Assembly (NCBI GenBank): GCA_029093145.1
Contig: GCA_029093145.1_4347.1
DNA from: a phage
DNA length: 44,066 nucleotides
Strand: one strand, 5' to 3'
Part shown: piece after piece, positions 1 through 44,066 of the stretch
How positions within the stretch are numbered: position 1 is the first letter of the stretch
Layout of the letters: the number at the start of each line of letters is the position of its first letter
The notes under the pieces: generated by a model
Told to the model about the DNA's origin: nothing
The model's input: only the letters and a program-made list of their open reading frames with translations
Database searches by the model: none
Made by a program: the position numbers and the translations under genes

Positions 1-9
1 AATGACTAG

Positions 10-38
10 TTGACTATTACCTACGACCCTATTATATT
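10..38 (+). promoter_or_regulatory. sigma70-like promoter TTGACT-N17-TATATT upstream of first early gene
   Basis: TTGACT at 10-15, 17-nt spacer, TATATT at 33-38; SD GGAG then ATG at 72. Confidence 0.45.
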
Positions 39-71
39 TACTCCATCGACAACGAGAACGGAGTAGAGAAG

Positions 72-320
72 ATGAGTAACGTACAGACAATCGCAATAAC
101 CGAGGAACTTGAAGCCAAATGTATCGCATGGACTATGGGTAATGACCCGGTTGCTATGCGTAAATTTCCAATGAAAATCACAGACATCGAAGCATTCAAA
201 GATGCACAACTGATGGCACGCATCGCCGTTAGTAACCTGAGCAATAGCATCCCTGCGGACGCGTTCTGGTTCGCTGCAATGCAGACCCTGAAGGCCGCTT
301 ATGCAGGAGAGAAGAAATGA
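72..320 (+). CDS. hypothetical early protein (82 aa)
   Basis: ORF with SD GGAGTAGAGAAG upstream of ATG; first of a chain of overlapping small genes. Confidence 0.5.
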   Translation: MSNVQTIAITEELEAKCIAWTMGNDPVAMRKFPMKITDIEAFKDAQLMARIAVSNLSNSIPADAFWFAAMQTLKAAYAGEKK

Positions 321-514
321 AAGTTAAAGCCGCTAAAATTCTCTGGTTAGCCGCCCTTGACTATGTGACAGAGGGTAAAGTGTATGATGTATACAACCCG
401 ACAGCTACTGGTTTCGGTTATATAGTCGCCGACGACGACTGCGATATTTTCATAGACTTTGGTAACGATGAAGGTGATGGTTTCCACGGCGTTAAATGGG
501 AGGTTGTAGAATGA
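317..514 (+). CDS. small acidic hypothetical protein (65 aa)
   Basis: ATGA start/stop overlap with upstream gene; D/E-rich (ADDDCDIFIDFGNDEGDG). Confidence 0.5.
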   Translation: MKVKAAKILWLAALDYVTEGKVYDVYNPTATGFGYIVADDDCDIFIDFGNDEGDGFHGVKWEVVE

Positions 515-669
515 GCGAACAAGGTCAAGTAAGCCAACCACTACGGGTAGGCCGTAAAGTCAGCCACACCCCGTTCCCGACACGCGAGGAACTGATGAAA
601 CGTAACAGTTTCCCTGGGCCGGACAAGAACAAGTATCTCAATCGCATGTGGGGAGAGCGTAAAGAATGA
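511..669 (+). CDS. hypothetical small protein (52 aa)
   Basis: ATGA overlap with previous gene; hand-translated ORF below the track length cutoff. Confidence 0.35.
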   Translation: MSEQGQVSQPLRVGRKVSHTPFPTREELMKRNSFPGPDKNKYLNRMWGERKE

Positions 670-779
670 CTGACCGCGAATACGAGAAGGCATGCGTAGA
701 GTCGGCGCTAGGTATGTACGCTATTGAAGAGTGCGACAAGACGATTGCCGAATTAGAAAAGGCGTTATCTGTGGGGTAG
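666..779 (+). CDS. hypothetical small protein (37 aa)
   Basis: ATGA overlap with previous ORF; hand-translated. Confidence 0.3.
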   Translation: MTDREYEKACVESALGMYAIEECDKTIAELEKALSVG

Positions 780-785
780 ATACTA

Positions 786-956
786 ATGTTCAGCGACATC
801 AACGCAGCAATCGAAGAGGCAATCTGGCGCCGTTACAACGGCGAGCAACAGCGTCACTTCTGCCTGGTGCAACGCGGCAACATGGTCGCCGTAGTGCAGG
901 ACCGCGATAACAAATATCCGAATGCGATGTGGACGACGAGGAATTTCTTAGGATGA
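786..956 (+). CDS. hypothetical small protein (56 aa)
   Basis: ATG at 786; stop overlaps ATG at 953 of next gene. Confidence 0.35.
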   Translation: MFSDINAAIEEAIWRRYNGEQQRHFCLVQRGNMVAVVQDRDNKYPNAMWTTRNFLG

Positions 957-1189
957 TTACCAGCATTCCTAACCTTATTAAAGAATTTGGCACGATGGCG
1001 GAGACGTGCCGACAAACAGGCCTCAACGAAATGACGATTGCGAAGTACAGCAAAGACGTGAAATGCGAGCGCCATGTAATTTATAATAACCGCCTTATGA
1101 CGCACGTTAAGACAAGCCCGGTGTTATTCACGCGCCGCGGTATCACTAAAACAGAGCAACGAATCGCTAGAGGGGATGGCGGGGAATGA
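953..1189 (+). CDS. hypothetical protein (78 aa; track ORF 929-1189 with GTG start)
   Basis: ATG 953 overlaps stop of upstream ORF (GGATGATT); in frame with track ORF. Confidence 0.45.
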   Translation: MITSIPNLIKEFGTMAETCRQTGLNEMTIAKYSKDVKCERHVIYNNRLMTHVKTSPVLFTRRGITKTEQRIARGDGGE

Positions 1190-1458
1190 TTGGATATGAT
1201 AACTACCACATAAACCGGTGTGAGGCGCTTGAGTTTTTGTCCAGAAACTTCCGCGATTTCCCGGAGCACATGCCAAATGTACGCGAAGTCGCGGAGGGTA
1301 TTTCCGATAACATATTCAAAGGCTGGCGATTCGTCGTTATTGATTCTGGTGAGTTGGTTTTCGCTGACTGCCTTTCACCATGTATTCGTAAAATAGACCT
1401 TGAGGAATTTAATGCAACTTTTAGTCTTTCCGAATGCCTGGACTATAGCCGTAGCTAA
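1186..1458 (+). CDS. hypothetical protein (90 aa)
   Basis: ATGA overlap with upstream gene; followed by hairpin terminator. Confidence 0.5.
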   Translation: MIGYDNYHINRCEALEFLSRNFRDFPEHMPNVREVAEGISDNIFKGWRFVVIDSGELVFADCLSPCIRKIDLEEFNATFSLSECLDYSRS

Positions 1459-1516
1459 CGACCATTACGGCGGCGATGGTAAAAGAGCACCACGACACGG
1501 CCTATATAACTGATAC

Positions 1517-1540
1517 AAGCCCTCTACGGAGGGCTTTTCT
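1517..1540 (+). terminator. rho-independent terminator-like hairpin
   Basis: AAGCCCTC-TACGG-AGGGCTT followed by TTTCT. Confidence 0.5.
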
Positions 1541-1634
1541 GTACATCCCGCCCAATCCCCTTATATAATCCCTTTAGACGCGCAGGGCGCGTCTGGTGCG
1601 CTCTGATGGTCAGACGCATATGCAAGGGGATTCT

Positions 1635-2180
1635 ATGAAGCTGAAACTCAAGCAGCCATCACCAGAGGTGGTGCAAGCTGCACATGAAGAAGCTGTTAGC
1701 GCAAACCGTCGCCGTAAACGACCGCGCGGTAAACAGAGCCTTTATCAATCATCCCGTAATTCCGCCGCGTTGTGGGACCCGGGCTATTGCGATGCACTAA
1801 TCGAGTTCTTCGACCGCACGTCGTGGGAGCTTGTGCCTACGTCTAAGGGTGACGAACGCCCGCTGATTCAGGATAAACCACCGTCACTGGCCCGCTTCGC
1901 CTTACACATCGGAGTCACTATCCCGATTATTAAGCTTTGGCTGCGTGAGATTCCCGCATTTGCAGAAGCCTGGGAGACGGCGCAGGCACTGGAAGAGGCG
2001 TACTTCACTGAGACAGGGGCTGCGGGCATCTCGGCTACGTTTGCCGCGGCTAAACTGGGCCTCAGCAAAGAGAAACCGGTTGCATCCACCGAAGAACCAG
2101 CACCGACTGAGATTGTTTTCAGTGTTGCGGAGCCTGTAGGTAAAATCGTAACAACGAACATGGGTGAGGTAGAGGAATGA
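1635..2180 (+). CDS. terS: terminase small subunit (putative)
   Basis: Immediately upstream of and overlapping the large terminase gene; basic N-terminal patch (NRRRKRPRGK); SD AAGGGGA before ATG 1635 (track ORF opens at 1596). Confidence 0.55.
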   Translation: MKLKLKQPSPEVVQAAHEEAVSANRRRKRPRGKQSLYQSSRNSAALWDPGYCDALIEFFDRTSWELVPTSKGDERPLIQDKPPSLARFALHIGVTIPIIKLWLREIPAFAEAWETAQALEEAYFTETGAAGISATFAAAKLGLSKEKPVASTEEPAPTEIVFSVAEPVGKIVTTNMGEVEE

Positions 2181-3427
2181 GTATTCAGCTATCCGCACCA
2201 CAGGCACTGTTCCTGAATTGCGATAACAAATACAAGGCCTATGTCGGAGGCTTCGGTAGCGGCAAGACATTTGTCGGCTGTCTCGACCTGCTTACGTTCA
2301 TGCTCCGGAACCCGGGTACCCGCCTGGGCTACTTCGGCCCCACCTACCCGGCTATCCGCGACATCTTCTACCCGACATTCGAGGAAGCGGCTAACCTCCT
2401 CGGCCTCGATGTGCTGGTTAAATCTGGCGACAAAGAAGTCGTGGTCACTCGCGGTAAGACGGTGCTCGGAACTGTTATCTGCCGCTCGATGGATAACCCC
2501 GGCTCGATAGTCGGCTTCAAAATCGCGGCTGCGGTCGTGGATGAGCTGGACGTATTGAGCCGTGAGAAAGCCGAGCTGGCGTGGAACAAAATCGTAGCCC
2601 GCATGCGTCTGGTTATCCCGGGGGTAATTAACCACATCTCCGTCACCACGACTCCGGAAGGGTTCAAGTTCGTTTACGCCAAGTTCAAGGAGAACCCGAC
2701 GCCGAGTTACTCAATGGTGCAGGCGTCCACTCACGAGAACGCCAGATTCCTGCCGCCGGATTACATTAGCTCGCTGACTGAGACTTACCCGGCGCAACTG
2801 ATTAACGCGTATCTGAACGGTGAGTTTGTCAACCTGACATCCGGAAGCGTGTATTACGCATACGACCGACGCAAGCACCGCAGCAAAGAGACAATTCAAC
2901 CGGGCGACACGCTGTACATCGGGCAGGACTTCAACGTTACGAAGAACGCCAGCGCCGTGTATGTGCAGCGTAAAGATGGATGGCACGCGGTTGCAGAACT
3001 GAAGGGCCTGTTCGATACGCCGGACACCGTGCGCGTAATTACCGAGAAGTGGAAGTCACAAGGCCACCGCATCGTCGTTTACCCCGACGCTAGCGGCAAG
3101 AACCGTAAGACAAACTCGGCGTCAATCTCTGATATTGCATTACTCCAGCAGGCGGGTTTCGATGTTCGCGCTAAATCAGCCAACCCCCCGGTTAAAGACC
3201 GCGTTTTAGCCGTGAACACCGCGCTGGAAAAAGGTAAGCTGTGGGTTAATGACCACTTATGTCCTGAGATAGCCAAGACGCTGGAACAGCAGGCATACGA
3301 CGATAACGGAGAGCCGGCTAAAGACGGCGTCATTGACCATATGGCTGATGCTCTCGGCTATCCTGTAGTTTATGAGATGCCGGTGGTTAAACCAGTAATC
3401 AACATCCCGGTGACTTTCGCACTTTAA
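2177..3427 (+). CDS. terL: terminase large subunit
   Basis: Walker A GGFGSGKT, Walker B-like AAAVVDELD, size 416 aa, position before portal. Confidence 0.9.
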   Translation: MSIQLSAPQALFLNCDNKYKAYVGGFGSGKTFVGCLDLLTFMLRNPGTRLGYFGPTYPAIRDIFYPTFEEAANLLGLDVLVKSGDKEVVVTRGKTVLGTVICRSMDNPGSIVGFKIAAAVVDELDVLSREKAELAWNKIVARMRLVIPGVINHISVTTTPEGFKFVYAKFKENPTPSYSMVQASTHENARFLPPDYISSLTETYPAQLINAYLNGEFVNLTSGSVYYAYDRRKHRSKETIQPGDTLYIGQDFNVTKNASAVYVQRKDGWHAVAELKGLFDTPDTVRVITEKWKSQGHRIVVYPDASGKNRKTNSASISDIALLQQAGFDVRAKSANPPVKDRVLAVNTALEKGKLWVNDHLCPEIAKTLEQQAYDDNGEPAKDGVIDHMADALGYPVVYEMPVVKPVINIPVTFAL

Positions 3428-3439
3428 GAGGATTATTAA

Positions 3440-4909
3440 ATGTTAACTATGAACGGTCAGAATCAGGGTGTTAAGACAAAACACCGGGAATGGCTGCATC
3501 ACTTCGATAAATGGCAGAAGGTACGCCACGCGCTGGAAGGCGACCTTATTCGCTATCTGCGCAACGTCGGGAAGAACGAACCTGACCCGACCTACGCAGC
3601 CCAGCGCCAGGAAGAATACGAGAACGGTGCTATCTGTTACAACTTCACTAAACGTACCCTGGCGGGGATGACGGGGTCAGTGATGCGCAAAGACCCTGAG
3701 CAGATTATCCCGCCTGAACTTGAGTACCTGTTGCACAACGCTGACGGTTCGGGTGTAGGGCTGTGGCAGCACGCGCAGGATACGTTAATGGAGATTGACT
3801 CGATAGGACGCGGTGGGTTGCTGGTGGATGCCCCGGAAACAGCCGCAGCAACGGCGGCAGAGCAGAACGCGGGATTATTAAACCCGGTAATCGCATTCTA
3901 TACCGCGGAGAACATTATCAACTGGAGACTCACCCGCATCGGTTCAGTGAACCGCGTGACGATGGTTGTATTGCGTGAGGCATGGGAATACTCGGAACCA
4001 GGCGCTGAGTTTGAAACAAAATTAGGCGAGCAATACCGCGTCCTTGACCTGATTGACGGTCGCTACCGCCAGCGCATCTACCGCTTCGATGCCGAAGGTG
4101 GTGCACAGGATGAAGTAATCGAAATCTTCCCGGAACTCGGCGAACAGTTGCGCGGTAAAATCCCGTTCACGTTCATTGGCGCAAGCAACAACGACGCCAC
4201 TATAGACGATGCGCCTTTACTGCCGTTAGCTGAGCTAAATATAGGACACTTCAGAAATTCGGCCGATGTGGAAGAGGCCAGCTTTATAGTAGGTCAACCG
4301 ACACTGTTCATTGCCCCCGGCGAGAACATGAGCATGGAGCAGTGGAAAGAAGCCAACCCACACGGCATACGCATGGGGTCGCGTTCAGGCCACAACATCG
4401 GCTCCGGCGGAAATGCGTTTCTGGTTCAGGCGGCGGAAACTAACCTCGCCAAACAGAATATGCTGGATAAAGAGAATCAGGCCATCCAGATTGGCGCGCA
4501 GCTTATCACCCCGACGCAGCAAATCACCGCGGAATCGGCCCGCCTGCAACGCGGCGCCGACACGTCAGTCATGGCAACAATAGCACGTAATGTAAGCATG
4601 GCGTATACCGATGCGTTGCGCTGGGTTGCGGGTATGCTTGGGCTTAGTGAAGATACTGAGATTGAATTCAAACTTAACATGGAGTTCTTCCTGCAACCGA
4701 TGACCGCTCAGGACCGTGCACAGTGGATGGCGGATATTAACGCGGGCCTGTTACCAGCTACTGCTTACTATGCGGCATTGCGTAAAGCAGGCGTAACCGA
4801 TTGGACCGATGAGGACATTCAGAACGCTATTGGGGACGCACCGCTGCCGTTGGGTGCGGTTGCTCAGGTAGCAGGAGAAATTCCGCAGTCCGCGCAACAA
4901 CAGGAGTAA
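3440..4909 (+). CDS. portal protein
   Basis: 489 aa ORF directly after terL with SD AGAGGA; canonical position. Confidence 0.8.
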   Translation: MLTMNGQNQGVKTKHREWLHHFDKWQKVRHALEGDLIRYLRNVGKNEPDPTYAAQRQEEYENGAICYNFTKRTLAGMTGSVMRKDPEQIIPPELEYLLHNADGSGVGLWQHAQDTLMEIDSIGRGGLLVDAPETAAATAAEQNAGLLNPVIAFYTAENIINWRLTRIGSVNRVTMVVLREAWEYSEPGAEFETKLGEQYRVLDLIDGRYRQRIYRFDAEGGAQDEVIEIFPELGEQLRGKIPFTFIGASNNDATIDDAPLLPLAELNIGHFRNSADVEEASFIVGQPTLFIAPGENMSMEQWKEANPHGIRMGSRSGHNIGSGGNAFLVQAAETNLAKQNMLDKENQAIQIGAQLITPTQQITAESARLQRGADTSVMATIARNVSMAYTDALRWVAGMLGLSEDTEIEFKLNMEFFLQPMTAQDRAQWMADINAGLLPATAYYAALRKAGVTDWTDEDIQNAIGDAPLPLGAVAQVAGEIPQSAQQQE

Positions 4910-4913
4910 ATAG

Positions 4914-4940
4914 AAAGGCCCCGCTAGGGGCCTTAGTTTT
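4914..4940. terminator. bidirectional terminator hairpin
   Basis: AGGCCCC-GCTA-GGGGCCT then TAGTTTT; sits between convergent genes. Confidence 0.6.
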
Positions 4941-5592
4941 AACGTATATTAGCCGCACATTTACGCACAACCCGAGGTATCGCCTCTTTCAGTTCACCCC
5001 ATGTATTAACGGCCTCCATGTCAAGAAGCGTCACCAGAGCTTTCTGGATGTCACTTCGCAACTGATTGGTCTTCGCATCCTGAGAGTCCCATGTATCGAA
5101 ACCCGTTACGTCGCGGATATCTACGGATTCCTTTACCGCTTTAGCCACCTGTATGAAGTGTCCACTGTGGCCAATTCTTCCCTCCGTGCGCTCGATCATT
5201 CGACTAACGGCAGCGTTAAGCTCGACAAAGCTCACCGCGCCAATGTTTCGTAGTTCTACCTGCCGTTGTGTGATAAAGCGGTCGATAACGAGGAAATGGA
5301 AATAGGCGCTGTATTGCTCAGCAATATATACTGCCAGATGGAGACATGCAAAGGTGCGACCGTTTCGGCCTTTCGTCGCCCTTATGGCATTCTCGATTCC
5401 GAGTTGTTTTTCGCATTCCTCCTTGAAAATCTTGAAGCCATCCGTTGCCATGACCTGGCGAAGCTCTCTGGCCCCCATGCCGTTGTCTAAACGCCAACGG
5501 TTCATCTGGTCAACCAGCTCGTTTACGTTAATAAAGTTTTCACGGTCAAAAGTGATTTCTCCATAAGGGAACTCTAATGTTTGCAGTTTCAT
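4939..5592 (-). CDS. KilA-N/APSES-type DNA-binding protein (antirepressor-like)
   Basis: N-terminal region resembles KilA-N pattern (INVNELVD ... GRTFACLHLAVYIAEQ); antisense to flanking structural genes; SD AGGAGA. Confidence 0.4.
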   Translation of the reverse strand: MKLQTLEFPYGEITFDRENFINVNELVDQMNRWRLDNGMGARELRQVMATDGFKIFKEECEKQLGIENAIRATKGRNGRTFACLHLAVYIAEQYSAYFHFLVIDRFITQRQVELRNIGAVSFVELNAAVSRMIERTEGRIGHSGHFIQVAKAVKESVDIRDVTGFDTWDSQDAKTNQLRSDIQKALVTLLDMEAVNTWGELKEAIPRVVRKCAANIR

Positions 5593-5620
5593 GTGTATTT
5601 CTCCTGTTTAAGTGTACGTT

Positions 5621-5648
5621 TAAATTCTACATTTGAATGTAGAATTTA
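5621..5648. promoter_or_regulatory. operator-like palindrome in divergent promoter region
   Basis: TAAATTCTACAT-TTGA-ATGTAGAATTTA, 12-bp perfect arms, between start of minus gene (5592) and plus gene (5735). Confidence 0.4.
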
Positions 5649-5734
5649 ATCAAGCTCTTTTTAACCTTAAATGCGTATGATTATGCCAATACGTTACCGA
5701 CTGATATGATTGTCATATCGAAACAGGAGGGTAT

Positions 5735-6778
5735 ATGAGCTTACTGACATCACTAATCAGCCACCAGATTTGGCTGCAACGCACCGCATCTGGTGAAGTG
5801 AAAGACCTAGCACCGTTCATTCAGGAGATGCGGGACGAAATAAAACGGCAGGTGCTGTTATTCGGTGACGACGGGCGAAGCACTGCCCGACTGAATAAAT
5901 TGTTACGCGACCTTGAAGAAGCACTGGTGAGGCTTACGGGCGACTGGCAGACAAAGCTGACAGAAGACCTTAAGGAACTGGCGGCGTATGAGGCTGAGTG
6001 GAACGTAAAGACACTGACCGCCAACGTAGACGCGGAATTTGTTACGCCTACCGCTGAGCAGGTATGGGCCGCTGCCGAGTTTCAACCATTATCATTGAGC
6101 GACAAGCCCGTTGATTTCACCAAGCTGATGTCTGGATGGGGTGAAACGGAAGTAGCACGTCTTGTAACTGGAGTTAAGATGGGCTTTGTGCAAGGTCAAA
6201 CCACACGGCAGATTGTTAAGAATGTTGTTGGCGCTGGTGGACTAGCCGACATCTCAGAACGTAACGCGACTACGGTAATCCGCACCGCGCTGTCCCACGT
6301 ATCCAACGAGGCCCGTAACGAGACGTACCGCCAGAACGACGACATCATCGAGAAATATGAGTGGGTGTCAACTTTGGACAGCCGTACCAGCACGATTTGC
6401 AGGGCCAGAGACGGAATGACGTGGGAAATCGGTAAAGGTCCGATGCCACCAGCCCATCCTAATTGCCGGTCGTGCACGGCTCCGGTAATCAGTTCCGAGT
6501 TCGACTTCCTCGATAAAGGCGCAAAACGCGCGGCTAAAGGCGCGGAAGGTGGCACTCAGGTAAGCGCAGACACCACTTACTACGAGTTCCTTAAACAACA
6601 ACCGGCGTGGTTTCAGGACCAGGCGCTCGGCCCGGTGCGAGGTAAGATTTTCCGTAACAGCGGTATATCGCCGGAAGAGTTTCGCGTAATATCTGTAGAT
6701 GGTTTCGGGAATCCGCTCACGCTTAAGCAGATGGCGGAACTCGATAAACGTGTTGCTGATTATCTGAAAGGGGAATAA
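5735..6778 (+). CDS. head morphogenesis protein (Mu F / SPP1 gp7-like, putative)
   Basis: 347 aa ORF after portal with SD AGGAGGG; canonical position of minor head morphogenesis protein. Confidence 0.6.
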   Translation: MSLLTSLISHQIWLQRTASGEVKDLAPFIQEMRDEIKRQVLLFGDDGRSTARLNKLLRDLEEALVRLTGDWQTKLTEDLKELAAYEAEWNVKTLTANVDAEFVTPTAEQVWAAAEFQPLSLSDKPVDFTKLMSGWGETEVARLVTGVKMGFVQGQTTRQIVKNVVGAGGLADISERNATTVIRTALSHVSNEARNETYRQNDDIIEKYEWVSTLDSRTSTICRARDGMTWEIGKGPMPPAHPNCRSCTAPVISSEFDFLDKGAKRAAKGAEGGTQVSADTTYYEFLKQQPAWFQDQALGPVRGKIFRNSGISPEEFRVISVDGFGNPLTLKQMAELDKRVADYLKGE

Positions 6779-7239
6779 TGATGGGCTTTTTCAAAGTAAC
6801 TGACGTACCGTCTCGTCGCGTAGTCCAGTACGCCCGCGTGTCTGGCTCTGGCGAGAACGTGGTATTTATTGGGGACGAAAGTGTACTCGGTACACCGGTA
6901 GATGATATGCCGTTTGCATATAAAACCGGTATTGCGTTGCCCGCCGCCGGTATGCTTTATGAAATTCCGTATCTGGCGGACGCTGGCGACGTGTATTTCT
7001 CTGCGCAACCGCAGGACGCTGAACTGGCGGGCGGCAGCGCAACCATCACTGTCGAGGTTAAGGCAGGCAAAGCGCCGTATTCTCTGACCTGGTACAAAGA
7101 CGGTAAGGAAGTGGTGAATGCGCCTGAGGAGGCTCTGTCTCTGACGGTTAATGCGGTCGGCGAATACTTCGTTAAAGTTACCGATGCCGGTGGCGTAGAG
7201 GCCGTCAGTAAAGCGGCGAAGGTCGCTAAACCAGAATGA
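6778..7239 (+). CDS. Ig-like domain protein (possible capsid/virion decoration)
   Basis: Ig-like motif ATITVEVKAGKAPYSLTWYKDGKEV ... GEYFVKVTDAGG. Confidence 0.55.
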   Translation: MMGFFKVTDVPSRRVVQYARVSGSGENVVFIGDESVLGTPVDDMPFAYKTGIALPAAGMLYEIPYLADAGDVYFSAQPQDAELAGGSATITVEVKAGKAPYSLTWYKDGKEVVNAPEEALSLTVNAVGEYFVKVTDAGGVEAVSKAAKVAKPE

Positions 7240-7242
7240 TAA

Positions 7243-7270
7243 AAGGCCCCATTAAGGGGCCTTAGTTTTC
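7243..7270. terminator. terminator hairpin
   Basis: AAGGCCCC-ATTA-AGGGGCCTT then AGTTTTC. Confidence 0.6.
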
Positions 7271-7472
7271 AACGGAATCTTGTGTTTAAATCCTGCTCAT
7301 GGACAACCCTCAGAACAGTGTCATAATCCTCGTATCTTCCAGGTTCAAATATATCTAATGCCTTGTAAGCAGACATTGCGTCAGGGAAAACCTGCAGAAC
7401 CTTTTTAACCCGGCACAAGTCACCGTCGAACTCTTCATCGAACTCTTGAACTACTTCGCAAATTGCATACAT
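7269..7472 (-). CDS. small acidic hypothetical protein (67 aa), antisense moron
   Basis: Own promoter (7500-7528) and SD AGGAGGTGA; D/E-rich. Confidence 0.5.
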   Translation of the reverse strand: MYAICEVVQEFDEEFDGDLCRVKKVLQVFPDAMSAYKALDIFEPGRYEDYDTVLRVVHEQDLNTRFR

Positions 7473-7499
7473 TTTTCACCTCCTGTTTAAGTTAACTGA

Positions 7500-7528
7500 A
7501 TAGTACCCTATTATATTGGGGTGTGCAA
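7500..7528 (-). promoter_or_regulatory. class B promoter TTGCAC-N17-TACTAT with embedded AATAG-N4-CTATT dyad
   Basis: On minus strand TTGCACACCCCAATATAATAGGGTACTATTCA; near-identical copies at 16744-16772, 40040-40068, 41236-41264. Confidence 0.5.
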
Positions 7529-7580
7529 ACTATTTATTTACGTATTCCAGTTATTCCACCGAATTGTAAATGTTGGAATA

Positions 7581-7596
7581 AACTATTCGAATAGTT
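7581..7596. promoter_or_regulatory. perfect 16-bp palindrome AACTATTCGAATAGTT
   Basis: Self-complementary; half-site ACTATTC matches the promoter-associated motif. Confidence 0.4.
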
Positions 7597-7800
7597 GACT
7601 TTTCACTAAAAATATGATAAGCTCCACCTGAGCTTGTGAAGTATGAACAAGCGACCGCGGCGCGGGCAGGTAACGGAGCGGGACGTAAGTCCTGAGTGTA
7701 GTTACGCTGACGCGTTCGGAAGGGCCATACTCTATTGCTTGTGTAAAAAGTAACTGGTTTACTGAGATTACGCCGTTTCTATGTTTAAATGATAAGGACT

Positions 7801-7830
7801 AGCGCCCCGCTTTATGGCGGGGCTTTACTT
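7801..7830 (+). terminator. terminator-like hairpin upstream of spanin genes
   Basis: AGCGCCCCGC-TTTATG-GCGGGGCT followed by TTACTT. Confidence 0.4.
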
Positions 7831-7848
7831 ATCGAGAAAGGGGGAAAC

Positions 7849-8235
7849 ATGAATCTTAAAGCAACTGTCGTAGCAGGAGCATGTTTCATCATCCTGGCTT
7901 ACGCACACGGCATCTACCAGTACCGCAGCGGCTGGAGCGAAGGCCGGGCGAATCTCGTTTCGCAGCAACAGCAGAAAGCGCAGGCTGAGTTAGCGAAGAA
8001 AACACAACGGCAGCAGCAGGACGAATCAAAGGCCGCAGCCGCTGGCAACGAAGGCAAGACGAAATCAGAGGTGATTACCCGTGAAGTCGTTAAGTACATT
8101 AAAACACCTGGCCGTAGCGTGTGCACTTTTGACCCTGAGCGCGTGCAGCTCAAGTCCCGCGCCGTCGCCAACGCCAATTCCATCCCCGGATACGACGATG
8201 ATGCAGCCGCCGTGCAAACTGGCGCAGCCAAGTAG
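7849..8235 (+). CDS. i-spanin (Rz-like)
   Basis: N-terminal TM segment VVAGACFIILAYAHGI then Q/A/K-rich coiled-coil-like region; SD GGGGGAA; an overlapping lipoprotein gene in +1 frame. Confidence 0.55.
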   Translation: MNLKATVVAGACFIILAYAHGIYQYRSGWSEGRANLVSQQQQKAQAELAKKTQRQQQDESKAAAAGNEGKTKSEVITREVVKYIKTPGRSVCTFDPERVQLKSRAVANANSIPGYDDDAAAVQTGAAK

Positions 8236-8344
8236 CGACGCTGACGAAGATTTGGCTATCGACGTTCAGAATGCCGAATGTGTACGGCAACTGAGACTGA
8301 AAGTGTTCATGTTGCAGGATTACGTGAGGAATATTCTGGAATAG
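8081..8344 (+). CDS. o-spanin (Rz1-like lipoprotein), overlapping the Rz-like gene
   Basis: Signal peptide with lipobox LTLSAC followed by proline-rich segment PAPSPTPIPSP; embedded/overlapping in alternate frame of Rz-like ORF. Confidence 0.55.
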   Translation: MKSLSTLKHLAVACALLTLSACSSSPAPSPTPIPSPDTTMMQPPCKLAQPSSDADEDLAIDVQNAECVRQLRLKVFMLQDYVRNILE

Positions 8345-8426
8345 TTGCCTTGCATGTTGGGATAATTTATTCTTGACATGTAAATCCGGGTGGCCCGGAT
8401 TCCAACGTCCAGGGGACATACTGACT

Positions 8427-9128
8427 ATGAATCGTTTTTTACGTTATCCGTTCCAGGAAGAAGCTGGAGCAGAAGATAAAGCTGGTGGCGGTGACGCGCC
8501 GAAAATGTTCACCGCTGAAGAAGTTCAGGTGCTGATTGAGAAAGAAGTTGCCGGGCTTAAGGCTAATCAGGAAGCATTGTTGGCGGAGAAGAAAGAAGCC
8601 GCTCGCAAAGCAAAAGAGGCCGAAGAAGAACGGCAGCGCGCGCACCAGGAGGCGTTAAAAGCCGCTGGTAAGATGGATGAGTTCGAAAAGACGATTCGTA
8701 GCCAGTATGACCCGGTGTTAGCCGAGAAAGACGGTCGCATCTCCAGAATGGCAGAGCGTATCCTCGGCAGCGAACGTAAAGCGGTGCTAGGCTCTTTCGC
8801 GGGTGACTTTATTACCCCAGAAGCAGTGGACATTCTTGCGCCGTTCGTTAAGACTGAGTTCGAAGGCGATGATGTGGTTACTAAGTTTGTTGGTGCAGAC
8901 GGTAACGTAATCACGACTGACCCGGAACAGTTCCGCAAATACCTGCGCGAACACAAGGCGTTTTCGCATTTGATCAAAGCAAATGCAGCTTCCGGCGGCG
9001 GGGCTTCCGGTAGCAAAGGCGGCGGGGCCGCACCAGCGTTTAAAGACATGAGTGAAGCAGAGCGTTTAGCCCTGTATAAATCGAACCCTGCCGAATTTGA
9101 ACGGCAACTTAAAGCCCTGAGGAAATAA
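8427..9128 (+). CDS. scaffolding protein (putative)
   Basis: Charged, alanine/glutamate-rich coiled-coil-like ORF directly upstream of major capsid gene (track ORF opens at 8373). Confidence 0.6.
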   Translation: MNRFLRYPFQEEAGAEDKAGGGDAPKMFTAEEVQVLIEKEVAGLKANQEALLAEKKEAARKAKEAEEERQRAHQEALKAAGKMDEFEKTIRSQYDPVLAEKDGRISRMAERILGSERKAVLGSFAGDFITPEAVDILAPFVKTEFEGDDVVTKFVGADGNVITTDPEQFRKYLREHKAFSHLIKANAASGGGASGSKGGGAAPAFKDMSEAERLALYKSNPAEFERQLKALRK

Positions 9129-9130
9129 TA

Positions 9131-10180
9131 ATGGCAATTACCACTATCGGCGATATCGTAACTGGCAACATCCCGGTCCTGGCGTCTTATATGACCGAGG
9201 ACCCGGTAGAAAAAACCGCGTTCTTCCAGTCTGGTATTCTGACCCCGACCCCGTACGCTGCCGAGATTGCCCGCGGCCCGTCCAACGTCGCTAATATTCC
9301 GTTCTGGAAAGCGATTGATACCTCTATCGAGCCTAACTACTCGAACGATGTATACCAGGACATCGCCACCCCGCGTAACGTGCAGACCGGCGAGATGATG
9401 GCGCGCGTTGCATACCTGAACGAAGGTTTCGGTCAGGCGGATTTGACCGTTGAACTGACCAGCCAGAACCCGCTGCAATCCGTAGCGTCACGTCTGGATA
9501 ACTTCTGGCAGCGTCAGGCACAACGCCGTCTGATTGCTACCGCGCTCGGGCTGTACAATGACAACGTAGCCGCTACCGACGCATACCACGAGCAGAATGA
9601 CATGGTAATCGACGTGTCTGCTACTCTGGGCTTCGATGCGGGCGCGTTCATCGACGCTACCCAGACTATGGGCGATGCTCTGATGGGCAACGGCGGTGAA
9701 GTGCTGGGGGCTATCGCGATGCATAGCTTCGTTTATGCGCAGGCACGTAAGCAGCAGCTTATCGACTTCATCCGTGACGCGGACAACAACACCATGTTCG
9801 CCACCTACCAGGGCTACCGCGTGATTGTTGACGACAGCATGACCGTAGTCGGCACTGGCCCGACCCGTAAGTTCATCTCCATCATCTTCGGCAACGGCGC
9901 TATCGGTTACGGTGAAGGTTCTCCGTCCAACCCGCTGGAATACGAGCGCGAAGCGTCCCGCGGCAACGGCGGCGGCGTTGAAACCCTGTGGACCCGTAAG
10001 ACCTGGTTGCTACATCCGTTTGGTTACAGCTTCACCAGTGCAGTAATCACTGGCAACGGCACCGAGACTACCCCGCGCTCTGCTTCCTGGCAGGACCTGG
10101 CGAACGCCTCCAACTGGAACCGTGTGGTTGACCGCAAGCACGTACCGATTGCCTTCCTGGTAACTGGTGTCGGTGCTTAA
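9131..10180 (+). CDS. major capsid protein
   Basis: 349 aa ORF after scaffold, followed by strong UUCG-loop terminator. Confidence 0.75.
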   Translation: MAITTIGDIVTGNIPVLASYMTEDPVEKTAFFQSGILTPTPYAAEIARGPSNVANIPFWKAIDTSIEPNYSNDVYQDIATPRNVQTGEMMARVAYLNEGFGQADLTVELTSQNPLQSVASRLDNFWQRQAQRRLIATALGLYNDNVAATDAYHEQNDMVIDVSATLGFDAGAFIDATQTMGDALMGNGGEVLGAIAMHSFVYAQARKQQLIDFIRDADNNTMFATYQGYRVIVDDSMTVVGTGPTRKFISIIFGNGAIGYGEGSPSNPLEYEREASRGNGGGVETLWTRKTWLLHPFGYSFTSAVITGNGTETTPRSASWQDLANASNWNRVVDRKHVPIAFLVTGVGA

Positions 10181-10195
10181 GGTTAAGCTATAATC

Positions 10196-10224
10196 GAGAG
10201 GGACTTCGGTCCCTCTTTTCATTT
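10196..10224 (+). terminator. rho-independent terminator after capsid gene
   Basis: GAGAGGGAC-TTCG-GTCCCTCT followed by TTTCATTT. Confidence 0.7.
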
Positions 10225-10241
10225 ACTAAGAGGATTCCTAA

Positions 10242-10583
10242 ATGGTAGACGTATTGAAGCGACGTATCACCGGCGTCTCCGCTGACGCCCCGGGCGCTAA
10301 GATTGACATGGCGACTATTTCTCCTGCGTCTTTCTCTTCCGCGCTGGCGGCTACTACCGCAGTGACCACAGGTGAAACTATGACGCTGACCGTAACGGTA
10401 GCCGGTGGTCTGGAGCCATATTCTTACCAGTGGTATAAGAATAACAACGCCATCGCCGGGGCTACCGCAGCTACCTATGCTAAAGCATCGACCACTGCCG
10501 CCGACTCCGGTACGTATAAAGTGGTTGTTCACGATGCGTATGGTAATATTATCTCCAGCAGCACTGTAGCAACTGTGTCTTAA
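10242..10583 (+). CDS. Ig-like domain protein (head decoration candidate)
   Basis: Ig-like motif LTVTVAGGLEPYSYQWYKNNNAI ... SGTYKVVVHDAYG; SD AAGAGGA. Confidence 0.5.
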   Translation: MVDVLKRRITGVSADAPGAKIDMATISPASFSSALAATTAVTTGETMTLTVTVAGGLEPYSYQWYKNNNAIAGATAATYAKASTTAADSGTYKVVVHDAYGNIISSSTVATVS

Positions 10584-10588
10584 TACAG

Positions 10589-10604
10589 CGGCCCTTCGGG
10601 GCCG
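10589..10604 (+). other. stable GC hairpin with UUCG-type loop, no U-tract
   Basis: CGGCCC-TTCG-GGGCCG immediately after decoration gene. Confidence 0.4.
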
Positions 10605-10619
10605 TAATAAGGAAAGGTC

Positions 10620-10799
10620 ATGGCAGATAATTATGTAATCCGTGAAAAGTACACCCACGTTGATATTGTAGACGGTCAGGTGATGCCTGTTCGCGGTGTG
10701 GTAGAAGCGGATGAACTGGTTGCGACTCAACCGGACAACGAAGAAGCGCACAACAACGGCGGTGGTGCTAAGCGTCGTCGCCGTAAATCAGAGGAATAA
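10620..10799 (+). CDS. hypothetical small protein with basic C-terminus (59 aa)
   Basis: Hand-translated ORF with SD AAGGAAAGG; ends GGGAKRRRRKSEE. Confidence 0.35.
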   Translation: MADNYVIREKYTHVDIVDGQVMPVRGVVEADELVATQPDNEEAHNNGGGAKRRRRKSEE

Positions 10800-10802
10800 T
10801 TT

Positions 10803-11315
10803 ATGCCGCTAATCGTGGAAGACGGGTCGATAGTACCTAACGCCGACAGTTACATTAGTCTGGCTGACGCCCGCGCGTTAGCGGCTAATTACGGTCTTGA
10901 GTTACCCGCAGACGATACTGCCGCAGAGGTGGCACTGCGCAACGGTGCTACTTATGTCGGGCTTGCAGAACCTCAGATGTGTGGCCACCGCGTATCCGCC
11001 GAGCAGTCCCTGGCGTACCCCCGCACCGGCGTTACGTTAAACGGGTTCCCGGTGGTCAACAACGCCATTCCGAAACAGGTGATTCTTGCGCAGGTAATCG
11101 CTGCCGCTACATATGGCGAGGGCACCGAAGTCCGGGCTAACTCAGACGGTCGCGCCGTGCAGACTGAGCGTGTCGAGGGTGCAGTAACAGTGACCTACTT
11201 CAACAATGGCAACAGTGGCGCTACGACCGCGATTACCGCTGCTGACGACGCCTTACGCCCGTTACTGTGTGGTGGTCTTAACAACGGCTTCTCATTTAAT
11301 GTGTACCGGGGTTAA
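10803..11315 (+). CDS. head-tail connector/adaptor protein (putative)
   Basis: Position between capsid genes and tail genes; 170 aa. Confidence 0.45.
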   Translation: MPLIVEDGSIVPNADSYISLADARALAANYGLELPADDTAAEVALRNGATYVGLAEPQMCGHRVSAEQSLAYPRTGVTLNGFPVVNNAIPKQVILAQVIAAATYGEGTEVRANSDGRAVQTERVEGAVTVTYFNNGNSGATTAITAADDALRPLLCGGLNNGFSFNVYRG

Positions 11316-11317
11316 AA

Positions 11318-11932
11318 ATGGCGAAGACTAAAACAGAGATATTTACCCTTATCGGTTCAGAGCTACCTGACAACACAACAGGGCTTATCACACCAGCTAA
11401 ATTACGCGGCGTACTTACACAGATGGCCGACTCGCCTATTTACGCCACTCCGGGTGTTAAAGAGGTTGAAGTTCTCCGCGCTGCGTCTACCGTAATACAA
11501 GCGCCAACAGCGACGAACACGGCGTTGCAGTTAACTTTTGGCTCCGCTCAGGGAAGTACATCTGACCCGGTAATGATTAATGCCGCAGGGCTTGTTACGT
11601 TCAACACCGCTGGTAACTACGCCGTTCGCATCAAGTTACAGGCGGGTCGCACAGGGGCGAGTGGTACATCAATCCTTTTATCACGCATTCTCCTTAACGG
11701 CGCCCAGTACGGCTCACCCGCCGCCACGAAACTGGTAAGCGCGGACACCACAATCCCGATTGAATCTCGCGTCGTTATCAATCCTACCGCAGGTCAGACG
11801 TTTTCCGTGCAGATTATGCGGGATAGCGCCGGAAGCAACTTCGGTGGCGTATACCCGCAAGCGGCTACTGTAACTGCATGGGGCACGGCACCGTCCGCGC
11901 TACTGGTTATTTCGAGACTGGAGGCTGCCTGA
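11318..11932 (+). CDS. hypothetical structural protein
   Basis: Tightly packed in head-tail joining region; beta-rich composition. Confidence 0.4.
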   Translation: MAKTKTEIFTLIGSELPDNTTGLITPAKLRGVLTQMADSPIYATPGVKEVEVLRAASTVIQAPTATNTALQLTFGSAQGSTSDPVMINAAGLVTFNTAGNYAVRIKLQAGRTGASGTSILLSRILLNGAQYGSPAATKLVSADTTIPIESRVVINPTAGQTFSVQIMRDSAGSNFGGVYPQAATVTAWGTAPSALLVISRLEAA

Positions 11933-12291
11933 TGAGCACTGCTTTCAGTAAACGTATGCAAGGCGTGGGTACACGCCTGCTAACCAAATTCGGTAGCACG
12001 GTATCTCTGATTCGCGCTGGCTCGAAAGTGTGGGATGAAGTTCTCGGTGAGTACGTCTGGTCTGCGGACGAAGTGTTGCCGTTGAAGGCCGTTCCGGTTC
12101 CTGTTAATGCGGGTCTGGTGAACGGTACGACGATTCAGGCTGGTGACATGATTGTTAAAGCCGATTACAGCGTCGTTCCTAAGATGGAAGACAAAGTGCA
12201 ATTCGGCGGCGAGCAATGGTCCGTCGTAGCCATTGAGCAGAAGGTGGTTAACGATGATGTTGTGGCCTACTTTATTCAGGTGAGAAAATGA
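11932..12291 (+). CDS. head-tail joining/closure protein (putative)
   Basis: ATGA overlap with upstream gene (ATG at 11932 within track ORF 11878-12291). Confidence 0.4.
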   Translation: MSTAFSKRMQGVGTRLLTKFGSTVSLIRAGSKVWDEVLGEYVWSADEVLPLKAVPVPVNAGLVNGTTIQAGDMIVKADYSVVPKMEDKVQFGGEQWSVVAIEQKVVNDDVVAYFIQVRK

Positions 12292-12683
12292 GTTTCGCGC
12301 TGGACGTCTCTAAGTTCGTGGAAAAGGCGAAGAAGAACCCTGAGAAGGTGATGCGTCAGGTGTCTATCAAGCTGTTTTCCGCTATTATAAAGGCGAGTCC
12401 GGTAGATACTGGTCGGTTTCGCATGAACTGGATGGCATCTGGCGGTACTCCTGCTTCCGGGATTACGGATGCTACGGATAAATCAGGAAACACAGCAACC
12501 GGAAACGCTACAAGTTTCGTGCTGAAAGCCACCGACTGGCATGAGTTCACGCTGACAAATAACCTGCCGTATGCACAACGGCTGGAGTATGGCTGGTCGC
12601 AACAGGCCCCGCAAGGATTCGTCAGGACTAACGTGTCCCGCTTCCAGCAACTCATTAACGAAGAAGCTAGCAAGGTGAGATGA
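12288..12683 (+). CDS. tail completion/neck protein (HK97 gp10-like, putative)
   Basis: Position and size; overlapping start with upstream gene. Confidence 0.45.
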   Translation: MSFALDVSKFVEKAKKNPEKVMRQVSIKLFSAIIKASPVDTGRFRMNWMASGGTPASGITDATDKSGNTATGNATSFVLKATDWHEFTLTNNLPYAQRLEYGWSQQAPQGFVRTNVSRFQQLINEEASKVR

Positions 12684-13096
12684 TGGGCTACTTTGAGGAC
12701 TTAACAAAAGCGTTTGATGTGCCGCTGGTAGCCTTCGGAACCACCAACGGCATCAAGGTAGCGCTTGAAAACATCGACGCGCCGACGTCAACAGATACGC
12801 CGTATCTGGCAAGTTACATGTTGCTGGCGGATACCGAGCAGGCTGACTTATTCTTCACGGAACAACGCGCCGGTGTCTATCAGATAGACATTAACTACGC
12901 ATCGGTGAAAGGTAGCGCGCCAATCAATAAAATGGCAGACTTACTTAACACGGCGTTTAAATCAGGTAAGGCATTTTCGCGTAACGACATCTGCGCCGAG
13001 GTTCAATCGGTTAGCCTGGGGCCGCTGATTGTAGAAAACGGATGGGCCAAACGACCATTGTCAATTAACTTTATTGCATTCACCAAGAGGCTGTGA
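12680..13096 (+). CDS. tail-associated hypothetical protein
   Basis: Position immediately upstream of major tail gene. Confidence 0.4.
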   Translation: MMGYFEDLTKAFDVPLVAFGTTNGIKVALENIDAPTSTDTPYLASYMLLADTEQADLFFTEQRAGVYQIDINYASVKGSAPINKMADLLNTAFKSGKAFSRNDICAEVQSVSLGPLIVENGWAKRPLSINFIAFTKRL

Positions 13097-13098
13097 AT

Positions 13099-14265
13099 AT
13101 GGCTACAACTCCTTTTAAGGGCGCGAATACCGCGCAATTCTATGTGGCGGAAGTGACCCCGGGCGTAACACCGACTAACCCGGTATGGTCGCCACTGCGT
13201 AACACAGGCGGCGTTCCTGCCATTACCCGTGACACGCTGACCTCCAACGAACTTGACGGCAGCCGAGAAACCACATCCATCCGCACCGGTAACAAGCAGG
13301 TTAGCGGAGAATACGCTATTGAGCTTAGCTCTAAAAGTCAGGACGACTGGTTAGCCGGGGCTTTAGGCTCTACGTGGCAATCCGGCGTTTCCCTGTCAGG
13401 ACTATCGATTACCGTCGCACCCGCGGGCAAGACGTTCACACGCGCTACCGGCAGTTTTATCACTGACGGAGTTGGGGTAGGCGACCTGATTGCGTTTACC
13501 GATTTAACAGGCGATAACGTAAAACCATTTATTGTTACTGCAGTAACGGCTACGGTTGTTACTGGTGCGGGCATCCAACACACCCTGACCACCGAGACAA
13601 AAACTAGTAAGGCTAAAACTGGCGACACGTTGGAAACCGGTAACACGTGTAAGACGTTCTCTATCCTTACCTGGTACAAAGGCCAGTGCGGCGGTACTGA
13701 CGCGTACACGTTAACCAAAGGCGTGGAAGTTTCTGGTTTTACCATCGAACAGGCTGTTAACGCGATGGTAACTGGCAGCTTCCCATTCATCGGTCGCAGT
13801 CAGGAGATTCTCACTACGCCGCCGACCGGTTCCAACTTCTCATCTGTTACTTTTGGTGATGAGCCGTTCTCTTCGGTTGACGTTTCCGTGTTCGACGGCT
13901 CTACGCCGTTGCGTTGCGACAGCCTGACTATCACCAACGATAACAGCGCGTCCGCGCAGTTCGAACTTGGTAACACTAACGTAGCGTTTGTGGAGCGTAG
14001 CCGTGCAGCTAACACATTCTCTATCTCTGGCAAGCTGTACGACATGGCGATGATTCAGAAGTTTATCAACGAGCAGCAGGTAGAGATTAACTCTATTCTG
14101 GCAGGGGTAAACGGGGCTATGTCTTTCAGTTTGAAACGTGCAGAGCTTACGGCGGTTACACCTGAGATTGGTGGGCCTGAGTCAATCACTCAGTCCATTG
14201 AAGGCCAGGCTACCGGCAATCAGTACCAGTCGTCTATCGTAATTCAACGTATCACCTACGCATAA
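13099..14265 (+). CDS. major tail protein (putative)
   Basis: ~388 aa ORF upstream of chaperone/tape-measure region; SD AAGAGG before ATG 13099. Confidence 0.6.
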   Translation: MATTPFKGANTAQFYVAEVTPGVTPTNPVWSPLRNTGGVPAITRDTLTSNELDGSRETTSIRTGNKQVSGEYAIELSSKSQDDWLAGALGSTWQSGVSLSGLSITVAPAGKTFTRATGSFITDGVGVGDLIAFTDLTGDNVKPFIVTAVTATVVTGAGIQHTLTTETKTSKAKTGDTLETGNTCKTFSILTWYKGQCGGTDAYTLTKGVEVSGFTIEQAVNAMVTGSFPFIGRSQEILTTPPTGSNFSSVTFGDEPFSSVDVSVFDGSTPLRCDSLTITNDNSASAQFELGNTNVAFVERSRAANTFSISGKLYDMAMIQKFINEQQVEINSILAGVNGAMSFSLKRAELTAVTPEIGGPESITQSIEGQATGNQYQSSIVIQRITYA

Positions 14266-14296
14266 AACTAAGGCCCCTTTCGGGGCCTTTTTCTTA
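14265..14296. terminator. bidirectional terminator
   Basis: AAAACTAAGGCCCC-TTTC-GGGGCCTTTTTCTT; A-run and T-run on both sides of the hairpin. Confidence 0.65.
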
Positions 14297-14848
14297 CAAA
14301 CCTAATTTTAAAGCAATGTCTATAACGTTCGATTTAACGTCACCCGGTATGATGTAGGTGTCGTAATCTTTTACACCACTAACATCGTACAGATAGCCAC
14401 GGCTATCGCAGATGAACGTATAGCCGTCACGATGGAGGCGGACGATTCGCACGTCATGCCCCGCGGCGACGATAGGGGCAACTTCACTGGCGAATCCACC
14501 ATCGGACACTACAAAAACTTCGTCGCCGTCAGGCAAGTTTTCAGCAAGATACTTACCGAAATAATCATCGCCGAATACCGGTTTAATGAATTGCTCAGAA
14601 ATGGCAATCATTAACCGGCGGCGGGACAACCCATTAAGAAAACCCTCGGGTTTTTCTTTCCGCGCCCGGTCGTCGTAGCCGTCGAGAAATTCGTGGTAAG
14701 CATCCTGGCCTAACGCTGCCAAAGCAATATTGAACATTGGATTCTTGAAACTGGTAGTTCCTTTCGCAAAGCCCATTTCTACCAGCGCCATAGCAAGCGT
14801 GTCTTTCCCGCAACCCGCAGGGCCATTAAGAATAATTACCTTAGCCAT
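14294..14848 (-). CDS. P-loop kinase, dNMP-kinase-like
   Basis: Walker A GPAGCGKDT at N-terminus; SRRRLM segment recalled as typical of T4 gp1-type dNMP kinases. Confidence 0.65.
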   Translation of the reverse strand: MAKVIILNGPAGCGKDTLAMALVEMGFAKGTTSFKNPMFNIALAALGQDAYHEFLDGYDDRARKEKPEGFLNGLSRRRLMIAISEQFIKPVFGDDYFGKYLAENLPDGDEVFVVSDGGFASEVAPIVAAGHDVRIVRLHRDGYTFICDSRGYLYDVSGVKDYDTYIIPGDVKSNVIDIALKLGL

Positions 14849-15336
14849 TATTTATCGCTCCCGTGTGGTTTTAAGTGTGTAGAGTTCCCGTTACAGTCGT
14901 ATTCGGTAACTGCGTGTGCAGTTATGCCGAGGTCACGGAAATGCTTTATTACCGCTGGAGAGTCGTCGAACGCACACAAGATTCTTTCCAGTCCGAAAGC
15001 ACGCAACACCTCTTCTTTAATTACGATGTCTTTTCTGTTGTCGTGTTTGCTGCGCATGATTAGCGTGTCAAACCTAACGTTATTCTCTCGTAACCATTCG
15101 CGAGTCTCCTCCTCAGCGTCATCACTTCGCCCGGTAAGGATAATTATAGTAAGTCCGGAATGCCACAGTACGCTACACAAATGGATATTGTCGTATATCG
15201 GAGCGTCATCTTTGCAGGCCATGTTAAATGGCTTCCACGCCCACGTTTCTCCGTAGTTATCTTTTGGTAACAGGTGTAAGCGATGGGTACCGTCGGCCAA
15301 TGTCCCGTCTAAATCGAAAATTACAATATCTTTCAT
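14848..15336 (-). CDS. HAD-superfamily phosphatase (Pnk-phosphatase / 5'-nucleotidase-like)
   Basis: HAD motif I IVIFDLDGTLA, motif II ILTGR, motif IV AFDDS; overlaps flanking genes by 1-4 nt. Confidence 0.7.
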   Translation of the reverse strand: MKDIVIFDLDGTLADGTHRLHLLPKDNYGETWAWKPFNMACKDDAPIYDNIHLCSVLWHSGLTIIILTGRSDDAEEETREWLRENNVRFDTLIMRSKHDNRKDIVIKEEVLRAFGLERILCAFDDSPAVIKHFRDLGITAHAVTEYDCNGNSTHLKPHGSDK

Positions 15337-16463
15337 CCCAGCATCTCCGGTGAAATAGTTAAACGTGCGACCTCGCCATATTCGGCGCTATAAGTAATTA
15401 CATTTGCACTGCGGCCCGACATCCATCCGCCGCGAGAGGCGTAGGCGTCTTTAGCCGCTAAGGTGCGGTGTTGCTCAACAATCATGTTACGGCTTTCTAC
15501 AATCTTCTGGTGGTGCAGATGGCCTACGTGGGCGTAGCTGTAAACACTCTCGCCGAACGCTTTACGGAACTTGGCAATCATAACCGGTTCGATAGCGTCG
15601 AATCGTGCTTTATGCCCGTGATGGAAGAACAGCGTCGTTTTGCCGTGTTGCACCATCTTGTAAACATCCGGCGACGTATCAACAATCACTCGGCTGTCGT
15701 TTGAGTATAAAACCGTGAACATTTCAGCAAGCCATACGGAGCCAACAGGGTCGTGGTTACCTTGAACGATTAAAAGTTTTACTGTGTGATGCTTAACCAG
15801 CGCCATATCAACAACACGGCGGACCATACGAATCATGTAACGTACCAGTTTCTGATAGCGAGTATCCGCATCTAATACATGGCGCGACTCGGGGGTAACG
15901 GCATCAAGACTATCGAAGTGTGCGAAGTCCCCAAGCAGGTTAATAACTCCTGTTCCTGCATCCGGTGCTTTCTGAAACGCCGCGTCGAACCACCGAGAGA
16001 ACAGGTCTTCTGCAATCTTCATGTCCCAGTCGTCGCCGCTCTCATCGGCCCATGCCAGCATACCGAGATGGAAATCAGATACCGTGTAAAGATTGAGTAG
16101 TTTATCGTCACGTTTGGCGCGCGCCGCTTTAACAGGCGCAACGGGCGTAATCTCTGACTTCATGCCCTCTATTACGGCTTTCATCAATTCAACCTGACGT
16201 TCGGCGTCGGTATCAGTCTTAACCCATTGCAACTTAGTGTTGCCGAACTCGTCCACCAGGGACGACGTTCCTTTAATCTTGTAACCGTCTGGTACAAGGT
16301 GGCTAACGTCGCGCCCGTGGCCCACGCCTTTCTTAGCCAGCTTCGCTTTACGGATACGAATTACGCGGTCTGAGATGCCGTATTTACGGGCGATATCTAC
16401 ATTCTTCATACCGGCGTTCAATTCTTCCTGCAACTGTTCGTCGGTTATTTTCTTCCGGGCCAT
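15333..16463 (-). CDS. HTH-fused calcineurin-like metallophosphoesterase
   Basis: N-terminal HTH-like region; metallophosphoesterase motifs SDFHLG, GDFAHFD, GNHD, HHGH, GHLHH; SD GAGGAA. Confidence 0.65.
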   Translation of the reverse strand: MARKKITDEQLQEELNAGMKNVDIARKYGISDRVIRIRKAKLAKKGVGHGRDVSHLVPDGYKIKGTSSLVDEFGNTKLQWVKTDTDAERQVELMKAVIEGMKSEITPVAPVKAARAKRDDKLLNLYTVSDFHLGMLAWADESGDDWDMKIAEDLFSRWFDAAFQKAPDAGTGVINLLGDFAHFDSLDAVTPESRHVLDADTRYQKLVRYMIRMVRRVVDMALVKHHTVKLLIVQGNHDPVGSVWLAEMFTVLYSNDSRVIVDTSPDVYKMVQHGKTTLFFHHGHKARFDAIEPVMIAKFRKAFGESVYSYAHVGHLHHQKIVESRNMIVEQHRTLAAKDAYASRGGWMSGRSANVITYSAEYGEVARLTISPEMLG

Positions 16464-16500
16464 GTTTATTCCTCGTGCTTAGGATTTGTCTTATAGTAGC

Positions 16501-16692
16501 CTACTTCTCTTTCACGTTCGAGTTGCAAGCCCAGATTAAAATGAATACCCACGGCAACAGAATCCACCCGAGAAATAAGTTAGCCATGAATATCGCCAGC
16601 TTTGCTTTATGGTTACGCATATGTGCCACCAAAAACGGGATAAAATAAACGGCTACAAAAATAATTAAGAAGAACATAGTGATACCGGTCAT
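16501..16692 (-). CDS. small membrane protein resembling superinfection-immunity-type proteins
   Basis: Two hydrophobic segments with NLFLGWILLPWVFILIWA motif; SD AGGAG before ATG 16692 (track ORF extends to 16719). Confidence 0.4.
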   Translation of the reverse strand: MTGITMFFLIIFVAVYFIPFLVAHMRNHKAKLAIFMANLFLGWILLPWVFILIWACNSNVKEK

Positions 16693-16743
16693 AACATAAC
16701 TCCTGATTTGAGATAACATCGTTGGTGTAAGTGAATAGTACGC

Positions 16744-16772
16744 TATTATATTGGGGAGTGCAAGTAGTGTGC
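16744..16772 (-). promoter_or_regulatory. class B promoter TTGCAC-N17-TACTAT driving the accessory operon
   Basis: Minus strand TTGCACTCCCCAATATAATAGCGTACTATTCAC; dyad AATAG-N4-CTATT at 16743-16756. Confidence 0.5.
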
Positions 16773-16870
16773 TAGAATAATTTTGCGCCTAGTGTCGCAC
16801 ACGAAAAGCGGGTGGTTCCCGTCTGGCGCATTTCCTTTAACCAGTAACCTCTTAACCAAAGGATTAAAGA

Positions 16871-17287
16871 TTGAAACTTTCTGATTTTTATTACGAAGCG
16901 GAAGCCGAAAAGGGCGCACGTATGCCGATACCGCTAAAAGACGGTACTGATTCCGGGGAATGGCTTAATGTTGTTTCTCCTGAGGCGGACGTTGCCGTTA
17001 AGGCTATGCGCGCGTTCACCCTTGCATACCGGGCAGTATTAGGGAAATTAAAACCGCTTCGTGATAAGTGCGAAGAGATGAAAGATTTCTCTGAATACAA
17101 CCTGAAGATGGAAGACGCGGCGACGGACCTTAACCGTCAGTTAGCGATTGAATTGGTTAACGGGTGGAGCCTTGACGACGAATTCAATAAAGAGAATCTG
17201 AACACACTCCTGACGCAATATAAACGACTCGCGGAACTTGTTGTTGTGTTTCATAACGAACAACTGCACCAGCTACAGGAAAAGTAG
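16871..17287 (+). CDS. tail assembly chaperone (gpG-like)
   Basis: Position immediately upstream of tape measure; TTG start with SD AAGGA. Confidence 0.55.
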   Translation: MKLSDFYYEAEAEKGARMPIPLKDGTDSGEWLNVVSPEADVAVKAMRAFTLAYRAVLGKLKPLRDKCEEMKDFSEYNLKMEDAATDLNRQLAIELVNGWSLDDEFNKENLNTLLTQYKRLAELVVVFHNEQLHQLQEK

Positions 17288-17292
17288 ACGCG

Positions 17293-17652
17293 TTGCTCCA
17301 GTTCGCCCGTTGGAACTTCATAACCCGCCACAAACGGCGGGAATTTGACAGTATCGCCGATGGGCATAAAGCCGCGCTAATTGCTATGGGGGTTATGCAA
17401 GACGCGCCGGATGCAACGCAGGCCGCTGGGCCGGAATGCCCCCCTGAGCTACTAACCACATTTGAGAAGTACAGGGAAATTAAATTCACCCGCCGAGTGG
17501 ACGACGACGGCATCAAGATGTACCCGCGCGAGCAATTACGATGGTCAGATTTAGTGGCGTACAGCACCGTTTCAGGCCAGAATATAGGGATGTTCGAATC
17601 CGACATCATCATGAGCTTAGACGCTATTTTCGAGGGTAGAAACGATGGCTGA
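17293..17652 (+). CDS. tail assembly chaperone extension (gpT-like), possible frameshift product
   Basis: Open in -1 frame from 17257, overlapping the end of the gpG-like ORF; classic G/GT arrangement before tape measure. Confidence 0.4.
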   Translation: MLQFARWNFITRHKRREFDSIADGHKAALIAMGVMQDAPDATQAAGPECPPELLTTFEKYREIKFTRRVDDDGIKMYPREQLRWSDLVAYSTVSGQNIGMFESDIIMSLDAIFEGRNDG

Positions 17653-19984
17653 TGTAGCTAGTTTAGTAGTAAAAGTATCAGAGCAAGGCGCGAAAGCTAC
17701 ATCAGACCGTCTTGATAACCTTTCCAAGTCTGCAAAGGTAGCCGGAGCTGCGGTAGCGGGCCTCGCTTCCATCGTCGCCGCTACCGCTTACAAGGCCGCA
17801 CAGGAACTGGTAGAATCCCAACGGCAACTGGACAAGATGTCCGCCAGCCTGAAAACACTAACCGGAAGCACGCAGGGTGCAAGACAGGCGTTAAGCATCC
17901 TGCAAGACTTCGCGCGCGACACTCCGTATGGCCTTGAACAGGCGGTAGAGGGATTCCGTAAACTTGTGGCGCTTGGTCTTACACCGTCAGAAGAAGCGTT
18001 GCGTTCCTACGGAAACACCGCCGCTGCTATGGGTAAAGACCTGAATCAGATGATTGAGGCGGTTGCAGACGCTAGTACTTTTGAATTTGAGCGCCTTAAA
18101 GAATTTGGTATCAAGGCCAAACAGAACAAAAACGATGTTGAATTTACATTCCAGGGTACTACTACGGTAGTTAAGAAGAGCGCTGCCGACATCGAGCAAT
18201 ACCTGCTCAACATCGGTAACGTAAACTTCGCGGGGGCTATGGCGGACCAGGCCAACACACTTAACGGGGCCATCGCCAGTGCCAGCGACTCATGGTCGCA
18301 GTTAAAAATGACACTGGCTACCAGTCTTGATGTTGGTGCGCTCGCCGAACCTATCCGATACATCGATGATTTAATCCAGGAACTTAACGCACAGGTTGCA
18401 TCCGGTGAACTTGCCGCAGAGATGCGTATGTGGGGTGACATCGCGTCGGAAGTAGGAAGCGCGATAGAGATGTCGTTCGACGCGGCATTTGGTTTTGTAG
18501 GTGACGCGATAAATGGACTGAATGAACTTTGGGATTTTAGCAGTAAAAGTATCACCGATAGCGGCGAACAAACGGCGACAACCATCGCGGAATCAGCTGC
18601 CGATGCGCTCGATTTCATCGCGGAAGAATTTACCGCGATGGAGCGCTTCTTTGAAGATATGGTTAAAGGGGCACAGGATGCTGGCCGGTTGGTGAAAGCT
18701 GCCTTCACACCAGGGGAATCTGTAGACGTAGCAAAAAACATTAACTTCCAGCTAGGGATGGCACTGGATACTCAGCGCGATGTTGCGGACCTGACCCGTA
18801 AAAGTTTCCGCGAACAGGTGGAGGCTCAGCAAAATATCGTCGCGCTTAAACGCGCAGCGTATGACATCGACAAAGAAGCCGCTAAGGAAGAAGGGCTTAG
18901 TAAATTTAAGGTAACTGGTGCTGGTGGCGGGTCCGAAGATGATAACGCTGGTGCAAAAGCCGCCAAGAAAGCTGCGGATGCGTTCGAGCGCCAGAAGAAA
19001 GCCGCCGAGGATTTCTACTACCAGTCGATTCATCTCAATGATGACGTATTCCAGAAAATAGAAGCCAACCAGGAACAGCAGTTAACCAAGCTACAAGAGT
19101 TTTACAGCAACCAGCTTCTTAGCGACCAGCAATACGAGAACGCCAAGACGCAGATTATGCTGGAGGCGGACACCGCACGTCAGGAAGAATTGGATAAGCG
19201 CGAGAAAGAACGGCAGGAGAAAAAGCAGAAAGGCGACGACTTCATGGCTCAGATTATGGGCCAGAACGCTACTGAGCTTGAGCTTCTCGACATCCAGGAA
19301 CAGCAGAAACTGGCGGTAGCCGATAAGTACCGTGAGCAGGGTCTTATTAGTGAGAAGCAGTATCAGGCTGCGCTTAATGCCATCAACGAGCAGTACGCCA
19401 CGAAGCGTGCCGACGCAACGGCAACGGCCTTCGGTAACATGGCCTCAAACATCGGTTCGGCTTTGGGCGAGGCTTCTGGCGCGTACAAGGCATTCGCTAT
19501 CGTGCAGGCCACTATAGCCACGTACACCGCGGCTATTGAGGCGTATAAGTCAACAGCGGCTATCCCTGTAGTTGGCCCGTTCCTGGCTCCTGTAGCTGCC
19601 GCTGCTGCCGTTGGGGCGGGTATGGCTCAGGTTTCCGCTATCAGGTCAGCACGTGAACAGGGCGGTCAGTTATCAGCGGGACAGGCTTCCACCATCGCCG
19701 AGCGCGGAAAACCAGAAGTTATCATGCCTGCGGGTGCATCGCGTGTGCGCACCGCGCAGCAGATGAAAGAAATTATGGGGCAAAACGGCGGCAGTACCGG
19801 ACCAGCCAATATCAGCATTATAAATAACACCAGTGCACAAATTGGCAACACCAGCGTTGAACAGGACGAAGAAGGCCGCCTACGTATCATCATCGAAGAA
19901 CAGGTAGCCGCCTCTTTGCAGAATAGCAACAGCAAAATATCGAAAGCGAGGAAGGCTACAAGAAACGCACCGGGCTTTAAGTAG
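17645..19984 (+). CDS. tape measure protein
   Basis: 779 aa, Ala/Gln/Glu-rich, follows chaperone pair. Confidence 0.85.
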   Translation: MADVASLVVKVSEQGAKATSDRLDNLSKSAKVAGAAVAGLASIVAATAYKAAQELVESQRQLDKMSASLKTLTGSTQGARQALSILQDFARDTPYGLEQAVEGFRKLVALGLTPSEEALRSYGNTAAAMGKDLNQMIEAVADASTFEFERLKEFGIKAKQNKNDVEFTFQGTTTVVKKSAADIEQYLLNIGNVNFAGAMADQANTLNGAIASASDSWSQLKMTLATSLDVGALAEPIRYIDDLIQELNAQVASGELAAEMRMWGDIASEVGSAIEMSFDAAFGFVGDAINGLNELWDFSSKSITDSGEQTATTIAESAADALDFIAEEFTAMERFFEDMVKGAQDAGRLVKAAFTPGESVDVAKNINFQLGMALDTQRDVADLTRKSFREQVEAQQNIVALKRAAYDIDKEAAKEEGLSKFKVTGAGGGSEDDNAGAKAAKKAADAFERQKKAAEDFYYQSIHLNDDVFQKIEANQEQQLTKLQEFYSNQLLSDQQYENAKTQIMLEADTARQEELDKREKERQEKKQKGDDFMAQIMGQNATELELLDIQEQQKLAVADKYREQGLISEKQYQAALNAINEQYATKRADATATAFGNMASNIGSALGEASGAYKAFAIVQATIATYTAAIEAYKSTAAIPVVGPFLAPVAAAAAVGAGMAQVSAIRSAREQGGQLSAGQASTIAERGKPEVIMPAGASRVRTAQQMKEIMGQNGGSTGPANISIINNTSAQIGNTSVEQDEEGRLRIIIEEQVAASLQNSNSKISKARKATRNAPGFK

Positions 19985-19987
19985 TAA

Positions 19988-20022
19988 CAAAAAAAAAAAT
20001 AAGGCCCGAAAGGGCCTTATTT
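19988..20022. terminator. bidirectional terminator (A10 / hairpin / T-run)
   Basis: AAAAAAAAAAT-AAGGCCC-GAAA-GGGCCTT-ATTTAT. Confidence 0.7.
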
Positions 20023-20835
20023 ATGCGGAACTTTAGGCTTCACTCCGTCCCTACAAAGGGCCAAAATCTCTGGAATTATCTTAGGGTCTGAGGTTAGCAT
20101 CCACTCCGTGGATCCGTCGAAGCTGCCATAGCCCCACTCATTCGACGCTATTTTGTAAGTGTTATGGAAATACACTTCTAGCATTCGTATTTTTGCGCCG
20201 TTATCGTCGCGATGAATGCCAAGCACTTCGAAACCAAAGGGGGTAGCGTTACGCAGGTGACGTATCCGCTGTTTAGGCCTGTTTGATATCCCTATCTTCA
20301 CGAATCGGCCGCATTCACTAAGTAACGCATAGAGGAACCCAGTTTTATTAGGGTCGTACCCGCTAGAGGCACATCCAGGACATCCTTGATTCTGATGAAT
20401 GATATCTGCTATTCGCTGGCTAAACTCACCATGGATATCGCAAAGCCGCACCGCTTTGCTATACTGATTCTTATACCCTCCTTCGAAGCGCAAGAACTTC
20501 CACTTATCACTCACGGCGTAAATCTGCGAGATGCGTTCCTCCTCTGAGTATGAAGGTCTTCCCGCGCAACTAGGACACCCATGTTCCTTACTAATTGCGT
20601 TAGCTATCAAAGTGTCGAACTCCCCGTGTTCGGGACAGAGCCTACGTACCTTAGAATAGGCGTTTCGATAGCCGTTAGGAAATCCTACAAAACTGTATTG
20701 CGGGGCTACCTTAGCTAGTTCCTCTACTACATTGCTCTCAGGTTTTCGCTGTTTGCTTGATGAAGATTCTTTTCCACACCTAGGGCACCCAATACCTTTT
20801 TTTAATACTAGCGGCCGTTGCCGAGAAAGCCCCAT
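20017..20835 (-). CDS. T5orf172 (GIY-YIG-like) domain protein with tandem zinc-ribbon repeats; homing-endonuclease-like
   Basis: Two repeats Y(R/K)N(A/Q)YSK-(V/A)(R/V)(R/L)C-x2-HGEF ... HGCPxC; C-terminal GFLYALLSECGRFVKIGISNRPKQRIRHL resembles T5orf172; antisense between tail genes. Confidence 0.6.
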   Translation of the reverse strand: MGLSRQRPLVLKKGIGCPRCGKESSSSKQRKPESNVVEELAKVAPQYSFVGFPNGYRNAYSKVRRLCPEHGEFDTLIANAISKEHGCPSCAGRPSYSEEERISQIYAVSDKWKFLRFEGGYKNQYSKAVRLCDIHGEFSQRIADIIHQNQGCPGCASSGYDPNKTGFLYALLSECGRFVKIGISNRPKQRIRHLRNATPFGFEVLGIHRDDNGAKIRMLEVYFHNTYKIASNEWGYGSFDGSTEWMLTSDPKIIPEILALCRDGVKPKVPHK

Positions 20836-21122
20836 GTTCGCGGCAAAATAGGGTTATCTTACTAAACGCACCTGTATACCCCGCACCATCGTCCAACAAC
20901 TCGTATTTACCGCCGTGGTTGGCTAAATCAGCTAATATCCTCTCGCGGCGCTCAGGCTATAGTATTTTCCGGCACATAATCAACCTCAATAAAGAGTATT
21001 AACTAGTATACTATTCAACCATGGGGCCCGGGTCAACATAAACGTCGTGATGTTACGCCCCCTCCATGGTAGCATTGGCTTAAAGTTATTGCGATGGTAT
21101 CCAATCTACCGGGGTTTAAATA

Positions 21123-22529
21123 ATGAGCGACTTATACTTTCCACGTAGCCTTAAGCCGGTGGTATCAAAAGGCTACTCAATGACCAGACGTAACAACGTC
21201 TGGAGTGTCGATTTAGCGGGTGGCGGGGTGCGTCAGGGCCGTGACACGTATTATGATGTGTTCCCAATAAGCGTAACCCTGATTACATCCGCAATGGGGC
21301 GGCAGGCGTTTCTGTCGTTCCTCGAGAAAGTCGATGGTGGCGCGTCAAGTTTCTGGATGGCGCACGACTTCGGCATGGGTATTGAGGATTATCAAGTCAC
21401 CATTACATCCACCGTCGCCGAGTCCACTGAAGACGGCATTAACTGGACGATTACTTTCACGGCAACCGCCGAGAAATCACCGTTCCAGGACCTTGAGAAC
21501 CAGTGCCTGATTAACAATCTGCCAGATTTGTACGGCTGCTATGGTGACTGCCTGGGTAGTTTCCTGAAAATATACGCTAACTATGAGACGACGTTCCCGC
21601 GCATCTGGAGCAATGAAGGGCCTGCAGGATACCCGCCGATTAACCTTCTGGCATCCACGCTTGATAGCCGCATTGTGTATGATGGACCACAGGTTTACTA
21701 CATCAACAGAAACGGTAATCTTGTGCAGTCAGCAACTAATGAATGGCCTCTTACGTTTATTAATGGGGTTGCTGTTGGGCGAGTTCCGCCTGAGGATGAA
21801 TCAACAAATAGTATCTTATATTCTGCAGACTTCAATAATTCATCGTGGAGTAGAACAAGGATAACAGTTGAGAATGACGTTTTATCTTCCCCTCTCATGC
21901 ATAGTCTTGCCGACAAGTTAGTGGCAACATCAGTAAATGGAGCGCACGGATTAACTCAACCAATACTACCAATCGGCTCAAATGAGTACTCTGTTAGCTT
22001 TTTCATTAAAGCTGGTGGTCTGGGGAAATCTCTTGTGCAAATAGGGACATTTTCAAGCCAGACCAACCCTAACCCAGTAACTATTGACCTTATCAGCGGA
22101 GTTATAACGTCAGCCAATGATTTCACAAGATGCGGAATATTACCTATCTCAGATGACTGGTATTTCGTCTGGACATCATCAACAACAACTTCATCACCAA
22201 GCAATATCCGGGCTGCGTGTTTTCTTACCGATCAATCAGGTAATACCACATTTACAGGAAATGATGTGGATGGTATCTATCTATGGGGAGCAAAATTAGA
22301 AAAATCAGAATTTGCCACTTCGCCAATAATAACCAATTCTTCTGCTGTAACCCGCCAAGCGGCATCGGCAAAAGTAGTAATGAACGACGCAATAAGCATC
22401 GACATAACCTATTCCGACGGCTCTGTGGTAAACGTTCAGGCTGTTGACGGTTATGCCGCCATCCCCCAAGCGGATTCTTCGTGGGGCAGTAAATACATCA
22501 CTCGTATCGACTTTAATGTGGGCGGTTAA
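21123..22529 (+). CDS. minor/distal tail protein (putative)
   Basis: 468 aa ORF first after tape measure; ATG with upstream GGGG. Confidence 0.5.
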   Translation: MSDLYFPRSLKPVVSKGYSMTRRNNVWSVDLAGGGVRQGRDTYYDVFPISVTLITSAMGRQAFLSFLEKVDGGASSFWMAHDFGMGIEDYQVTITSTVAESTEDGINWTITFTATAEKSPFQDLENQCLINNLPDLYGCYGDCLGSFLKIYANYETTFPRIWSNEGPAGYPPINLLASTLDSRIVYDGPQVYYINRNGNLVQSATNEWPLTFINGVAVGRVPPEDESTNSILYSADFNNSSWSRTRITVENDVLSSPLMHSLADKLVATSVNGAHGLTQPILPIGSNEYSVSFFIKAGGLGKSLVQIGTFSSQTNPNPVTIDLISGVITSANDFTRCGILPISDDWYFVWTSSTTTSSPSNIRAACFLTDQSGNTTFTGNDVDGIYLWGAKLEKSEFATSPIITNSSAVTRQAASAKVVMNDAISIDITYSDGSVVNVQAVDGYAAIPQADSSWGSKYITRIDFNVGG

Positions 22530-22532
22530 TTT

Positions 22533-23048
22533 ATGAGTCAGGAATCAGTAGAAGCAGCCTATCGCCGTAAGCTGGCCTCAAACCCCGACGGCGAGATGGA
22601 CTACATTACGTTACAAATCAGCCACCCGTTGCTGTCGAAGACGTACTATCTTGTGCGCGGGCTACAGGAACTTACGGCAACACTGGAGACAGGCGAAACT
22701 ATCACATTCGAACCTACCCCGATGGAGGCGTCGGGGGCGGCTAACAACAGTGATATGGACCAGACGACAACATTCACTCTGCCGGATATTCTCAATCAAC
22801 TGGATGATGAGATGGATAAAATCCCGATGAGTAATACCGAGTTACCGAAGTTCATATTCCGCCGTTACGTCAGCACTGACCTGTCTTACCCGGCTGACGG
22901 CCCTGTCGTGTACGAGTTACAGGCCATTAATCAGGAGAAGGGCGAGTTCTCCGCGGATGTTGGTACACCTATGCTGAACCAGCGAAGCACTGGTATACTG
23001 ATGACACCTAAAGAGATACCGTTATTACGCGGCCTGTTGACCACATGA
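22533..23048 (+). CDS. minor tail protein (putative)
   Basis: Position in tail tip module. Confidence 0.45.
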   Translation: MSQESVEAAYRRKLASNPDGEMDYITLQISHPLLSKTYYLVRGLQELTATLETGETITFEPTPMEASGAANNSDMDQTTTFTLPDILNQLDDEMDKIPMSNTELPKFIFRRYVSTDLSYPADGPVVYELQAINQEKGEFSADVGTPMLNQRSTGILMTPKEIPLLRGLLTT

Positions 23049-23410
23049 ATATTAACGACTACACGGGCATACCTTACGACTTTCGCAAGCGCAATTGCTG
23101 GCATCACGTTCGCATTGTACGGGCCGATGCCGGGTTAGAAACCCCGGCGTTCGACGTTACAAGCCCAACGGCGATTAACGAAGCGTTCGACGAAGGCCAT
23201 CGTGACACGAAGGGGCTTACAAAAATTGATAAGCCTGAAAACTTCTGTGCGGTTCTTATGGGGTATCGCCGTGGCGGTCGTATCGTGTGGCACGCGGGAG
23301 TTTACTTCGACGGGATGGTGAGTCATTGCGAGCTTGCGTCCCGTCAGGTACGACTTGACCGGCTGGCGGACCTCAGAGACACGTACACGGAGATTGAATT
23401 TTGGCGATAA
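23045..23410 (+). CDS. tail assembly protein (Cys/His-containing, possibly NlpC/P60-like)
   Basis: Overlapping start; NCWHHV and SHCE motifs; position before large tip protein. Confidence 0.35.
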   Translation: MNINDYTGIPYDFRKRNCWHHVRIVRADAGLETPAFDVTSPTAINEAFDEGHRDTKGLTKIDKPENFCAVLMGYRRGGRIVWHAGVYFDGMVSHCELASRQVRLDRLADLRDTYTEIEFWR

Positions 23411-25968
23411 TCCTGCACTACACGCGAAACGCTGAAGGCGCTTTCGACCGTACAAAACACGTCGGGATGCCGATAGATTTTGTCGTTAACCATATTCCTG
23501 ACGGGGTGCCTGCGCGCGTCTACCTCGGCGAGATTGGCGATGATACTGATGTTACAGACGACTTCAATGCGCTCAAAGACGAGGACGCCGTGTACCACAT
23601 TATCGAGGGTGCAGGCGGTGGTATCGGCGACGCTATCGGTAGTGTATTCAGTTTCATCCTTAAGCCAATTGCCAAATTGTTCGGGCTAAACACAGCAGCT
23701 AACGCTAATTATTCCGCTACCAACAATCAGGCTACGTCGCCTAACAACAGTCTTACCGACCGCTCGAACAAGCCACGTCCTTATGAACGTTCTTATGACA
23801 TCTGCGGGACAGTGCAGACTATACCCAATGACCTGATGCAGACGTATAAGGTGTTTAACGCCACGGGGGCGCTTATTGAATATGCGTACTATGACGCCGG
23901 TCGAGGGTATCTGCATATTGAGGAAGACGGTGTAACTGAGGCAGATACCCGAATCAGCGAGATAACTGGCTCGTCGGTGGCGGTGTATTCCCCTTACACT
24001 TCGCCGAATAACACCAGCACACCACAATTGCATATCGGCGACCCTATAGACCAGAAATTGTACGTTACATTTAAAAACGCCGATGTCGATGGCGCTGTTC
24101 TTCCCGCCCCTAATGATATCGCTATAGACGTGCAGGACTACACTGTCCAGCGGCAGGGAACAACCGGCGTTGTAGTAGGCGATGACGCTGGTTTCGATGA
24201 GTTTTTGGCGGTCGGGGACCTGGCATACTTCGATAACGTATATGCAGATACAACCCCAGGGTCTTTGGGTAATGAGGTTAACCTGGACGGGAGGTACACG
24301 GTTCTTTCTGTTAGTGAAACGACCCTTATTGTGGACGTCAGTACAAATCAATCAATATGGAACCAGCTAGGAACATCTGTATGGTTTATAGGTGAAGAGG
24401 GCAACCATCTTATAGGCCCGGCGGATACTTACGCGGCTTCCCTCTCTGAATGGGCGTACATCACCCGCGGAACCGTCGACCGTGTTGTAGCCAATGTGGC
24501 TGCCAGCAACGGCATGTACAAATACAACGGCGACTATAACCGCGCTTCAGTGACAGTCGAACTGCAATACCAGATGGTAGATGAATTGAAACAGCCTGTA
24601 GGTGACATATTTACCGTACGAGGAACCGTAACAGGCCGGAACACGGATTACACAGGGATTACTCTTTACGGAAGTTTACCAACTGCTTCCAGATTCCGCG
24701 CCCGTATGCGTCGTGTTTCGGACACCGATAAAGATTTTGAAGGTACTGTTAGCGACGAGGTTACTTTCACTAATCTGTATGGGCAGTCGCTGGACACAAC
24801 CCCCCACTACGGCAACCGTACTACCGTACACTGCGCCCGTAAACAAACCCCACGTGCAGCCGAGGTGTCCGAACCGGAACTGCGCATGATTGCAACCGAG
24901 ATGTGCTACAAATACTTAGGTAACGGCGTATTCGATACGGTAATGACACCGAACACTCAGGCCGTGCAGTCGCTAATCAGGCTGGCGCGTGACCCTGTGG
25001 TGGGTAATCTGGAACTGACAACGGCAAATATGGACAAGTTACTTGCCGTGCAGGAAGAAATTGAGTCGTATTTTGACAGTGAATTAGCCGGGCAGTTCTG
25101 CTACACATTCGACGACTACGACACAACCATGCAAGACATCGTTCAGACCATCGCGGAAGCCGTGTTTTGTACGGCATACCGTAAAGGTGCTGATATTATG
25201 CTGCGATTCGACCGTCCTGTTGCGGGGCCTGAGATGGTTTTCACCCACCGCAGCAAAACGACCGGTACGGAGAAATGGACGCGCACGTTCAACGATTCGA
25301 CAACCTACGATAGCCTGTCGTTCTCGTACATTGACCCGGATACAAACGTACAGGAGACGATTTATATCCCGGAAGAACTCGGCGCGAACACCGAGGAGTA
25401 CGAATCGAAGGGTGTACGTAACTATCAGCAAGCGTACTGGCTGGCGTGGCGTCGCTACCAGCGCAACACGTTAAGTAAAGTTGTCGTAGAGTTCGAAGCT
25501 ACCGAAGAAGGCGCTCTCGCTACTCCCGGCGGCGTAATCAGTGTGGTTAAAGGCTCGCGTATCGCGCCGCAGGATGGTTATGTTGTTGCCGTCAATGGCC
25601 TTACGCTGACGCTGTCTCAGCCTGTTACGTTTACTCCTGGTGATGACCATTCCATCATTCTTAAGAAGCGCGACGGCTCTGTGCAGAGTATTTCTGTTAT
25701 CAAAGGAAGCCACGACCGCGAAGTGATTATGCTCTCCGCGCCGGAGGAGGCAATCTACACGGGGAATAGTGCGCTAAAAACTGAGTTTTCATTCGGCAAC
25801 GAAGCAAGGCATAATGCTCAGAAGATAGTTGTTTCTTCAATCGACCCCGGCGACGACCGCACGGTCAAGATTACGGGCTACAACTATGATGACGGATTCT
25901 ATAAATACGACGGCGTCGCGCCATACGGCAGCGGTTTCTCCGACGGATTCAGCAATGGTTTTAATTAA
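23401..25968 (+). CDS. tail tip / central fibre protein (J-like, putative)
   Basis: 855 aa ORF in distal tail module; start codon uncertain (TTG 23401 or downstream ATG). Confidence 0.55.
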   Translation: MAIILHYTRNAEGAFDRTKHVGMPIDFVVNHIPDGVPARVYLGEIGDDTDVTDDFNALKDEDAVYHIIEGAGGGIGDAIGSVFSFILKPIAKLFGLNTAANANYSATNNQATSPNNSLTDRSNKPRPYERSYDICGTVQTIPNDLMQTYKVFNATGALIEYAYYDAGRGYLHIEEDGVTEADTRISEITGSSVAVYSPYTSPNNTSTPQLHIGDPIDQKLYVTFKNADVDGAVLPAPNDIAIDVQDYTVQRQGTTGVVVGDDAGFDEFLAVGDLAYFDNVYADTTPGSLGNEVNLDGRYTVLSVSETTLIVDVSTNQSIWNQLGTSVWFIGEEGNHLIGPADTYAASLSEWAYITRGTVDRVVANVAASNGMYKYNGDYNRASVTVELQYQMVDELKQPVGDIFTVRGTVTGRNTDYTGITLYGSLPTASRFRARMRRVSDTDKDFEGTVSDEVTFTNLYGQSLDTTPHYGNRTTVHCARKQTPRAAEVSEPELRMIATEMCYKYLGNGVFDTVMTPNTQAVQSLIRLARDPVVGNLELTTANMDKLLAVQEEIESYFDSELAGQFCYTFDDYDTTMQDIVQTIAEAVFCTAYRKGADIMLRFDRPVAGPEMVFTHRSKTTGTEKWTRTFNDSTTYDSLSFSYIDPDTNVQETIYIPEELGANTEEYESKGVRNYQQAYWLAWRRYQRNTLSKVVVEFEATEEGALATPGGVISVVKGSRIAPQDGYVVAVNGLTLTLSQPVTFTPGDDHSIILKKRDGSVQSISVIKGSHDREVIMLSAPEEAIYTGNSALKTEFSFGNEARHNAQKIVVSSIDPGDDRTVKITGYNYDDGFYKYDGVAPYGSGFSDGFSNGFN

Positions 25969-25980
25969 AGAGGACTCTAT

Positions 25981-27966
25981 ATGTCAAGCGGATGCGGTGA
26001 CGTTTTAAGCCTGGCGGATTTACAAACCGCCAAGAAACACCAAATTTTTGAAGCCGAGGTTATCACCGGTAAATCCGGCGGGGTTGCTGGTGGCGCCGAT
26101 ATTGATTACGCGACCAACCCTGTTACCGGGCAGACCCAGAAGACGCTTCCTGCTGTGTTGCGTGATGCCGGTTTTTCTCCCGTATCGTGGGACTTTTCCA
26201 CCGGCGGTACGTTAACAGTTAATGACCGCGACAAAGTGGTGTATGACCCCGTAAGCAAGACGTGGTACTCATATGCGGGTACGTTGCCGGTTGTTGTTCC
26301 CGCGAGTTTTAATCCAGTCGGTAACGCTAACTGGAAGCCGCAGACAGACCCAAATTTGCGTAATGATTTGGCGTCAAGTACCGCCGGTTTAGGGGCTTCA
26401 CTGGTGTCTTTTTCCAACGGTAACACCGTTGAAACATTATCTGACGCGGAAGGTGCCAAGAACATAGGCAGTGGCGAAAGGAGTTTGCTTGCACGTAACA
26501 ATGATATTAAGCATTCTGGCGACTTTTCTACCCTTCAAGCCGCGGTAGATGCGTCGTTAACTAAAAACGACTTAATTGTTTCTCCGGGTGAGTATACAGA
26601 AGCAATCACTCTGGGTAGTAATCAGATAAAAGGTGTAGGTGGCGCTGCAATATTAAAACCATCGGCAAACTATGCAAATACTGTACAGGTTAATTTATCC
26701 ACCCCGCACTGGCAGTTTCGACACAGCGGTGGTTTTGCCGTAGATGGTACAGGTACAACTGGGGCCGTAGGTATTAGTTTTGACCCGTCAGACCAATATT
26801 CCGGACGTCATAATTTTAGTGATTTATACATCCACAACATCAACAAGGCCATTCAGAAGCCTTCCGGGAACATCGGCAATACGTGGAGAAGTATTGGGAT
26901 ATCTACGTGTGATTGGGGGTATTACGCGATTAGTGGCTCGGAGATGCATTGCGGGGCCGATACCCTCTACAATATCCACTTCGACGGCATCTCCACCTAT
27001 GCCGTCTACCTAAACGGCACTGTCGATAACGGCGGGATAGGCGGATGGTGGCTTAAAGACTCCATTATTGAGGCTTCCGGAGGCGGCGGGATATATTTAA
27101 AAAGCAAATCAGGTGACTGCCCTACATCTCCATGCGGGGTATCCAATGTATGGACGGAAGCGATTGCAACATCATCGGCTGTTCAGGTAGACGGCGTGGC
27201 GCAAAAACCGCGAGTTCTCAAGTTGGTAGACACCGCGATATTCTTTGCTGAGTATTCTTATCTCAATAACATCGAGCTATCCAACTCCAACTTAGTAACT
27301 TATGGTTGCCGTTTTGACAACGCTGATGGTAATCAGGATATTGTAGTGGATGCACAAAGCACCATCGTAGCCCACGACGTGTATTTAAACGGCAGCTCTG
27401 GAAAGGACGTTATTGTAGAGTCTGTCGCGTCGCAATCCGCAACGATAGCCACTACAAACTTGTCTCTACGAGGAAATTTAACAAGGGGACGAGTGTTTAA
27501 TACGCCGACGGGGAATAAGTTAAAAGCTATCACATTTGACTCAGGTAGCCATAATTTTTCTGGTAGCGGTACCGTTAACGGTTCGACTGTATCTGACGGA
27601 CTTCACGCCGCTACATGTACCGAATTTTCATTCCCTGGGTCCGGTTTATATGAAATGGTAGCGTCAAGAACGACACTTACATCCGGTAGATGGTACGTGT
27701 GGGGCGTCAACTCTCGCCTCCAATCAGGAACAGCAGATGTGAGTATAACGTTAGGTATTACTATGGGTAGCGTTTATACTAAGTCTGGTGAGTGGATTAG
27801 CACATTTGGGGTGGGTAAAGCTTCCGCTAACGGTATTGTAGGTCTGTACGTCTCTACTGGGGGAGGTTCAGGTGCTGTTATCAGATTTAGTGACTTCTTC
27901 ATCGCTGAGTTTACGACGCAGGCTCAGGCTTTAGCTTTCGCTAACTCCCGAATGTCGTTGGCTTAA
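25981..27966 (+). CDS. tailspike / receptor-binding protein (putative)
   Basis: 661 aa, last gene of tail module, Gly/Ser/Thr/Asn-rich repetitive beta-type composition; SD AAGAGGA. Confidence 0.55.
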   Translation: MSSGCGDVLSLADLQTAKKHQIFEAEVITGKSGGVAGGADIDYATNPVTGQTQKTLPAVLRDAGFSPVSWDFSTGGTLTVNDRDKVVYDPVSKTWYSYAGTLPVVVPASFNPVGNANWKPQTDPNLRNDLASSTAGLGASLVSFSNGNTVETLSDAEGAKNIGSGERSLLARNNDIKHSGDFSTLQAAVDASLTKNDLIVSPGEYTEAITLGSNQIKGVGGAAILKPSANYANTVQVNLSTPHWQFRHSGGFAVDGTGTTGAVGISFDPSDQYSGRHNFSDLYIHNINKAIQKPSGNIGNTWRSIGISTCDWGYYAISGSEMHCGADTLYNIHFDGISTYAVYLNGTVDNGGIGGWWLKDSIIEASGGGGIYLKSKSGDCPTSPCGVSNVWTEAIATSSAVQVDGVAQKPRVLKLVDTAIFFAEYSYLNNIELSNSNLVTYGCRFDNADGNQDIVVDAQSTIVAHDVYLNGSSGKDVIVESVASQSATIATTNLSLRGNLTRGRVFNTPTGNKLKAITFDSGSHNFSGSGTVNGSTVSDGLHAATCTEFSFPGSGLYEMVASRTTLTSGRWYVWGVNSRLQSGTADVSITLGITMGSVYTKSGEWISTFGVGKASANGIVGLYVSTGGGSGAVIRFSDFFIAEFTTQAQALAFANSRMSLA

Positions 27967-27968
27967 AA

Positions 27969-27995
27969 CTAAGGCCCCAAACGGGGCCTTTTCTC
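27969..27995. terminator. bidirectional terminator
   Basis: AAGGCCCC-AAAC-GGGGCCTT then TTCTCT. Confidence 0.65.
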
Positions 27996-28132
27996 TACTC
28001 TTCTGATAACTTCTCCAGTACAAACGCCAGTTGCGCATTAGCGGCGTCTCTTTGCTGACGTAGCCGCAGAACCTCTTCTTCGAGTTCCTTGATACGTTTT
28101 TGCAATGCCGGAATTGGGGCTATGATGTTCAT
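27995..28132 (-). CDS. small hypothetical protein (45 aa)
   Basis: Hand-translated minus ORF, ATGA-coupled to upstream Toprim gene. Confidence 0.3.
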   Translation of the reverse strand: MNIIAPIPALQKRIKELEEEVLRLRQQRDAANAQLAFVLEKLSEE

Positions 28133-28644
28133 CTGGTAAATTTCCTCGCAAGATACGTTATTTCTTCTTCACAAAGTTCATCGAGGTCGTTAGATACAAA
28201 TCCTCTGGTGAATGTTTTGCTGAACTTTAAGCCCGCTTTATCACTGTCACCGGCGCACACCCATTCATACGGCAAAAGTGACATTTGCTGCCGTAAGTCA
28301 GCTGGTATGTTCGACCCCAATGCGCTAACTGCATTAAACCCGCAATTCATCAAAGCAACAGCTTTAAATATGCTTTCGGTAACAAATACCACCCCGCTAC
28401 TTGGCAAATACTCAAGTCCCCATAAACACGGCCTTGTTGTTCGGGTAAAGTACCGCGCGTCTTTAGGGTTTTTACAGTTCTTTTCAGCATGCGGCTTGTA
28501 ATGCTGGTATCCTCGTAGCCTGCCGTCAAAACCCCACAAGTAGAATGTAGCAACGCCAGGGGCTAAGACTACCTGGAGACGGTCAGCGTCAAACCCACGC
28601 GCCAGCAGATGAGCTTTAAGTAGAAACTCTTCGAAATCCATCAT
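28129..28644 (-). CDS. Toprim-domain protein (DnaG-like primase catalytic core)
   Basis: VVFVTESIFKAVALMNCGFNAVSALG ... WVCAGDSDKAG matches Toprim E and DxD motifs. Confidence 0.6.
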   Translation of the reverse strand: MMDFEEFLLKAHLLARGFDADRLQVVLAPGVATFYLWGFDGRLRGYQHYKPHAEKNCKNPKDARYFTRTTRPCLWGLEYLPSSGVVFVTESIFKAVALMNCGFNAVSALGSNIPADLRQQMSLLPYEWVCAGDSDKAGLKFSKTFTRGFVSNDLDELCEEEITYLARKFTR

Positions 28645-30071
28645 TTCTTACTCCTACGTTTCATATAATTAAGTAGTTCATCCTGTACAGACCTTTTCTC
28701 GTCGGTACGCGCGGCGACAACCTCGTCCAGAGTGTCTTTAGCAACGATGTGATAAAGGAACACCGGGCGCTCGTGACCCGCCTGTTTCTGGCGGACTGGG
28801 CCTATGCGCTCAACAACCTGCAAATAGTGCTCAAGGTTCCAGCCTTGCGAGATGAACGCCAGATGATGACCCCCGTCCTGTAAATTCAAACCATGCCCGG
28901 CTGACGCAGGATGCACGCATAAAATCTCGATTTCCCCACGGTTCCACGCTTCCATCTGCTTGTTCCCCCTAGCGCCTTTGGCGAACGCCTGTGCCTGTGG
29001 GAATCGCTTAAGGATACGCTCCAGTTCGTGTTTAAACTGATAGGCTACCAGCAACGGCGCACCCTGCAACTCCTCAACAATCGACTCGAGCGCATCCAGT
29101 TTCGTGTCGTGCACTTTCCCCCAGTCTTTGGTCGCTTCGCCATCCGGCCCTGACACATACACGGCACCAGATGCAATCTGCAAGCACTTTGAGGTCTTCG
29201 CCGCAGCGTTAGCCGCTTCAACTTCCCCGCTCTCCAGTTCTGCGAATAACTTCTCCTCCATATCTATGTACGCCTGACGCGCTTTCTTCGGCAGGTCTAT
29301 TTCCACCGGTACGATAACAGGCGCTTCACAACCAAACCACTCGGCAGGGTCTATGGTCAGGCTGATGTCTTTCATCTTCTGATGAATCTCATTATCCGCA
29401 CCCGGTCGTGCATGATACTCGCGGGCCATAGCCGATTTACCTTTCTGTACCGAGTTAAACCAGCGGTCGGTGAATGCTGTGTACGAAGAGCCGAGGCGCT
29501 CGCCAGCGTCGATAAACCAGTTCTGACCCCACAAGTCTTTGAGGCCGTTTGGTGACGGTGTGCCTGTCAGGTTGATGAAACGCTTAACCTTTCCGAACGC
29601 AACCTTGCTGAGCGCCTTTGCCCGCTTGCTACCACCCGAACGGCTGCGGAACGATTTAAGCTTCGTGCTTTCATCGGCAACGATAACCGTAAAAGGCCAG
29701 TCGTCTTTGCCGTAGTAGTCAATTAGCCACTCGATAACTTCGTAGTTAGTGCACACCACGTTAGCATCTGACTCCAGCGCTGCGATGCGGCGCTTCTCCG
29801 AACCAGTTGCATCTACGACACGCAGACAAGGGAATTGCCATTTCTCTTGTTCAGCGGGCCACGTACCGGACGCAACACGTAACGGGGCAAGGATTAACAC
29901 GCGGTCCTCTTCCGTAAGCTGCCCGTTGCGGAACAGGCGGTTGAGCACCCACATAGTGGAGGAGGTTTTACCTCCCCCCATTCCGCACCAGATATTACAG
30001 CGCGGGTGTTGCAGCATGAACGAGGTCATGAGCTTCTGGTACTCGCGTCTTTGAAACTTAGACATGTTCAA
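28641..30071 (-). CDS. SF2 (DEAD/SNF2-like) helicase
   Basis: Motif I GMGGGKTS, motif II VADESTK, motif III LTGTPSPN. Confidence 0.85.
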   Translation of the reverse strand: MNMSKFQRREYQKLMTSFMLQHPRCNIWCGMGGGKTSSTMWVLNRLFRNGQLTEEDRVLILAPLRVASGTWPAEQEKWQFPCLRVVDATGSEKRRIAALESDANVVCTNYEVIEWLIDYYGKDDWPFTVIVADESTKLKSFRSRSGGSKRAKALSKVAFGKVKRFINLTGTPSPNGLKDLWGQNWFIDAGERLGSSYTAFTDRWFNSVQKGKSAMAREYHARPGADNEIHQKMKDISLTIDPAEWFGCEAPVIVPVEIDLPKKARQAYIDMEEKLFAELESGEVEAANAAAKTSKCLQIASGAVYVSGPDGEATKDWGKVHDTKLDALESIVEELQGAPLLVAYQFKHELERILKRFPQAQAFAKGARGNKQMEAWNRGEIEILCVHPASAGHGLNLQDGGHHLAFISQGWNLEHYLQVVERIGPVRQKQAGHERPVFLYHIVAKDTLDEVVAARTDEKRSVQDELLNYMKRRSKK

Positions 30072-30262
30072 TCCTTAACGTAGAGTACCAGCTCTTTACG
30101 CCCGAACGCGGTAACGTTGCCAGTTACGTCTTCGATAACCAGTTTACCGTTCGACTCGACGAACACCGTATCCACGGCAACAGGCCGACGGGTCTTAACG
30201 TTGAAAATCATGTCGCCCGGTACGATGTAACGTGCTGGTTTGCGGTCGTATTCGTGTTTCAT
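30068..30262 (-). CDS. hypothetical small protein (64 aa)
   Basis: SD AAGGA upstream; ATGA-type coupling to helicase gene. Confidence 0.45.
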   Translation of the reverse strand: MKHEYDRKPARYIVPGDMIFNVKTRRPVAVDTVFVESNGKLVIEDVTGNVTAFGRKELVLYVKD

Positions 30263-30292
30263 TTCTCAATTCCTTATATTGTTGGTGTAAGG

Positions 30293-30580
30293 CTAACTAT
30301 AATAGCTAGCTATTAGGGTGTCAACCTGTTTGAACGAACCAACTACAAAAACATTTGCACCACGCTTACGCATCCGCTCGTGCTCTCGTAACTGGTGCGG
30401 GTCAGGCTTCGTGCTTTCGTCTTTCTTCACCTCGACGAACCAGACGATGCCGCCAGGGAGAATTACCAGCAGGTCGGGAGCGCCGGAACGTCCTTCGTAG
30501 GAGAGCTTGCGAACGAGGCCACCGAGGGCCTCGAATCGCTCTTTTGCGTATTTCTGTATGCGCCCCTCAGGCGTACTCAT
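30293..30580 (-). CDS. VRR-NUC domain nuclease
   Basis: PD-(D/E)xK-type motifs APDLLV ... FVEVKK; SD GAGGGGTG. Confidence 0.75.
   Translation of the reverse strand: MSTPEGRIQKYAKERFEALGGLVRKLSYEGRSGAPDLLVILPGGIVWFVEVKKDESTKPDPHQLREHERMRKRGANVFVVGSFKQVDTLIASYYS
30296..30324 (-). promoter_or_regulatory. class A promoter TTGACA-N17-TATAGT with AATAG-N4-CTATT dyad in spacer
   Basis: Minus strand TTGACACCCTAATAGCTAGCTATTATAGT; dyad 30301-30314. Confidence 0.5.
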
Positions 30581-30661
30581 CTATACACCCCTCACGTTTC
30601 GTATGCTCAATACCGCAGCGCGGGCAGATTCGACAGTCTTCTTCGTAGAACCGGTAAATTT

Positions 30662-30793
30662 TCATTCCAGCACCCACAGATAAATTGCGATGAACATGCC
30701 CAATATGGCAACCATCATGCCGTATTGACCCTCGTGACAGTAGACACCTGCGGCAAATCCCGCCAGTACCGCGATAATCAGTTTACTTAGCAT
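30662..30793 (-). CDS. small hydrophobic protein (43 aa)
   Basis: Hand-translated; overlaps 3' end of polymerase gene; hydrophobic MLSKLIIAVLAGFAAGV. Confidence 0.3.
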   Translation of the reverse strand: MLSKLIIAVLAGFAAGVYCHEGQYGMMVAILGMFIAIYLWVLE

Positions 30794-32954
30794 AGCGTTT
30801 TAACTCCTGACCTTCCGCTACAAGAGGGAACCCCTCCGCCCATTCTGGTAATTCGCACATCAATCGCTCAAGCTCTGCGACATTGTATTCCGGCGTATCT
30901 GGAGTTTCGCAGATAATCTCATCGTGGACATGAAGTACAATCGGGTAGCCGTTTGCTTCAACGTTAAGTAGCGCATTAGCCAGCAAGTCACGGCACAGTG
31001 CCTGAGTGCAGTTTTCCACCAGTTTACCGGAGTAGGTGTACTGGAAGCCCCACTGCCTGGTTAACTGATTTTCACCCTGATACTTGATGCGCACGTTAGT
31101 AGAAACTTTTCCGTCTTCGTCTGTCTCTTTTGACACGCTCAACCCGACGCCCGGGTATGACATAACGCGACCTGACGGCAACGTCATGCGCAACCACCAA
31201 CCAGCGACTTTGTTGCCGTTGTTGTCTGTTTCTACGTTGCGAGAAAACTTAACCCCGCGAGGGCCAGCGGTGAACTCTTTCCCCGGATTACGGATTGCTG
31301 CCATAGCTGCGTCTTCAATATCGCGCCAGAATTGGACTATTGCAGGATTAGCTTCCCGGTACATGCGCTTTAAAGCGTCACAGGTGCGCCAAACTTTCTT
31401 ATCAAGGATATATGAGGGTCGGTCATCTTTTTCACCAGGACGTGGTGGTCGCTTGGCTTCCTGAATACGCGCCCATTCGTATCCGCGTGCGGTAGCGGCC
31501 CAAATATGGTCCGGGAATGTACCGTCTAAAGTGTTAGTCATGTCATTCAAATCAAGACCTAAGTTTTTAGCAAACGTGACGAAAGCACCGACGCCCCCCG
31601 CGTAGCCGAGTCCCAGAACCATTGCTTTGGCTATTTGTCTTTGGTCCTTTGTTACGGCTTCATATGCAACATTGAACACCGTTGATGCGAGTTTCTTATA
31701 CACATCAACCCCGTTTACAAATACTTCGATTAAATCGTCTTCACCCGCCAGCCACGCAAGACCGCGGCCTTCGACGTTAGAGTAATCGGCGACGACAAAC
31801 TTATGCCCAGCTTCCGGTATAATGCAGCTACGAACGGTAGATGCCGTCAGCTTGGCTACGTCAAATCGGCGGTGCGCCCGGCCCTTAAGTAACGCTGAAA
31901 TGCCTTTATCCAGTTCATCATCGTGATAGTACCCACGCGCCAGGTTCTGTGGCTGGAAGCCTTTACCCGCGAACCGTAACGTACGCTTTGCCCCACCGTA
32001 CTGGATACAACCGCGGCGTCGGTCGTCAGACGAGCGGCCCAACAGCAGCGGGTTATATTTCGTGGACGCGGTGGACGCCGCCCCGAGGCGCATTTCGATA
32101 ATCATCCGGGCGTCGTCCGGTAAATCATCATCTGCCAACAGGTCGTTAAGCGTCGACTTCTGTGCATTGTGTATGCGGTGCGCGGGCGAAAGTTCACGCA
32201 GAATCGGAAGGAAGTCTTTACCGGTAAGCGAGCCGCCGTATTTACGTTGAGCTTCTTCCTGTAACTGTGCCTTGTGCTTCTCTACGGCTTCAATAGCGGC
32301 TTCCGCCAGTGCGACGTCAACCTTAAATCCGCGGTCGTTGATTAACTGGTCAAGCTCCAGTACACGGTCTTCGAACTCGGAGTTACCCCAACGCGGCAGC
32401 TTATGGAAGACTTCACGCATCGCAGTGATGTCGCTCACGGCGTACCTGATGAACATCGCCCACTCGTCAGGGTGAGTTTCTGCGGTGTAGCGGCGGATTT
32501 TGTAGTTCTTCGGCGTCGGTTTAGAGAAACGCTTAATCAGAGCCTTGCCGCGTTTATCTTTCGCGTTGTCTGCAGACACGCCCAGCACTTCGCACAGCGC
32601 ATCAAGAGAACCCGGCAGCGCGTGACGGAACGCCCAAATCATAGTATCAATGGTGTTACTTACCGGAATATCAAAGTCCCAGCAGTGTTTCATGATTAGG
32701 CGATCGAAAAGTCCACCGTTGTGCCACACCATCTTGATGCGGCTGTTGGGCTTAACAAGGCGGCGCAGTGCGCGGTGTAAATCCCCCGGCATGTCGCTGC
32801 CGTCGGTGCAATCCCATACCCGCACAGGTTCGTCGTCAAAAGCATATGTACAGATAAGCACTTCGGTTGACGGGTGTTCGGCGTAAGCGTAAGAACCGAC
32901 TTTCTTCAAATCGGCTTCTGAGAATGTTTCAAAGTCTAAGAACAGGTAACTCAT
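30783..32954 (-). CDS. DNA polymerase, family A, with 3'-5' exonuclease domain
   Basis: Exo motif FLDFETFS; Pol motif A DYSNVEGR, motif B RQIAKAMVLGLGYAGG, motif C HVHDEI. Confidence 0.92.
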   Translation of the reverse strand: MSYLFLDFETFSEADLKKVGSYAYAEHPSTEVLICTYAFDDEPVRVWDCTDGSDMPGDLHRALRRLVKPNSRIKMVWHNGGLFDRLIMKHCWDFDIPVSNTIDTMIWAFRHALPGSLDALCEVLGVSADNAKDKRGKALIKRFSKPTPKNYKIRRYTAETHPDEWAMFIRYAVSDITAMREVFHKLPRWGNSEFEDRVLELDQLINDRGFKVDVALAEAAIEAVEKHKAQLQEEAQRKYGGSLTGKDFLPILRELSPAHRIHNAQKSTLNDLLADDDLPDDARMIIEMRLGAASTASTKYNPLLLGRSSDDRRRGCIQYGGAKRTLRFAGKGFQPQNLARGYYHDDELDKGISALLKGRAHRRFDVAKLTASTVRSCIIPEAGHKFVVADYSNVEGRGLAWLAGEDDLIEVFVNGVDVYKKLASTVFNVAYEAVTKDQRQIAKAMVLGLGYAGGVGAFVTFAKNLGLDLNDMTNTLDGTFPDHIWAATARGYEWARIQEAKRPPRPGEKDDRPSYILDKKVWRTCDALKRMYREANPAIVQFWRDIEDAAMAAIRNPGKEFTAGPRGVKFSRNVETDNNGNKVAGWWLRMTLPSGRVMSYPGVGLSVSKETDEDGKVSTNVRIKYQGENQLTRQWGFQYTYSGKLVENCTQALCRDLLANALLNVEANGYPIVLHVHDEIICETPDTPEYNVAELERLMCELPEWAEGFPLVAEGQELKRYAK

Positions 32955-32971
32955 TATTTTTGACCCCTAGT

Positions 32972-32996
32972 AAAAAGGCCCAATGAAGGGCCTTAG
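32972..32996 (-). terminator. attenuator/terminator hairpin between SSB-like and polymerase genes
   Basis: Minus strand AAGGCCC-TTCATT-GGGCCTT followed by TTTTACTAGG. Confidence 0.45.
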
Positions 32997-33014
32997 TTAA
33001 AATTGATTCAGATA

Positions 33015-33641
33015 TTAGCGGCGACGACGTTCACGGCGCGGTGCTTCATCTTCTTCGTCATCTTCCAGGTCATTGACGCTCGCGGCGACTTTAGAACCGC
33101 CGAACGCTTTGCCTTCGCCAACGTATTTAATCGCCAGCAGGTTAACGCCGAGGACTTTGTATTTCTGGCTGAACCAGATTTCAACGCTTACGTTAGCTAA
33201 GCATCCGCTGTAAACCTGTTCACCTTCAATCTGTTCGCCGTCTACGTTGAAGTCCTGCTCTACCTGAGTCTCGCCTTTTTTAGAGGTTACAATCAGCGGT
33301 TGTTTCTGTGCCTTCGCTTTGAAGTAGAAGCCTTCCGGGAAGTCTTCAAACGGATTGTCGCGCTCGGCAATGTCTTTAATCGCGCATTTATCCATGTGCT
33401 TACCTTCACCGTAGTTGGACTTCATCCATTTCTCGGCAGCGGCTGCGCCTAACGCTTCTTCAACTACAGCGTAAACGGTGTCGTAGAGTGCATCGATTTG
33501 AGCATGGTCAGACGGCAGGATGATAGTCGCGCTGTACTGGCCTTTAGTGATTGAGCCATCATCGTTTTCACGGTCTTTTTCACGTTCAAATACGTTAACC
33601 CATGCAGTGTTTACTTTACGCAGATTCAGTTTAATACCCAT
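33015..33641 (-). CDS. SSB-like protein (DUF2815-like), acidic C-terminal region
   Basis: Position next to Cas4-like nuclease and polymerase; DLEDDEEDE near C-terminus. Confidence 0.45.
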   Translation of the reverse strand: MGIKLNLRKVNTAWVNVFEREKDRENDDGSITKGQYSATIILPSDHAQIDALYDTVYAVVEEALGAAAAEKWMKSNYGEGKHMDKCAIKDIAERDNPFEDFPEGFYFKAKAQKQPLIVTSKKGETQVEQDFNVDGEQIEGEQVYSGCLANVSVEIWFSQKYKVLGVNLLAIKYVGEGKAFGGSKVAASVNDLEDDEEDEAPRRERRRR

Positions 33642-33709
33642 CGTGATTTCTCGCTTTTCAGTTTATATTTCAAAGTTTACTCCGGGAAGCTGCCCGGCCA
33701 GTGATTAGA

Positions 33710-33738
33710 ACTATAATAGCTAACTATTCAGGTGTCAA
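33710..33738 (-). promoter_or_regulatory. class A promoter TTGACA-N17-TATAGT with AATAG-N4-CTATT dyad
   Basis: Minus strand TTGACACCTGAATAGTTAGCTATTATAGT; dyad 33715-33728. Confidence 0.5.
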
Positions 33739-33927
33739 ATAAAATTTTGCAATAGGGATTATGTTCTCGAAATTAAGCATATTGGCCGGTTCGAACTCAT
33801 CCTCTACAGGGTAGTATCGCATCATGGTACCGTTCAAGAACGTGAACGATTCCGAGTGTAGATACCCATCCCAGTGCCATACCATCAAAAAATCTTTATC
33901 AGTCGGCATTTCATTTACTTGAATCAT
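33724..33927 (-). CDS. hypothetical small protein (67 aa)
   Basis: ATG 33927 overlaps stop of upstream gene; SD GAGGAGGA lies inside upstream C-terminal codons (track ORF opens at GTG 33957). Confidence 0.45.
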   Translation of the reverse strand: MIQVNEMPTDKDFLMVWHWDGYLHSESFTFLNGTMMRYYPVEDEFEPANMLNFENIIPIAKFYLTPE

Positions 33928-35165
33928 TCTAAATCCTCCTCTGTAACTTGATTCCACTCAGGACGTTTGTCATCCGCCGTTGCGACGCATGGCGCACCGG
34001 GCTTACGGGTAATGAAATCTTTCAGTTCTTCTTCCGGTACAATTTTAACCGCTTCGGTCGGTGTCATAAGAACTACCTTTTGCAGCATAGTACCGTACTT
34101 CTCGAATACTGCATCGGTATCTTTCCACGCACGATTACCCGGGCGTCCTTCAACCAGTTTATACCCCGGCACTTTCTTACCGGAATGTAACGCAGCAGCC
34201 ATAGCTTTCTCAACCTTGTCGATGTGCTGGCGCAACAACGGCAACTTCTCATACTCAGCTACGAGTTGCTCTGGCGTAAGCTCAAGTGCAAAGTCGTCCT
34301 CCAGTTCTTCCGCCAGCCCCGCGTTAACGGTTTTTGTACGCGCTGCGCATTGTTCAGAGAACCGACACCACTGACAACCATCTACCGACGGCTTGAAGTC
34401 CGACGCTTTCAGGTTCTTTTTACCCCGGAAATAGGCATCAAGAGCCAACAGCGCCCGTTTCTGTGCAAACTTAGCGAACAGTTCCAGACCTTCAACCGAG
34501 ATGTCCCACTCTGTCGCGCCCCCAGCGTAAGGCTGGAAGATGACCAGACGAACGGTTGTTATGTTATAACGTCTCTTGAGTCGACGATAAACACCGAGAG
34601 CGTAAAGCATAAGCTGCTTGTTTTCTTTCGCTTCGACGCGATGCCGCCCGGTTTTCAGGTCGCCGATAATGAGCATGTGCTCGTCGGTGTTTGCCAGTTC
34701 CTGGACAGCAACGAGGTCAGCGGTTCCGAACGTCTCAACGCCTTCATACCCCGGATGCAATACCTCAGTAAGATTGACACGCATTTCCAGCTTGGCGTAA
34801 GTCGCTACGTCTATAATCGCTTTGCAGTAGTCGGTGTACTTGCGCACCTGCTCAATCATGTCCGCCGTAATCAGTACCGCGCCTTTCATCGGGCTGATTA
34901 GCGCCTTAATCTGACCTTTGCCTTCATCCAGTACGTAAGCACCGACTTCACGCTCTAGCGGCAACGCAGTTCCGCGGATATAGGCGTTGAGATGGACCTC
35001 AGCTATTGTGTGCATAGCTGTGCCTAATACAGCAGCTTTACCTGACGTGTTAGGAATATCTTTTTCACAGGCCAGCGATGCGGCGCAACTTAGCCACTTT
35101 TTAGCCCCAGACGGCGACAGCAGGGCGTGCACATCGTTACTGCCGCCACGTTCTTTTAGTTTCAT
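33924..35165 (-). CDS. PD-(D/E)xK nuclease, Cas4/RecB-like (DUF2800-like) with Cys cluster
   Basis: Motifs GTADLVAV, IIGDLKTG, QLMLYA; cysteines CAASLAC and CQWCRFSEQC; SD GGGTGGGAG before ATG 35165 (track ORF opens at 35186). Confidence 0.7.
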   Translation of the reverse strand: MKLKERGGSNDVHALLSPSGAKKWLSCAASLACEKDIPNTSGKAAVLGTAMHTIAEVHLNAYIRGTALPLEREVGAYVLDEGKGQIKALISPMKGAVLITADMIEQVRKYTDYCKAIIDVATYAKLEMRVNLTEVLHPGYEGVETFGTADLVAVQELANTDEHMLIIGDLKTGRHRVEAKENKQLMLYALGVYRRLKRRYNITTVRLVIFQPYAGGATEWDISVEGLELFAKFAQKRALLALDAYFRGKKNLKASDFKPSVDGCQWCRFSEQCAARTKTVNAGLAEELEDDFALELTPEQLVAEYEKLPLLRQHIDKVEKAMAAALHSGKKVPGYKLVEGRPGNRAWKDTDAVFEKYGTMLQKVVLMTPTEAVKIVPEEELKDFITRKPGAPCVATADDKRPEWNQVTEEDLE

Positions 35166-35316
35166 GCTCTTAAACTCCCACCCCATTTAACTTTACGCGT
35201 TTTGCGTTTGTAGGCGCACGTGTCGCCGCTACGGTTGAATATAATCAGCCAAGTCGAGTTGCTTACGCGAAAAGGCTGATGGCGTTTAACAAACAGAAAA
35301 CGGGCTTTACGGTTCG

Positions 35317-35445
35317 TCACTCCTCACTCTCCTCAATCCATGCGTAGTCGAAACTGTCAGCGTCAAGTTCGTGTATCATATTCTCGGCCTCTGCGGATGT
35401 AAGGTATCTACTGTGTTCGTACTCTTCCTCACCGATTTGATACAT
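35317..35445 (-). CDS. tiny acidic hypothetical protein (42 aa)
   Basis: Hand-translated, start 2 nt after upstream stop. Confidence 0.25.
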   Translation of the reverse strand: MYQIGEEEYEHSRYLTSAEAENMIHELDADSFDYAWIEESEE

Positions 35446-35447
35446 AA

Positions 35448-35726
35448 TTACAAACATACCCTGTTCTCCCACTGGTCGATTAAATGTCTGGTCTTGTGGT
35501 CACAATGTAAGGCCCAGCCGTACATCGACTCGAAGACATAAAAGTCAGGCTTGGCGAAAGTCGTGCGTTTAATCTGCGACACGTGACGGCCTATATCTTT
35601 AGGCCGCGGCACTTTGCCTAAGTACACCATCTCTTCCATCTGGTGCGCACCGGACGGCGCACGCAACAGCCACAACGCCTCTGTGTTATCCCGCCTGTCT
35701 ACGGCGCGGTAGAGTTGGTAAATCAT
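35448..35726 (-). CDS. hypothetical protein (92 aa)
   Basis: SD GGAGGGG upstream of ATG. Confidence 0.45.
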   Translation of the reverse strand: MIYQLYRAVDRRDNTEALWLLRAPSGAHQMEEMVYLGKVPRPKDIGRHVSQIKRTTFAKPDFYVFESMYGWALHCDHKTRHLIDQWENRVCL

Positions 35727-35769
35727 ATTTCCGCCCCTCCGTTAAAGCGGCCCGAAGGCCGCCTGATAG

Positions 35770-36270
35770 TTATTCTTCTTCGAAATACTTGTTCTTGATT
35801 GCTGTCAAGCGTTCCAGGTACTCAACCAGGTCTTCGTCTTTAATCGCGGCAATCTTCATCTTCTTACCTGTGAACTCTTCCAGCAGTTCATCAGAATCAT
35901 CGCACGCGGCATCGCTAGGACCTTCATTAATTGCATCGTCGATGGCCTGAATCTGGTCACGCAGAGACTTATAGTCTACTTCTTCTTTCTCTTCTTCCGG
36001 CTCTGGCGTCGTTTCCTCTACTTTAGCTTTACGCGGCTTGCGTTTTGGCTTCTCTTCTTCTGCCGGTTTAGTGTCAACGATGTCTTCACCTTCTACCGGG
36101 ATTTCTTTTGTTGCTTCTTCAGCACACTCAGCTACCGCTTCTTTGGTGTACGATACCGTCTCTACTTCCAGCGGCGCGGCAACCTGAACAACTTGTTTCG
36201 CACTGTTCGCGGCAATCAGTTCATGTGCAACTACGAAACGTTCCAGTAATACTAAGAATTTCTCTAACAT
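35770..36270 (-). CDS. highly acidic hypothetical protein (166 aa)
   Basis: SD AGGAGAA; long E/D-rich tracts (EPEEEKEEVD, DDSDELLEE). Confidence 0.5.
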   Translation of the reverse strand: MLEKFLVLLERFVVAHELIAANSAKQVVQVAAPLEVETVSYTKEAVAECAEEATKEIPVEGEDIVDTKPAEEEKPKRKPRKAKVEETTPEPEEEKEEVDYKSLRDQIQAIDDAINEGPSDAACDDSDELLEEFTGKKMKIAAIKDEDLVEYLERLTAIKNKYFEEE

Positions 36271-36294
36271 TATTTATTCTCCTGTTTATTTGGG

Positions 36295-36522
36295 TTACTC
36301 GCCGTCGCCTTCTGTAAGGCTATCGTCTATTAATTCAAATCTACCGTTTGAGTGTTGAATAGCTTCTTGCCCGCAATGGTCACAGACAACAAGTTTATCG
36401 AACCCATCAAACTCATCCCCTACTACGCAAGAAAGTACAAATTTATGTTTTGTGCACACTTCTTGCGGAGCGCCGAAAATTGCTCGAAAACCTTTAGCTA
36501 TGGCCCCAGTGATTGTGTTCAT
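36295..36522 (-). CDS. small Cys-containing (zinc-finger-like) protein
   Basis: SD GAGAGGGG; CTKH ... CDHCG cysteine pattern; first gene after class A promoter. Confidence 0.5.
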   Translation of the reverse strand: MNTITGAIAKGFRAIFGAPQEVCTKHKFVLSCVVGDEFDGFDKLVVCDHCGQEAIQHSNGRFELIDDSLTEGDGE

Positions 36523-36550
36523 ATCTGCCCCTCTCGTTTGGTATGGGCTA

Positions 36551-36579
36551 ACTATAATAGCGAACTATTCACATGTCAA
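36551..36579 (-). promoter_or_regulatory. class A promoter TTGACA-N17-TATAGT with AATAG-N4-CTATT dyad
   Basis: Minus strand TTGACATGTGAATAGTTCGCTATTATAGT; dyad 36556-36569. Confidence 0.5.
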
Positions 36580-36643
36580 TGGGCTTTTCTAAAATAATTA
36601 ATATGGTACTATTCACATATCAACTGACTAAGGAGTAACTGAC

Positions 36644-36859
36644 ATGCAACCATCTGAACTAGGCACCCGTGTAGAACAACGCCGTAAAGAACTCGGCATC
36701 TCCCAGCGCCGTTTGGCGGCCCTGACCGGCGTTTCCCAGGGCGCGATTAACCAACTGGCACTTGGAGTAACTCAGGACGTCCGCCCGGCAACGCTGTTCA
36801 AACTGGCGGAAGTTCTGGAAGTAGACGCCAAGTGGCTGGCGTTAGGTGAAGGGGCTTAA
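36644..36859 (+). CDS. Cro/CI-type HTH (XRE family) transcriptional regulator
   Basis: ISQRRLAALTGVSQGAINQLALG helix-turn-helix; SD AAGGAG; divergent from replication operon. Confidence 0.85.
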   Translation: MQPSELGTRVEQRRKELGISQRRLAALTGVSQGAINQLALGVTQDVRPATLFKLAEVLEVDAKWLALGEGA

Positions 36860-36875
36860 AGCCCCTTTCTTTTTA
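36849..36875 (+). terminator. rho-independent terminator
   Basis: AAGGGGC-TTAAA-GCCCCTT followed by TCTTTTT. Confidence 0.6.
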
Positions 36876-36876
36876 C

Positions 36877-39144
36877 CTATTCCAAATCCTCCTCTGTCAC
36901 TGTCAACATTTCATTCGGTTCGTATATTGTCTTTGGAATCTTGTTATCAGTTATTCTGGTGTTCAGCCTGTAACGACCTGGGATTATCTGATTGTTTTCG
37001 TCAGTACCCGGAACAAGATACCCGGCCTCAACCATTTTCTTAATCTTCCCGCGTTCTATGGCTTCTTTGGAGTTAAACGCCTTTGCGTTTGGGTCTGACT
37101 GTGCGAGCTTATTCGCCGCGGCGACTGTGATGCCTTCGTTGCCGTTGTAGGTTCCTTCCGCCAGTTCAAACGCCGCGAGTATCGTGGCCTCCGAACTGTT
37201 GACGGCGTTCTCTACGGTTTTACGTACATTTTCTTTACCTTCTTTCGTCAACCCTTCTTCCCGCTCTTTCTCCTCGTCAGTTTTGAACGGCTCGAAACCC
37301 CACGGCATCAACACAAGCGCCTTGTGTGGTTCAGGCAGGTCCAGGTTTACGATTGTGCCGTATTCCTCTGTGCTACCCAGGAACTCAACCGCTCGGTATT
37401 CTTTAGGTGGCGGCGCTTCACGGAACTGTACCGACTCCAGCACCATGCCAACCGTCTTCTGCTGAGGCCCGTGCTTGAATTTCGAGTGATATACGTTTAT
37501 CTGACGGTCGGTTGCACGTTCGATTGTCAGTTCCACATCAACACCCGCATACAGCGCCCCACTGCCGCGTGCTTTCTTTCCACCCTTCGGCGTATGGTGG
37601 ACAACGCCTACTGCGGCTTTAGTTGCATCGCGTACTTCTTTCAGAATGGCGATAACTTTACCCATGCCGATTGCTGTTGATGAACTGTTCTCGTCGAACT
37701 TATCAATCGTCAGTGCCAGGGTCTGGTTAAGGGTGTCGAACGCAACCATGCCAATTGGCTCGTCGCCAGCAGTTTCGCGCATTAACTTAATCAGGCTTTT
37801 AAGTTTGCCGACTTCGCCCATATCGATGACATGTACATAATCTTTACCTTCCTCGCCGTATTTAGCCGCGAGCGCATCAATACGTGTACGTGTGGCTGCC
37901 CCACCCTCGCCGTCGATATAGAAATGGTGACAACGCTGGGTGTCAGCCCCTGCAAACCGGTATCCGGCGGCGCTCAGGTACATCATCCCCAGCGTATAGA
38001 ATGATTTGTACGTGCCCGATCCTCCGACGATACCCCAGATACAATCCGACGGCATGTACCCCTCAACGACGAAATCAGCCTTTACCGGCTCCGGTAACTC
38101 GTCCTCCTCTGAGTCCTCGTCGTCTTCCAGGTCGTCGAGGCTGCATGAGACAGATTCACGCGCCCCCCAACCGATGGCCTCTGCGACTTCACTGAACGGC
38201 AGCCCGGTCGCATCGCACGCGTACTTCCACACCTCTTTCGGTGACAGGCCTTCTGTCGCCGTAATGTCTGTGTCGTGAATCATGGTTACGTTTGGCGCTT
38301 CATACCCCTCGCGCGGGAAGCACAGCAGGAAGTCGTCCGGGCGCGGTGTCGGGTCGCTGTAGTTTTCGGCATGTTCCGGTGTGGCTGGCATCTTAAGGCC
38401 GCGCGGCGTCATGACGCCGCCGTACTCAAACGCCAGTGCTTCAAACGCGTCTGTAAACGCGGTGCGCAGTTCTTCCGGTATCTGGTAATCCGATGCGCTG
38501 CTAACGTCAACGGCTGGGATGCCTTCCAGTAACTCGTTCGGGTCGATCAGGTCGTTGCGGCGCGACCAGATAACGGTAGCGCCGACCGGCGGCAGGTACA
38601 TCGGCTGCGACAGAGTGAACCCGCTGCGGTCCGCACCCATGCCTTTGAAGAAGTGCTCCAGCAACCCATGACGAACACGGATGATATCACCACCCTCAAC
38701 TGGGCGGGCCAGCGGCATGACGACGCGAAAGCGAGGCGACTCATCGGTATGTGATGCCGTGGTGTAGAGACACATCGCCCGGCAGCTGCGATTAACCAGG
38801 CGCACCGCTTCCTGGTACTCTTCCGGTGTTGCACTGTCGAAGTCCAGATACGCCAGCGACGATTTGCTCACAGACGCGTCACAGCGATAGAAGAAGCCTT
38901 TACGCGCTTGTTTAAAGCCACCGGTTTCCGGGTCTTTTACGGTGCTGTGTGTAGAATCGCACGCGGCCGTGATATAACCGGGCGCAGTCTTGGGGTTAAT
39001 CCCGTCACGAACGGCATCGAGCGGCTGGATTAACTCTTTCAGGTCGTCCAGTGTTGCCGTGTGTGCGGTTCTGACATTTATATCCTTTTTCCCCGCCCGC
39101 GCGTTGCGGCGTGACCACGAGTAGGATAAAATTACATCGGACAT
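36877..39144 (-). CDS. primase-helicase (AEP-type primase-polymerase domain fused to RecA-like ATPase)
   Basis: N-terminal YLDFD and TTASHTD motifs (AEP-like); central Walker A GGSGTYKS and Walker B GMVAFDTL. Confidence 0.6.
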   Translation of the reverse strand: MSDVILSYSWSRRNARAGKKDINVRTAHTATLDDLKELIQPLDAVRDGINPKTAPGYITAACDSTHSTVKDPETGGFKQARKGFFYRCDASVSKSSLAYLDFDSATPEEYQEAVRLVNRSCRAMCLYTTASHTDESPRFRVVMPLARPVEGGDIIRVRHGLLEHFFKGMGADRSGFTLSQPMYLPPVGATVIWSRRNDLIDPNELLEGIPAVDVSSASDYQIPEELRTAFTDAFEALAFEYGGVMTPRGLKMPATPEHAENYSDPTPRPDDFLLCFPREGYEAPNVTMIHDTDITATEGLSPKEVWKYACDATGLPFSEVAEAIGWGARESVSCSLDDLEDDEDSEEDELPEPVKADFVVEGYMPSDCIWGIVGGSGTYKSFYTLGMMYLSAAGYRFAGADTQRCHHFYIDGEGGAATRTRIDALAAKYGEEGKDYVHVIDMGEVGKLKSLIKLMRETAGDEPIGMVAFDTLNQTLALTIDKFDENSSSTAIGMGKVIAILKEVRDATKAAVGVVHHTPKGGKKARGSGALYAGVDVELTIERATDRQINVYHSKFKHGPQQKTVGMVLESVQFREAPPPKEYRAVEFLGSTEEYGTIVNLDLPEPHKALVLMPWGFEPFKTDEEKEREEGLTKEGKENVRKTVENAVNSSEATILAAFELAEGTYNGNEGITVAAANKLAQSDPNAKAFNSKEAIERGKIKKMVEAGYLVPGTDENNQIIPGRYRLNTRITDNKIPKTIYEPNEMLTVTEEDLE

Positions 39145-39202
39145 GTTGTATTTCCTTCAGCAAGTAATTTGGCCTCGGCGTTCACCGCGTCGGGGCTTTC
39201 TT

Positions 39203-39436
39203 TTATTCCAGGTCTTCTAAAGTAGCGGTCATTCCGCGAACTTCAGCAAAGGCACTATATTTCCCGCCAACATTTTTCACGACGCCAGATTTAACCAGCA
39301 CTTTTAACGACCCTTCAATAATGACGGAACTATAGTACTTAAAATAACTGCGGCGCAAGTCGATAACGCTGCACGACCCTTTTTTACGTGTTAATGAAAC
39401 GACTGCCGTAAATACGCGTGACTGGAACTCGGTCAT
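39203..39436 (-). CDS. hypothetical protein (77 aa)
   Basis: Overlaps HTH gene start by 4 nt; shares C-terminal LEDLE tail with two replication proteins. Confidence 0.45.
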   Translation of the reverse strand: MTEFQSRVFTAVVSLTRKKGSCSVIDLRRSYFKYYSSVIIEGSLKVLVKSGVVKNVGGKYSAFAEVRGMTATLEDLE

Positions 39437-39630
39437 TTTACATTCTCCTTAATCCACGCTTCCACTTTCTCCCGGTCAAACGTACCTGGCTGACGGCGGC
39501 CCATAATGCGGACACAACAATCCGGGAACTTCCCACTCTTTAACCAGTTATTCAGCGTGCGACGGGTAACCCCGATACGCTCAGCTACCTCATTCTGTGT
39601 CATCCTCAAGCCCCCATTATCAGTTAACAA
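39433..39630 (-). CDS. AlpA/excisionase-like HTH DNA-binding protein
   Basis: MTQNEVAERIGVTRRTLNNWLKSGKFP helix-turn-helix. Confidence 0.6.
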   Translation of the reverse strand: MLTDNGGLRMTQNEVAERIGVTRRTLNNWLKSGKFPDCCVRIMGRRQPGTFDREKVEAWIKENVK

Positions 39631-39635
39631 AATCG

Positions 39636-39664
39636 AGTATACATTGTGAATAATGGGAAATCAA
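39636..39664 (-). promoter_or_regulatory. sigma70-like promoter TTGATT-N17-TATACT
   Basis: Minus strand TTGATTTCCCATTATTCACAATGTATACT upstream of HTH gene. Confidence 0.4.
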
Positions 39665-40039
39665 ACATAATCGCACCTATTGACATTATGAAAATCTTCG
39701 TTTAAGGTGCTTTTATATCTTAGTTACTTTGATTCTTGTTCACCTTGTAATACCCGCTTGAAACGCAGCGGCGCACCAGCGCCAGCGAAGTGTTAAGCGG
39801 CAGATTACTGAACATATGAATTATCGTAACTTTCCTTCCTAAGTATCTCAGGTTGCCCTGGGCAAGCTCTATTCTCATCGACGGCATATCTCTTAAGTAT
39901 CTGATAATTAAAAGTTTCTATAGTTGCCGTGAGCAAGGTAGAGAGTACTTCACTCCGCTGGGGTGGGCTAACGCCCACCCACTGCGTTGCGTACTCTTTT
40001 AAGAAACGAAAGAATCACAACGGCAACGTAACTATTCTC

Positions 40040-40068
40040 TTGCACACCCCAACATAATAGGTTACTAT
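40040..40068 (+). promoter_or_regulatory. class B promoter TTGCAC-N17-TACTAT
   Basis: TTGCACACCCCAACATAATAGGTTACTATTCA; dyad 40056-40069. Confidence 0.5.
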
Positions 40069-40102
40069 TCACTTATCGAAACGAGACATAAGGAATTTAG
40101 AA

Positions 40103-40321
40103 ATGAACAAAGCGACCGCAAGCGTAGTTTCCGCAATCAAACAAGTTTACGGCATCGATATTTCAGAGCGCGTAATTATCGGGAACAAACGCAACTTCTT
40201 TACGTTCGGCACCGACGGTATGGATGAAAATGATTTTGTTAACGTACAACGTTTCGCTAACGGTAAAGGACTTCGTAACGAGCCAGCGGGTTACAAGAAA
40301 TTTGCTATCTACTTTAAATAA
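40103..40321 (+). CDS. hypothetical protein (72 aa)
   Basis: SD AAGGAA; downstream of class B promoter. Confidence 0.5.
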   Translation: MNKATASVVSAIKQVYGIDISERVIIGNKRNFFTFGTDGMDENDFVNVQRFANGKGLRNEPAGYKKFAIYFK

Positions 40322-40442
40322 ACCCACGGCGCCGAATCATGGCGCCAGTGCCGACGACTCTGAGGGAGGTTGCCGTGAATAATTACCCGTTTATTTTAAT
40401 TGCCAGCGCCGTTTATGTGGCGCACGCGTTGTGGGGGTTGGT

Positions 40443-40598
40443 ATGAGAATCCGTATAACTGACCGCAGGCTTATAGATTTCGGTATCTCGGTAGGTGATG
40501 TTTTTCTGGCGTTCAGCAGCAACCATTATGGGTATATGATTGAGTACAAAGGGTCGCTATTGTTCGTGTATCGGGATGAATGCGAGGTTCTGGTATGA
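40443..40598 (+). CDS. hypothetical small protein (51 aa)
   Basis: Hand-translated ORF. Confidence 0.3.
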   Translation: MRIRITDRRLIDFGISVGDVFLAFSSNHYGYMIEYKGSLLFVYRDECEVLV

Positions 40599-40738
40599 GA
40601 GAAGCATTCGAACGGTGGGCCATCGTCGAGGGTCTGCCGGTTAATAAGGGTTCGAAGAAAGAGTACCTGAACGTTAAGACGCGTCTCGCGTGGCGGGCGT
40701 GGAAAGCTGGTGCGCAAGCTGTGATGAATAAGGGGTGA
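40595..40738 (+). CDS. hypothetical small protein (47 aa)
   Basis: ATGA overlap with upstream ORF. Confidence 0.3.
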   Translation: MREAFERWAIVEGLPVNKGSKKEYLNVKTRLAWRAWKAGAQAVMNKG

Positions 40739-40741
40739 TTT

Positions 40742-40927
40742 ATGGGCGAGTGGATTAAGTGTAGTGAGCGGATGCCGGAGCCTTATGAATACGTTCTTGT
40801 AACTGATTGTTTTGTTGGCTGTGAGGTTATGCGTGTTAATTCAGATGGCTACTGGGGGCCTGCAAAGAGTTTATATCACGGTGATATAACGCACTGGATG
40901 CCGTTACCTGAGCCGCCGGAGGTGTGA
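40742..40927 (+). CDS. DUF551-like phage protein
   Basis: C-terminal HWMPLPEPPEV motif recalled as typical of this family. Confidence 0.4.
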   Translation: MGEWIKCSERMPEPYEYVLVTDCFVGCEVMRVNSDGYWGPAKSLYHGDITHWMPLPEPPEV

Positions 40928-41051
40928 TGTTCAATAGTTCGGGATTTTACTGAGTGACTTACGCTGCTACACAGCAGCGTATCATTTTTCTCATTTTTGT
41001 TCTATTTCACCAAACGCAACAATCGAAGCGACTATTGCAGGAGATGCAACA

Positions 41052-41228
41052 ATGGAAACGTTCACAGAGAAACTTATGTGGTGCGTTGCAAAGCGAGACG
41101 CTGCGGCCAGAAGCTACCGTAAATGTGCCAACTGCGGCAGCGAGCAGGTACAGCTAATCTCGTACCTGGGCGGCACGGTTACACATAAGTGTCGAAAGTG
41201 CCATCACGTACATTCACAACACCAATAA
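41052..41228 (+). CDS. small zinc-ribbon protein (58 aa)
   Basis: SD AGGAG; CANCG ... CRKCH four-cysteine pattern (hand-translated; track shows a different frame 40954-41157). Confidence 0.4.
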   Translation: METFTEKLMWCVAKRDAAARSYRKCANCGSEQVQLISYLGGTVTHKCRKCHHVHSQHQ

Positions 41229-41235
41229 AATTTAC

Positions 41236-41264
41236 TTGCACACTAAGATAGAATAGGCTACTAT
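41236..41264 (+). promoter_or_regulatory. class B promoter TTGCAC-N17-TACTAT
   Basis: TTGCACACTAAGATAGAATAGGCTACTATTCA; dyad 41252-41265. Confidence 0.5.
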
Positions 41265-41295
41265 TCATTTACACGAACGAGAGGAGAGACAGAAG

Positions 41296-41421
41296 ATGAA
41301 AGATTATAGTGAAGTAACTTTAGGCGAGTTGCAGGACGAGTACGAAGATATGCTCTACCCGTTCATCTGCGACGGAGATTACAACGGCGTCTATAACGGA
41401 GTGAGCGAAGAATATGAATAG
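41296..41421 (+). CDS. hypothetical small acidic protein (41 aa)
   Basis: SD GAGAGGAGAG; hand-translated. Confidence 0.35.
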   Translation: MKDYSEVTLGELQDEYEDMLYPFICDGDYNGVYNGVSEEYE

Positions 41422-41923
41422 CAAAAACGAAGTATTTGAGTACCTGATTAACCAACTACGGCAGCAGGTGAGTAACAACCCATATAAGCAACAGTGCGAA
41501 GACTTGGCGCATGAGGTGCAGTCACTCAAGAATCAGTTACGTGATGCGTCAGCACTGGTGGCGGAGTTACATGAAACAATAAAACTAATGAACGAGGACT
41601 TTAACCGTGCAACCGGGCGAGGTGGCTCACTGCCGAAAGGGGAGAGCTACGTAGTAGGTGAACATGGGCCCGAGCAATCCGGTTGCCGTAAGGAAGATAC
41701 TCAGGAATGCGAGCACTCTTGGATTATTATGCCTGGGTTGTTTCTCAGCGAAGGCAATACGAACAACGTTCCTGGTAGTGAGCTTTGCTCTAAATGTGGT
41801 AAACGTGAGTGGGACGACAAGGAATATAAACCGAAAAACGATACACAGGAGTGCGAGCATGAATGGGAATATTATTACCCCGACGGTAGGCGTTGTACCA
41901 AATGCGGGGTGATAAACTTATGA
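41414..41923 (+). CDS. hypothetical protein with repeated Cys/His motifs
   Basis: Repeats DTQECEH(S/E)W and C(S/T)KCG; N-terminal coiled-coil-like region. Confidence 0.5.
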   Translation: MNSKNEVFEYLINQLRQQVSNNPYKQQCEDLAHEVQSLKNQLRDASALVAELHETIKLMNEDFNRATGRGGSLPKGESYVVGEHGPEQSGCRKEDTQECEHSWIIMPGLFLSEGNTNNVPGSELCSKCGKREWDDKEYKPKNDTQECEHEWEYYYPDGRRCTKCGVINL

Positions 41924-42123
41924 CCAGCATCTTATTTATCTGGGTACTGTCCGCAGGCCAGATGCACCTCGCGGCATCGGAAACGTTTTATTCTATGGAG
42001 GCGTGCCAGTCCGCGGCACGCGCAGCAGAGAACGCGCACTTCCTGTTTCAGGGTGACAAGCCCAACGATTCGGAGGTACGCGCTATCTGCTCACCTAAGC
42101 GACTTGGTAAACAGGAGAAGTGA
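41920..42123 (+). CDS. small putative secreted protein
   Basis: ATGA overlap; N-terminal hydrophobic signal-like segment MTSILFIWVLSAGQMHLAAS. Confidence 0.45.
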   Translation: MTSILFIWVLSAGQMHLAASETFYSMEACQSAARAAENAHFLFQGDKPNDSEVRAICSPKRLGKQEK

Positions 42124-42125
42124 TT

Positions 42126-42407
42126 ATGGTACAGAGATACGATTTAAAAGAAGACTGGGTTACGGGGCGTATTGACTTAGAGAAAGACGCAGACGGTGAC
42201 TGGGTTGATTACGAAGACTACGCGGAACTTGAGCGTAAGTTCAATGAACTCAGGACATGGCGTACGCAGATACTCAATGACGCTTTCGACTTTTTATCGC
42301 AGGCAGAAAAAGCGGAAGCCGAGTTGCAGAAATACAAGGACCAGTTCCCGGATTACGTAGAGTGCGCGAACTGCGGGTCAATTACACATGTGGAAGGGGT
42401 GGAGTGA
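42126..42407 (+). CDS. hypothetical protein, paralog A
   Basis: SD AGGAG; shares MV(Q/H)RY start and WV-x-YEDYAEL-x-RK motif with next gene. Confidence 0.5.
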   Translation: MVQRYDLKEDWVTGRIDLEKDADGDWVDYEDYAELERKFNELRTWRTQILNDAFDFLSQAEKAEAELQKYKDQFPDYVECANCGSITHVEGVE

Positions 42408-42586
42408 TGGTGCATAGATACGAAAACGACCACGGCGATATGTTTCAGGCCGCGGGAGGGCGCTGGGTCCTATACGAAGACTACGCGGAGCTGGCGCGTA
42501 AACTGCGCGAGCTTGCTAAGCAGGTAGTAAACAGTCCGTGCGACTGGAAGACGGATGAATTAGCGCGCGAGATTCTGGACCTATGA
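42407..42586 (+). CDS. hypothetical protein, paralog B
   Basis: Overlapping start; MVHRYENDHG ... RWVLYEDYAELARK. Confidence 0.45.
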   Translation: MVHRYENDHGDMFQAAGGRWVLYEDYAELARKLRELAKQVVNSPCDWKTDELAREILDL

Positions 42587-42876
42587 GCCTTGCAACTGAC
42601 ATCCTGAAACGGAGCGGCCTTGCGCCGCTGTCGCCGAGAGCGAACACACGAATATACAAGCGTCGCCGTAACGTGCTGTACCCAGAGATTCAGGACAGAC
42701 GTAAAGCTATCCGCGCCTGTGGATTCCAGAACGGGAAGGCTGTGAATCTCGGTGAGTTTAAAACGCAGGAACGTGCGGCTATCGCTAATCGGTTATTTAA
42801 TTACTGGAAATCGCTGGGTTATGAAGATATTCCGACGAAACCACAGAGACGACAATACATCTGGCGTCATAAATAA
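42583..42876 (+). CDS. hypothetical basic protein (97 aa)
   Basis: ATGA overlap with upstream gene. Confidence 0.5.
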   Translation: MSLATDILKRSGLAPLSPRANTRIYKRRRNVLYPEIQDRRKAIRACGFQNGKAVNLGEFKTQERAAIANRLFNYWKSLGYEDIPTKPQRRQYIWRHK

Positions 42877-42951
42877 ACCGTTATTAAGATAATTCCTAAC
42901 CGTGCTATCCTCCAGTTACTGCATACTTAATACGCACCTGGAGGATTCATC

Positions 42952-43260
42952 TTGGATAAATTTACTGAAACAGTGACAGGCTGGCTTCTCGCTGCCGCGC
43001 TAGCCGGAGGGGTAATCGGACTACGACAACATAAGTCTGTTATTTCTGGCCCCATCGACGGATTCTGCTTTATCGCAACTGGCTTCACTTGCGCTGTATT
43101 CGGCGCGCCTCTTGCCGCTCAATGGTTCGGTATTACCGGAGAGCGCGAGATAGCTGGCCTCGGATTCATCATCGCAATTCTCTGGATGCCCATCTATTCC
43201 CGTCTCTCCGGTATCGTCTCTGGAGAATACATCGCTCGTCGAGGAGGCACAGATGAATGA
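42952..43260 (+). CDS. holin (putative, multi-TM)
   Basis: TTG start with SD GGAGG; hydrophobic segments; immediately upstream of endolysin region. Confidence 0.5.
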   Translation: MDKFTETVTGWLLAAALAGGVIGLRQHKSVISGPIDGFCFIATGFTCAVFGAPLAAQWFGITGEREIAGLGFIIAILWMPIYSRLSGIVSGEYIARRGGTDE

Positions 43261-43525
43261 GTTATTCTGGTTCGGTGGTATGCTGGCAATCGGGGGCACA
43301 TCGCTGTTTAATGTGTATCATCCCAGCGTGGACGACGGATTATTTGGCCGGGTGCTCTATATCCAGACTGCCATCGTCTGTGCTGCCGGATGTATCCACC
43401 TGTTACAGGGCAGCATGTCACCGACGCTGCCTGAGACATTAATCACATTAGTTGCGCTGCGCCAGATTCGTCAGGCGTGGCTGTCATACGGAGGGCATAA
43501 GCGTGTCTCGAAATATTTCAGATAA
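43253..43525 (+). CDS. small membrane protein (holin/antiholin partner candidate)
   Basis: SD GGAGG; hydrophobic segments LFWFGGMLAIGG and IQTAIVCAAGCIHLL. Confidence 0.45.
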   Translation: MNELFWFGGMLAIGGTSLFNVYHPSVDDGLFGRVLYIQTAIVCAAGCIHLLQGSMSPTLPETLITLVALRQIRQAWLSYGGHKRVSKYFR

Positions 43526-43991
43526 TGGATTGCATTTCTGTGCCGCGTTCGAGGGATTCCGCGGAACTGCGTATCGCGCTACGCCGAATGAGAAGTACCT
43601 GACGATAGGCTATGGGCACTATGGGCCGGACGTAACACCTGGCAGGACCATCACGCCAGGGCAGGGCCTCCTGTTACTGAATCGCGATATGGCTAAGGCC
43701 GTAGCCGCGGTCGATGCCGCAGGACACCATTCACTGACACAGGCACAGTTCGACGCCGTGTGTGACCTGGTCTATAACGCCGGTGCTGGTGTGATTGCGG
43801 CTACTACCGGCACGGGTAAGGCTCTGTGTTCCGGCGATATTGCAACACTGCGGGCTAAGCTGGCGCTGTTCATCAACCAGAACGGCAAGCCGTTACTCGG
43901 CCTGCGTCGCCGTACAGCCGGGCGTCTGGCGCTGTTCGACGGTAAACCGTGGCAAGAGGCTGAGGCTATTGGGCGCGCGGTGAAAGGTTGA
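43452..43991 (+). CDS. endolysin, GH24 lysozyme family
   Basis: FEGFRGTAYRATPNEKYLTIGYGHYG lysozyme motif; true start may be GTG 43503 preceded by GGAGGG. Confidence 0.85.
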   Translation: MRCARFVRRGCHTEGISVSRNISDNGLHFCAAFEGFRGTAYRATPNEKYLTIGYGHYGPDVTPGRTITPGQGLLLLNRDMAKAVAAVDAAGHHSLTQAQFDAVCDLVYNAGAGVIAATTGTGKALCSGDIATLRAKLALFINQNGKPLLGLRRRTAGRLALFDGKPWQEAEAIGRAVKG

Positions 43992-44066
43992 CACCTGAGA
44001 CTAATCCGACGATACTTAAATCACCTCCTGTCCCATACCTCTGCTCTCCAGTTTTATCCCGGCCCT

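Follow-up and report, generated by a model that had tools for sequence, protein, structure and literature searches.

In phage T7 the terminator Tphi lies directly after gene 10, and genes 11 and 12 are expressed by read-through only (10.1101/106799). The siphophage SPP1 has a predicted Rho-independent terminator (8775-8815) after its MCP gene 13 (PMC6316719), and in phiX174 the terminators TJ, TF and TG each block only 20-40% of transcription, which leads to graded mRNA levels (10.1101/2020.03.05.979765). The efficiency of lambda tR2 falls from ~90% to <10% with a stop codon 5 bp upstream and is 0.12-0.8 with a stop codon 17-18 bp away (Li et al. 2015, PMC4824070). Stem-loops that are not terminators also shape operon expression, those of malE-malF (a REP element) and menBCE standing at the 3' boundary of an abundant upstream segment (Dar & Sorek 2018, PMC5927463). 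Such protective hairpins of E. coli block PNPase and RNase II after a downstream RNase E cut, are conserved between species and, where consecutive, give stepwise decreases, while in papBA an RNase E cut just upstream of the hairpin makes it the stabilising 5' end of the downstream mRNA (PMC5927463). For the Kagunavirus-related phage fBC-Eco01 the predicted terminators include T8, GATATAATCGAGAGGGACTTCGGTCCCTCTTTTCATTTACT, and T9, TTTCCTTATTACGGCCCCGAAGGGCCGTTGTATTAAGAC (PMC9825357, Supplementary Table S2).

We looked at the late head operon of a Kagunavirus-type E. coli siphophage within a stretch of 44,066 nucleotides (the window, meaning the whole of the DNA analysed). The operon runs on the plus strand from ~7.5 to 14.3 kb, carries two hairpins here called hp1 and hp2, and belongs to a phage in which no RNA polymerase gene is annotated. 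Its relevant features are as follows.

9131-10180, plus strand: major head (capsid) protein gene, a 349-aa ORF and the cistron upstream of hp1
10181-10195, plus strand: 15-nt spacer between the capsid stop codon and hp1, holding a conserved TATAAT (10189-10194)
10196-10217, plus strand: hp1 stem-loop GAGAGGGAC-TTCG-GTCCCTCTT, a 9-bp stem with 5 G-C pairs and a C(UUCG)G tetraloop
10218-10224, plus strand: U-rich tail of hp1, TTCATTT, which reads UUUUCAUUU when the two terminal U's of the stem are included
10242-10583, plus strand: Ig-like (Hoc-like) head decoration gene, 113 aa, the cistron between hp1 and hp2
10588-10605, plus strand: hp2 stem-loop (G)CGGCCC-TTCG-GGGCCG(T), 6 G-C pairs and a terminal G-U pair
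10608-10616, plus strand: Shine-Dalgarno (SD) region AAGGAAAGG of the 59-aa ORF, with a conserved AAGGA at 10609
10620-10799, plus strand: conserved 59-aa ORF (PHROG 4451), the first cistron past hp2
10803-11315, plus strand: head-tail adaptor Ad1 gene, next after the 59-aa ORF
14270-14289, bidirectional: terminator AAGGCCCC-N4-GGGGCCTT, which closes the head-neck-tail operon containing hp1 and hp2

The capsid assignment comes from a match to the PHROG 247 major head protein (E = 4e-120) and from relatives, 97% identical, that are annotated as major head/capsid protein. The decoration gene carries Pfam Ig_2/Ig_3/I-set matches and matches PHROG 4069, Hoc-like head decoration (E = 2e-51). The terminator at 14270 is one of four near-identical copies (4915, 7243, 14270, 27971), all of them at convergent gene junctions.

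Set against the described systems, hp1 would correspond to Tphi of T7, a hairpin terminator right behind the most expressed structural gene with a step-down in expression; Tphi however works on the RNA polymerase that T7 itself encodes and its stem is long, with interruptions, whereas hp1 is a 9-bp hairpin of the E. coli type. SPP1 is like our phage a siphophage using the host RNA polymerase and has the same order of scaffold, capsid, U-tract hairpin, small gene of ~58 aa and head-tail adaptor (PMC6316719), but there the decoration gene (12) precedes the capsid gene and the reported features include no second, U-less hairpin. In phiX174 hairpins likewise stand in series behind successive structural genes, although phiX174 is an ssDNA microvirus and its efficiencies are measured ones, whereas those of hp1 and hp2 would be predictions. 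The closest functional likeness of hp2 is with the malE-malF and menBCE hairpins, yet hp2 is no REP element but a minimal 7-bp tetraloop hairpin in a 36-nt intergenic region, and most E. coli protective structures, unlike the intergenic hp2, lie within the downstream coding sequence. Standing 3 nt ahead of the next SD, hp2 could act as a 5' protector in the manner of papBA, but this would benefit the connector genes downstream, of whose products fewer copies are needed; inspection of the 4-nt spacer upstream of hp2 showed no evident RNase E motif of the RN/WUU type. In fBC-Eco01, T8 is the homologue of hp1 and T9 the reverse complement of the homologue of hp2, so that T9 lies on the non-transcribed strand; the two are pure ARNold predictions, not distinguished from each other and given without comparative or functional analysis. 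Our finding is real and ordinary; homologues of both hairpins have already been published as predicted terminators.

Two stable tetraloop hairpins in the late head operon

Direct reading of the sequence finds both hairpins where an earlier note on this DNA had placed them, and the 6-bp GC stem with a TTCG loop and no U-tract which it described behind the decoration gene is exactly the core of 6 G-C pairs of hp2 (10589-10604). Folded in isolation hp1 reaches -15.5 kcal/mol (z = -4.3, 0/200 shuffles) and hp2 -15.0 kcal/mol (z = -3.7, 0/200 shuffles), and both are kept in the MFE and centroid folds of 160-170-nt contexts. Counting hairpins that have a TTCG loop and a stem of 6 bp or more with no fewer than 4 G-C pairs, we found 4 in the window against a mean of 0.2 expected, and none of 200 dinucleotide shuffles reached 4; these hairpins are not a product of chance. 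Among the 19 strongest perfect-stem hairpins (<= -14 kcal/mol, plus-strand reading) 11 sit in the ~9% of the window that is non-coding. By definition hp1, hp2 and a further hairpin at 35745 are all UNCG tetraloops, since each has a C(UUCG)G loop closed by a C-G pair; relatives, with few exceptions, carry UUCG, UCCG, UACG or UGCG or else, of the GNRA type, GAAA or GCAA. Rfam searches at the gathering threshold (whole window) and at a permissive threshold (10100-10700) returned nothing relevant: no family matches 10100-10700 at its gathering score, and the sole sub-threshold match there covers 15 nt of PhotoRC-I and scores 14.6 bits, where the gathering score is 45.

Conservation and covariation among relatives

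Across 27 Kagunavirus loci the two intergenic regions bearing hp1 and hp2 are the most conserved parts of a 3-kb region, with identities of 98.3% and 96.9% compared with 75-96% in the flanking coding DNA, and the Ig-like gene between them is the most variable segment (mean nucleotide identity of 75% in its 5' half). A hairpin directly 3' of the capsid stop codon is present in all 58 loci whose capsid identity is 85% or more, and in 11 of the 16 where it is 39-73%. The stems of these post-capsid hairpins are unrelated across relatives, the sequence having been replaced repeatedly, and many of the loops are UUCG, UACG, UGCG or GAAA. For hp1 itself 92.7% of cells are paired among 23 distinct relatives and 5 of the 9 pairs show compensatory changes on both sides, as in an A-U pair that is G-C in 11 of the 23 sequences; 0/500 shuffles reach this.

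Every relative carrying the Ig gene has hp2 (58/58), though the Ig protein falls to as little as 59% identity. Using a loop-anchored alignment, as MAFFT had set the Jerseyvirus hairpin out of register, we found 98.9% of hp2 cells to be paired, with a terminal pair that covaries (A-U/G-C/G-U) and one paired indel, while the loop swaps among UUCG, UCCG, GAAA and GCAA and is always 4 nt long. Covariation at hp2 is thin, with 4 of the 7 pairs invariant and just one pair altered on both sides. Taken together the loop exchange, the paired indel and the covarying terminal pair point to selection on the RNA structure and not on the DNA sequence. As judged from the sequences compared, the two hairpins are conserved throughout the subfamily of this phage.

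In most relatives hp1 and hp2 enclose a decoration module of two genes, where the earlier note had described a single bracketed gene. Relatives with the extra gene have no hairpin separating it from the Ig gene, which indicates that the hairpins bracket the module and not each gene.

hp1 has the hallmarks of an intrinsic terminator

Intrinsic terminators typically combine a short-looped, G+C-rich hairpin of ~5-14 bp, lying past a gene on the strand that is transcribed, with at least 4-5 U within 8 nt directly 3' of the stem, and for full efficiency in vivo they lie > ~15-30 nt from the stop codon, clear of the ribosome. The 9-bp stem and 4-nt loop of hp1 stand on the plus strand 3' of a plus-strand gene, and the hairpin was called by a terminator scan with 5 T in 8. 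Its T-weight of 3.35 compares with 2.4-3.9 for the operon-end terminators of the window, and its tail is kept as TTTTCAT or TTTTCAC in all close relatives. A rough score also ranks hp1 among the operon-end terminators of the phage; this was our own implementation of a score of the d'Aubenton-Carafa type, used for ranking within the window only, since a tR2 sequence used as reference scored negative with it and the absolute threshold is therefore distrusted. The distance of 15 nt from the capsid stop codon puts hp1 in an intermediate zone, on zones extrapolated from the one model terminator of Li et al. 2015.

The proposal that a terminator follows the capsid gene is thus borne out as far as sequence can do so, as hp1 has all the hallmarks of one and is conserved in position with compensatory changes in its stem. 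By these features it is a canonical intrinsic terminator or attenuator as in T7, SPP1 and phiX174, with an efficiency that we infer. If late transcription were antiterminated hp1 may be a poor terminator in vivo, and an improbable reading is that an AlpA-like, promoter-loaded antiterminator drives late transcription, in which case hp1 would act solely post-transcriptionally.

Apart from the hairpins, the sequence contains some hints of antitermination: a terminator in the leader (7804-7823), an RNA motif of the int-alpA kind, and a small HTH protein resembling Xis/AlpA (65 aa, HTH_17, 39436-39630, minus strand).

hp2 lacks a U-tract and lies close to the stop codon

The stem of hp2 would suit a terminator, with 7 bp (6 of them G-C), a 4-nt loop and plus-strand orientation, but its tail, AATAAGGAAAGGTCATG, holds no U-tract; read as (U)AAUAAGGAAAGG it has 1 T in 8 and the terminator scan is silent. 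Its T-weight is 1.07 (0.29 in the L018 variant), the lowest among intergenic hairpins scored in the direction of transcription. Among relatives the tails contain 0-4 U, the Kagunavirus variants having at most one U adjoining the stem and those of Jerseyvirus having UUU, which gives a borderline terminator score and makes some termination possible there. The hairpin starts 4 nt after the decoration gene stop, in the zone where termination is repressed (<10% at 5 bp in the one model terminator of Li et al. 2015). Lacking a U-tract and standing 4 nt past a stop codon, hp2 is predicted to be very unlikely to terminate efficiently.

On the downstream side a gap of 3 nt (10606-10608, AAT) separates the end of hp2 from AAGGA. 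The hairpin stands 3-4 nt ahead of AAGGA or AGGA in 26/26 distinct variants, while the spacer between the stop codon and hp2 varies both in length (3-6 nt) and in sequence. As would be expected of a 3'-protective hairpin, hp2 is the only predicted structure in the 36-nt decoration-connector intergenic region, is stable in context and lies in an intergenic region that is more conserved than the flanking genes. The reading that we consider most likely, by analogy with the hairpins of malEF, menBCE and papBA, is that hp2 is a 3'-protective or segment-boundary mRNA hairpin; the segment upstream of it would be the more abundant, as virion stoichiometry suggests.

In RNase III sites the double-stranded stem spans two helical turns, ~20 bp or more, and frequently contains an internal loop. 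The earlier note had regarded hp2 as an RNA-stabilising or processing element and not as a terminator; the latter part stands, given the U-less Kagunavirus tail and the nearby stop codon, but processing by RNase III at a site of the T7 R type can be set aside because the stem of hp1 has only 9 bp and that of hp2 only 7 bp, and in context folds hp2 is not enclosed by any longer helix. We also considered hp2 as an antisense terminator, as the reverse-strand ARNold call would imply, and rejected this: downstream, the operon holds neither a minus-strand gene nor a promoter-like motif, and the bidirectional terminator 14270-14289 already ends the minus-strand genes found at 14.3-16.7 kb.

Other hairpins in the window

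Two minus-strand hairpins bear on the comparison.

32975-32994, minus strand: AAGGCCC-UUCAUU-GGGCCUU followed by UUUAC, T-weight 3.5
35745-35764, minus strand: hp2-type hairpin AGGCGGCC-TTCG-GGCCGCTT-TAACGGAGG, no U-tract

The first lies between genes for a Gp2.5-like SSB (33015-33641) and DNA polymerase A (30783-32954), both on the minus strand. It had been put forward as similar to hp2, a likeness that does not hold, for it is on the minus strand, its 6-nt loop differs from TTCG and it has a run of five U; this is an ordinary terminator of moderate strength and not a twin of hp2. A closer twin, absent from the earlier note, is the hairpin at 35745-35764, whose RNA reads AGGCGGCC-UUCG-GGCCGCUU, starts 5 nt past a stop codon and is followed by UAAC-GGAGG (the SD). 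At this boundary a hairpin is kept in relatives, with unrelated hairpins in some and a U-tract in a few distant ones.

A proposed division of the late head message

The explanation that we favour, with a rough probability of 0.55, is that hp1 is a leaky terminator and hp2 a post-transcriptional barrier, and that together they yield three mRNA segments of falling abundance. The two would act as cis-acting RNA hairpins that split one polycistronic late head message into three parts, scaffold and capsid being followed by the decoration module and this by the connector, neck and tail genes, each part less abundant than the one before. At hp1, a Rho-independent leaky attenuator, part of the polymerases would halt after the capsid gene, and the scaffold-capsid mRNA, whether released or processed, would be capped at its 3' end by a tetraloop hairpin that resists 3'-5' exonucleases. 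hp2, which has no U-tract and falls under the footprint of a ribosome finishing the decoration gene, would terminate inefficiently; its role would be post-transcriptional, as a segment boundary and a barrier to 3' exonucleases that keeps the decoration-module mRNA stable after RNase E cuts the less translated genes downstream. The structures, with their positions, conservation, covariation and spacing, and the missing U-tract of hp2 are observed; it is the stabilising action of hp2 and the efficiency of hp1 that this mechanism supposes.

So understood, the hairpins are a common and largely known phage route to more capsid than connector protein, and they exemplify a general rule whereby tailed phages set RNA hairpins behind capsid or decoration genes and match mRNA dosage to virion stoichiometry; they open no new biological question. 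The phiX174 terminators were reportedly also described by Hayashi and colleagues as mRNA-stabilising signals. Transcriptomic literature offers little for comparison, with one RNA-seq paper found for a Kagunavirus (vB_Eco_K1B4, PMC12645636), whose text has no per-gene or coverage table, and none found for a Jerseyvirus; a search for Term-seq, northern or in vitro data turned up nothing for any Guernseyvirinae phage.

For practical purposes the hairpins provide two conserved regulatory landmarks for annotating and engineering therapeutic Kagunavirus and Jerseyvirus phages. hp1 would offer phage engineers a compact natural attenuator and hp2 a compact U-less tetraloop hairpin, to be used or to be preserved when a payload is added beside the decoration gene, and natural insertions exactly behind each hairpin and SD unit mark permissive sites.

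Alternative readings

It is possible, though in our view rather unlikely, that both hairpins are leaky intrinsic terminators, with hp2 a weak one (few percent to ~20%) that adds a second attenuation before the connectors and is stabilising only incidentally. The GC-rich stem and stable tetraloop of hp2 are those commonly seen in terminators, UUU or UAUU(U) stands 3' of the stem in Jerseyvirus and other relatives, whose scores are borderline, and distant relatives have true U-tract hairpins (CUUUUCU) at the 35745 boundary, so that U-tract and U-less hairpins interchange at orthologous positions. Weak terminators of 20-40% do serve the structural operon of phiX174 (10.1101/2020.03.05.979765), and the hp2 homologue of fBC-Eco01 was published as predicted terminator T9, but that ARNold call is on the strand opposite to the transcribed one (PMC9825357). 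The Kagunavirus tail is moreover always (U)AAUAAGGAAAGG, with T-weights of 0.3-1.1 that are the lowest of the scored hairpins, and hp2 starts 3-6 nt past the stop codon, where ribosomes hold tR2 below 10% (PMC4824070).

A role of hp2 and its 35745 twin in downstream translation, by insulating the RBS from upstream coding sequence or by blocking re-initiation and coupling by ribosomes coming off the heavily translated gene before it, so as to lower its rate, appears quite unlikely. The constant gap of 3-4 nt between hairpin and SD (26 variants), beside a stop-hairpin spacer that varies, would fit this equally well, and the same architecture of stop codon, ~5 nt, hairpin, 3-4 nt and SD recurs at 35745-35764. 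The hairpin and SD unit also remains constant despite replacement of the downstream gene or insertion of a new one, and protective structures may in addition reduce translation initiation of the flanking gene (Dar & Sorek, PMC5927463). Against this, the 59-aa ORF of L014 and L019, which has lost its upstream hairpin to an inserted gene, keeps an intact frame and SD and so needs no hairpin; no alternative pairing that would sequester the SD is predicted, and in an intergenic region of minimal size (36 nt) constant spacing may just reflect compaction.

The unit of hairpin and SD is unchanged when the genes downstream of it are not. The MAKTGKGLPRSL gene is present or absent right after the unit of hp1, a 129-aa insertion directly follows hp2 and differing genes follow the 35745 hairpin; 21 nt, GCGGCCTTCGGGCCGCTTTAA, are common to the Jerseyvirus hp2 and the 35745 hairpin of the window, and identity profiles are mosaic. 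Such an arrangement can be likened to the boundary or linker sequences that have been proposed in lambdoid phages and to the PeSL cassettes of T4-type phages. It is improbable that hp1, hp2 and the 35745 hairpin are portable hairpin and Shine-Dalgarno cassettes which serve both as setters of RNA stability and as DNA recombination linkers; were they so, they would be a Guernseyvirinae counterpart of the PeSL cassettes, with genes inserted, deleted and exchanged downstream. That the hairpins matter mainly as DNA, as conserved boundary sequences giving recombination homology for swapping decoration and accessory genes, is highly improbable in spite of these gene exchanges and of an intergenic conservation exceeding that of the flanking genes, as the 4-nt UNCG/GNRA loop swaps, compensatory stem changes and paired indel are signatures of selection on a folded RNA, 20-40 nt of homology is on the short side if recombination is to be efficient, selection for intact genes leads one to expect indel junctions at gene starts, and the mosaic breakpoints fall within the capsid gene too, with no demonstrated clustering at hairpins.

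A conserved TATAAT upstream of hp1

The TATAAT at 10189-10194 was considered as a sigma-70 promoter and rejected, having neither a -35 box nor a TGn extended -10 and being passed over by a promoter scan; the motif KYTATAMTC is not enriched (4 found against 1.95 expected). Pairing of TATAAT with the start region of the next gene was likewise set aside, as it occurs only in Kagunavirus relatives with the extra gene (AGCUAUAAU:AUUAUGGCU) and is absent in Jerseyvirus, in clade-3 relatives and in the window. In the alignment of this spacer T12, A13, T14, A15 and T17 are invariant or nearly so in three clades, while the flanks diverge.

Conserved hairpins on either side of the decoration gene

The 2.4-kb region around the two hairpins shares 97% identity with Escherichia phages DUEC01 and BEU33, and 476 GenBank phage records match it, from Escherichia Kagunavirus and Salmonella Jerseyvirus-type phages. 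Both hairpins, hp1 after the capsid gene and hp2 after the decoration gene, read exactly where an earlier note had placed them, and downstream of Ad1 lie neck and tail genes as far as a bidirectional terminator (14270-14289).

Local gene order and hairpins
8373-9128, scaffold gene
9131-10180, major head protein (capsid) gene
10196-10217 (+), hp1
10242-10583, Ig-like/Hoc-like decoration protein gene (Ig gene)
10588-10605 (+), hp2
10620-10799, conserved 59-aa ORF
10803-11315, head-tail adaptor Ad1 gene

Starting 15 nt past the capsid stop codon, hp1 has the form GAGAGGGAC-TTCG-GTCCCTCTT followed by TTCATTT, and its isolated fold (-15.5 kcal/mol, z = -4.3) was not equalled in stability by any of 200 shuffles. 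The same holds for hp2 (-15.0 kcal/mol, z = -3.7; 0/200), which reads GCGGCCC-TTCG-GGGCCGT with six G-C pairs (10589-10604) and starts 4 nt past the decoration-gene stop codon. Both also form within 160-170-nt contexts, in the MFE as well as the centroid fold. The window holds four TTCG-loop hairpins of at least 6 bp with 4 or more G-C pairs, where 0.2 are expected from 200 dinucleotide shuffles, none of which reached four, and its non-coding portion (about 9%) holds 11 of the 19 strongest perfect hairpins.

The hairpin after the capsid gene

We compared 78 IMG/VR loci encoding capsid relatives, from 99% down to 39% identity. In each of the 58 loci whose capsid identity is 85% or more, a U-tract hairpin lies 6-17 nt past the capsid stop, and in 11 of 16 more distant loci a strong hairpin comes first after the stop with a completely different stem (GGCGGGGCGGC-TTCG-GCTGCCCCGCC, AAAGCCCGC-TTCG-GCGGGTTT and GCCGGCGCC-N8-GGCGCCGGC, for example), some of these having no U-tract. 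In an alignment of 23 distinct close sequences 92.7% of cells are paired, both sides have changed in five of nine pairs (A-U to G-C in 11 sequences, for instance) and the covariation score lies above those of all 500 shuffles and every slid control. The T-weight of hp1 is 3.35, and operon-end terminators of the same phage span 2.4-3.9. On the strength of the relatives' hairpins, the covariation and the T-weight, hp1 is predicted to be a bona fide intrinsic-terminator element conserved in position.

It is highly probable that hp1 works as a terminator, if a partial one, and in the best-supported reading a leaky terminator or attenuator at this site would enrich scaffold-capsid mRNA. The layout is shared with T7, where Tphi immediately follows gene 10 and genes 11-12 are produced by read-through of Tphi only (10.1101/106799); with SPP1, where a predicted terminator comes directly after the MCP gene 13, a 58-aa gene and the adaptor being next in line (PMC6316719); and with phiX174, where weak terminators stand in series after structural genes, each taking out 20-40% of transcription (10.1101/2020.03.05.979765). 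For one model terminator, efficiency was 0.12-0.8 at 17-18 bp from the stop codon (Li et al. 2015, PMC4824070); by that measure a distance of 15 nt would put hp1 where the nearness of the ribosome adjusts efficiency.

A TATAAT (10189-10194, +) lies 2-4 nt upstream of hp1 and is kept in three diverged clades while its flanks diverge, with TATACT in its place in Jerseyvirus relatives; it is accompanied by neither a -35 box nor a TGn. Where Kagunavirus relatives carry an extra gene behind hp1, the motif can base-pair around that gene's start codon (AGCUAUAAU:AUUAUGGCU), a pairing unavailable in other clades and in the window. A context fold of 171 nt pairs UUUACUA, from the distal part of the hp1 U-tract, with UGGUAGA, which overlaps the Ig-gene start codon, and the loop so formed encloses the SD of that gene (10219-10250, +); the stretch 10120-10290 is more structured than shuffles (z = -3.9). 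Such a modelled pairing may weakly occlude the decoration-gene translation start on read-through transcripts.

The hairpin after the decoration gene

A hairpin separates the Ig gene from the 59-aa ORF in 58/58 loci carrying both, and is kept although the Ig protein falls to 59% and the 59-aa protein to 50% identity.

Variants of hp2
Kagunavirus, ACGGCCC-TTCG-GGGCCGT
Jerseyvirus, GCGGCC-TCCG/TTCG-GGCCGC, then TTTAAGG
Other relatives, ACGGCCC-GAAA/GCAA-GGGCCGT and AGCGGCC-TTCG-GGCCGCT

In a loop-anchored alignment 98.9% of cells are paired, the terminal pair covaries (A-U/G-C/G-U, with both sides changed in 10 sequences) and the Jerseyvirus form is shorter by one whole base pair; covariation is thin because the CGGCC/GGCCG core never varies. 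Such conservation demands a function. We consider it about 0.45-0.5 probable that hp2 is chiefly an mRNA stability boundary, by analogy with the intercistronic 3'-protective hairpins of differentially decaying operons, the closest established mechanism. This would fit virion stoichiometry, in which capsid and decoration subunits number in the hundreds and connector proteins form 12-mers. In operons of that type RNase E cleaves the downstream segment, which is less translated, and PNPase and RNase II are halted at the hairpin; malE-malF is one example, and the consecutive hairpins behind menB and menC, which yield stepwise decreases, are another (Dar & Sorek 2018, PMC5927463). Likewise, hp2 would stop PNPase and RNase II after RNase E cleavage downstream. 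We found no transcript-end mapping for this phage group in the literature.

That hp2 is a weak terminator is an unlikely alternative. As the earlier note had it, hp2 has no U-tract, since the stem runs into AATAAGGAAAGGTCATG; its T-weight of 1.07 is the lowest among intergenic hairpins scored in the direction of transcription, and across variants there are 0-4 U in the following 8 nt and never a real U-tract. The efficiency of tR2 drops from about 90% to below 10% close behind a stop codon (Li et al. 2015, PMC4824070). Two independent features, the missing U-tract and the start 4 nt past the stop codon, thus argue on sequence grounds against efficient termination. The proposal in the earlier note that hp2 looks more like an RNA-stabilising or processing element than a terminator holds up in its second half; its first half stands as the analogy drawn here. 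The next Shine-Dalgarno begins 3 nt past the stem, and stop-to-hairpin (3-6 nt) and hairpin-to-SD (3-4 nt) spacings hold in all variants; a translational insulator or anti-coupling element at this position is somewhat less likely still. A DNA-level boundary cassette is improbable: the loop is 4 nt in every variant and switches between UNCG-type and GNRA tetraloops, as selection on a folded RNA predicts and selection on a DNA-binding palindrome does not.

A true twin of hp2, missed in the earlier note, lies at 35764-35745 (-): AGGCGGCC-UUCG-GGCCGCUU, starting 5 nt past a stop codon and followed by UAAC-GGAGG. Hairpin and SD are constant there and the downstream gene varies among relatives, some of which have an unrelated hairpin instead, with or without a U-tract.

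Variation of the bracketed module

Across 27 Kagunavirus loci the intergenic regions with hp1 and hp2 (98.3% and 96.9% identity) are the most conserved of a 3-kb region whose flanking coding segments show 75-96%. The capsid gene has 92% nucleotide identity and the intergenic regions flanking the Ig gene 97-98%; by far the most divergent head-region segment is the Ig gene's 5' half (10242-10410), at a mean of 75%. Profiles are mosaic, one relative (L065) having a capsid gene 85% identical in its 5' half and 99% in its 3' half; together these patterns indicate that recombination is frequent, that the decoration protein is under diversifying selection, or both.

Surroundings of the decoration gene vary among relatives L003-L065 (e.g. 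L003 3610-3909). In most of them hp1 and the Ig gene are separated by an extra small gene (MAKTGKGLPRSL..., 67-128 aa), its product annotated as a head fibre or virion structural protein; this gene has been lost from the window and from a few relatives. Because the extra-gene/Ig-gene junction has a bare SD and no hairpin, hp1 and hp2 delimit a one- or two-gene decoration module and not every gene. Two loci have a 129-aa gene (MNDQQIEKE…) directly after hp2 and its SD (L014 3996-4385, L019 3999-4388), with no hairpin upstream of the 59-aa ORF. Every junction in gene content lies no more than a few nt behind a hairpin-plus-SD unit.

Such hairpins are textbook features, and the finding, though real, is ordinary and of little surprise. 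Homologues of hp1 and hp2 are listed for fBC-Eco01 as the ARNold-predicted terminators T8 and T9, T9 having been predicted for the wrong strand (PMC9825357, Table S2). Added here are the subfamily-wide conservation and covariation of both, the predicted contrast of hp1 as a true terminator with hp2, which has a twin at 35745, as a tetraloop hairpin lacking a U-tract and occluded by the ribosome, and the layout in which hairpins bracket a module.

Late-operon leaders

A promoter-like motif of about 20-30 nt (7497-7516) seems to mark the start of the operon that carries hp1 and hp2. The 20-nt form, TGAATAGTAC[C/G]CTATTATAT, has six copies at up to 3 mismatches against 0 expected, all intergenic.

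Copies of the promoter-like motif
7497-7516 and 16732-16751 (+)
36552-36571, 36596-36615, 40052-40071 and 41248-41267 (-)

A palindromic core, AATAG-N5-CTATT, overlaps a -10-like hexamer, TATTAT; the copies on the plus strand have more than 30 nt in common (…TATTATATTGGGG[T/A]GTGCAA) and head both late plus-strand operons. The motif is listed for fBC-Eco01 as "phage promoter" PP1-7 (PMC9825357) and is probably a phage-specific promoter or operator.

Between the 7497-7516 copy and the spanin, scaffold and capsid genes lies a non-coding leader of about 330 nt (7517-7848), closed by the region's strongest canonical terminator, GCCCCGCT-TTAT-GGCGGGGC then TTTACTT (7804-7823, +; -16.5 kcal/mol), 25 nt ahead of the first start codon (7849). 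The window's sole Rfam match at gathering score is int-alpA RNA (RF02996; 16782-16846, +; 36.6 bits, gathering score 35.8, local E = 3e-6), unexpected in a late-operon leader of a virulent Kagunavirus; its multi-stem structure is mostly preserved, and it lies 30 nt downstream of the 16732-16751 copy, shortly before the tail assembly chaperone gene (16871). A 65-aa HTH_17 (Xis/AlpA-like) protein is encoded at 39436-39630 (-), and in P. aeruginosa AlpA is an antiterminator that is loaded at the promoter (PMC7969949, PMC9371919). Given the leader terminator, the int-alpA leader and this protein, the late operons might be under antitermination, as in lambda PR'-tR' or with AlpA. Were this so, termination at hp1 would be weaker than expected from its sequence, and the main effect of both hairpins would be on RNA stability.

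Other hairpins

The site at 32972-32996, described in the earlier note as a similar partial terminator, proved to be of another kind. Flanked by the minus-strand genes for a Gp2.5-like SSB and DNA polymerase A, it reads AAGGCCC-UUCAUU-GGGCCUU-UUUAC on the minus strand (32975-32994) and, with its 6-nt loop and run of five U, looks like a normal moderate terminator. A related AAGGCCC hairpin lies at 19997-20022. Four near-identical hairpins, AAGGCCCC-N4/5-GGGGCCTT (4915-4934, 7243-7263, 14270-14289 and 27971-27990), are each found where two genes converge and, as bidirectional terminators, carry a T-rich tail on each strand; the phage reuses one stem sequence for its operon-end terminators. Finally, a hairpin at 39171-39197 folds at -17.6 kcal/mol with a TTCTTTTATT tail on the plus strand and, owing to G-U pairs, at -9.6 kcal/mol with no U-tract on the minus strand; the genes on either side (36877-39144, 39203-39436) are both on the minus strand, and it may terminate an antisense transcript.

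Follow-up and report, generated by a model that had tools for sequence, protein, structure and literature searches.

An antisense gene set of Imm, metallophosphoesterase, HAD phosphatase and dNMP kinase in an Escherichia coli Kagunavirus, with a probable role in nucleotide management during infection

Why does a block of genes run against the tail genes of a phage, and what might its products do together? The window, the whole stretch of 44,066 nucleotides that was analyzed, comes from an E. coli Kagunavirus (Guernseyvirinae) with approximately 94% identity to several published E. coli phages. As the original prediction held, the ORF list contains an antisense unit, four minus-strand ORFs at 14294–16719 between the genes for the tail tube and the tail assembly chaperone (Table 1), and this separately organized unit is non-structural in character. 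Tight coupling of all four genes had also been claimed; the metallophosphoesterase (MPE) and HAD phosphatase genes do overlap by 4 nt (ATGA) and the HAD and kinase genes by 1 nt (TAATG), but the gene for the membrane protein (Imm) has no overlap and leaves a gap of 37 nt before the MPE start, so translational coupling extends to three genes and not to four. The GC content of the block is slightly low (0.479, compared with 0.507 for the window).

Table 1. Coordinates of the antisense block and the features around it
Feature	Position	Strand	Basis
Tail tube gene	13093-14265	plus	PF18906
Bidirectional intrinsic-terminator hairpin, common to tail tube gene (+) and antisense block (-)	14270-14289	both	terminator scan
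Predicted dNMP kinase (DNK), 184 aa, T4 gp1 type, P-loop GPAGCGK15DT	14294-14848	minus	phrog_139, E 3e-44
Stand-alone HAD phosphatase, 162 aa, Pnkp-phosphatase / T5 Dmp clade	14848-15336	minus	PF25109 HAD_PNKP 3e-20; phrog_415 3e-64
HTH-fused binuclear metallophosphoesterase (MPE), 376 aa	15333-16463	minus	phrog_704, 1e-162
Membrane protein of the superinfection-immunity (T4 Imm-like) type, 63 aa, two TM helices	16501-16692	minus	PF14373, phrog_1039
Candidate sigma-70 promoter with the best conservation, TTGCAC-N17-TACTAT	16735-16763	minus	read from sequence and alignment of 7 relatives
int-alpA-like structured RNA element	16782-16846	plus	Rfam RF02996, 36.6 bits vs gathering score 35.8
Tail assembly chaperone gene	16871-17287	plus	PF08748

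Profile searches uphold the domains predicted for the three enzymes, an HTH-metallophosphoesterase, a HAD phosphatase and a dNMP-kinase-like P-loop kinase. The first protein, by contrast, is not merely the small membrane protein it had been called but a homolog of T4 Imm: it matches PF14373 at 1.8e-13 (50.6 bits, cutoff 27.9), tblastn reaches the imm genes of T-even phages at approximately 38% identity, and its hydrophobic spans cover residues 4–24 and 32–56. The longest form of its ORF (16501–16719) opens at an in-frame ATG at 16719, upstream of the start after AGGAG that relatives annotate (16692). Family membership, two transmembrane helices and a similar size are shared with T4 Imm, but here the protein belongs to a siphophage with a DNA-entry route unlike that of T4. 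The MPE, labeled "DNA repair exonuclease" in databases, has a LuxR/FixJ-like N-terminal HTH, and its motifs are all invariant (D130/H132, G178/D179, N236/H237, H282 and G314/H315/H317). Its AF2 model is mediocre (pLDDT 67), and the fold matches are those of a generic MPE (Rv0805, Mre11 and LpxH, with Rv0805 the best in the PDB at a TM of approximately 0.3–0.4), which do not discriminate between nucleases of the Mre11 type and phosphodiesterases acting on cyclic nucleotides or lipids. The HAD protein carries the motif DxDGT (D8-D10-T12); its family profile matches Pnkp1 (4XRP) at 1e-17 and T4 Pnkp at approximately 1e-10, and it aligns with T5 Dmp by hhalign (probability 88%, E 3e-6), a remote similarity of 27% over 141 columns. 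By profile comparison, this protein is related both to the phosphatase domains of T4 Pnkp and Pnkp1 and to T5 Dmp. One homolog with 54% identity carries a dATP/dGTP diphosphohydrolase domain as its fusion partner, and natural HAD–DNK fusion proteins have the same domain order as the genes of the block (P0260 and P0261). In contrast to these family assignments, the functions of the MPE and HAD proteins are ones that we infer.

The original prediction took the entire block for an acquired accessory (moron) module, a reading weighed here as a recent acquisition with an enzyme cassette not previously described, and the block's antisense orientation, own terminator, promoter-like elements and slightly low GC content are consistent with it. 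However, the Imm and MPE genes lie at the same tail tube/tail chaperone junction in both Kagunavirus and Jerseyvirus, a synteny that contradicts recent acquisition for this half of the block; megablast finds DNA matches to the pair in 247 records, of which 128 are Salmonella phages. Matches to the HAD and kinase genes number 57 records by megablast and cover approximately half of the Kagunavirus records; elsewhere, the slot is taken by other genes (small ORFs, HNH or Ant). This segment is also mosaic, with 99.9% identity to phage 22664BS2 compared with 96.5% for the adjoining Imm–MPE segment, which does speak for its acquisition. On these comparisons, Imm and MPE are part of the subfamily core and no recent insertion, and the accessory portion is the HAD and kinase pair only, so that core status and synteny in relatives hold for two of the four genes and fail for the other two. 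Nor is the enzyme combination a non-standard one, as had been claimed: the gene order MPE, HAD, kinase, all on one strand, recurs in four phage lineages that are unrelated to each other (Webervirus, Sauletekiovirus, a Yersinia phage and Erwinia podophages, with Drexlerviridae and Autographiviridae among the families represented), the KanT1 paper has described this order in Drexlerviridae and interpreted it as nucleotide supply (PMC13164509), and close relatives in GenBank already annotate all four genes. In the Drexlerviridae (Klebsiella phage Skenny and Pantoea phage AAS23; PMC13164509), the arrangement reads [quoted passage not shown] beside the lysis cassette; the three families, their order and orientation and the terminator that follows agree with the window (identities of approximately 40% for MPE, 56% for HAD and 41% for the kinase), and the two groups alike have a core MPE and an optional HAD–kinase pair, whereas the window unit is antisense in the tail module, headed by Imm and away from the lysis genes. 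Given this synteny and recurrence, we regard a recent moron comprising all four genes as very improbable.

The bidirectional terminator that had been predicted is confirmed: the hairpin AAGGCCCC-N4-GGGGCCTT has an 8-bp stem with G-C pairs at six of eight positions and a 4-nt loop, the scan calls it on both strands, and the stem is unchanged in 6/6 aligned Kagunavirus and Jerseyvirus sequences, in which the loop is found in either orientation. The promoter proposed at 16744–16772 is better viewed as a consensus-level guess; it does contain a perfect −10 hexamer, TATAAT (minus strand, 16750–16745), but the −35 is poor (3/6), and among seven aligned relatives, other Kagunaviruses have CATAAT at this place and Jerseyvirus does not keep the hexamer. 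This hexamer falls within the spacer of the best-conserved candidate (TTGCAC at 16763–16758, N17, TACTAT at 16740–16735), the Jerseyvirus counterpart of which is TTGCAT-N17-TATTAT; the promoter scan called neither candidate. In RNA-seq of Kagunavirus K1B4, Imm peaks in a temporal class other than that of the neighboring tail genes, which suggests, by analogy with this related phage, that the block may be regulated independently of the tail genes. In the divergent control region, an int-alpA-like RNA directly precedes the tail assembly chaperone gene, adjoining the block and outside its transcript; 97% of cells pair in the alignment, and two of the pairs are compensatory when Kagunavirus is compared with Jerseyvirus.

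The kinase yields an AF2 model with a pLDDT of 94, and T4 dNMP kinase (1DEK, E 9e-6) heads the PDB fold matches of this model. It shares its PHROG family, fold and a P-loop with GK-D with T4 gp1 but only 20% identity, and it is shorter (184 aa versus 241). Residues invariant in the family alignment include K15, D16, R77, E85, D116, D148 and R150. Homologs in distant viral contigs neighbor genes for ThyX, HD, RNR, MazG, dUTPase, SHMT and NT5C deoxynucleotidase. The kinase of Webervirus Skenny shows 41% identity to the window kinase; vB_KpnS-VAC2, a Klebsiella siphophage, is from its name presumably also a Webervirus. A 2024 preprint (10.1101/2024.12.20.629578) describes phage DNKs as true dNMP kinases and as triggers of Kongming defense: the DNK of Rao1, with its catalytic Lys at position 15, phosphorylates dAMP, dGMP, dCMP and dTMP, its deletion lowers dATP, and the DNKs of T5 and Klebsiella phage vB_KpnS-VAC2 behave like it. 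The window kinase has PHROG family, fold and P-loop in common with these three, and the P-loop Lys of its family is at position 15, as in Rao1. By family and fold it is predicted to be a T4-gp1-type dNMP kinase, with an activity carried over from the other phage DNKs.

The kinase assignment also bears on nucleic-acid end healing, in which the pair would act as a split, reverse-order Pnkp: the HAD protein would strip 3'-phosphates, the P-loop kinase would phosphorylate the 5'-OH ends left by DNA nicking or RNA cleavage, the MPE would trim ends or open 2',3'-cyclic phosphates, and a host or phage ligase would seal. The HAD protein is a bona fide member of the Pnkp-phosphatase family, phosphatase–kinase fusions are known, as in T4 Pnkp, and in the Pnkp-Hen1 repair system the phosphatase of bacterial Pnkp is reported to be of the MPE type. 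A DNA ligase gene stands directly after the triad in Erwinia phage S2 and contigs related to it, Proteus phage Pm5460 has MPE, kinase and ligase genes in that order, and one distant kinase homolog lies near an Rnl2-type RNA ligase; yet ligase adjacency is confined to T7-like genomes, in which DNA-metabolism genes are clustered anyway, and distant kinase homologs are mostly found among nucleotide-biosynthesis genes. T4 Pnkp/PseT and bacterial Pnkp1 likewise couple a PF25109 phosphatase physically to a kinase, but in the window the HAD protein stands alone and comes first, the kinase is of the gp1 and not the Pnk type, and the annotation of the close relative K-02 lists no ligase. T4 Pnk is absent among the best 50 fold matches listed for the kinase model, and the phage DNKs assayed in vitro act on dNMPs (10.1101/2024.12.20.629578). 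We consider end healing unlikely.

Manipulation of the nucleotide pool is the best supported of the three functions originally proposed, ahead of end healing and counter-defense. We posit that the block has occupied its junction since before the divergence of Kagunavirus and Jerseyvirus and that its cargo slot holds, in the window phage, the translationally coupled phosphatase and kinase. Judging from its family, Imm would enter the inner membrane and block DNA entry by superinfecting phages. The HTH-MPE would bind DNA and cleave phosphodiester bonds, most likely in the degradation or processing of host DNA, in the pattern of phage T5, in which DNA-binding A2 and the metallophosphatase A1 degrade the host chromosome and A1 is necessary and sufficient for this degradation. 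By analogy with the biochemistry and genetics of other phage dNMP kinases, the kinase would turn the resulting dNMPs into dNDPs, which host NDK would convert to dNTPs for phage replication, and the HAD protein, homologous to both types, may edit this pool, taking off 3'-phosphates if it acts as Pnkp does or 5'-phosphates if it acts as T5 Dmp does. The T5 pre-early operon (A2, the two-TM membrane protein 005, A1 and dmp) together with T5 DNK makes up a similar functional set: a DNA-binding function, a two-TM protein, a metallophosphatase, a HAD-type nucleotide phosphatase and a dNMP kinase. However, homology of the window MPE to A1 is not established (hhalign probability 5%), the T5.005 protein is no Imm homolog, the T5 kinase gene lies outside the pre-early operon, and in T5 Dmp and DNK come from separate loci at different times and nucleosides are excreted, whereas phosphatase and kinase are translationally coupled in the window.

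The relationship to Dmp raises counter-defense, in which the HAD protein, and possibly the MPE, would destroy precursors or signals of nucleotide-based host immunity (for example, dAMP or dIMP, which feed the dITP signal of Kongming; m6-dAMP, which PUA-Cal-HAD senses; or cyclic nucleotides) and so let the phage keep a DNK that otherwise betrays it. T5 Dmp counters Kongming by depleting dAMP, and its homologs are reported to co-occur with DNKs; Imm, another gene of inter-phage conflict, is in the same unit, the cargo slot is variable, as is often the case for anti-defense loci, and the best PDB match of the MPE is a cyclic-nucleotide phosphodiesterase. We are cautious, given that the resemblances to Dmp and Rv0805 are respectively remote and generic, and that coliphages encoding a DNK proved sensitive in general in the Kongming study, with resistance confined to T5-like phages; Pnkp-type HAD proteins beside DNKs evidently give no protection as a rule. 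PADLOC gives no hits, and no known anti-defense family was matched. The PUA-Calcineurin-CE-HAD defense (PMC12871103) also encodes an MPE and a HAD phosphatase together, which act sequentially on deoxynucleotides from host DNA breakdown, but it is a dNTP-depleting host system with a PUA sensor, the phage unit adds a kinase acting the opposite way, and PADLOC found no sequence link between the two. We rate counter-defense as more doubtful still than end healing.

Nucleotide economy has difficulties of its own. The fold matches of the MPE give no sign of nuclease over other phosphodiesterase activity, no other nucleotide-metabolism genes appear in the annotation of K-02 (94% identical), and Rao1 without its DNK shows no fitness cost (10.1101/2024.12.20.629578). 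Coupled, or even fused, to a dNMP kinase, a phosphatase of 5'-dNMPs would possibly oppose it in a futile cycle; together with the HAD–DNK fusions, this problem suggests that the two enzymes differ in their substrates or in the ends on which they act, which would also fit end healing. The absence of the pair from about half of the Kagunaviruses counts against a strong fitness effect and fits a unit that is beneficial yet dispensable. We see an even chance that this is a separately transcribed unit of host takeover and nucleotide economy with a fixed 5' part and a swappable 3' cargo slot; more broadly, the block is a gene set that recurs among phages and has been annotated before, and it most likely serves to manage nucleotides in the course of infection.

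The antisense block between the tail genes of the window is a new example of an arrangement that is known, occurs widely, and has been annotated before, not an acquired, undescribed cassette. The ORF list and the sequence confirm four minus-strand genes lying between the plus-strand genes for the tail tube and the tail assembly chaperone; read 5′ to 3′, they encode a membrane protein related to the superinfection-immunity protein Imm of T4, a helix–turn–helix metallophosphoesterase (HTH-MPE), a stand-alone HAD phosphatase, and a kinase. The tight overlaps described in the original prediction are present between MPE and HAD (ATGA) and between HAD and kinase (TAATG) but not at the Imm gene, which lies 37 nt from that of MPE. 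The GC content of the block is 0.479 versus 0.507 for the window. A megablast search of GenBank phages with positions 12500–18500 returned full-length matches at 94.5–90% identity to the Escherichia coli siphophages phiEc4, K-02, 22664BS2, Golestan, and others, and weaker matches extending to several hundred Salmonella phages; records with a taxonomy line assign the matched phages to the Guernseyvirinae, namely Kagunavirus (E. coli) and Jerseyvirus (Salmonella).

Features of the antisense block and its surroundings in the window
Feature	Coordinates	Strand	Basis
Tail tube gene	13093-14265	+	PF18906
Kinase	14294-14848	-	ORF list and sequence
HAD	14848-15336	-	ORF list and sequence
HTH-MPE	15333-16463	-	ORF list and sequence
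Imm membrane protein	16501-16692 (or 16719)	-	ORF list and sequence
int-alpA-like RNA	16782-16846 (also 4784-4848 in locus L001)	+	Rfam RF02996, 36.6 bits vs gathering 35.8
Tail assembly chaperone	16871-17287	+	PF08748; start codon TTG
Second tail-assembly-chaperone ORF	17293-17652	+	PF23812; adjoins 16871-17287, upstream of tape measure gene

Of the marks of an acquired accessory (moron) module, which the whole unit was proposed to be, the terminator is present, the promoter is at consensus level, and absence from relatives holds for HAD and kinase but not for Imm and MPE, which are retained across two genera. An antisense unit starting with Imm and MPE occupies the same junction in the Kagunaviruses K-02, Ivi, ORH_001, and XY1 and in the Jerseyviruses SE126_1pH and C12, and this Jerseyvirus synteny rules out that the four genes were recently inserted together. 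HAD and kinase fill the variable 3′ end of the block, which we call the cargo slot, in the window, K-02, and XY1. Ivi has three small ORFs there; ORH_001 has two, past which an HNH gene lies on the other strand; and SE126_1pH and C12 have a small ORF together with an Ant/Roi-like protein, with a preceding HNH gene in the former. A common Imm–MPE junction followed by differing genes points to a unit ancestral to the subfamily with a swappable 3′ cargo slot. By megablast, the Imm and MPE DNA matches 247 records, including 128 from Salmonella phages; the corresponding counts are 169 for the tail tube gene and 57 for the HAD and kinase DNA, the latter nearly all E. coli Kagunaviruses. The HAD and kinase segment (14294–15336) is 99.9% identical to 22664BS2 and 99.5% identical to EF2-1 and BEU33/35, whereas identity of the neighboring Imm and MPE segment (15337–16719) peaks at 96.5%, again with 22664BS2, which indicates mosaic exchange; the tail tube gene is approximately 97% identical to a different phage, phiEc4. 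An ORF of 68–76 codons in the cargo slot of Kagunaviruses lacking HAD and kinase and of a Jerseyvirus (L002 2463-2693, L003 3035-3241, and L010 5112-5342) has similarity limited to the 70 C-terminal residues of the approximately 235-residue phrog_2452 and of phrog_17613 (“ATPase”). The 76-codon form was considered as a kinase remnant and rejected, being unrelated to the kinase on comparison.

The enzyme combination had been thought nonstandard, yet the same triad recurs in other phage groups, is in print, and is annotated in relatives. Homologs are found in 2,038 (MPE), 1,882 (HAD), and 1,533 (kinase) phage records, and the order MPE, HAD, kinase on one strand is found in Webervirus Skenny, Sauletekiovirus AAS23, Yersinia phage 646, and Erwinia podophage S2, the last with a DNA ligase gene after the triad; Proteus phage Pm5460 and Pectobacterium phage Arno160 have MPE and kinase without HAD. 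Among 80 IMG/VR loci that contain a kinase homolog, scanned with custom HMMs, all 16 from Kagunaviruses have MPE–HAD–kinase and 11 of these 16 match the Imm model; in the other 64, HAD (about 19 loci) and MPE (about 16) lie upstream on the same strand in constant order. A survey of 522 Drexlerviridae finds that MPE persists next to the lysis cassette, most often followed by PNK and dNMP kinase, and reads these two as enhancing nucleotide supply (2026; PMC13164509). No NCBIfam family scored above cutoff for the block proteins, PADLOC matched none of the four, and a literature search found no study testing the function of the block in Guernseyvirinae. The analysis adds little for the window itself: in published relatives of approximately 94% identity, these genes are present and bear identical labels.

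The membrane protein is, by sequence, a homolog of T4 Imm: it matches PF14373 (50.6 bits against a Pfam gathering score of 27.9; E = 1.8e-13) and phrog_1039 (3e-24), its 63 residues include two transmembrane helices with hydrophobic spans at residues 4–24 and 32–56, and T-even imm genes are reached from it by tblastn. A direct comparison with the T5.005 membrane protein found no similarity.

The call of an HTH-metallophosphoesterase is upheld by the presence of five MPE motifs and an N-terminal HTH that is LuxR/FixJ-like. The MPE superfamily is defined by the metal-binding motifs DxH, GD, GNH, H, and GHxH together with a β-sandwich fold, and the corresponding residues D130/H132, G178/D179, N236/H237, H282, and G314/H315/H317 are invariant in relatives down to 15% identity; Pfam scores stay under gathering (22.0 vs 27 and 17.2 vs 21.5). 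The protein matches phrog_704 (1e-162), which carries the label “DNA repair exonuclease.” Neither single-sequence nor profile searches of the PDB gave a significant match, Mre11/SbcD included. The AlphaFold model is mediocre (pLDDT 67, from a shallow alignment of 11 sequences); all of its Foldseek matches in the PDB are MPEs (best E = 1e-6), with Rv0805, Mre11, LpxH, and GpdQ resembled about equally, and in BFVD it matches only generic MPEs or unnamed phage proteins. Given these generic fold matches and the lack of a significant PDB sequence match, we regard “exonuclease” as a database label only. An identity as Mre11/SbcD, which combines a nuclease capping domain with a Rad50/SbcC ATPase partner, was not supported, there being no significant PDB sequence match and no SbcC-like gene in the block, and Mre11 being one of several equally weak fold matches. 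Homology to T5 A1 was not established either (hhalign probability 5%; only a short GNHD..S.WL stretch in common); by analogy, the function of MPE could conceivably still resemble that of A1 despite undetected homology. In unrelated siphophages, among them Drexlerviridae, Dhillonvirus, and Rhodobacter phage RcPacific, the HTH-MPE gene lies directly beside holin, endolysin, and spanin genes (L006, L012, L014, L018, L019, and L020). XY1 (L004, 3517-4080 and 4096-5250) has a divergent MPE allele of 59% identity followed by a 187-codon ORF, annotated “calcineurin-like phosphoesterase,” that consists of the C-terminal third of a phrog_704 MPE and an HNH fragment; the structure resembles a scar left after a homing endonuclease drove replacement of the allele.

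The phosphatase and kinase calls likewise hold. HAD exceeds the gathering score of PF25109 (HAD_PNKP; 73.1 vs 27.6 bits, E = 3e-20), and the family alignment conserves its DxDxT nucleophile motif (D8-L-D10-G-T12) along with T68, K107, and D125. The family profile matches Pnkp1 (1e-17) and T4 Pnkp (approximately 1e-10) in the PDB and aligns with Dmp, the dNMP 5′-phosphatase of T5, over 141 columns (hhalign probability 88%, E = 3e-6); BLASTP recovers the motif I region only (E = 5e-4). The kinase matches phrog_139 (3e-44), and its model (pLDDT 94) has the T4 gp1 dNMP kinase 1DEK as top PDB fold match (E = 9e-6, TMq 0.65), with archaeal adenylate kinases and then animal-type phosphomevalonate kinase next in rank; T4 Pnk (1LTQ) is absent among the best 50 fold matches listed. 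Single-sequence and profile searches of the PDB returned P-loop matches only. The P-loop residues G12, G14, K15, and D16 are invariant in the family alignment, and the catalytic lysine of Rao1 DNK is likewise at position 15 (10.1101/2024.12.20.629578). We therefore predict that the kinase is a phage dNMP kinase (DNK) of the T4 gp1 type. All four dNMPs are substrates of phage dNMP kinases such as Rao1 DNK, and dADP and dATP levels rise through these enzymes, conversion of dNMP to dNDP having been shown for Rao1 DNK and being implied for those of T5 and vB_KpnS-VAC2 (10.1101/2024.12.20.629578). In distant viral contigs, lone kinase homologs are encoded beside ThyX, an HD protein, MazG, and RNR (L069), DNA ligase and dUTPase (L083), SHMT (L071), or an NT5C 5′-deoxynucleotidase (L096); another homolog (L064) has an Rnl2 RNA ligase nearby.

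How the two enzymes work together bears on the choice between editing of the nucleotide pool and healing of nucleic-acid ends. Most members of the HAD family are stand-alone proteins of approximately 150 residues (150 representatives). P0260 (403 residues) and P0261 (461 residues) are HAD–DNK fusions with the domain order of the two ORFs in the block, and P0251 (267 residues), 54% identical to HAD of the window, is fused to a dATP/dGTP diphosphohydrolase domain (PF18909). P0339 is also listed with the natural HAD–DNK fusion proteins. Coupling a 5′-dNMP phosphatase to a dNMP kinase would be futile, and the fusions thus suggest distinct substrates for the two activities. This hint leaves room for an end-healing role of HAD and kinase, which the DNA ligase gene adjacent to the set in podophages also helps. 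We consider this role unlikely, given a kinase of gp1 type and no annotated ligase in the close relative K-02 (94% identity to the window); T4-type Pnkp works with a cognate ligase (Rnl1 or a DNA ligase) from its own genome. HAD and kinase do not make up a bifunctional T4-type Pnkp, in which the phosphatase is joined to a Pnk-type polynucleotide 5′-kinase domain: HAD is a separate ORF, and 1DEK is the best fold match of the adjoining kinase.

The signals flanking the block agree in part with those first proposed. The bidirectional terminator is borne out by a hairpin at 14270–14289 that is predicted on both strands; across six relatives in two genera the stem does not vary, and the loop occurs in both orientations. 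The TATAAT hexamer proposed as part of the block's own promoter is present (16750–16745), but its −35 region is poor and a promoter scan did not call it; in the alignment, other Kagunaviruses show CATAAT at this site, and Jerseyvirus lacks conservation of the hexamer. The consensus-level TTGCAC-N17-TACTAT (16763–16735), with the Jerseyvirus counterpart TTGCAT-N17-TATTAT, is the better candidate on sequence grounds. RNA-seq data from Kagunavirus K1B4, too coarse for timing the block itself, put Imm in a temporal class different from that of the adjoining tail genes, which fits independent transcription of the block. The spacer that separates Imm from the chaperone has 85–88% column identity across genera, above that of the flanking genes, and includes an int-alpA-like RNA that scores 36.6 bits in both the window and K-02 and just under gathering in four other relatives. 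Pairing in its three helices extends to 97% of cells, and comparison of Kagunavirus with Jerseyvirus shows two compensatory pairs. Directly upstream of this conserved structured RNA lies a TGn-extended −10 (TGCTAGAAT, 16770–16778), and the element may consequently be the 5′ leader of a transcript that restarts tail gene expression past the antisense block. A 57-codon minus-strand ORF (16746–16919), annotated as hypothetical in several relatives, overlaps the int-alpA-like element as well as the region of the divergent promoters and is probably not a gene. The two chaperone ORFs may be the usual frameshift pair; the second is annotated inconsistently in relatives, at 267 or 360 nt.

The best-supported reading, to which we give roughly even chances, is a separately transcribed unit for host takeover and nucleotide economy. 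Imm is predicted to exclude competitor phages, the DNA-binding MPE would attack DNA, the DNK, as known from other phage DNKs, would feed dNMPs into phage dNTP synthesis, and the putative editing by HAD would act on the nucleotide pool or on nucleic-acid ends. A counter-defense role of HAD or MPE is made attractive by work on the Kongming defense, in which DNKs and the KomA deaminase generate a dITP signal; T5 Dmp counters this defense via dAMP depletion, and Dmp homologs co-occur with DNKs (10.1101/2024.12.20.629578). DNK-encoding coliphages other than T5-like ones are, however, mostly Kongming-sensitive (10.1101/2024.12.20.629578), and we judge this role to be still less probable than end healing.

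Returning to the unit for takeover and nucleotide economy, T5 offers a comparison: its pre-early operon brings together dmp, the DNA-binding A2, a membrane protein with two transmembrane helices, and A1, a predicted metallophosphatase that is required for degradation of host DNA and suffices for it; A1, A2, 005, and Dmp had no Pfam matches. In two stretches of T5 sequence, the DNK of T5 was not located. The PUA-Calcineurin-HAD host defense shows that MPE and HAD can act sequentially on deoxynucleotides (PMC12871103). We speculate, as a long shot on a par with end healing, that HAD and dNMP kinase form a coupled device in which HAD edits the input of a promiscuous kinase and that HTH-MPE is an unrecognized host-DNA-degrading nuclease. 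HAD might strip 3′-phosphates such that nuclease products become kinase substrates, or it might destroy dAMP, dIMP, or m6-dAMP, allowing the phage to raise its dNTP supply while not triggering defenses that sense DNKs or dNMPs, such as Kongming or PUA-Calcineurin-HAD, and HTH-MPE would be the functional counterpart of T5 A1 in T1-like and Jersey-like siphophages.

The value of the block lies in the biochemistry of MPE and the HAD–DNK pair. HTH-MPE, matched in about 2,000 phage records, is labeled as a putative “DNA repair exonuclease,” and a Pnkp/Dmp-type phosphatase is repeatedly coupled, sometimes by fusion, to a dNMP kinase of the kind that triggers the Kongming defense. Kagunaviruses that naturally differ in having or lacking HAD and kinase (phiEc4 or K-02 vs Ivi) could separate dNTP supply, end repair, and immune evasion, which is relevant to the host range of phages being isolated as therapeutic agents for K1 and uropathogenic E. 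coli.

What the first reader, a model, noticed from the sequence alone, without database searches (positions are those of the whole stretch)
14294..16463. Kinase plus two unrelated phosphoesterases: end-healing-like enzyme set without a ligase
A P-loop kinase, a HAD phosphatase (DxDGT, similar in pattern to the T4 Pnk phosphatase domain) and a binuclear metallophosphoesterase fused to an HTH are co-transcribed. Kinase/phosphatase pairs of this kind heal 5'-OH and 3'-phosphate or 2',3'-cyclic phosphate ends in RNA repair, but no ligase is seen in the window. The metallophosphoesterase could alternatively hydrolyse cyclic nucleotide signals. The HTH fusion on a phosphoesterase is unusual.
Basis: inference. 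Interest (0 to 1): 0.6.

Follow-up and report, generated by a model that had tools for sequence, protein, structure and literature searches.

The report
Phage nucleotide-handling cassette, not RNA repair
The three genes are real and sit in one operon of a Kagunavirus phage, but the kinase is a relative of the phage T4 nucleotide (dNMP) kinase rather than an end-healing kinase, so this is most likely an ordinary, widely shared DNA and nucleotide turnover module and not a ligase-less RNA repair system.

Summary
Three overlapping minus-strand genes at 14294-16463 encode a P-loop kinase, a DxDGT HAD phosphatase and an HTH-metallophosphoesterase (MPE). With an upstream Imm-like gene they form an operon inserted between tail genes of a Kagunavirus. 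The window has no ligase.

- **HAD:** it is a Pnkp-clade phosphatase and keeps the residues that align with T4 Pnkp's catalytic ones.
- **MPE:** it is closest to the PolD-DP1, Mre11 and SbcD nucleases. The HTH fusion is the rule in a family of about 4,500 sequence clusters. It is a core gene in Guernseyvirinae and Drexlerviridae.
- **HAD and kinase as a pair:** they are an optional add-on, present in about one in five close relatives.

The same MPE-HAD-kinase order recurs in T1-like phages, and in Era103-like phages with a DNA ligase after the kinase. In rV5-like phages the kinase pairs with an NT5C-type nucleotidase next to thymidylate synthase and ribonucleotide reductase genes.

The most likely function is mononucleotide salvage or pool balancing alongside a DNA phosphodiesterase. 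No activity has been tested. The module is already annotated and has been described in T1-like phages.

The parts
16501..16719 (-). Imm-like superinfection-immunity membrane protein (72 aa); probable first gene of the operon
   Evidence: PF14373 Imm_superinfect 50.6 bits against a cutoff of 27.9; phrog_1039 E 3e-24. This slot is variable in relatives.
16745..16750 (-). Candidate -10 hexamer (TATAAT) upstream of the imm-like gene; no good -35 element
   Evidence: Read from the sequence. The consensus promoter scan did not call it, so it is weak evidence only.
15333..16463 (-). HTH-metallophosphoesterase (376 aa), phrog_704; the conserved anchor gene of the locus
16329..16463 (-). N-terminal three-helix HTH domain of the MPE protein (aa 1-45)
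   Evidence: Helices 8-16, 21-28 and 32-44 at pLDDT 93-95. Weak GerE/LuxR-type matches. hhalign to lambda NinH gives 53% probability.
16158..16283 (-). Conserved beta-hairpin plus helix (aa 61-102) between the HTH and the catalytic domain
   Evidence: Strands 61-70 and 76-85, helix 87-102. G74, W80 and K82 are nearly invariant.
15336..16109 (-). Binuclear metallophosphoesterase catalytic domain (aa 119-376)
   Evidence: Invariant D130 H132 G178 D179 N236 H237 H282 G314 H317. Pfam Metallophos_2 scores 22 bits and Metallophos 17 bits, both below their cutoffs. Fold matches.
14848..15336 (-). Stand-alone Pnkp-clade HAD phosphatase (162 aa), phrog_415
   Evidence: PF25109 HAD_PNKP 73.1 bits against a cutoff of 27.6. 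PDB 4xrp Pnkp1 E 4e-6 and T4 Pnk E 2e-4. In the alignment with T4 Pnkp, D8, D10, R19, G69, R70, D99, R101, D124 and D125 are invariant.
14294..14848 (-). T4 gp1-type (Dek-like) dNMP kinase homologue (184 aa), phrog_139
14270..14289 (.). Bidirectional intrinsic terminator between the tail tube gene (+) and the kinase gene (-)
   Evidence: 8-bp stem with 6 G-C pairs, followed by T runs on both strands.

Best explanation
The region is a four-gene, minus-strand accessory operon (imm-like, HTH-MPE, HAD, kinase) inserted between the tail tube and tail-chaperone genes of a Kagunavirus.

It holds two functional units.

1. **The HTH-MPE.** This is a lineage-core, stand-alone binuclear phosphodiesterase whose nearest structural neighbours are DNA nucleases (PolD-DP1, Mre11, SbcD). 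It most likely binds DNA through its HTH and the conserved hairpin and cuts DNA. It does not need the other two genes.
2. **The HAD phosphatase and kinase pair.** This is a translationally coupled, optional pair that most likely acts on mononucleotides. The kinase would convert dNMPs to dNDPs for phage DNA synthesis. The phosphatase would remove phosphates that block that route, or drain unwanted nucleotides, for example 3'-phosphorylated nucleotides or particular dNMPs.

Together the genes would turn DNA breakdown products into usable precursors. This is not RNA end healing.

**Shown:** gene structure, family assignments, distribution and gene linkage.
**Inferred:** every substrate and the direction of flux.
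For: - **Second HAD clade.** In Vequintavirinae the homologous kinase is followed by a different HAD clade, an NT5C-type deoxyribonucleotidase (PF06941). The pair sits beside thymidylate synthase and ribonucleotide reductase genes (ThyX plus ThyA in APECc02, ThyA in phiTE).
- **Nucleotide-metabolism neighbour.** In LIMEzero-like phages the HAD is followed by a protein with a dATP/dGTP diphosphohydrolase N-terminal domain (PF18909).
- **HAD-kinase linkage.** 66 of 80 kinase-anchored loci and 65 of 79 HAD-anchored loci carry both genes, same strand, HAD first.
- **MPE independence.** In the MPE-anchored set, most loci (61 of 80), including several with a 92-95% identical MPE, have neither a HAD nor a kinase. 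In public phage genomes 53 records carry a kinase at >=80% identity, against 286 with an MPE at >=80% identity.
- **MPE fold neighbours.** DP1, Mre11 and SbcD.
- **Independent description.** A 2026 study of 522 Drexlerviridae found the 'DNA repair exonuclease' persistent. It found PNK plus dNMP kinase to be the commonest genes after it where the SH3 gene is lacking, and proposed a nucleotide-supply role (PMC13164509).
- **Precedents.** Bacterial MPE+HAD pairs act on mononucleotides. A phage MPE degrades host DNA (PMC12287305).
Against: - **HAD clade.** The HAD belongs to the Pnkp 3'-phosphatase clade, not to a known 5'-nucleotidase clade. It keeps the residues that align with T4 Pnkp's essential ones, so a polynucleotide 3'-end substrate remains plausible.
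- **Ligase in relatives.** In Era103-like phages a DNA ligase directly follows the kinase. That arrangement would suit an end-processing pathway.
- **Differences from T4 gp1.** The kinase lacks an insertion of roughly 35-50 residues present in T4 gp1. It has DGGF where T4 has DTRQ, so its substrate could differ.
- **No other nucleotide genes.** A 95%-identical annotated relative lists no thymidylate synthase, ribonucleotide reductase or other nucleotide-metabolism gene.
- **Sampling.** The sampled loci come from a few enterobacterial phage lineages and are not independent.
- **No direct data.** No expression or biochemical data exist.
Confidence: 0.5

Rival explanations
1. **DNA end healing and repair.** The HAD removes 3'-phosphates from nicks or ends in phage DNA. 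These could be made by the MPE itself or by host nucleases. The ends are then extended or sealed by host LigA, or by the phage's own DNA ligase in Era103-like relatives. The Dek-like kinase would either have been recruited as a 5'-OH kinase or simply supply precursors.
For: - The HAD is a Pnkp-clade phosphatase and keeps the residues that align with T4 Pnkp's catalytic ones.
- HAD directly follows the MPE in four phage backgrounds: Kagunavirus, Webervirus, Era103-like and LIMEzero-like.
- The order MPE-HAD-kinase-DNA ligase occurs in Era103, phiEa1H, phiEa100 and Nifs112.
- P. putida MPE is a nuclease of this superfamily that leaves a mixture of 3'-PO4 and 3'-OH ends (PMC7826289, abstract).
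Against: - The kinase shows no similarity to Pnk-type kinases beyond the P-loop.
- All ligase-linked loci appear to belong to one or two Autographiviridae-type lineages (contigs of about 44-45 kb), so they may reflect a single event. Phage T7 also places its ligase close to a nucleotide kinase (own knowledge).
- The HAD and kinase are dispensable in most close relatives.
Confidence: 0.2
2. **Counter-defence by removing nucleotide signals.** The HAD and kinase clear dNMPs such as m6dAMP, which accumulate when host DNA is degraded and which trigger the Metis and PUA-Cal-HAD defence systems. Alternatively, the MPE hydrolyses cyclic nucleotide immune signals.
For: - The cassette lies in a variable accessory slot next to a superinfection-immunity gene.
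- The HAD and kinase are patchily distributed among near-identical phages, as is typical of anti-defence genes.
- m6dAMP is a defence trigger, and a bacterial HAD (MisB) inactivates it by dephosphorylation.
- The kinase pairs with two different HAD clades.
Against: - There is no direct evidence.
- The window HAD is not close to MisB's Pfam family (HAD_2 E 0.067).
- The three proteins have no PADLOC matches.
- The MPE is a core gene, not an accessory one, and its nearest folds are nucleases rather than cyclic-nucleotide phosphodiesterases.
- It is not known whether Kagunavirus degrades host DNA.
Confidence: 0.1
3. **RNA (tRNA) end healing.** The kinase and phosphatases would heal 5'-OH and 2',3'-cyclic phosphate ends made by host ribonucleases. 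A host ligase would then seal them.
For: - The HAD is homologous to the phosphatase domains of T4 Pnkp and of Pnkp1 from a bacterial RNA repair system.
- In Clostridium thermocellum Pnkp a binuclear MPE serves as the 2',3'-phosphoesterase (PMC2190708 and PMC3675462, abstracts).
Against: - The kinase is Dek-like, not Pnk-like.
- There is no RNA ligase in the window, nor near any of the 79 HAD-anchored loci.
- The ligase found in relatives is a DNA ligase.
- The host RtcB uses unhealed ends (established knowledge).
Confidence: 0.04
4. **The HTH-MPE is mainly a DNA-binding regulator or a packaging or late-gene factor.** Its phosphoesterase activity would serve a regulatory role. The HAD and kinase would be unrelated passengers.
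For: - The N-terminal HTH resembles sigma-70 region 4 and LuxR-type domains.
- There is a weak match to a late transcriptional activator PHROG (E 6e-4).
- The gene sits directly upstream of late functions: the lysis cassette in Drexlerviridae, terminase genes in JL1-like (Dhillonvirus-type) contigs, and antiterminator Q in lambdoid contigs.
Against: - All nine catalytic-motif residues are invariant across 70 diverse members, so catalysis is under selection.
- In Kagunavirus the gene is not next to lysis or packaging genes.
- The HTH matches are all weak.
Confidence: 0.08

Closest known systems
Phage T4 gp1 deoxynucleoside monophosphate kinase (Dek; PDB 1DEK; phrog_139)
   Different: The window protein is 184 aa against 241 aa. 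It lacks an internal insertion of T4 gp1 and has DGGF where T4 has DTRQ. Its substrate is untested. It is usually partnered with a HAD phosphatase, which T4 gp1 is not.
3'-phosphatase domain of phage T4 polynucleotide kinase-phosphatase (PseT) and of Capnocytophaga Pnkp1
   Same: PF25109 HAD_PNKP. PDB sequence hits 4xrp, 5uj0 and 1ltq. The DxDGT nucleophile motif and the Arg, Gly-Arg, Asp, Arg and Asp-Asp positions are conserved in the alignment with T4 Pnkp. The T4 Pnkp C-terminal domain also hits phrog_415.
   Different: It is a stand-alone protein of 162 aa with no fused Pnk kinase domain. It carries an insertion of about 16 residues after motif I relative to T4. No RNA ligase partner is present. 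Its neighbour is a dNMP-kinase homologue.
Mre11 / SbcD nucleases and the archaeal PolD DP1 proofreading exonuclease
   Different: Sequence identity is only 12-18%, and profile searches of the PDB give E values above 0.2. No Rad50/SbcC-type ATPase partner is annotated in a close relative. The protein has its own N-terminal HTH and a conserved hairpin, and a family-specific block (T190, P191, L197, D198, R202) between motifs II and III.
MPE-PNK-dNMP kinase module of T1-like phages (Drexlerviridae), e.g. Klebsiella phage KP36 gp63-65
   Same: Same three families in the same order, closed by a terminator. Protein identities to the window are 41% for the MPE, 57% for the HAD and 42% for the kinase. 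The module is described in PMC13164509.
   Different: It lies in a different genome position, between replication/methylase genes and the lysis cassette rather than inside the tail module, and has no imm-like gene.
Clostridium thermocellum Pnkp (kinase-MPE-ligase) and lambda phosphatase NinI
   Same: A P-loop kinase and a binuclear MPE occur together. In lambdoid contigs the HTH-MPE occupies the slot between NinG and Q that NinH and NinI occupy in lambda.
Bacterial Metis (MisA MPE + MisB HAD) and PUA-Calcineurin-HAD defence systems
   Same: An MPE-superfamily protein and a HAD phosphatase are encoded together. In both systems the substrates are mononucleotides.
   Different: These are host defence systems, not phage genes, and neither includes a kinase. 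The window proteins have no PADLOC hits. The resemblance is in composition only.

Membership tests
T4 gp1-type dNMP kinase (phrog_139) | Significant match to the family profile that contains the biochemically characterised T4 gp1 | tested here: met
   Window kinase E 3e-44; T4 gp1 E 1.8e-65; both to phrog_139.
T4 gp1-type dNMP kinase (phrog_139) | Full-length fold and profile similarity to T4 gp1, including the G-K-D P-loop | tested here: met
T4 gp1-type dNMP kinase (phrog_139) | Phosphorylation of dNMPs | not testable with these tools
   Needs an enzyme assay. Context in Vequintavirinae, next to thymidylate synthase and ribonucleotide reductase genes, is suggestive only.
Pnkp-type end-healing enzyme (T4 PseT-like kinase-phosphatase) | Pnk-type 5'-kinase domain | tested here: not met
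Pnkp-type end-healing enzyme (T4 PseT-like kinase-phosphatase) | DxDxT HAD 3'-phosphatase domain with the conserved catalytic and phosphate-binding residues | tested here: met
   PF25109 73.1 bits against 27.6. D8, D10, R19, G69, R70, D99, R101, D124 and D125 are invariant with T4 Pnkp.
Pnkp-type end-healing enzyme (T4 PseT-like kinase-phosphatase) | Partner RNA ligase in the same genome | tested here: not met
   No ligase in the window or in the annotated relative. Relatives carry a DNA ligase, not an RNA ligase.
Pnkp-type end-healing enzyme (T4 PseT-like kinase-phosphatase) | 3'-phosphatase activity on polynucleotide ends | not testable with these tools
   Needs an enzyme assay.
Binuclear metallophosphoesterase superfamily | Five metal-binding motifs (DxH, GD, GNH[DE], H, GHxH) on the calcineurin-like fold | tested here: met
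Mre11/SbcD nuclease family | Sequence-level family membership and a Rad50/SbcC ATPase partner | tested here: not met
   Profile against the PDB gives E 0.28-1 for SbcD and Mre11. No SMC-like ATPase is annotated in the 95%-identical relative. These are structural neighbours only.
Lambda phosphatase / Clostridium thermocellum Pnkp phosphoesterase clade | Family-level similarity to NinI-type phosphatases | tested here: not met
Mycobacteriophage Bxb1 gp47 / A10ZJ24 gp48 MPE (phrog_221) | Family-level similarity | tested here: not met
   hhalign probability 5.7%, with matches only at motifs III-V. It is in a different PHROG.
T4 Imm superinfection immunity (PF14373) | Match above the Pfam gathering score | tested here: met
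   50.6 bits against 27.9 for the ORF at 16501-16719.

The most novel reading that the evidence does not exclude
The optional HAD phosphatase plus Dek-like kinase pair is a counter-defence device. It would keep free dNMPs low while the phage breaks down host DNA, in particular Dam-methylated m6dAMP, the alarm signal sensed by the recently described Metis and PUA-Calcineurin-HAD systems. It would do this by phosphorylating dNMPs upward and dephosphorylating what the kinase cannot use. This reading would explain three findings: the pair is patchily distributed among near-identical phages, it sits in a variable accessory slot beside a superinfection-immunity gene, and the same kinase is paired with two unrelated HAD clades in different phage families.
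Probability: 0.08. Interest if true: 0.75.

Novelty: new member of a known kind. Interest (0 to 1): 0.3.

Why it matters
**As a finding it is mostly a clarification.** A tempting story of RNA repair without a ligase is replaced by a more ordinary reading. The same gene set is already annotated in hundreds of public phage genomes and was recently described for T1-like phages.

**Two points still merit attention.**
- The HTH-MPE is a very large family: about 4,500 clusters at 50% identity, and 2,038 of 50,697 phage records. It is a core gene of two major groups of therapeutic coliphages and Klebsiella or Salmonella phages, yet it has no tested function.
- A T4 gp1-like kinase is repeatedly coupled to a HAD phosphatase of one clade or another. 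This pattern can be tested directly with natural phage variants that differ only by this pair. It may connect to newly found defences that sense or deplete deoxynucleotides.

Tried and rejected
- **Sequence searches of the PDB.** The single kinase sequence and two family profiles gave only P-loop matches. The relation to T4 gp1 appeared only with a structure model and with hhalign.
- **Pfam, NCBIfam and PADLOC.** These gave nothing useful for the kinase or the MPE.
- **The search for homologous proteins with the MPE.** It returned only relatives at >=94% identity. The representative search was needed to reach diverse members.
- **Promoter.** The consensus promoter scan found no promoter for the operon. 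Only a lone TATAAT was seen by eye.
- **Same family as the Bxb1 gp47 or A10ZJ24 gp48 host-DNA-degrading MPE?** Rejected.
- **Fusion of lambda NinH and NinI?** Rejected. Only a generic HTH resemblance to NinH (53% probability) and none to NinI.
- **Base-replacement scheme (phosphatase removes a canonical dNMP, kinase is specific for a modified one)?** Set aside. The annotated close relative has no nucleotide-modifying enzyme other than a DNA methyltransferase.
- **NT5C-type HADs in the other loci.** Found only in the two Vequintavirinae loci.
Full report
**What the window is.** A 3-kb stretch around the finding is 97% identical to Escherichia phage vB_EcoS-22664BS2. It is 86-96% identical to many Kagunavirus genomes of about 44 kb, so the window is essentially a whole Guernseyvirinae phage genome. 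An annotated 95%-identical relative lists a helicase-primase, an exonuclease, a DNA polymerase, a resolvase, a methyltransferase, a helicase and a primase. It lists no ligase and no nucleotide-metabolism genes.

**The observation.**
- MPE: 15333-16463, 376 aa.
- HAD: 14848-15336, 162 aa.
- Kinase: 14294-14848, 184 aa.

The junctions overlap, ATGA between MPE and HAD and TAATG between HAD and kinase. A bidirectional terminator at 14270-14289 separates the kinase from the convergent tail tube gene.

Upstream, on the same strand, lies a 72-aa T4 Imm-like superinfection-immunity gene at 16501-16719 (PF14373, 50.6 bits). A lone TATAAT precedes it. No consensus promoter was called, so the transcription start is not established. 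The whole block is inverted between the tail tube gene (13093-14265) and the tail-assembly chaperone gene (16871-17287). A profile of 19 phage DNA ligases and T4 Rnl1 find nothing in the window.

**The kinase.**
- Pfam sees only a P-loop, and PDB sequence searches see nothing more.
- PHROGs places it in phrog_139 'dNMP kinase' (E 3e-44). I checked that T4 gp1, the characterised enzyme, falls in the same PHROG (E 2e-65).
- hhalign of the family against T4 gp1 aligns 173 columns at 92% probability, including the unusual GKD P-loop. Against T4 Pnkp it aligns only 27 P-loop columns.

The kinase is therefore a T4 gp1 (Dek) homologue. It differs from T4 gp1 by lacking an internal insertion and by having DGGF where T4 has DTRQ. 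Its substrate is therefore not certain.

**The HAD.**
- It matches PF25109, the Pnkp phosphatase domain, at 73 bits against a cutoff of 27.6.
- It matches phrog_415 at E 3e-64, and the C-terminal part of the full-length Pnkp family phrog_505.
- Its only PDB sequence relatives are Pnkp1 and T4 Pnk.
- In an alignment with T4 Pnkp, the nucleophile motif DxDGT and the Arg, Gly-Arg, Asp, Arg and Asp-Asp positions are invariant.

The protein is stand-alone and has an extra 16 residues or so after motif I.

**The MPE.**
- It belongs to phrog_704 (E 1e-162).
- The family is very large: 4,554 clusters at 50% identity with E<=0.001, typically 375-400 aa, and 2,038 of 50,697 phage records.
- Nine catalytic-motif residues are invariant in 70 diverse members.
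- The model (pLDDT 93) shows an N-terminal three-helix HTH, a conserved hairpin plus helix, and the catalytic domain.
- It is not in the family of lambda NinI or of Bxb1 gp47.

The HTH fusion is the rule in this family, not an oddity.

**Are the three genes a unit?** I anchored searches of viral contigs on each gene in turn.
- **MPE-anchored (80 loci).** The MPE is the constant gene. Even contigs with a 92-95% identical MPE often lack the HAD and kinase. In their place they carry nothing, a 76-aa ORF, or ORFs of 203 or 223 aa.
- **Public phage genomes.** 53 records have a kinase at >=80% identity, against 286 with an MPE at >=80% identity.
- **More distant MPE loci.** Most (61 of 80) have neither partner. 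In high-GC lambdoid contigs the gene lies between NinG and antiterminator Q. In other contigs it lies before terminase genes or after a FEN-type exonuclease.
- **Kinase-anchored (80 loci).** 66 have the HAD upstream on the same strand, 28 have MPE-HAD-kinase, and 15 have a T7-like ATP-dependent DNA ligase directly after the kinase.
- **HAD-anchored (79 loci).** 65 have the kinase downstream, 40 have the MPE upstream, and 12 have the HAD alone. None has a Pnk-type kinase or an RNA ligase nearby.

The same order, MPE-HAD-kinase, occurs in Klebsiella phage KP36 of the Drexlerviridae. It also occurs in Erwinia phages Era103, phiEa1H and phiEa100 and in Pantoea phage Nifs112, there followed by the ligase. 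A 2026 paper on 522 Drexlerviridae independently reports the 'DNA repair exonuclease' as persistent. It reports PNK plus dNMP kinase as the commonest genes after it where the SH3 gene is lacking, and suggests a nucleotide-supply role (PMC13164509). These samples come from a few enterobacterial phage lineages and are not independent.

**Which way does the evidence point?** The strongest discriminating result comes from the rV5-like phages, APECc02 and phiTE. There the homologous kinase is directly followed by a different HAD clade, an NT5C-type deoxyribonucleotidase (PF06941). The pair sits next to thymidylate synthase and ribonucleotide reductase genes (ThyX plus ThyA in APECc02, ThyA in phiTE). 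In LIMEzero-like phages the Pnkp-type HAD is followed by a protein with a dATP/dGTP diphosphohydrolase N-terminal domain.

A kinase of the dNMP-kinase family that keeps a HAD partner across clades, in nucleotide-metabolism surroundings, argues for mononucleotide substrates. Bacterial MPE+HAD pairs that act on mononucleotides give a precedent for this gene composition. A mycobacteriophage MPE that degrades host DNA gives a precedent for a phage MPE nuclease.

Three points count against this reading. The HAD is of the 3'-phosphatase clade. A DNA ligase follows the cassette in one lineage, so a DNA end-processing role is the main rival. Phage T7 also keeps its ligase close to a nucleotide kinase (own knowledge), which weakens the ligase argument.

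RNA repair is the least supported reading, for three reasons. The kinase is of the wrong family, and no RNA ligase occurs in the window or near any of the HAD-anchored loci.

**Verdict.** The domain calls are right and the operon is real. The set is best read as two units.
- A core HTH-MPE, a probable DNA phosphodiesterase.
- An optional phosphatase and dNMP-kinase pair for nucleotide handling.

The module is already annotated widely. One GenBank record even names an 'HTH and metallophosphatase domains containing protein' followed by 'putative phosphatase', 'deoxynucleoside monophosphate kinase' and 'DNA ligase'. No function has been tested for any of the three proteins. Confidence in the mechanism is therefore moderate at best.

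Noticed in passing
window 16501-16719 (-): A T4 Imm-like superinfection-immunity gene (72 aa, PF14373) heads the same minus-strand block. In relatives this upstream slot instead holds an ORF of 108-109 aa that begins with a hydrophobic, signal-peptide-like stretch (L012, L018), or is empty.
   Followed up: partly
L009, L012, L015, L017, L018, L041 (about 5100-6200 in each locus): The slot between the MPE gene and the tail tube gene is a hot spot for variation in Guernseyvirinae. It holds HAD plus kinase, a 76-aa ORF, a 203-aa or 223-aa ORF, or nothing, while the MPE stays 85-95% identical.
   Followed up: partly
L036, L037, L038, L039, L040, L046, L047 and others: In high-GC lambdoid-type contigs the HTH-MPE often has a NinG gene upstream (for example L037, L047) and an antiterminator Q gene directly downstream (L038, L039, L040, L046, L047). 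That is the position occupied in lambda by NinH (a small HTH protein) followed by NinI (an MPE phosphatase). The domain order of the fusion mirrors that gene order, but no homology to NinI was detected.
   Followed up: yes
L057 and L073 (about 4000-6300): Two tandem copies of the HTH-MPE gene (about 378 aa each) lie side by side in these contigs.
   Followed up: no
L139, L140, L141, L149, L152, L155, L234; Era103 record positions 18021-21313: In Erwinia and Pantoea SP6-like phages the cassette is MPE-HAD-kinase followed by a T7-like ATP-dependent DNA ligase that directly follows, and in most loci overlaps, the kinase gene. Nine further contigs have kinase-ligase without the HAD or MPE.
   Followed up: partly
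L004 4995-6196; L251 3495-4752: In rV5-like phages (Vequintavirinae) the kinase homologue overlaps a downstream NT5C-type HAD nucleotidase (phrog_420, annotated as unknown function). The pair is next to thymidylate synthase and ribonucleotide reductase genes.
   Followed up: yes
L249 3189-4887: In Kuravirus the kinase homologue is 297 aa, with an N-terminal extension of about 100 aa of unknown nature. It overlaps a FEN-type 5'-3' exonuclease gene.
   Followed up: no
L187, L195, L200, L203, L206-L208, L220, L226, L227, L240, L244: A group of phage contigs of about 37-45 kb carries the Pnkp-type HAD (54-59% identical to the window's) with neither the kinase nor the MPE within 4 kb. Their lineage and the HAD's neighbours were not examined.
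   Followed up: no
window 14270-14289: A perfect 8-bp G+C-rich hairpin with T runs on both sides serves as a shared terminator for the convergent tail tube gene and the kinase operon.
   Followed up: yes

What the first reader, a model, noticed from the sequence alone, without database searches (positions are those of the whole stretch)
17257..17293. Chaperone G/T overlap lacks a canonical slippery heptamer
The -1 frame carrying the gpT-like ORF is open from 17257 and overlaps the last 10 codons of the gpG-like ORF, as expected for a programmed frameshift. The overlap (…CAGCTACAGGAAAAGTAG) has no X-XXY-YYZ heptamer; the nearest candidate is GGAAAAG.
Basis: seen in the sequence. Interest (0 to 1): 0.35.

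Follow-up and report, generated by a model that had tools for sequence, protein, structure and literature searches.

The report
Non-canonical tail-chaperone frameshift signal
The phage's two tail-assembly chaperone reading frames are almost certainly joined by a backward ribosome slip on a four-base A_AAG site at the end of the first gene, helped by a conserved folded RNA that starts five bases downstream; this explains the missing textbook seven-base slippery site and is an ordinary variant of a known mechanism.

Summary
The -1 frame is open from 17257, the G-like ORF stops at TAG 17285-17287, and the 31-nt overlap has no X_XXY_YYZ heptamer. Its only in-frame slippery motif is the tetramer A_AAG (17281-17284), inside G_GAA_AAG.

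The window is a Kagunavirus (Guernseyvirinae) whose G/T region is identical to phage Golestan. In 78-79 unique junction sequences from relatives, down to about 45% protein identity:
- A_AAG followed by TAG or TAA is invariant.
- The codon before AAG varies (GAA, GCA, GTA, TCA; canonical GGA or AAA in a few) but always ends in A.
- In two relatives the -1 frame opens only two codons upstream, which pins the shift to A_AAG.
- T-frame coding is conserved from the GTA codon (K-V-x-A-L).
- The TTG at 17293 is CTG in most relatives.

New here: an invariant GCGYUG, five nt after AAG, is the 5' arm of a covariation-supported helix. In the window, 17290-17299 pairs with 17409-17419 and closes a 130-nt three-way-junction hairpin (-54.4 kcal/mol, z -3.2). 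Other lineages place the 3' arm about 75 nt further downstream.

This matches the known tetramer-plus-branched-hairpin -1 signals of IS3-family elements. The frameshift is already annotated in some relatives, and the missing heptamer has been noted in print. Nothing has been tested experimentally.

The parts
16871..17287 (+). G-like tail assembly chaperone ORF (138 aa; TTG start in this window, ATG in nearly all relatives; TAG stop)
   Evidence: ORF list. Pfam Phage_TAC_4, 32.5 bits against a cut-off of 21.1. phrog_15027 profile positions 1-138. Start-codon comparison.
17254..17256 (+). TAA in the -1 frame; 5' limit of the G/T overlap
   Evidence: Read from the sequence. The -1 frame is open from 17257.
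17278..17284 (+). Shift site G_GAA_AAG. The core tetramer A_AAG is 17281-17284. Base 17284 (G) is read twice, giving join(16871..17284,17284..17652).
   Evidence: It is the only in-frame slippery motif in the overlap. A_AAG is invariant in 79 of 79 unique relatives, while the codon before it varies but always ends in A. L079 and L087 open the -1 frame only two codons upstream.
17285..17289 (+). Five-nt spacer UAGAC. It contains the G stop codon TAG (17285-17287).
   Evidence: The spacer is 5 nt in every relative. The stop is TAG or TAA directly after AAG in 78 of 79. In L084 it lies one codon later, with the spacing to the helix unchanged.
17290..17299 (+). 5' arm of the stimulatory helix (GCGUUGC + UCC). 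It includes the TTG at 17293-17295, which some annotations use as the T start.
   Evidence: GCGYUG is invariant. Synonymous third positions +7 and +10 never vary, unlike the other degenerate third positions in the region. Mean pairing probability at +5 to +10 is 0.83, against 0.10-0.32 at the A_AAG bases -4 to -2.
17409..17419 (+). 3' arm of the helix (GGA-U-GCAACGC), inside the variable linker of the T domain
   Evidence: An exact complement of the 5' arm sits at the same place in 47 of 82 unique relatives, with a U-A to C-G compensatory change. Alignment A2: 84.7% of cells paired against 25-50% with slid partners, and 0 of 500 shuffles reached the observed value. Arm duplex -17.9 kcal/mol.
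17290..17419 (+). 130-nt branched (three-way-junction) hairpin closed by the two arms
   Evidence: MFE -54.4 kcal/mol, z -3.24, 1 of 200 shuffles folded as well. The same closing helix appears in the MFE of 17276-17430.
17284..17652 (+). T-frame segment decoded after the shift (GTA GAC GCG TTG ... TGA). The fusion product is 260 aa.
   Evidence: Pfam Phage_TAC_18, 66.9 bits. phrog_15027 profile positions 136-259. K-V-x-A-L is conserved from the GTA codon onward. The fusion length matches the joined CDS annotated in fFiEco03 and K1G.
17645..19984 (+). Tape measure protein gene; its ATG overlaps the end of T (ATGGCTGA)
   Evidence: phrog_1538, E 1e-206. ORF list.
13093..14265 (+). Tail tube protein gene, the presumed partner of the T domain. 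Four minus-strand genes separate it from G.
   Evidence: Pfam Phage_tube_2, 128.7 bits.

Best explanation
G (16871-17287) and T are the two frames of a lambda G/GT-type tail assembly chaperone.

Most ribosomes terminate at TAG 17285 and make the 138-aa G protein. A minority slip back one base on A_AAG (17281-17284): the single E. coli tRNA-Lys, after decoding AAG, re-pairs with AAA. Those ribosomes then read GTA GAC GCG TTG... and make a 260-aa G-T fusion, ...LQEK-VDALLQFARW....

Two features favour the slip. The first is the shift-prone tetramer. In this phage, near-cognate re-pairing of tRNA-Glu from GAA to GGA may also help. The second is a 130-nt branched hairpin (17290-17419) whose G-C-rich closing stem starts five nt after AAG. 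That is the position where a structure meets the mRNA entrance of a ribosome holding AAG in its A site.

Shown: the sequence features, their conservation, the covariation in the helix and the predicted fold. Inferred: that slippage occurs, its efficiency, that the hairpin is the stimulator, and whether the stop codon contributes.
For: Family and context
- Pfam and PHROG tail-chaperone matches for both frames, on one fused 259-residue profile, directly upstream of the tape measure gene.
- The G/T DNA is 100% identical to Kagunavirus Golestan over 781 of 782 bases.

Locating the shift site
- A_AAG followed by TA[AG] is invariant in 79 unique junctions from relatives down to about 45-55% protein identity.
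- The preceding codon is GAA, GCA, GTA, TCA, GGA or AAA, but always NNA.
- L079 and L087 leave only CGC-AAA open upstream in the -1 frame.
- Of 87 degenerate third-codon positions between -120 and +150, only four never vary: -4, +1, +7 and +10. All four lie at the junction.
- The T-frame peptide is conserved from K-V-x-A-L, and V139 and A141 are invariant.

The helix
- Window-type lineages, alignment A2 (22 sequences): 84.7% of cells paired against 25-50% with slid partners, 6 pairs with changes on both sides, 0 of 500 shuffles.
- Lineages with the distal 3' arm, alignment A3 (19 sequences): a 14-bp helix, 92.9% paired against 20-51% slid, 4 pairs with changes on both sides.
- In L104, amino-acid changes on both arms (Y to L, I to Q) keep the pairing.
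- In the well-defined cores there are 20 G.U pairs against 1 A.C, which points to plus-strand RNA rather than a DNA inverted repeat.
- The window hairpin folds at -54.4 kcal/mol, z -3.24.
- Predicted pairing probability is 0.10-0.32 at the A_AAG bases and 0.83 in the 5' arm.
- L084 moved its stop one codon downstream but kept the AAG-N5-GCGCUG spacing.

Published precedent
- A_AAG is the best tetramer in E. coli: 5.6% with a strong downstream pseudoknot, near background without one. IS3-family stimulators are simple or branched hairpins of 17-140 nt that start 4-10 nt after the motif with a G-C pair (PMC4066793).
- NNA_AAG motifs are used by IS1222, and E. coli has a single tRNA-Lys (PMC5009743).

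Other
- The phage encodes no tRNA of its own.
- Joined frameshift CDSs are already deposited for K1G, fFiEco03 and Smarc3.
Against: - No experiment shows a G-T fusion in any member of this phage group, and I found no paper that measures it.
- The tetramer alone is barely shifty (about 0.15% against 0.11% background; PMC4066793), so the model depends on the hairpin being a real stimulator.
- RNAalifold on the pooled family found no consensus structure. The helix emerged only after the relatives were split by 3' arm position, which was a post-hoc step. The slid-partner and shuffle controls were run afterwards.
- Many of the sequences are closely related, so there are few independent compensatory events: by my hand count, roughly seven or more.
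- Within the window alone, a perfect 7-nt complement somewhere in the T ORF has about a 3% chance expectation.
- The whole 155-nt segment 17276-17430 scores only z -1.76.
- The helix could serve another purpose, and the invariant stop next to AAG could be the true stimulator.
Confidence: 0.7

Rival explanations
1. Shifty-stop model. The slip happens with peptidyl-tRNA-Lys on AAG in the P site while the slowly decoded TAG waits in the A site. The adjacent stop codon is the main stimulator, and the hairpin is secondary or unrelated.
For: The stop directly follows AAG in 78 of 79 unique relatives. It is always TAG (55) or TAA (24) and never TGA, although GTG-A would be synonymous in the T frame for the TAA lineages. 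The Val codon's third base (+1) is invariant. Frameshifting next to a stop codon is an established phenomenon (Weiss et al. 1987, cited in PMC5009743).
Against: L084 has a sense codon (TTA) after AAG and its stop one codon later, yet keeps A_AAG and the exact five-nt spacing to GCGCUG. With AAG in the P site, the first base pairs of the helix would already lie inside the ribosome. The helix is conserved by covariation at a fixed distance from AAG, which this model does not explain.
Confidence: 0.15
2. The frameshift occurs at A_AAG, but the conserved helix has another job, such as mRNA stability, masking internal start codons in the rarely translated T region, or control of tape measure translation. 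It does not stimulate slippage.
For: The T region is translated by few ribosomes, so it is free to fold. In half of the relatives the 3' arm lies about 190 nt away, beyond the 17-140 nt range described for IS3-family stimulators (PMC4066793). From my own knowledge, not checked here: lambda G-T frameshifting is reported to need no stimulatory structure.
Against: The 5' arm sits at a fixed five-nt distance from AAG in all 82 unique sequences, including L084. It starts with G-C pairs, as known stimulators do. The tetramer alone is near background in E. coli. The 3' arm has changed position between lineages while the 5' arm has not moved, which suggests the constraint is on the shift-site side.
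Confidence: 0.1
3. There is no frameshift. T is made on its own, either by initiation at the TTG at 17293 or by termination-reinitiation after the G stop.
For: Many GenBank records annotate a separate T ORF from this codon. A TTG lies five nt after the stop. The Shashou genome announcement left the ORF as a separate hypothetical protein because it saw no canonical slippery sequence (PMC6776780).
Against: The codon is CTG in 61 of 79 unique relatives. There is no conserved Shine-Dalgarno sequence. The codon is buried in the conserved helix. T-frame residues upstream of it are conserved with a codon-like pattern of variation. The A at -4 is invariant although the amino acid it helps encode varies, which only re-pairing of tRNA-Lys explains.
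Confidence: 0.04
4. RNA polymerase slippage on the A run makes a -1 mRNA.
For: The site contains a run of four A.
Against: From my own knowledge, not checked here: productive transcriptional slippage in bacteria needs runs of about seven or more A or T. In many relatives the run is only AAA (GCAAAG, GTAAAG, TCAAAG).
Confidence: 0.01

Closest known systems
Phage lambda gpG/gpGT -1 programmed frameshift at G_GGA_AAG (Levin 1993; Xu, Hendrix and Duda 2004, 2013), as summarised in PMC5009743 and PMC7618472
   Same: - Two overlapping chaperone frames directly upstream of the tape measure gene.
- A -1 shift near the end of G, with tRNA-Lys slipping from AAG to AAA.
- A short G product and a rarer G-T fusion that sets a ratio.
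- The window's site differs from lambda's heptamer by one base (G_GAA_AAG against G_GGA_AAG), and relative L062 has exactly lambda's heptamer.
   Different: - The P-site codon cannot re-pair by standard rules, and in relatives it is GCA, GTA or TCA, so the conserved element is a tetramer.
- The site abuts the stop codon.
- A covarying branched hairpin follows at five nt. From my own knowledge, not checked here: no such structure is reported as required in lambda.
- There is no detectable sequence similarity to lambda G or T; the Pfam families are Phage_TAC_4 and Phage_TAC_18.
Tetramer and hexamer -1 signals of IS3-family elements (A_AAG; IS1222 G_CGA_AAG) with downstream simple or branched hairpins; IS911 three-way junction (PMC4066793, PMC5009743)
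   Same: - Single-tRNA slippage on A_AAG, preceded by an NNA codon.
- Dependence on a downstream structure that starts 4-10 nt after the motif with a G-C pair.
- Branched hairpins of up to about 130-140 nt. The window's element is 130 nt, begins five nt after AAG and has 0.42 kcal/mol per nt, against 0.45 +/- 0.12 for IS3-family hairpins.
   Different: - It lies in a phage tail chaperone gene, not a transposase gene.
- There is no conserved upstream Shine-Dalgarno-like element.
- In half of the phage family the closing helix spans about 204 nt, longer than the range described for IS elements.
E. coli dnaX A_AAA_AAG signal (upstream Shine-Dalgarno element plus stem-loop)
   Same: The AAG lysine codon is decoded by the single mnm5s2U tRNA-Lys, and a downstream stem follows after a short spacer. 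Relatives L095 and L096 have the same heptamer, A_AAA_AAG.
   Different: The window has no heptamer and no Shine-Dalgarno element. It has a large branched structure instead of a simple hairpin. From my own knowledge, not checked here: dnaX frameshifts at about 50%; the efficiency here is unknown and probably low.
Long-distance base pairing that stimulates -1 frameshifting in barley yellow dwarf virus (PMC7618472)
   Same: The stimulator depends on pairing between the region just 3' of the shift site and a distant downstream sequence.
   Different: The distance is 120-200 nt here, against 4 kb there. Here the distant strand closes the stem itself, whereas in BYDV it binds the bulge of a local hairpin. 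The ribosome is bacterial, not eukaryotic.
Existing annotation of the same phage group: joined frameshift CDSs in K1G ORF22B (GU196277), fFiEco03 and Serratia phage Smarc3; the Shashou announcement (PMC6776780)
   Same: These are the same genes with the same -1 relationship.
   Different: Within the held library I found no record or paper that names the A_AAG site, its conservation or the downstream helix. Most records annotate two separate ORFs with TTG or CTG starts.

Membership tests
Lambda-type G/GT tail assembly chaperone pair | Two ORFs directly upstream of the tape measure gene, in the tail gene block | tested here: met
   G is 16871-17287, T runs to 17652, and the tape measure gene is 17645-19984. 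The tail tube gene (13093-14265) is upstream, but four minus-strand genes separate it from G.
Lambda-type G/GT tail assembly chaperone pair | The second ORF lies in the -1 frame, overlaps the end of the first, and has no credible start of its own | tested here: met
   The -1 frame is open from 17257. The only start candidate, TTG 17293, is CTG in 61 of 79 relatives, has no conserved Shine-Dalgarno sequence and lies inside a helix.
Lambda-type G/GT tail assembly chaperone pair | Protein homology to tail assembly chaperone families | tested here: met
   Phage_TAC_4, 32.5 bits against 21.1. Phage_TAC_18, 66.9 bits against 27. phrog_15027 covers both halves. No solved-structure relative was found by sequence.
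Lambda-type G/GT tail assembly chaperone pair | Canonical X_XXY_YYZ slippery heptamer in the overlap | tested here: not met
   There is none in any frame of 17250-17287. Canonical heptamers occur at the same place only in L062 (G_GGA_AAG) and L095/L096 (A_AAA_AAG). Xu et al. 2004 did not treat a canonical heptamer as obligatory (my own knowledge of that paper, which is not held in the library).
Lambda-type G/GT tail assembly chaperone pair | A G-T fusion protein is made at a low fixed ratio and is needed for tail assembly | not testable with these tools
   This needs reporter assays, proteomics of infected cells or genetics. No such data were found for Guernseyvirinae.
Tetramer (Z_ZZN / NNA_AAG) -1 frameshift signals, as in IS3-family elements | [quoted passage not shown] | tested here: met
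   A_AAG is at 17281-17284 in the G frame and is invariant in 79 of 79 unique relatives. The base before AAG is always A.
Tetramer (Z_ZZN / NNA_AAG) -1 frameshift signals, as in IS3-family elements | A downstream hairpin or branched hairpin of 17-140 nt that starts 4-10 nt after the motif with a G-C pair plus at least 3 more pairs, and has an unfolding energy of at least 7.6 kcal/mol (rules of PMC4066793) | tested here: met
   The window element is 17290-17419: 130 nt, five-nt spacer, first pairs G-C, C-G, G-C, and -54.4 kcal/mol. The closing helix is supported by covariation. Lineages with the distal arm span about 204 nt and exceed the size rule.
Tetramer (Z_ZZN / NNA_AAG) -1 frameshift signals, as in IS3-family elements | The host decodes AAA and AAG with a single tRNA-Lys (UUU anticodon) | not tested
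   This is established for E. coli (PMC5009743). The window does not state its host; the closest relatives infect E. coli. The phage carries no tRNA genes.
Shifty-stop frameshift sites | A stop codon directly 3' of the slippery codon, which is required for the shift | tested here: inconclusive
   Adjacency holds in the window and in 78 of 79 relatives. L084 has a sense codon in that position. Whether the stop is required cannot be tested here.
Transcriptional slippage sites | A long homopolymeric A or T run | tested here: not met
   The window has only four A, and many relatives have three.

The most novel reading that the evidence does not exclude
The most novel reading not excluded is this. 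Guernseyvirinae-type tail chaperone genes use a frameshift stimulator whose closing helix spans 120-200 nt of the T coding region itself. The 5' arm is fixed five nt after A_AAG. The 3' arm has moved between two sites during evolution, the variable linker and the KF(I)QR codons, and some lineages carry both.

Only frameshifted ribosomes translate the T region. Each one would therefore melt the stimulator behind it and briefly switch frameshifting off for the ribosomes that follow. That would be a built-in negative feedback holding the G:GT ratio steady regardless of translation rate.
Probability: 0.15. Interest if true: 0.65.

Novelty: new member of a known kind. Interest (0 to 1): 0.42.

Why it matters
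Practical value: several hundred deposited Kagunavirus, Jerseyvirus and related Serratia phage genomes, many of them therapy or biocontrol candidates, mostly annotate T as a separate hypothetical protein with a TTG or CTG start. The evidence here supports one annotation rule for all of them: join at A_AAG with the G of AAG read twice. In this window that is join(16871..17284,17284..17652).

For recoding research:
- It adds a well-conserved natural case of tetramer-based -1 frameshifting outside insertion sequences.
- The codon before AAG varies naturally (GAA, GCA, GTA, TCA, GGA, AAA), which gives a ready-made series for testing P-site effects.
- The stimulatory helix shows compensatory changes that alter amino acids on both arms, and its 3' arm has changed position between lineages.
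- It shows that frameshift finders which look only for heptamers, or only for local hairpins, will miss real sites.

Tried and rejected
- **Local hairpin CCCGCC-ACAAAC-GGCGGG (17325-17342).** I first took this as a candidate stimulator. It starts about 40 nt after the shift site and is degraded in the Salmonella-phage lineage (CGCC...GGCG only). It is just one branch of the larger fold.
- **Fold of -6 to +96.** This gave an outer helix UAG.ACGCG / CGCGCUA with z -3.8 in the window. Only 6 of 12 diverse relatives had z below -2.4, and the pairs were poorly kept. With more downstream sequence the 5' arm pairs instead with +128 to +134 at probability about 1.0.
- **RNAalifold on all 78 unique junctions.** It returned only a 3-bp hairpin, because the 3' arm sits at two different positions in the family.
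- **Upstream Shine-Dalgarno-like stimulator.** Anti-SD hybridisation profiles show no conserved site. At most 30% of representatives reach -4 kcal/mol at any position.
- **Rfam.** No family matches the junction. The only hit within 17100-17700 is a chance snoRNA match, E 0.19.
- **PDB sequence search with the fusion-protein alignment.** Nothing below E 0.09.
- **G.U against A.C strand test over all helix columns.** Uninformative (44 against 50), because the terminal columns are unpaired in the window lineage. Restricted to the core columns it gives 20 against 1.
- **Xu et al. 2004.** The paper could not be read because it is not held in the library.
- **Not run.** Structure prediction of the fusion and large protein-database searches were skipped, because they would not bear on the shift mechanism.
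Full report
**Observation.** The coordinates and the description hold. The G-like ORF runs 16871-17287 and ends ...CAG GAA AAG TAG. The -1 frame has a TAA at 17254-17256, is open from 17257 and continues to the TGA at 17650-17652. A scan of the 31-nt overlap finds no X_XXY_YYZ heptamer in any frame. The single in-frame Z_ZZN tetramer is A_AAG at 17281-17284. GGAAAAG is at 17278-17284 and a TTG is at 17293, both as stated.

**What the genes are.** The G ORF passes the Pfam threshold for Phage_TAC_4 and the T frame passes it for Phage_TAC_18. Both halves match one 259-residue PHROG profile of a fused tail assembly chaperone: G on profile positions 1-138, T on 136-259. The next gene, 17645-19984, is the tape measure protein, and 13093-14265 is a tail tube protein.

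The window is a Kagunavirus (Guernseyvirinae). The 1.2 kb around the finding is 90-98% identical to many E. coli siphophages. The G/T DNA is 100% identical to phage Golestan over 781 of 782 bases; the one uncovered base, the first of the start codon, differs. A tblastn search with the fused 260-aa protein finds 518 phage records. In 495 of them one place covers at least 80% of the query, and almost all listed hits are in two pieces, so the -1 relationship is general.

Three deposited genomes already annotate a joined frameshift CDS: K1G ORF22B, fFiEco03 and Serratia phage Smarc3. Most others list two ORFs.

**Where the shift happens.** I collected 112 loci from IMG/VR and GenBank and extracted the junction from 107 of them. 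These give 79 unique 270-nt segments from relatives down to about 45-55% protein identity.
- The six bases A AAG TA (positions -4 to +1 relative to the first base of the stop) are invariant apart from one base in one sequence, while neighbouring wobble positions have entropies of 0.8-2.0 bits.
- The codon before AAG is GAA, GCA, GTA, TCA, GGA or AAA. The amino acid changes, but the third base is always A.
- L062 has lambda's canonical G_GGA_AAG, and L095/L096 have dnaX's A_AAA_AAG, at this same place.
- In L079 and L087 the -1 frame opens only two codons before GTA. The shift must then occur on GCA_AAG, where A_AAG is the only slippery element.
- Downstream, the T-frame peptide K-V-x-A-L-(Y/L/F) is conserved from the GTA codon onward, with V and A invariant. 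Upstream of it the -1 frame is unconserved and broken by stops.
- The window's TTG at 17293 is CTG in 61 of 79 relatives.

Together these results place the shift at A_AAG, with the G of AAG read twice. The product is a 260-aa fusion, the length of the annotated joined CDSs.

**Why a tetramer can suffice.** In E. coli, A_AAG is by far the most shift-prone tetramer. It gives 5.6% with a strong downstream pseudoknot but is close to background without a stimulator (PMC4066793). NNA_AAG motifs are used naturally by IS1222. E. coli has a single tRNA-Lys that reads both AAA and AAG (PMC5009743). The phage encodes no tRNA. A stimulator is therefore expected.

**The stimulator.** Of 87 degenerate third-codon positions between -120 and +150, only four never vary: -4 and +1 at the shift site, and +7 and +10 inside an invariant GCGYUG at +5 to +10. 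Partition-function folding of 30 representative sequences predicts the A_AAG bases -4 to -2 to be mostly unpaired (0.10-0.32) and +5 to +11 to be paired (0.77-0.91). In ten of the 30, from at least eight distinct lineages, the partner is +129 to +134 at probability 0.64-1.0, at least 0.88 in nine of them.

An exact reverse complement of the six bases lies at +129 in 47 unique sequences and at +203 in 28. The remaining seven pair with one wobble or one terminal mismatch.

In the window-type group the 3' arm sits in the variable linker of T. There the encoded tripeptide changes (A-T-Q, T-T-Q, A-A-R, T-A-Q, P-A-Q and others), but CARCGC is kept. GCGUUG pairs with CAACGC in 12 sequences and GCGCUG with CAGCGC in 10, with none unpaired. 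Over 11 pairs, 84.7% of cells are paired against 25-50% when the partner is slid. Six pairs have changes on both sides, and 0 of 500 shuffles reach the observed values (alignment A2).

In the other group (Jersey, SETP3, Eta, Smarc3, Bas73 and others) a helix of up to 14 bp joins the A-L-Y-E-F codons to the K-F-I-Q-R codons. Here 92.9% of cells are paired against 20-51% slid, and four pairs have changes on both sides (alignment A3).
- In L104 the arms read GCGCUGUUGAA and UUCAACAGCGC. Amino-acid changes on both sides (Y to L, I to Q) keep three pairs intact.
- L096 has two further compensatory pairs.
- In the core columns there are 20 G.U pairs against 1 A.C, as expected for plus-strand RNA rather than a DNA inverted repeat.
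- Arm duplex energies are -14.5 to -23.8 kcal/mol, and -17.9 in the window.

**The element in this window.** GCGUUGC-UCC (17290-17299) pairs with GGA-U-GCAACGC (17409-17419) and closes a 130-nt three-way-junction hairpin. It folds at -54.4 kcal/mol with z -3.24, and the same helix appears in the MFE of 17276-17430. The spacer between AAG and the first G-C pair is five nt (UAGAC) and contains the stop codon.

[quoted passage not shown] Its 0.42 kcal/mol per nt is close to the IS3-family mean of 0.45 (PMC4066793). The TTG that some annotations use as the T start lies inside the 5' arm.

**Role of the stop codon.** The stop directly follows AAG in 78 of 79 unique relatives and is TAG or TAA, never TGA. 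That would fit a shifty-stop contribution. L084, however, has AAG TTA TAG. Its stop moved one codon while the AAG-N5-GCGCUG spacing was kept. I therefore rank the helix spacing above stop adjacency, but I cannot separate A-site slippage from P-site slippage with these tools.

**Rivals.**
- Independent initiation of T, or termination-reinitiation, is disfavoured by the evidence listed above.
- Transcriptional slippage is unlikely on a run of three or four A.
- There is no conserved upstream Shine-Dalgarno-like element and no Rfam family at the site.
- The helix could have a function unrelated to frameshifting. Its fixed distance from AAG argues against this, especially as the 3' arm occupies different positions in different lineages.

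**Caveats.**
- Nothing here is experimental.
- The helix was recognised after splitting the family by arm position.
- The sequences are related, so independent compensatory events number roughly seven or more by my hand count, not dozens.
- In the window alone, a 7-nt complement somewhere in T has about a 3% chance expectation.
- RNAalifold on the pooled set found nothing.

**Comparison and novelty.** Functionally this is a lambda-type G/GT chaperone pair. Its recoding signal is of the IS3-element type (tetramer plus branched hairpin), not the lambda type (heptamer; from my own knowledge, reported to need no structure). Every component is known. The frameshift is already annotated in some relatives, and the missing heptamer has been noted in print.

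What I could not find described within the held library is:
- the identification of A_AAG as the conserved site;
- the covarying helix;
- the two alternative positions of its 3' arm.

I therefore class this as a new member of a known kind, of moderate interest. Its value is mainly for correct annotation of several hundred phage genomes and as a natural test set for tetramer frameshifting.

**Verdict.**
- Observation confirmed; interpretation supported.
- Best explanation: -1 frameshift at A_AAG (about 0.85), with the 17290-17419 hairpin as stimulator (about 0.6-0.65).
- Overall confidence 0.7.

Noticed in passing
window 16871-16873: The G start codon is TTG in this window. Golestan, otherwise identical over the G/T region, has ATG, as do 75 of 82 unique relatives (AAAGATTGAAAC against AAAGAATGAAAC). 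This may be a real variant that lowers G initiation and so alters the G:GT balance, or a sequencing error.
   Followed up: partly
window 16782-16846 (+): An Rfam int-alpA RNA (RF02996) match just above its gathering score (36.6 against 35.8 bits, E 4.7e-4) lies in the leader directly upstream of the G ribosome-binding site. It is the only Rfam hit in the whole window.
   Followed up: no
window 14294-16719 (-): Four minus-strand genes interrupt the tail module between the tube gene and the chaperones. They are a P-loop kinase-like ORF, a HAD_PNKP phosphatase, a metallophosphatase annotated elsewhere as a DNA repair exonuclease, and an Imm_superinfect superinfection immunity protein.
   Followed up: partly
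window 20017-20835 (-): A 272-aa minus-strand ORF right after the tape measure gene has a CapR zinc-ribbon region plus T5orf172/MUG113 domains. It looks like a homing-endonuclease-type insertion in the tail module.
   Followed up: partly
L024 1641-1810 (IMGVR_UViG_2899916314_000002): A distant relative (about 35-47% identity over part of G) ends its G ORF with the canonical heptamer A_AAA_AAC followed directly by TGA. A GC-rich branched hairpin of about 105 nt starts about 3 nt after the stop (the 170-nt segment folds at -83.6 kcal/mol). The pattern of shift site, stop and large hairpin may therefore extend beyond the Guernseyvirinae.
   Followed up: partly
L079, L081, L082, L085, L087, L091 (positions +44, +122, +203 after the G stop): These relatives carry the complement CAGCGC at both the linker site (+122) and the distal site (+203), and all but L079 also at +44. 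They have several possible 3' partners for the 5' arm and may be intermediates in the change of arm position.
   Followed up: partly
79 unique junctions from the fetched loci (position 0 to +2): The G stop is TAG in 55 and TAA in 24, and never TGA, although GTG-A would be synonymous in the T frame for the TAA lineages. The reason is unexplained; it could reflect a preference for RF1-read stops or for A at +1.
   Followed up: partly
L004 / L033 (Salmonella phage SS3e, AY730274 / NC_006940): Here the G-like ORF is cut short by a TGA after about 95 codons, and the fused query matches as a single piece at only 70.5% identity, so the two-frame pattern of the other relatives is not seen. In this old record that looks like indel sequencing errors rather than a natural fusion.
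   Followed up: no
window 17645-17652: The tape measure ATG overlaps the end of T (ATGGCTGA). The ATGGCTGA overlap is present in all eight most common junction variants among the relatives, which cover 70 of the 82 unique sequences. This suggests translational coupling or a shared constraint at the T/tape-measure junction.
   Followed up: no

Follow-up and report, generated by a model that had tools for sequence, protein, structure and literature searches.

Free-standing homing endonucleases with a GIY-YIG domain are exemplified by the Seg proteins of phage T4, which move as a cassette with co-conversion of flanking markers. The systems closest to the locus described here are the homing endonuclease genes (HEGs) of the T5orf172 class in ICP1 and other phages, which contain one to several zinc-finger domains of the CapR, DUF723, or DUF4397 type (Barth, Dunham & Seed 2023, PMC10448857). 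They adjoin essential genes, including that of the tape measure protein (TMP), vary in their presence, and are often frameshifted, truncated, or altered by in-frame deletions of repeats (PMC10448857). In addition, different HEG classes can share one location, and homing of the putative HEGs of ICP1, about half of which belong to the T5orf172 class, is not experimentally verified (PMC10448857).

The gene under study lies in a phage DNA stretch of 44,066 nucleotides (contig GCA_029093145.1_4347.1; hereafter the window). As judged from its sequence, it fits the description by Barth et al. in every respect tested and can be classed as an inactivated member of that known HEG kind. As in ICP1-type T5orf172 HEGs, tandem zinc modules at the N terminus are followed by a C-terminal T5orf172 domain, and the gene stands free beside structural genes including that of the TMP. 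Its presence is likewise variable, decay occurs by frameshift, stop codon, or module deletion, and different HEG classes are found at one site. Unlike the ICP1-type HEGs, it resides in a Kagunavirus of E. coli, for which donor-like, empty, and product alleles are available at base resolution. The nuclease domain is C-terminal, whereas that of the T4 Seg proteins and I-TevI is N-terminal, and the DNA-binding part consists of tandem Cys/His zinc modules as opposed to the zinc finger and helix-turn-helix of I-TevI. These modules match the Pfam homology domain of CapR from the PLE satellite of Vibrio cholerae. Netter et al. reportedly described PLE CapR in 2021 as a domesticated repressor without a nuclease domain; the window gene differs by containing such a domain with conserved residues.

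Most probably, the locus is a free-standing T5orf172-CapR HEG cassette with its own candidate promoter and terminator, which was transferred into a Kagunavirus junction and is now decayed; herein, we infer homing from the comparison of alleles. The initial annotation had proposed a free-standing homing-endonuclease-like mobile gene. This agrees with the T5orf172/GIY-YIG domain, the polymorphism of the site, and a 1.6-kb island around the gene, but it had overlooked that the gene is a broken 319-codon allele. The coordinates of all features are given in Table 1.

Table 1. Features of the nuclease cassette and its flanks, in window coordinates
Feature	Position	Strand	Basis or remark
TMP gene	17645-19984	+	ORF list
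Putative left co-conversion tract, TMP 3' end	19604-19984	+	identical to L009 from 19604
Left copy of duplicated junction, CCGGGCTTTAAGTAGT	19970-19985	+	functional TMP end and stop
Predicted intrinsic terminator, 11-bp stem then U11	19989-20022	-	hairpin 19997-20022
Surviving 272-codon ORF	20017-20835	-	half zinc knuckle of module 1, modules 2 and 3, nuclease domain
Predicted T5orf172/GIY-YIG nuclease domain	residues ~160-265 of 272-aa ORF	-	Pfam, family alignment
A7 run (plus-strand T7), one base more than A6 of intact alleles	20797-20803	-	+1 frameshift, about codon 60
Decayed 5' gene part, codons 1-47 of 319-codon allele, most of zinc module 1	20836-20977	-	other frame
Amber codon TAG at codon 7, six codons after ATG	20957-20959	-	TGG>TAG
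Full-length start ATG	20975-20977	-	Shine-Dalgarno GAGG at 20984-20987
Candidate sigma-70-like promoter of nuclease gene, TTGACC-17-TAGTAT	21008-21036	-	consensus match only
Right copy of duplicated junction, CCGGGGTTTAAATAATG	21109-21125	+	ribosome-binding region and start of downstream gene only
Next tail gene, 468 aa	21123-22529	+	ORF list
Putative right co-conversion tract, first ~85-125 bp of downstream tail gene	21123-21247	+	donor-type sites

The best match of the 7 kb around the cassette is the E. coli siphophage vB_EcoS-22664BS2 (genus Kagunavirus), with 93% identity over the aligned parts. No phage record covers at least 80% of this query, because about 1.1 kb of it is absent from the relatives. 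The gene order runs from the tail assembly chaperones over the TMP gene and the antisense ORF to a 468-aa tail gene and further tail genes. The initial reading of a 272-aa minus-strand ORF that sits alone between plus-strand tail genes is hence correct. The downstream tail gene, which measures 465 aa in 22664BS2, corresponds to PHROG 384 in its N terminus and to PHROG 11600 in its C-terminal part. After the junction of VIPECOTH07 (L004, 4212-4712), fFiEco02 (L005, 3319-3819), and a contig of the Logan assemblies (L007, 5355-5855), the tail gene is only 166 aa long, and this large length polymorphism directly adjoins the nuclease site. Two other stretches of the structural region are also antisense, and neither is a nuclease cassette: 14294-16463 (-) comprises a dNMP kinase, a polynucleotide kinase, and a DNA repair exonuclease, and the ORF at 4939-5592 (-) was rejected as a nuclease gene, being an amidase. 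No paralogue of either the T5orf172 or the HNH nuclease gene discussed below occurs elsewhere in the window.

The net insertion amounts to 1138 bp (19985-21122) in antisense orientation and is located exactly at the overlap of the TMP stop and the next start (TAATG). In empty relatives, the stop and start overlap as ...GCGCCGGGGTTTAAATAATGAGCGAC, and the TMP gene of the window ends with ...CCGGGCTTTAAGTAG (19970-19984). At the right border, positions 21109-21125 are identical in 17 of 17 nucleotides to the TMP end of the empty site, the empty allele also reading CCGGGGTTTAAATAATG; hence, the last approximately 15 nucleotides of the TMP gene are duplicated, and both flanking tail genes therefore stay intact. 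A repeat search did not report this duplicated junction, the longest exact common word being 5 nucleotides.

On the opposite side, the strong A10/hairpin terminator of the initial annotation is borne out for the hairpin (-16 to -18 kcal/mol, z of about -4.3), whereas the run is an A11 (19989-19999). Because the U-tract lies on the minus strand, the hairpin is predicted to end the nuclease transcript and not that of the TMP gene. The stop codon of the nuclease gene (20017-20019) sits in the stem flank of this hairpin. With stems that are identical or similar, the loop (20008-20011) of the window and of the HNH-bearing phages reads GAAA, and that of L007 and fFiEco02 reads TTTC; the palindrome appears flipped between lineages. 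The scan that yielded the candidate promoter found this one site versus 2.0 expected in shuffled sequences. For the cassette of fFiEco02, a like promoter architecture, TTGCCA-17-TAGCAT, was read by eye from the sequence. When 19500-21600 was scanned with Rfam, neither a group I intron nor any other RNA reached the gathering score, and terminator-like matches below the threshold were all that appeared. With no such intron and with the cassette lying between two complete genes, an intron- or intein-encoded HEG was rejected.

Comparison of the TMP/tail junction among relatives, which the initial annotation had suggested, reveals a polymorphic site that is empty or occupied by an HNH or a T5orf172 gene, so that the latter is not universal. 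With a 400-bp probe across the junction, the empty form is contiguous in 72 Kagunavirus records. Five phages (SHAK7693, fEg-Eco19, XY1, VIPECOTH07, and, with a partial match, MirsaeidiM_Esher4) contain an unrelated antisense HNH gene of 216 aa that belongs to PHROG 953 and shows a weak AP2 match. Two phages, fFiEco02 (FE2_028) and DUEC01, carry at the same junction a T5orf172 gene that is 42% identical to that of the window. These two Kagunaviruses also rank best among the 737 phage records that match at the protein level, every one of which stays below 60% identity. The window-type gene itself was found in none of the phage collection, where a search with the cassette DNA matched junction ends only, and 5,426 E. 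coli genomes likewise lack any match to the cassette. When contigs from metagenomes were scanned for an exact pattern, L009, a viral contig of 44.6 kb from the human gut, was the sole match.

The cassettes of FE2_028 and its homologue in DUEC01 (PHROG 681) have the insertion point and antisense orientation of that in the window, and the hairpin, promoter region, and right-junction remnant of FE2_028 are homologous as well. They differ in the 42% protein identity, in FE2_028 having two zinc modules (248 aa) as opposed to three, and in its TMP 3' end being mostly of the empty type. As read from the junctions of SHAK7693, XY1, and VIPECOTH07, the HNH cassette has the TMP 3' allele and hairpin of the window. 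This shared left boundary suggests that nuclease genes replaced one another behind a common terminator. In the HNH cassette (3486-4220 of SHAK7693, L002; equivalents in L003 and L004), which is AP2-like in part, the stop codon is also located inside the hairpin flank, and the right side replaces the first approximately 11 codons of the downstream gene (MSSLKFPASLKP versus MSDLYFPRSLKP). The record of vB_EcoM_SHAK7693 (OR594180.1) carries an Autographiviridae/Kayfunavirus taxonomy line; since its tail module is collinear with the Kagunavirus-like window and about 88% identical, this label looks wrong.

The extent of the transferred DNA becomes apparent in a three-way comparison. Within 19604-21208 (1605 bp), the window differs from the HEG-bearing L009 at six positions, namely three A-run lengths, one substitution, and the two lesions described below, and the divergence outside is 9.8%. 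Compared with the empty 22664BS2 (L001), it is identical at 19346-19626 and 21237-21436 and strongly divergent between them; among the final 20 codons of the TMP gene, 14 are different from those of the empty allele, in every case synonymously. Informative sites on the left are of the recipient type at 25 positions (19351-19603), followed by 73 consecutive donor-type sites (19627-19984). Right of the cassette, six donor-type sites (21137-21236) are followed by 24 of the recipient type (21248-21428), which places the breakpoints at 19604-19626 and 21237-21247. In the window, the cassette is embedded in roughly 1.6 kb of L009-like sequence (about 19604-21247) within a 22664BS2-like backbone. Two substitutions at the right-hand crossover, at 21209 and 21218, are found in the window only and differ from the donor-like and the recipient-like genomes; they could be scars of heteroduplex repair, or the true donor could be other than L009 itself.

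An L009-like patch centred on the cassette is what repair of a break from an HEG-bearing template would leave, and the circumstantial case for nuclease-driven conversion is strong. Mosaicism elsewhere leaves room for ordinary recombination: Kagunavirus genomes are mosaic in general, and further donor/recipient switches, unrelated to the cassette, occur inside the TMP gene. The cassette could accordingly be a passive passenger of such recombination, with the protein acting as a nuclease of anti-satellite defence or inter-phage exclusion in place of homing, as known for Odn of ICP1, a T5orf172 protein that acts against a satellite (PMC10448857). This is quite improbable given that one and the same intergenic point is used by three different nuclease genes, each preserving both neighbours, that the donor-type patch has the cassette at its centre, and that the nuclease gene decays readily, as expected of a selfish rather than a useful gene.

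The surviving ORF supports the assignment to a nuclease family. The two internal Cys/His repeats described initially are confirmed by a local alignment score of 139 versus 21.5 +/- 4.3 in shuffled sequences (z = 27), and z-scores of the modules range from 11 to 27. In Pfam, two stretches of the ORF match CapR (PF21817, 39.4 bits versus a cut-off of 24.2), and DUF723 is matched at 30.7 bits (cut-off 20.9). The Cys ligand columns C67/C87/C90 and C132/C152/C155 are conserved in the family alignment. By these matches, the repeats belong to the CapR/DUF723 class of predicted zinc-module DNA-binding domains. The C-terminal T5orf172/GIY-YIG-like domain, also recognised initially, is recovered by T5orf172 at 20.3 bits (cut-off 20) and by MUG113 at 22.9 bits (cut-off 22.3), both of which are borderline; for the intact allele P0001, the scores are 25.7 for MUG113 and 19.7, just below the cut-off, for T5orf172. 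PHROG 681, annotated as endonuclease, is matched at 2e-58. A search of NCBIfam gave zinc-ribbon matches only, all below threshold.

In an alignment of 15 family sequences, Y169, K180, G182, R190, E220, G241, T243, and E244 are invariant and H224 is nearly so, and all of them are present in the window ORF. The catalytic-type residues of GIY-YIG enzymes, whose presence the initial annotation had left to be checked, are hence found as the GIY-like Tyr (Y169), the YIG-like K180/G182, an Arg (R190), and a Glu (E220); we infer that they correspond to the catalytic residues of I-TevI. Built on 15 aligned sequences, an AlphaFold model has a mean pLDDT of 75.8, with three folded domains at 83-92 and disorder predicted for residues 1-29. 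A missing GIY-YIG-like fold, named initially as an argument against the gene being of this kind, is not what the model predicts, residues 161-220 of the nuclease domain reaching 83-91. A Foldseek search with the model gave no significant match, and the family profile matched no PDB chain by sequence. Taken from profiles and residues, the ORF is a member of the T5orf172/MUG113 branch of the GIY-YIG superfamily and a predicted nuclease.

The gene extends beyond this ORF. The 287-bp non-coding spacer of the initial annotation (20836-21122) has to be given up: positions 20836-20977 belong to the same gene as its 5' part, read in another frame, and the true intergenic stretch is confined to the 145 bp at 20978-21122. 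Upstream of ATG 20835, a third, N-terminal zinc module, HGGKYELLDDGAGYTGAFSKITLFCREHGAFSATAASIKK, is encoded in another frame and connects to GIGCPRCG of the 272-aa ORF once the A7 run is shortened by one A; intact proteins read ...SIKKGIGCPRCG across this site. Codon 7, an amber codon in the window, is TGG (Trp) in L007, L009, all full-length cluster members, and FE2_028 of fFiEco02. By DNA alignment to L007 and L009, the two intact comparison loci, the lesions are pinned, in plus-strand letters, to one additional T at 20797 and a T for C at 20958.

A search with the repaired 319-aa translation retrieves P0001, a protein of 319 aa with 94% identity at 100% query coverage. The metagenomic cluster of P0001 comprises 47 members, and ten of the 15 members listed are 319 aa long; one of these ten, P0125, equals the repaired protein at 100% identity and contains Trp where the window has its stop. 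In P0134 (237 aa), another member, a deletion between repeats has removed one zinc module and kept the frame. Three more members, P0129, P0132, and P0133, are annotated at 307 aa with Met13 as the start, and further N-terminal lesions may be hidden there. The intact alleles are under purifying selection: their overall dN/dS is 0.21, with 0.11-0.15 for modules 2-3 and the nuclease domain and a higher 0.45 for module 1. From the intact 319-aa relatives and the mapped lesions, the true unit is read as a 319-codon gene of which the window contains a freshly inactivated allele; by its sequence, this copy is a recently inactivated, three-module nuclease gene, interrupted by TAG at codon 7 and shifted in frame by +1 at about codon 60. 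The lesions are very recent: between the repaired allele and that of L009, synonymous differences are absent and a single nonsynonymous one exists.

The remnant might nevertheless be expressed from ATG 20835, either as a nuclease with two modules and an altered specificity or, by domestication, as a CapR-like DNA-binding regulator. Two-module relatives do exist in FE2_028 and P0134, the invariant residues of the nuclease domain are all intact in the remnant, and PLE CapR sets a precedent for domesticated zinc modules (PMC10448857). Such a function is nonetheless quite unlikely. No Shine-Dalgarno-like sequence precedes ATG 20835, so that efficient synthesis of the 272-aa remnant is improbable and translation would be poor or absent; the first 29 residues of the remnant are those predicted to be disordered, and the ORF is open simply because the lesions are so recent. 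Programmed -1 frameshifting on A_AAA_AAG as a means of restoring the full protein was rejected, given that the shift needed is +1, that intact relatives have an A6 without any shift, and that the amber codon lies upstream. That both lesions arose in sequencing or assembly, with the real phage making the full 319-aa enzyme, is very unlikely indeed: an A6/A7 homopolymer is a classic error site and the allele is otherwise 100% identical in protein to the intact P0125, but the G>A substitution creating TAG is no homopolymer error, and the Logan assembly of SRR17830873, independent although it may derive from the same reads, matches 3846 bp of the window at 100% identity, both lesions included.

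The preferred reading, a HEG cassette that was transferred and has since decayed, would operate as follows. The intact 319-aa enzyme would read DNA via three tandem Cys/His zinc modules and cut via its C-terminal GIY-YIG-fold domain. In a co-infection, it would cut the empty junction allele or nearby TMP 3' sequence, and repair from the HEG-bearing genome would copy the cassette together with its flanks. A cut of this kind may have driven the transfer that produced the window genome. Since the transfer, the amber codon at codon 7 and the frameshift at about codon 60 have inactivated the window copy, which is in the decay phase of the HEG life cycle. Both protein-level changes on the window lineage are inactivating, which could mean that the enzyme is costly in the new backbone and was selected against. 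A more specific version is rather doubtful, namely that the window, 22664BS2, and L009 record a single T5orf172 homing event followed by near-immediate knock-out of the nuclease, the enzyme being costly or the two-module remnant being active with changed specificity.

For phage biology, a recently inactivated HEG is ordinary, and the locus owes its value to being a clean natural test case and to a correction of annotation. What would be listed as a 272-aa protein plus a 287-bp spacer is to be annotated as a disrupted 319-codon gene. HNH-type and T5orf172-type nuclease genes appear to have occupied one tail-gene junction in succession, with a terminator in common. The donor, recipient, and product alleles form a natural trio for a direct test of T5orf172 homing, for which the intact allele (L009/P0125), the empty target ...GCGCCGGGGTTTAAATAATGAGCGAC... 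of 22664BS2-type phages, and the mapped putative co-conversion tracts would serve as material, with the window copy as a natural null allele.
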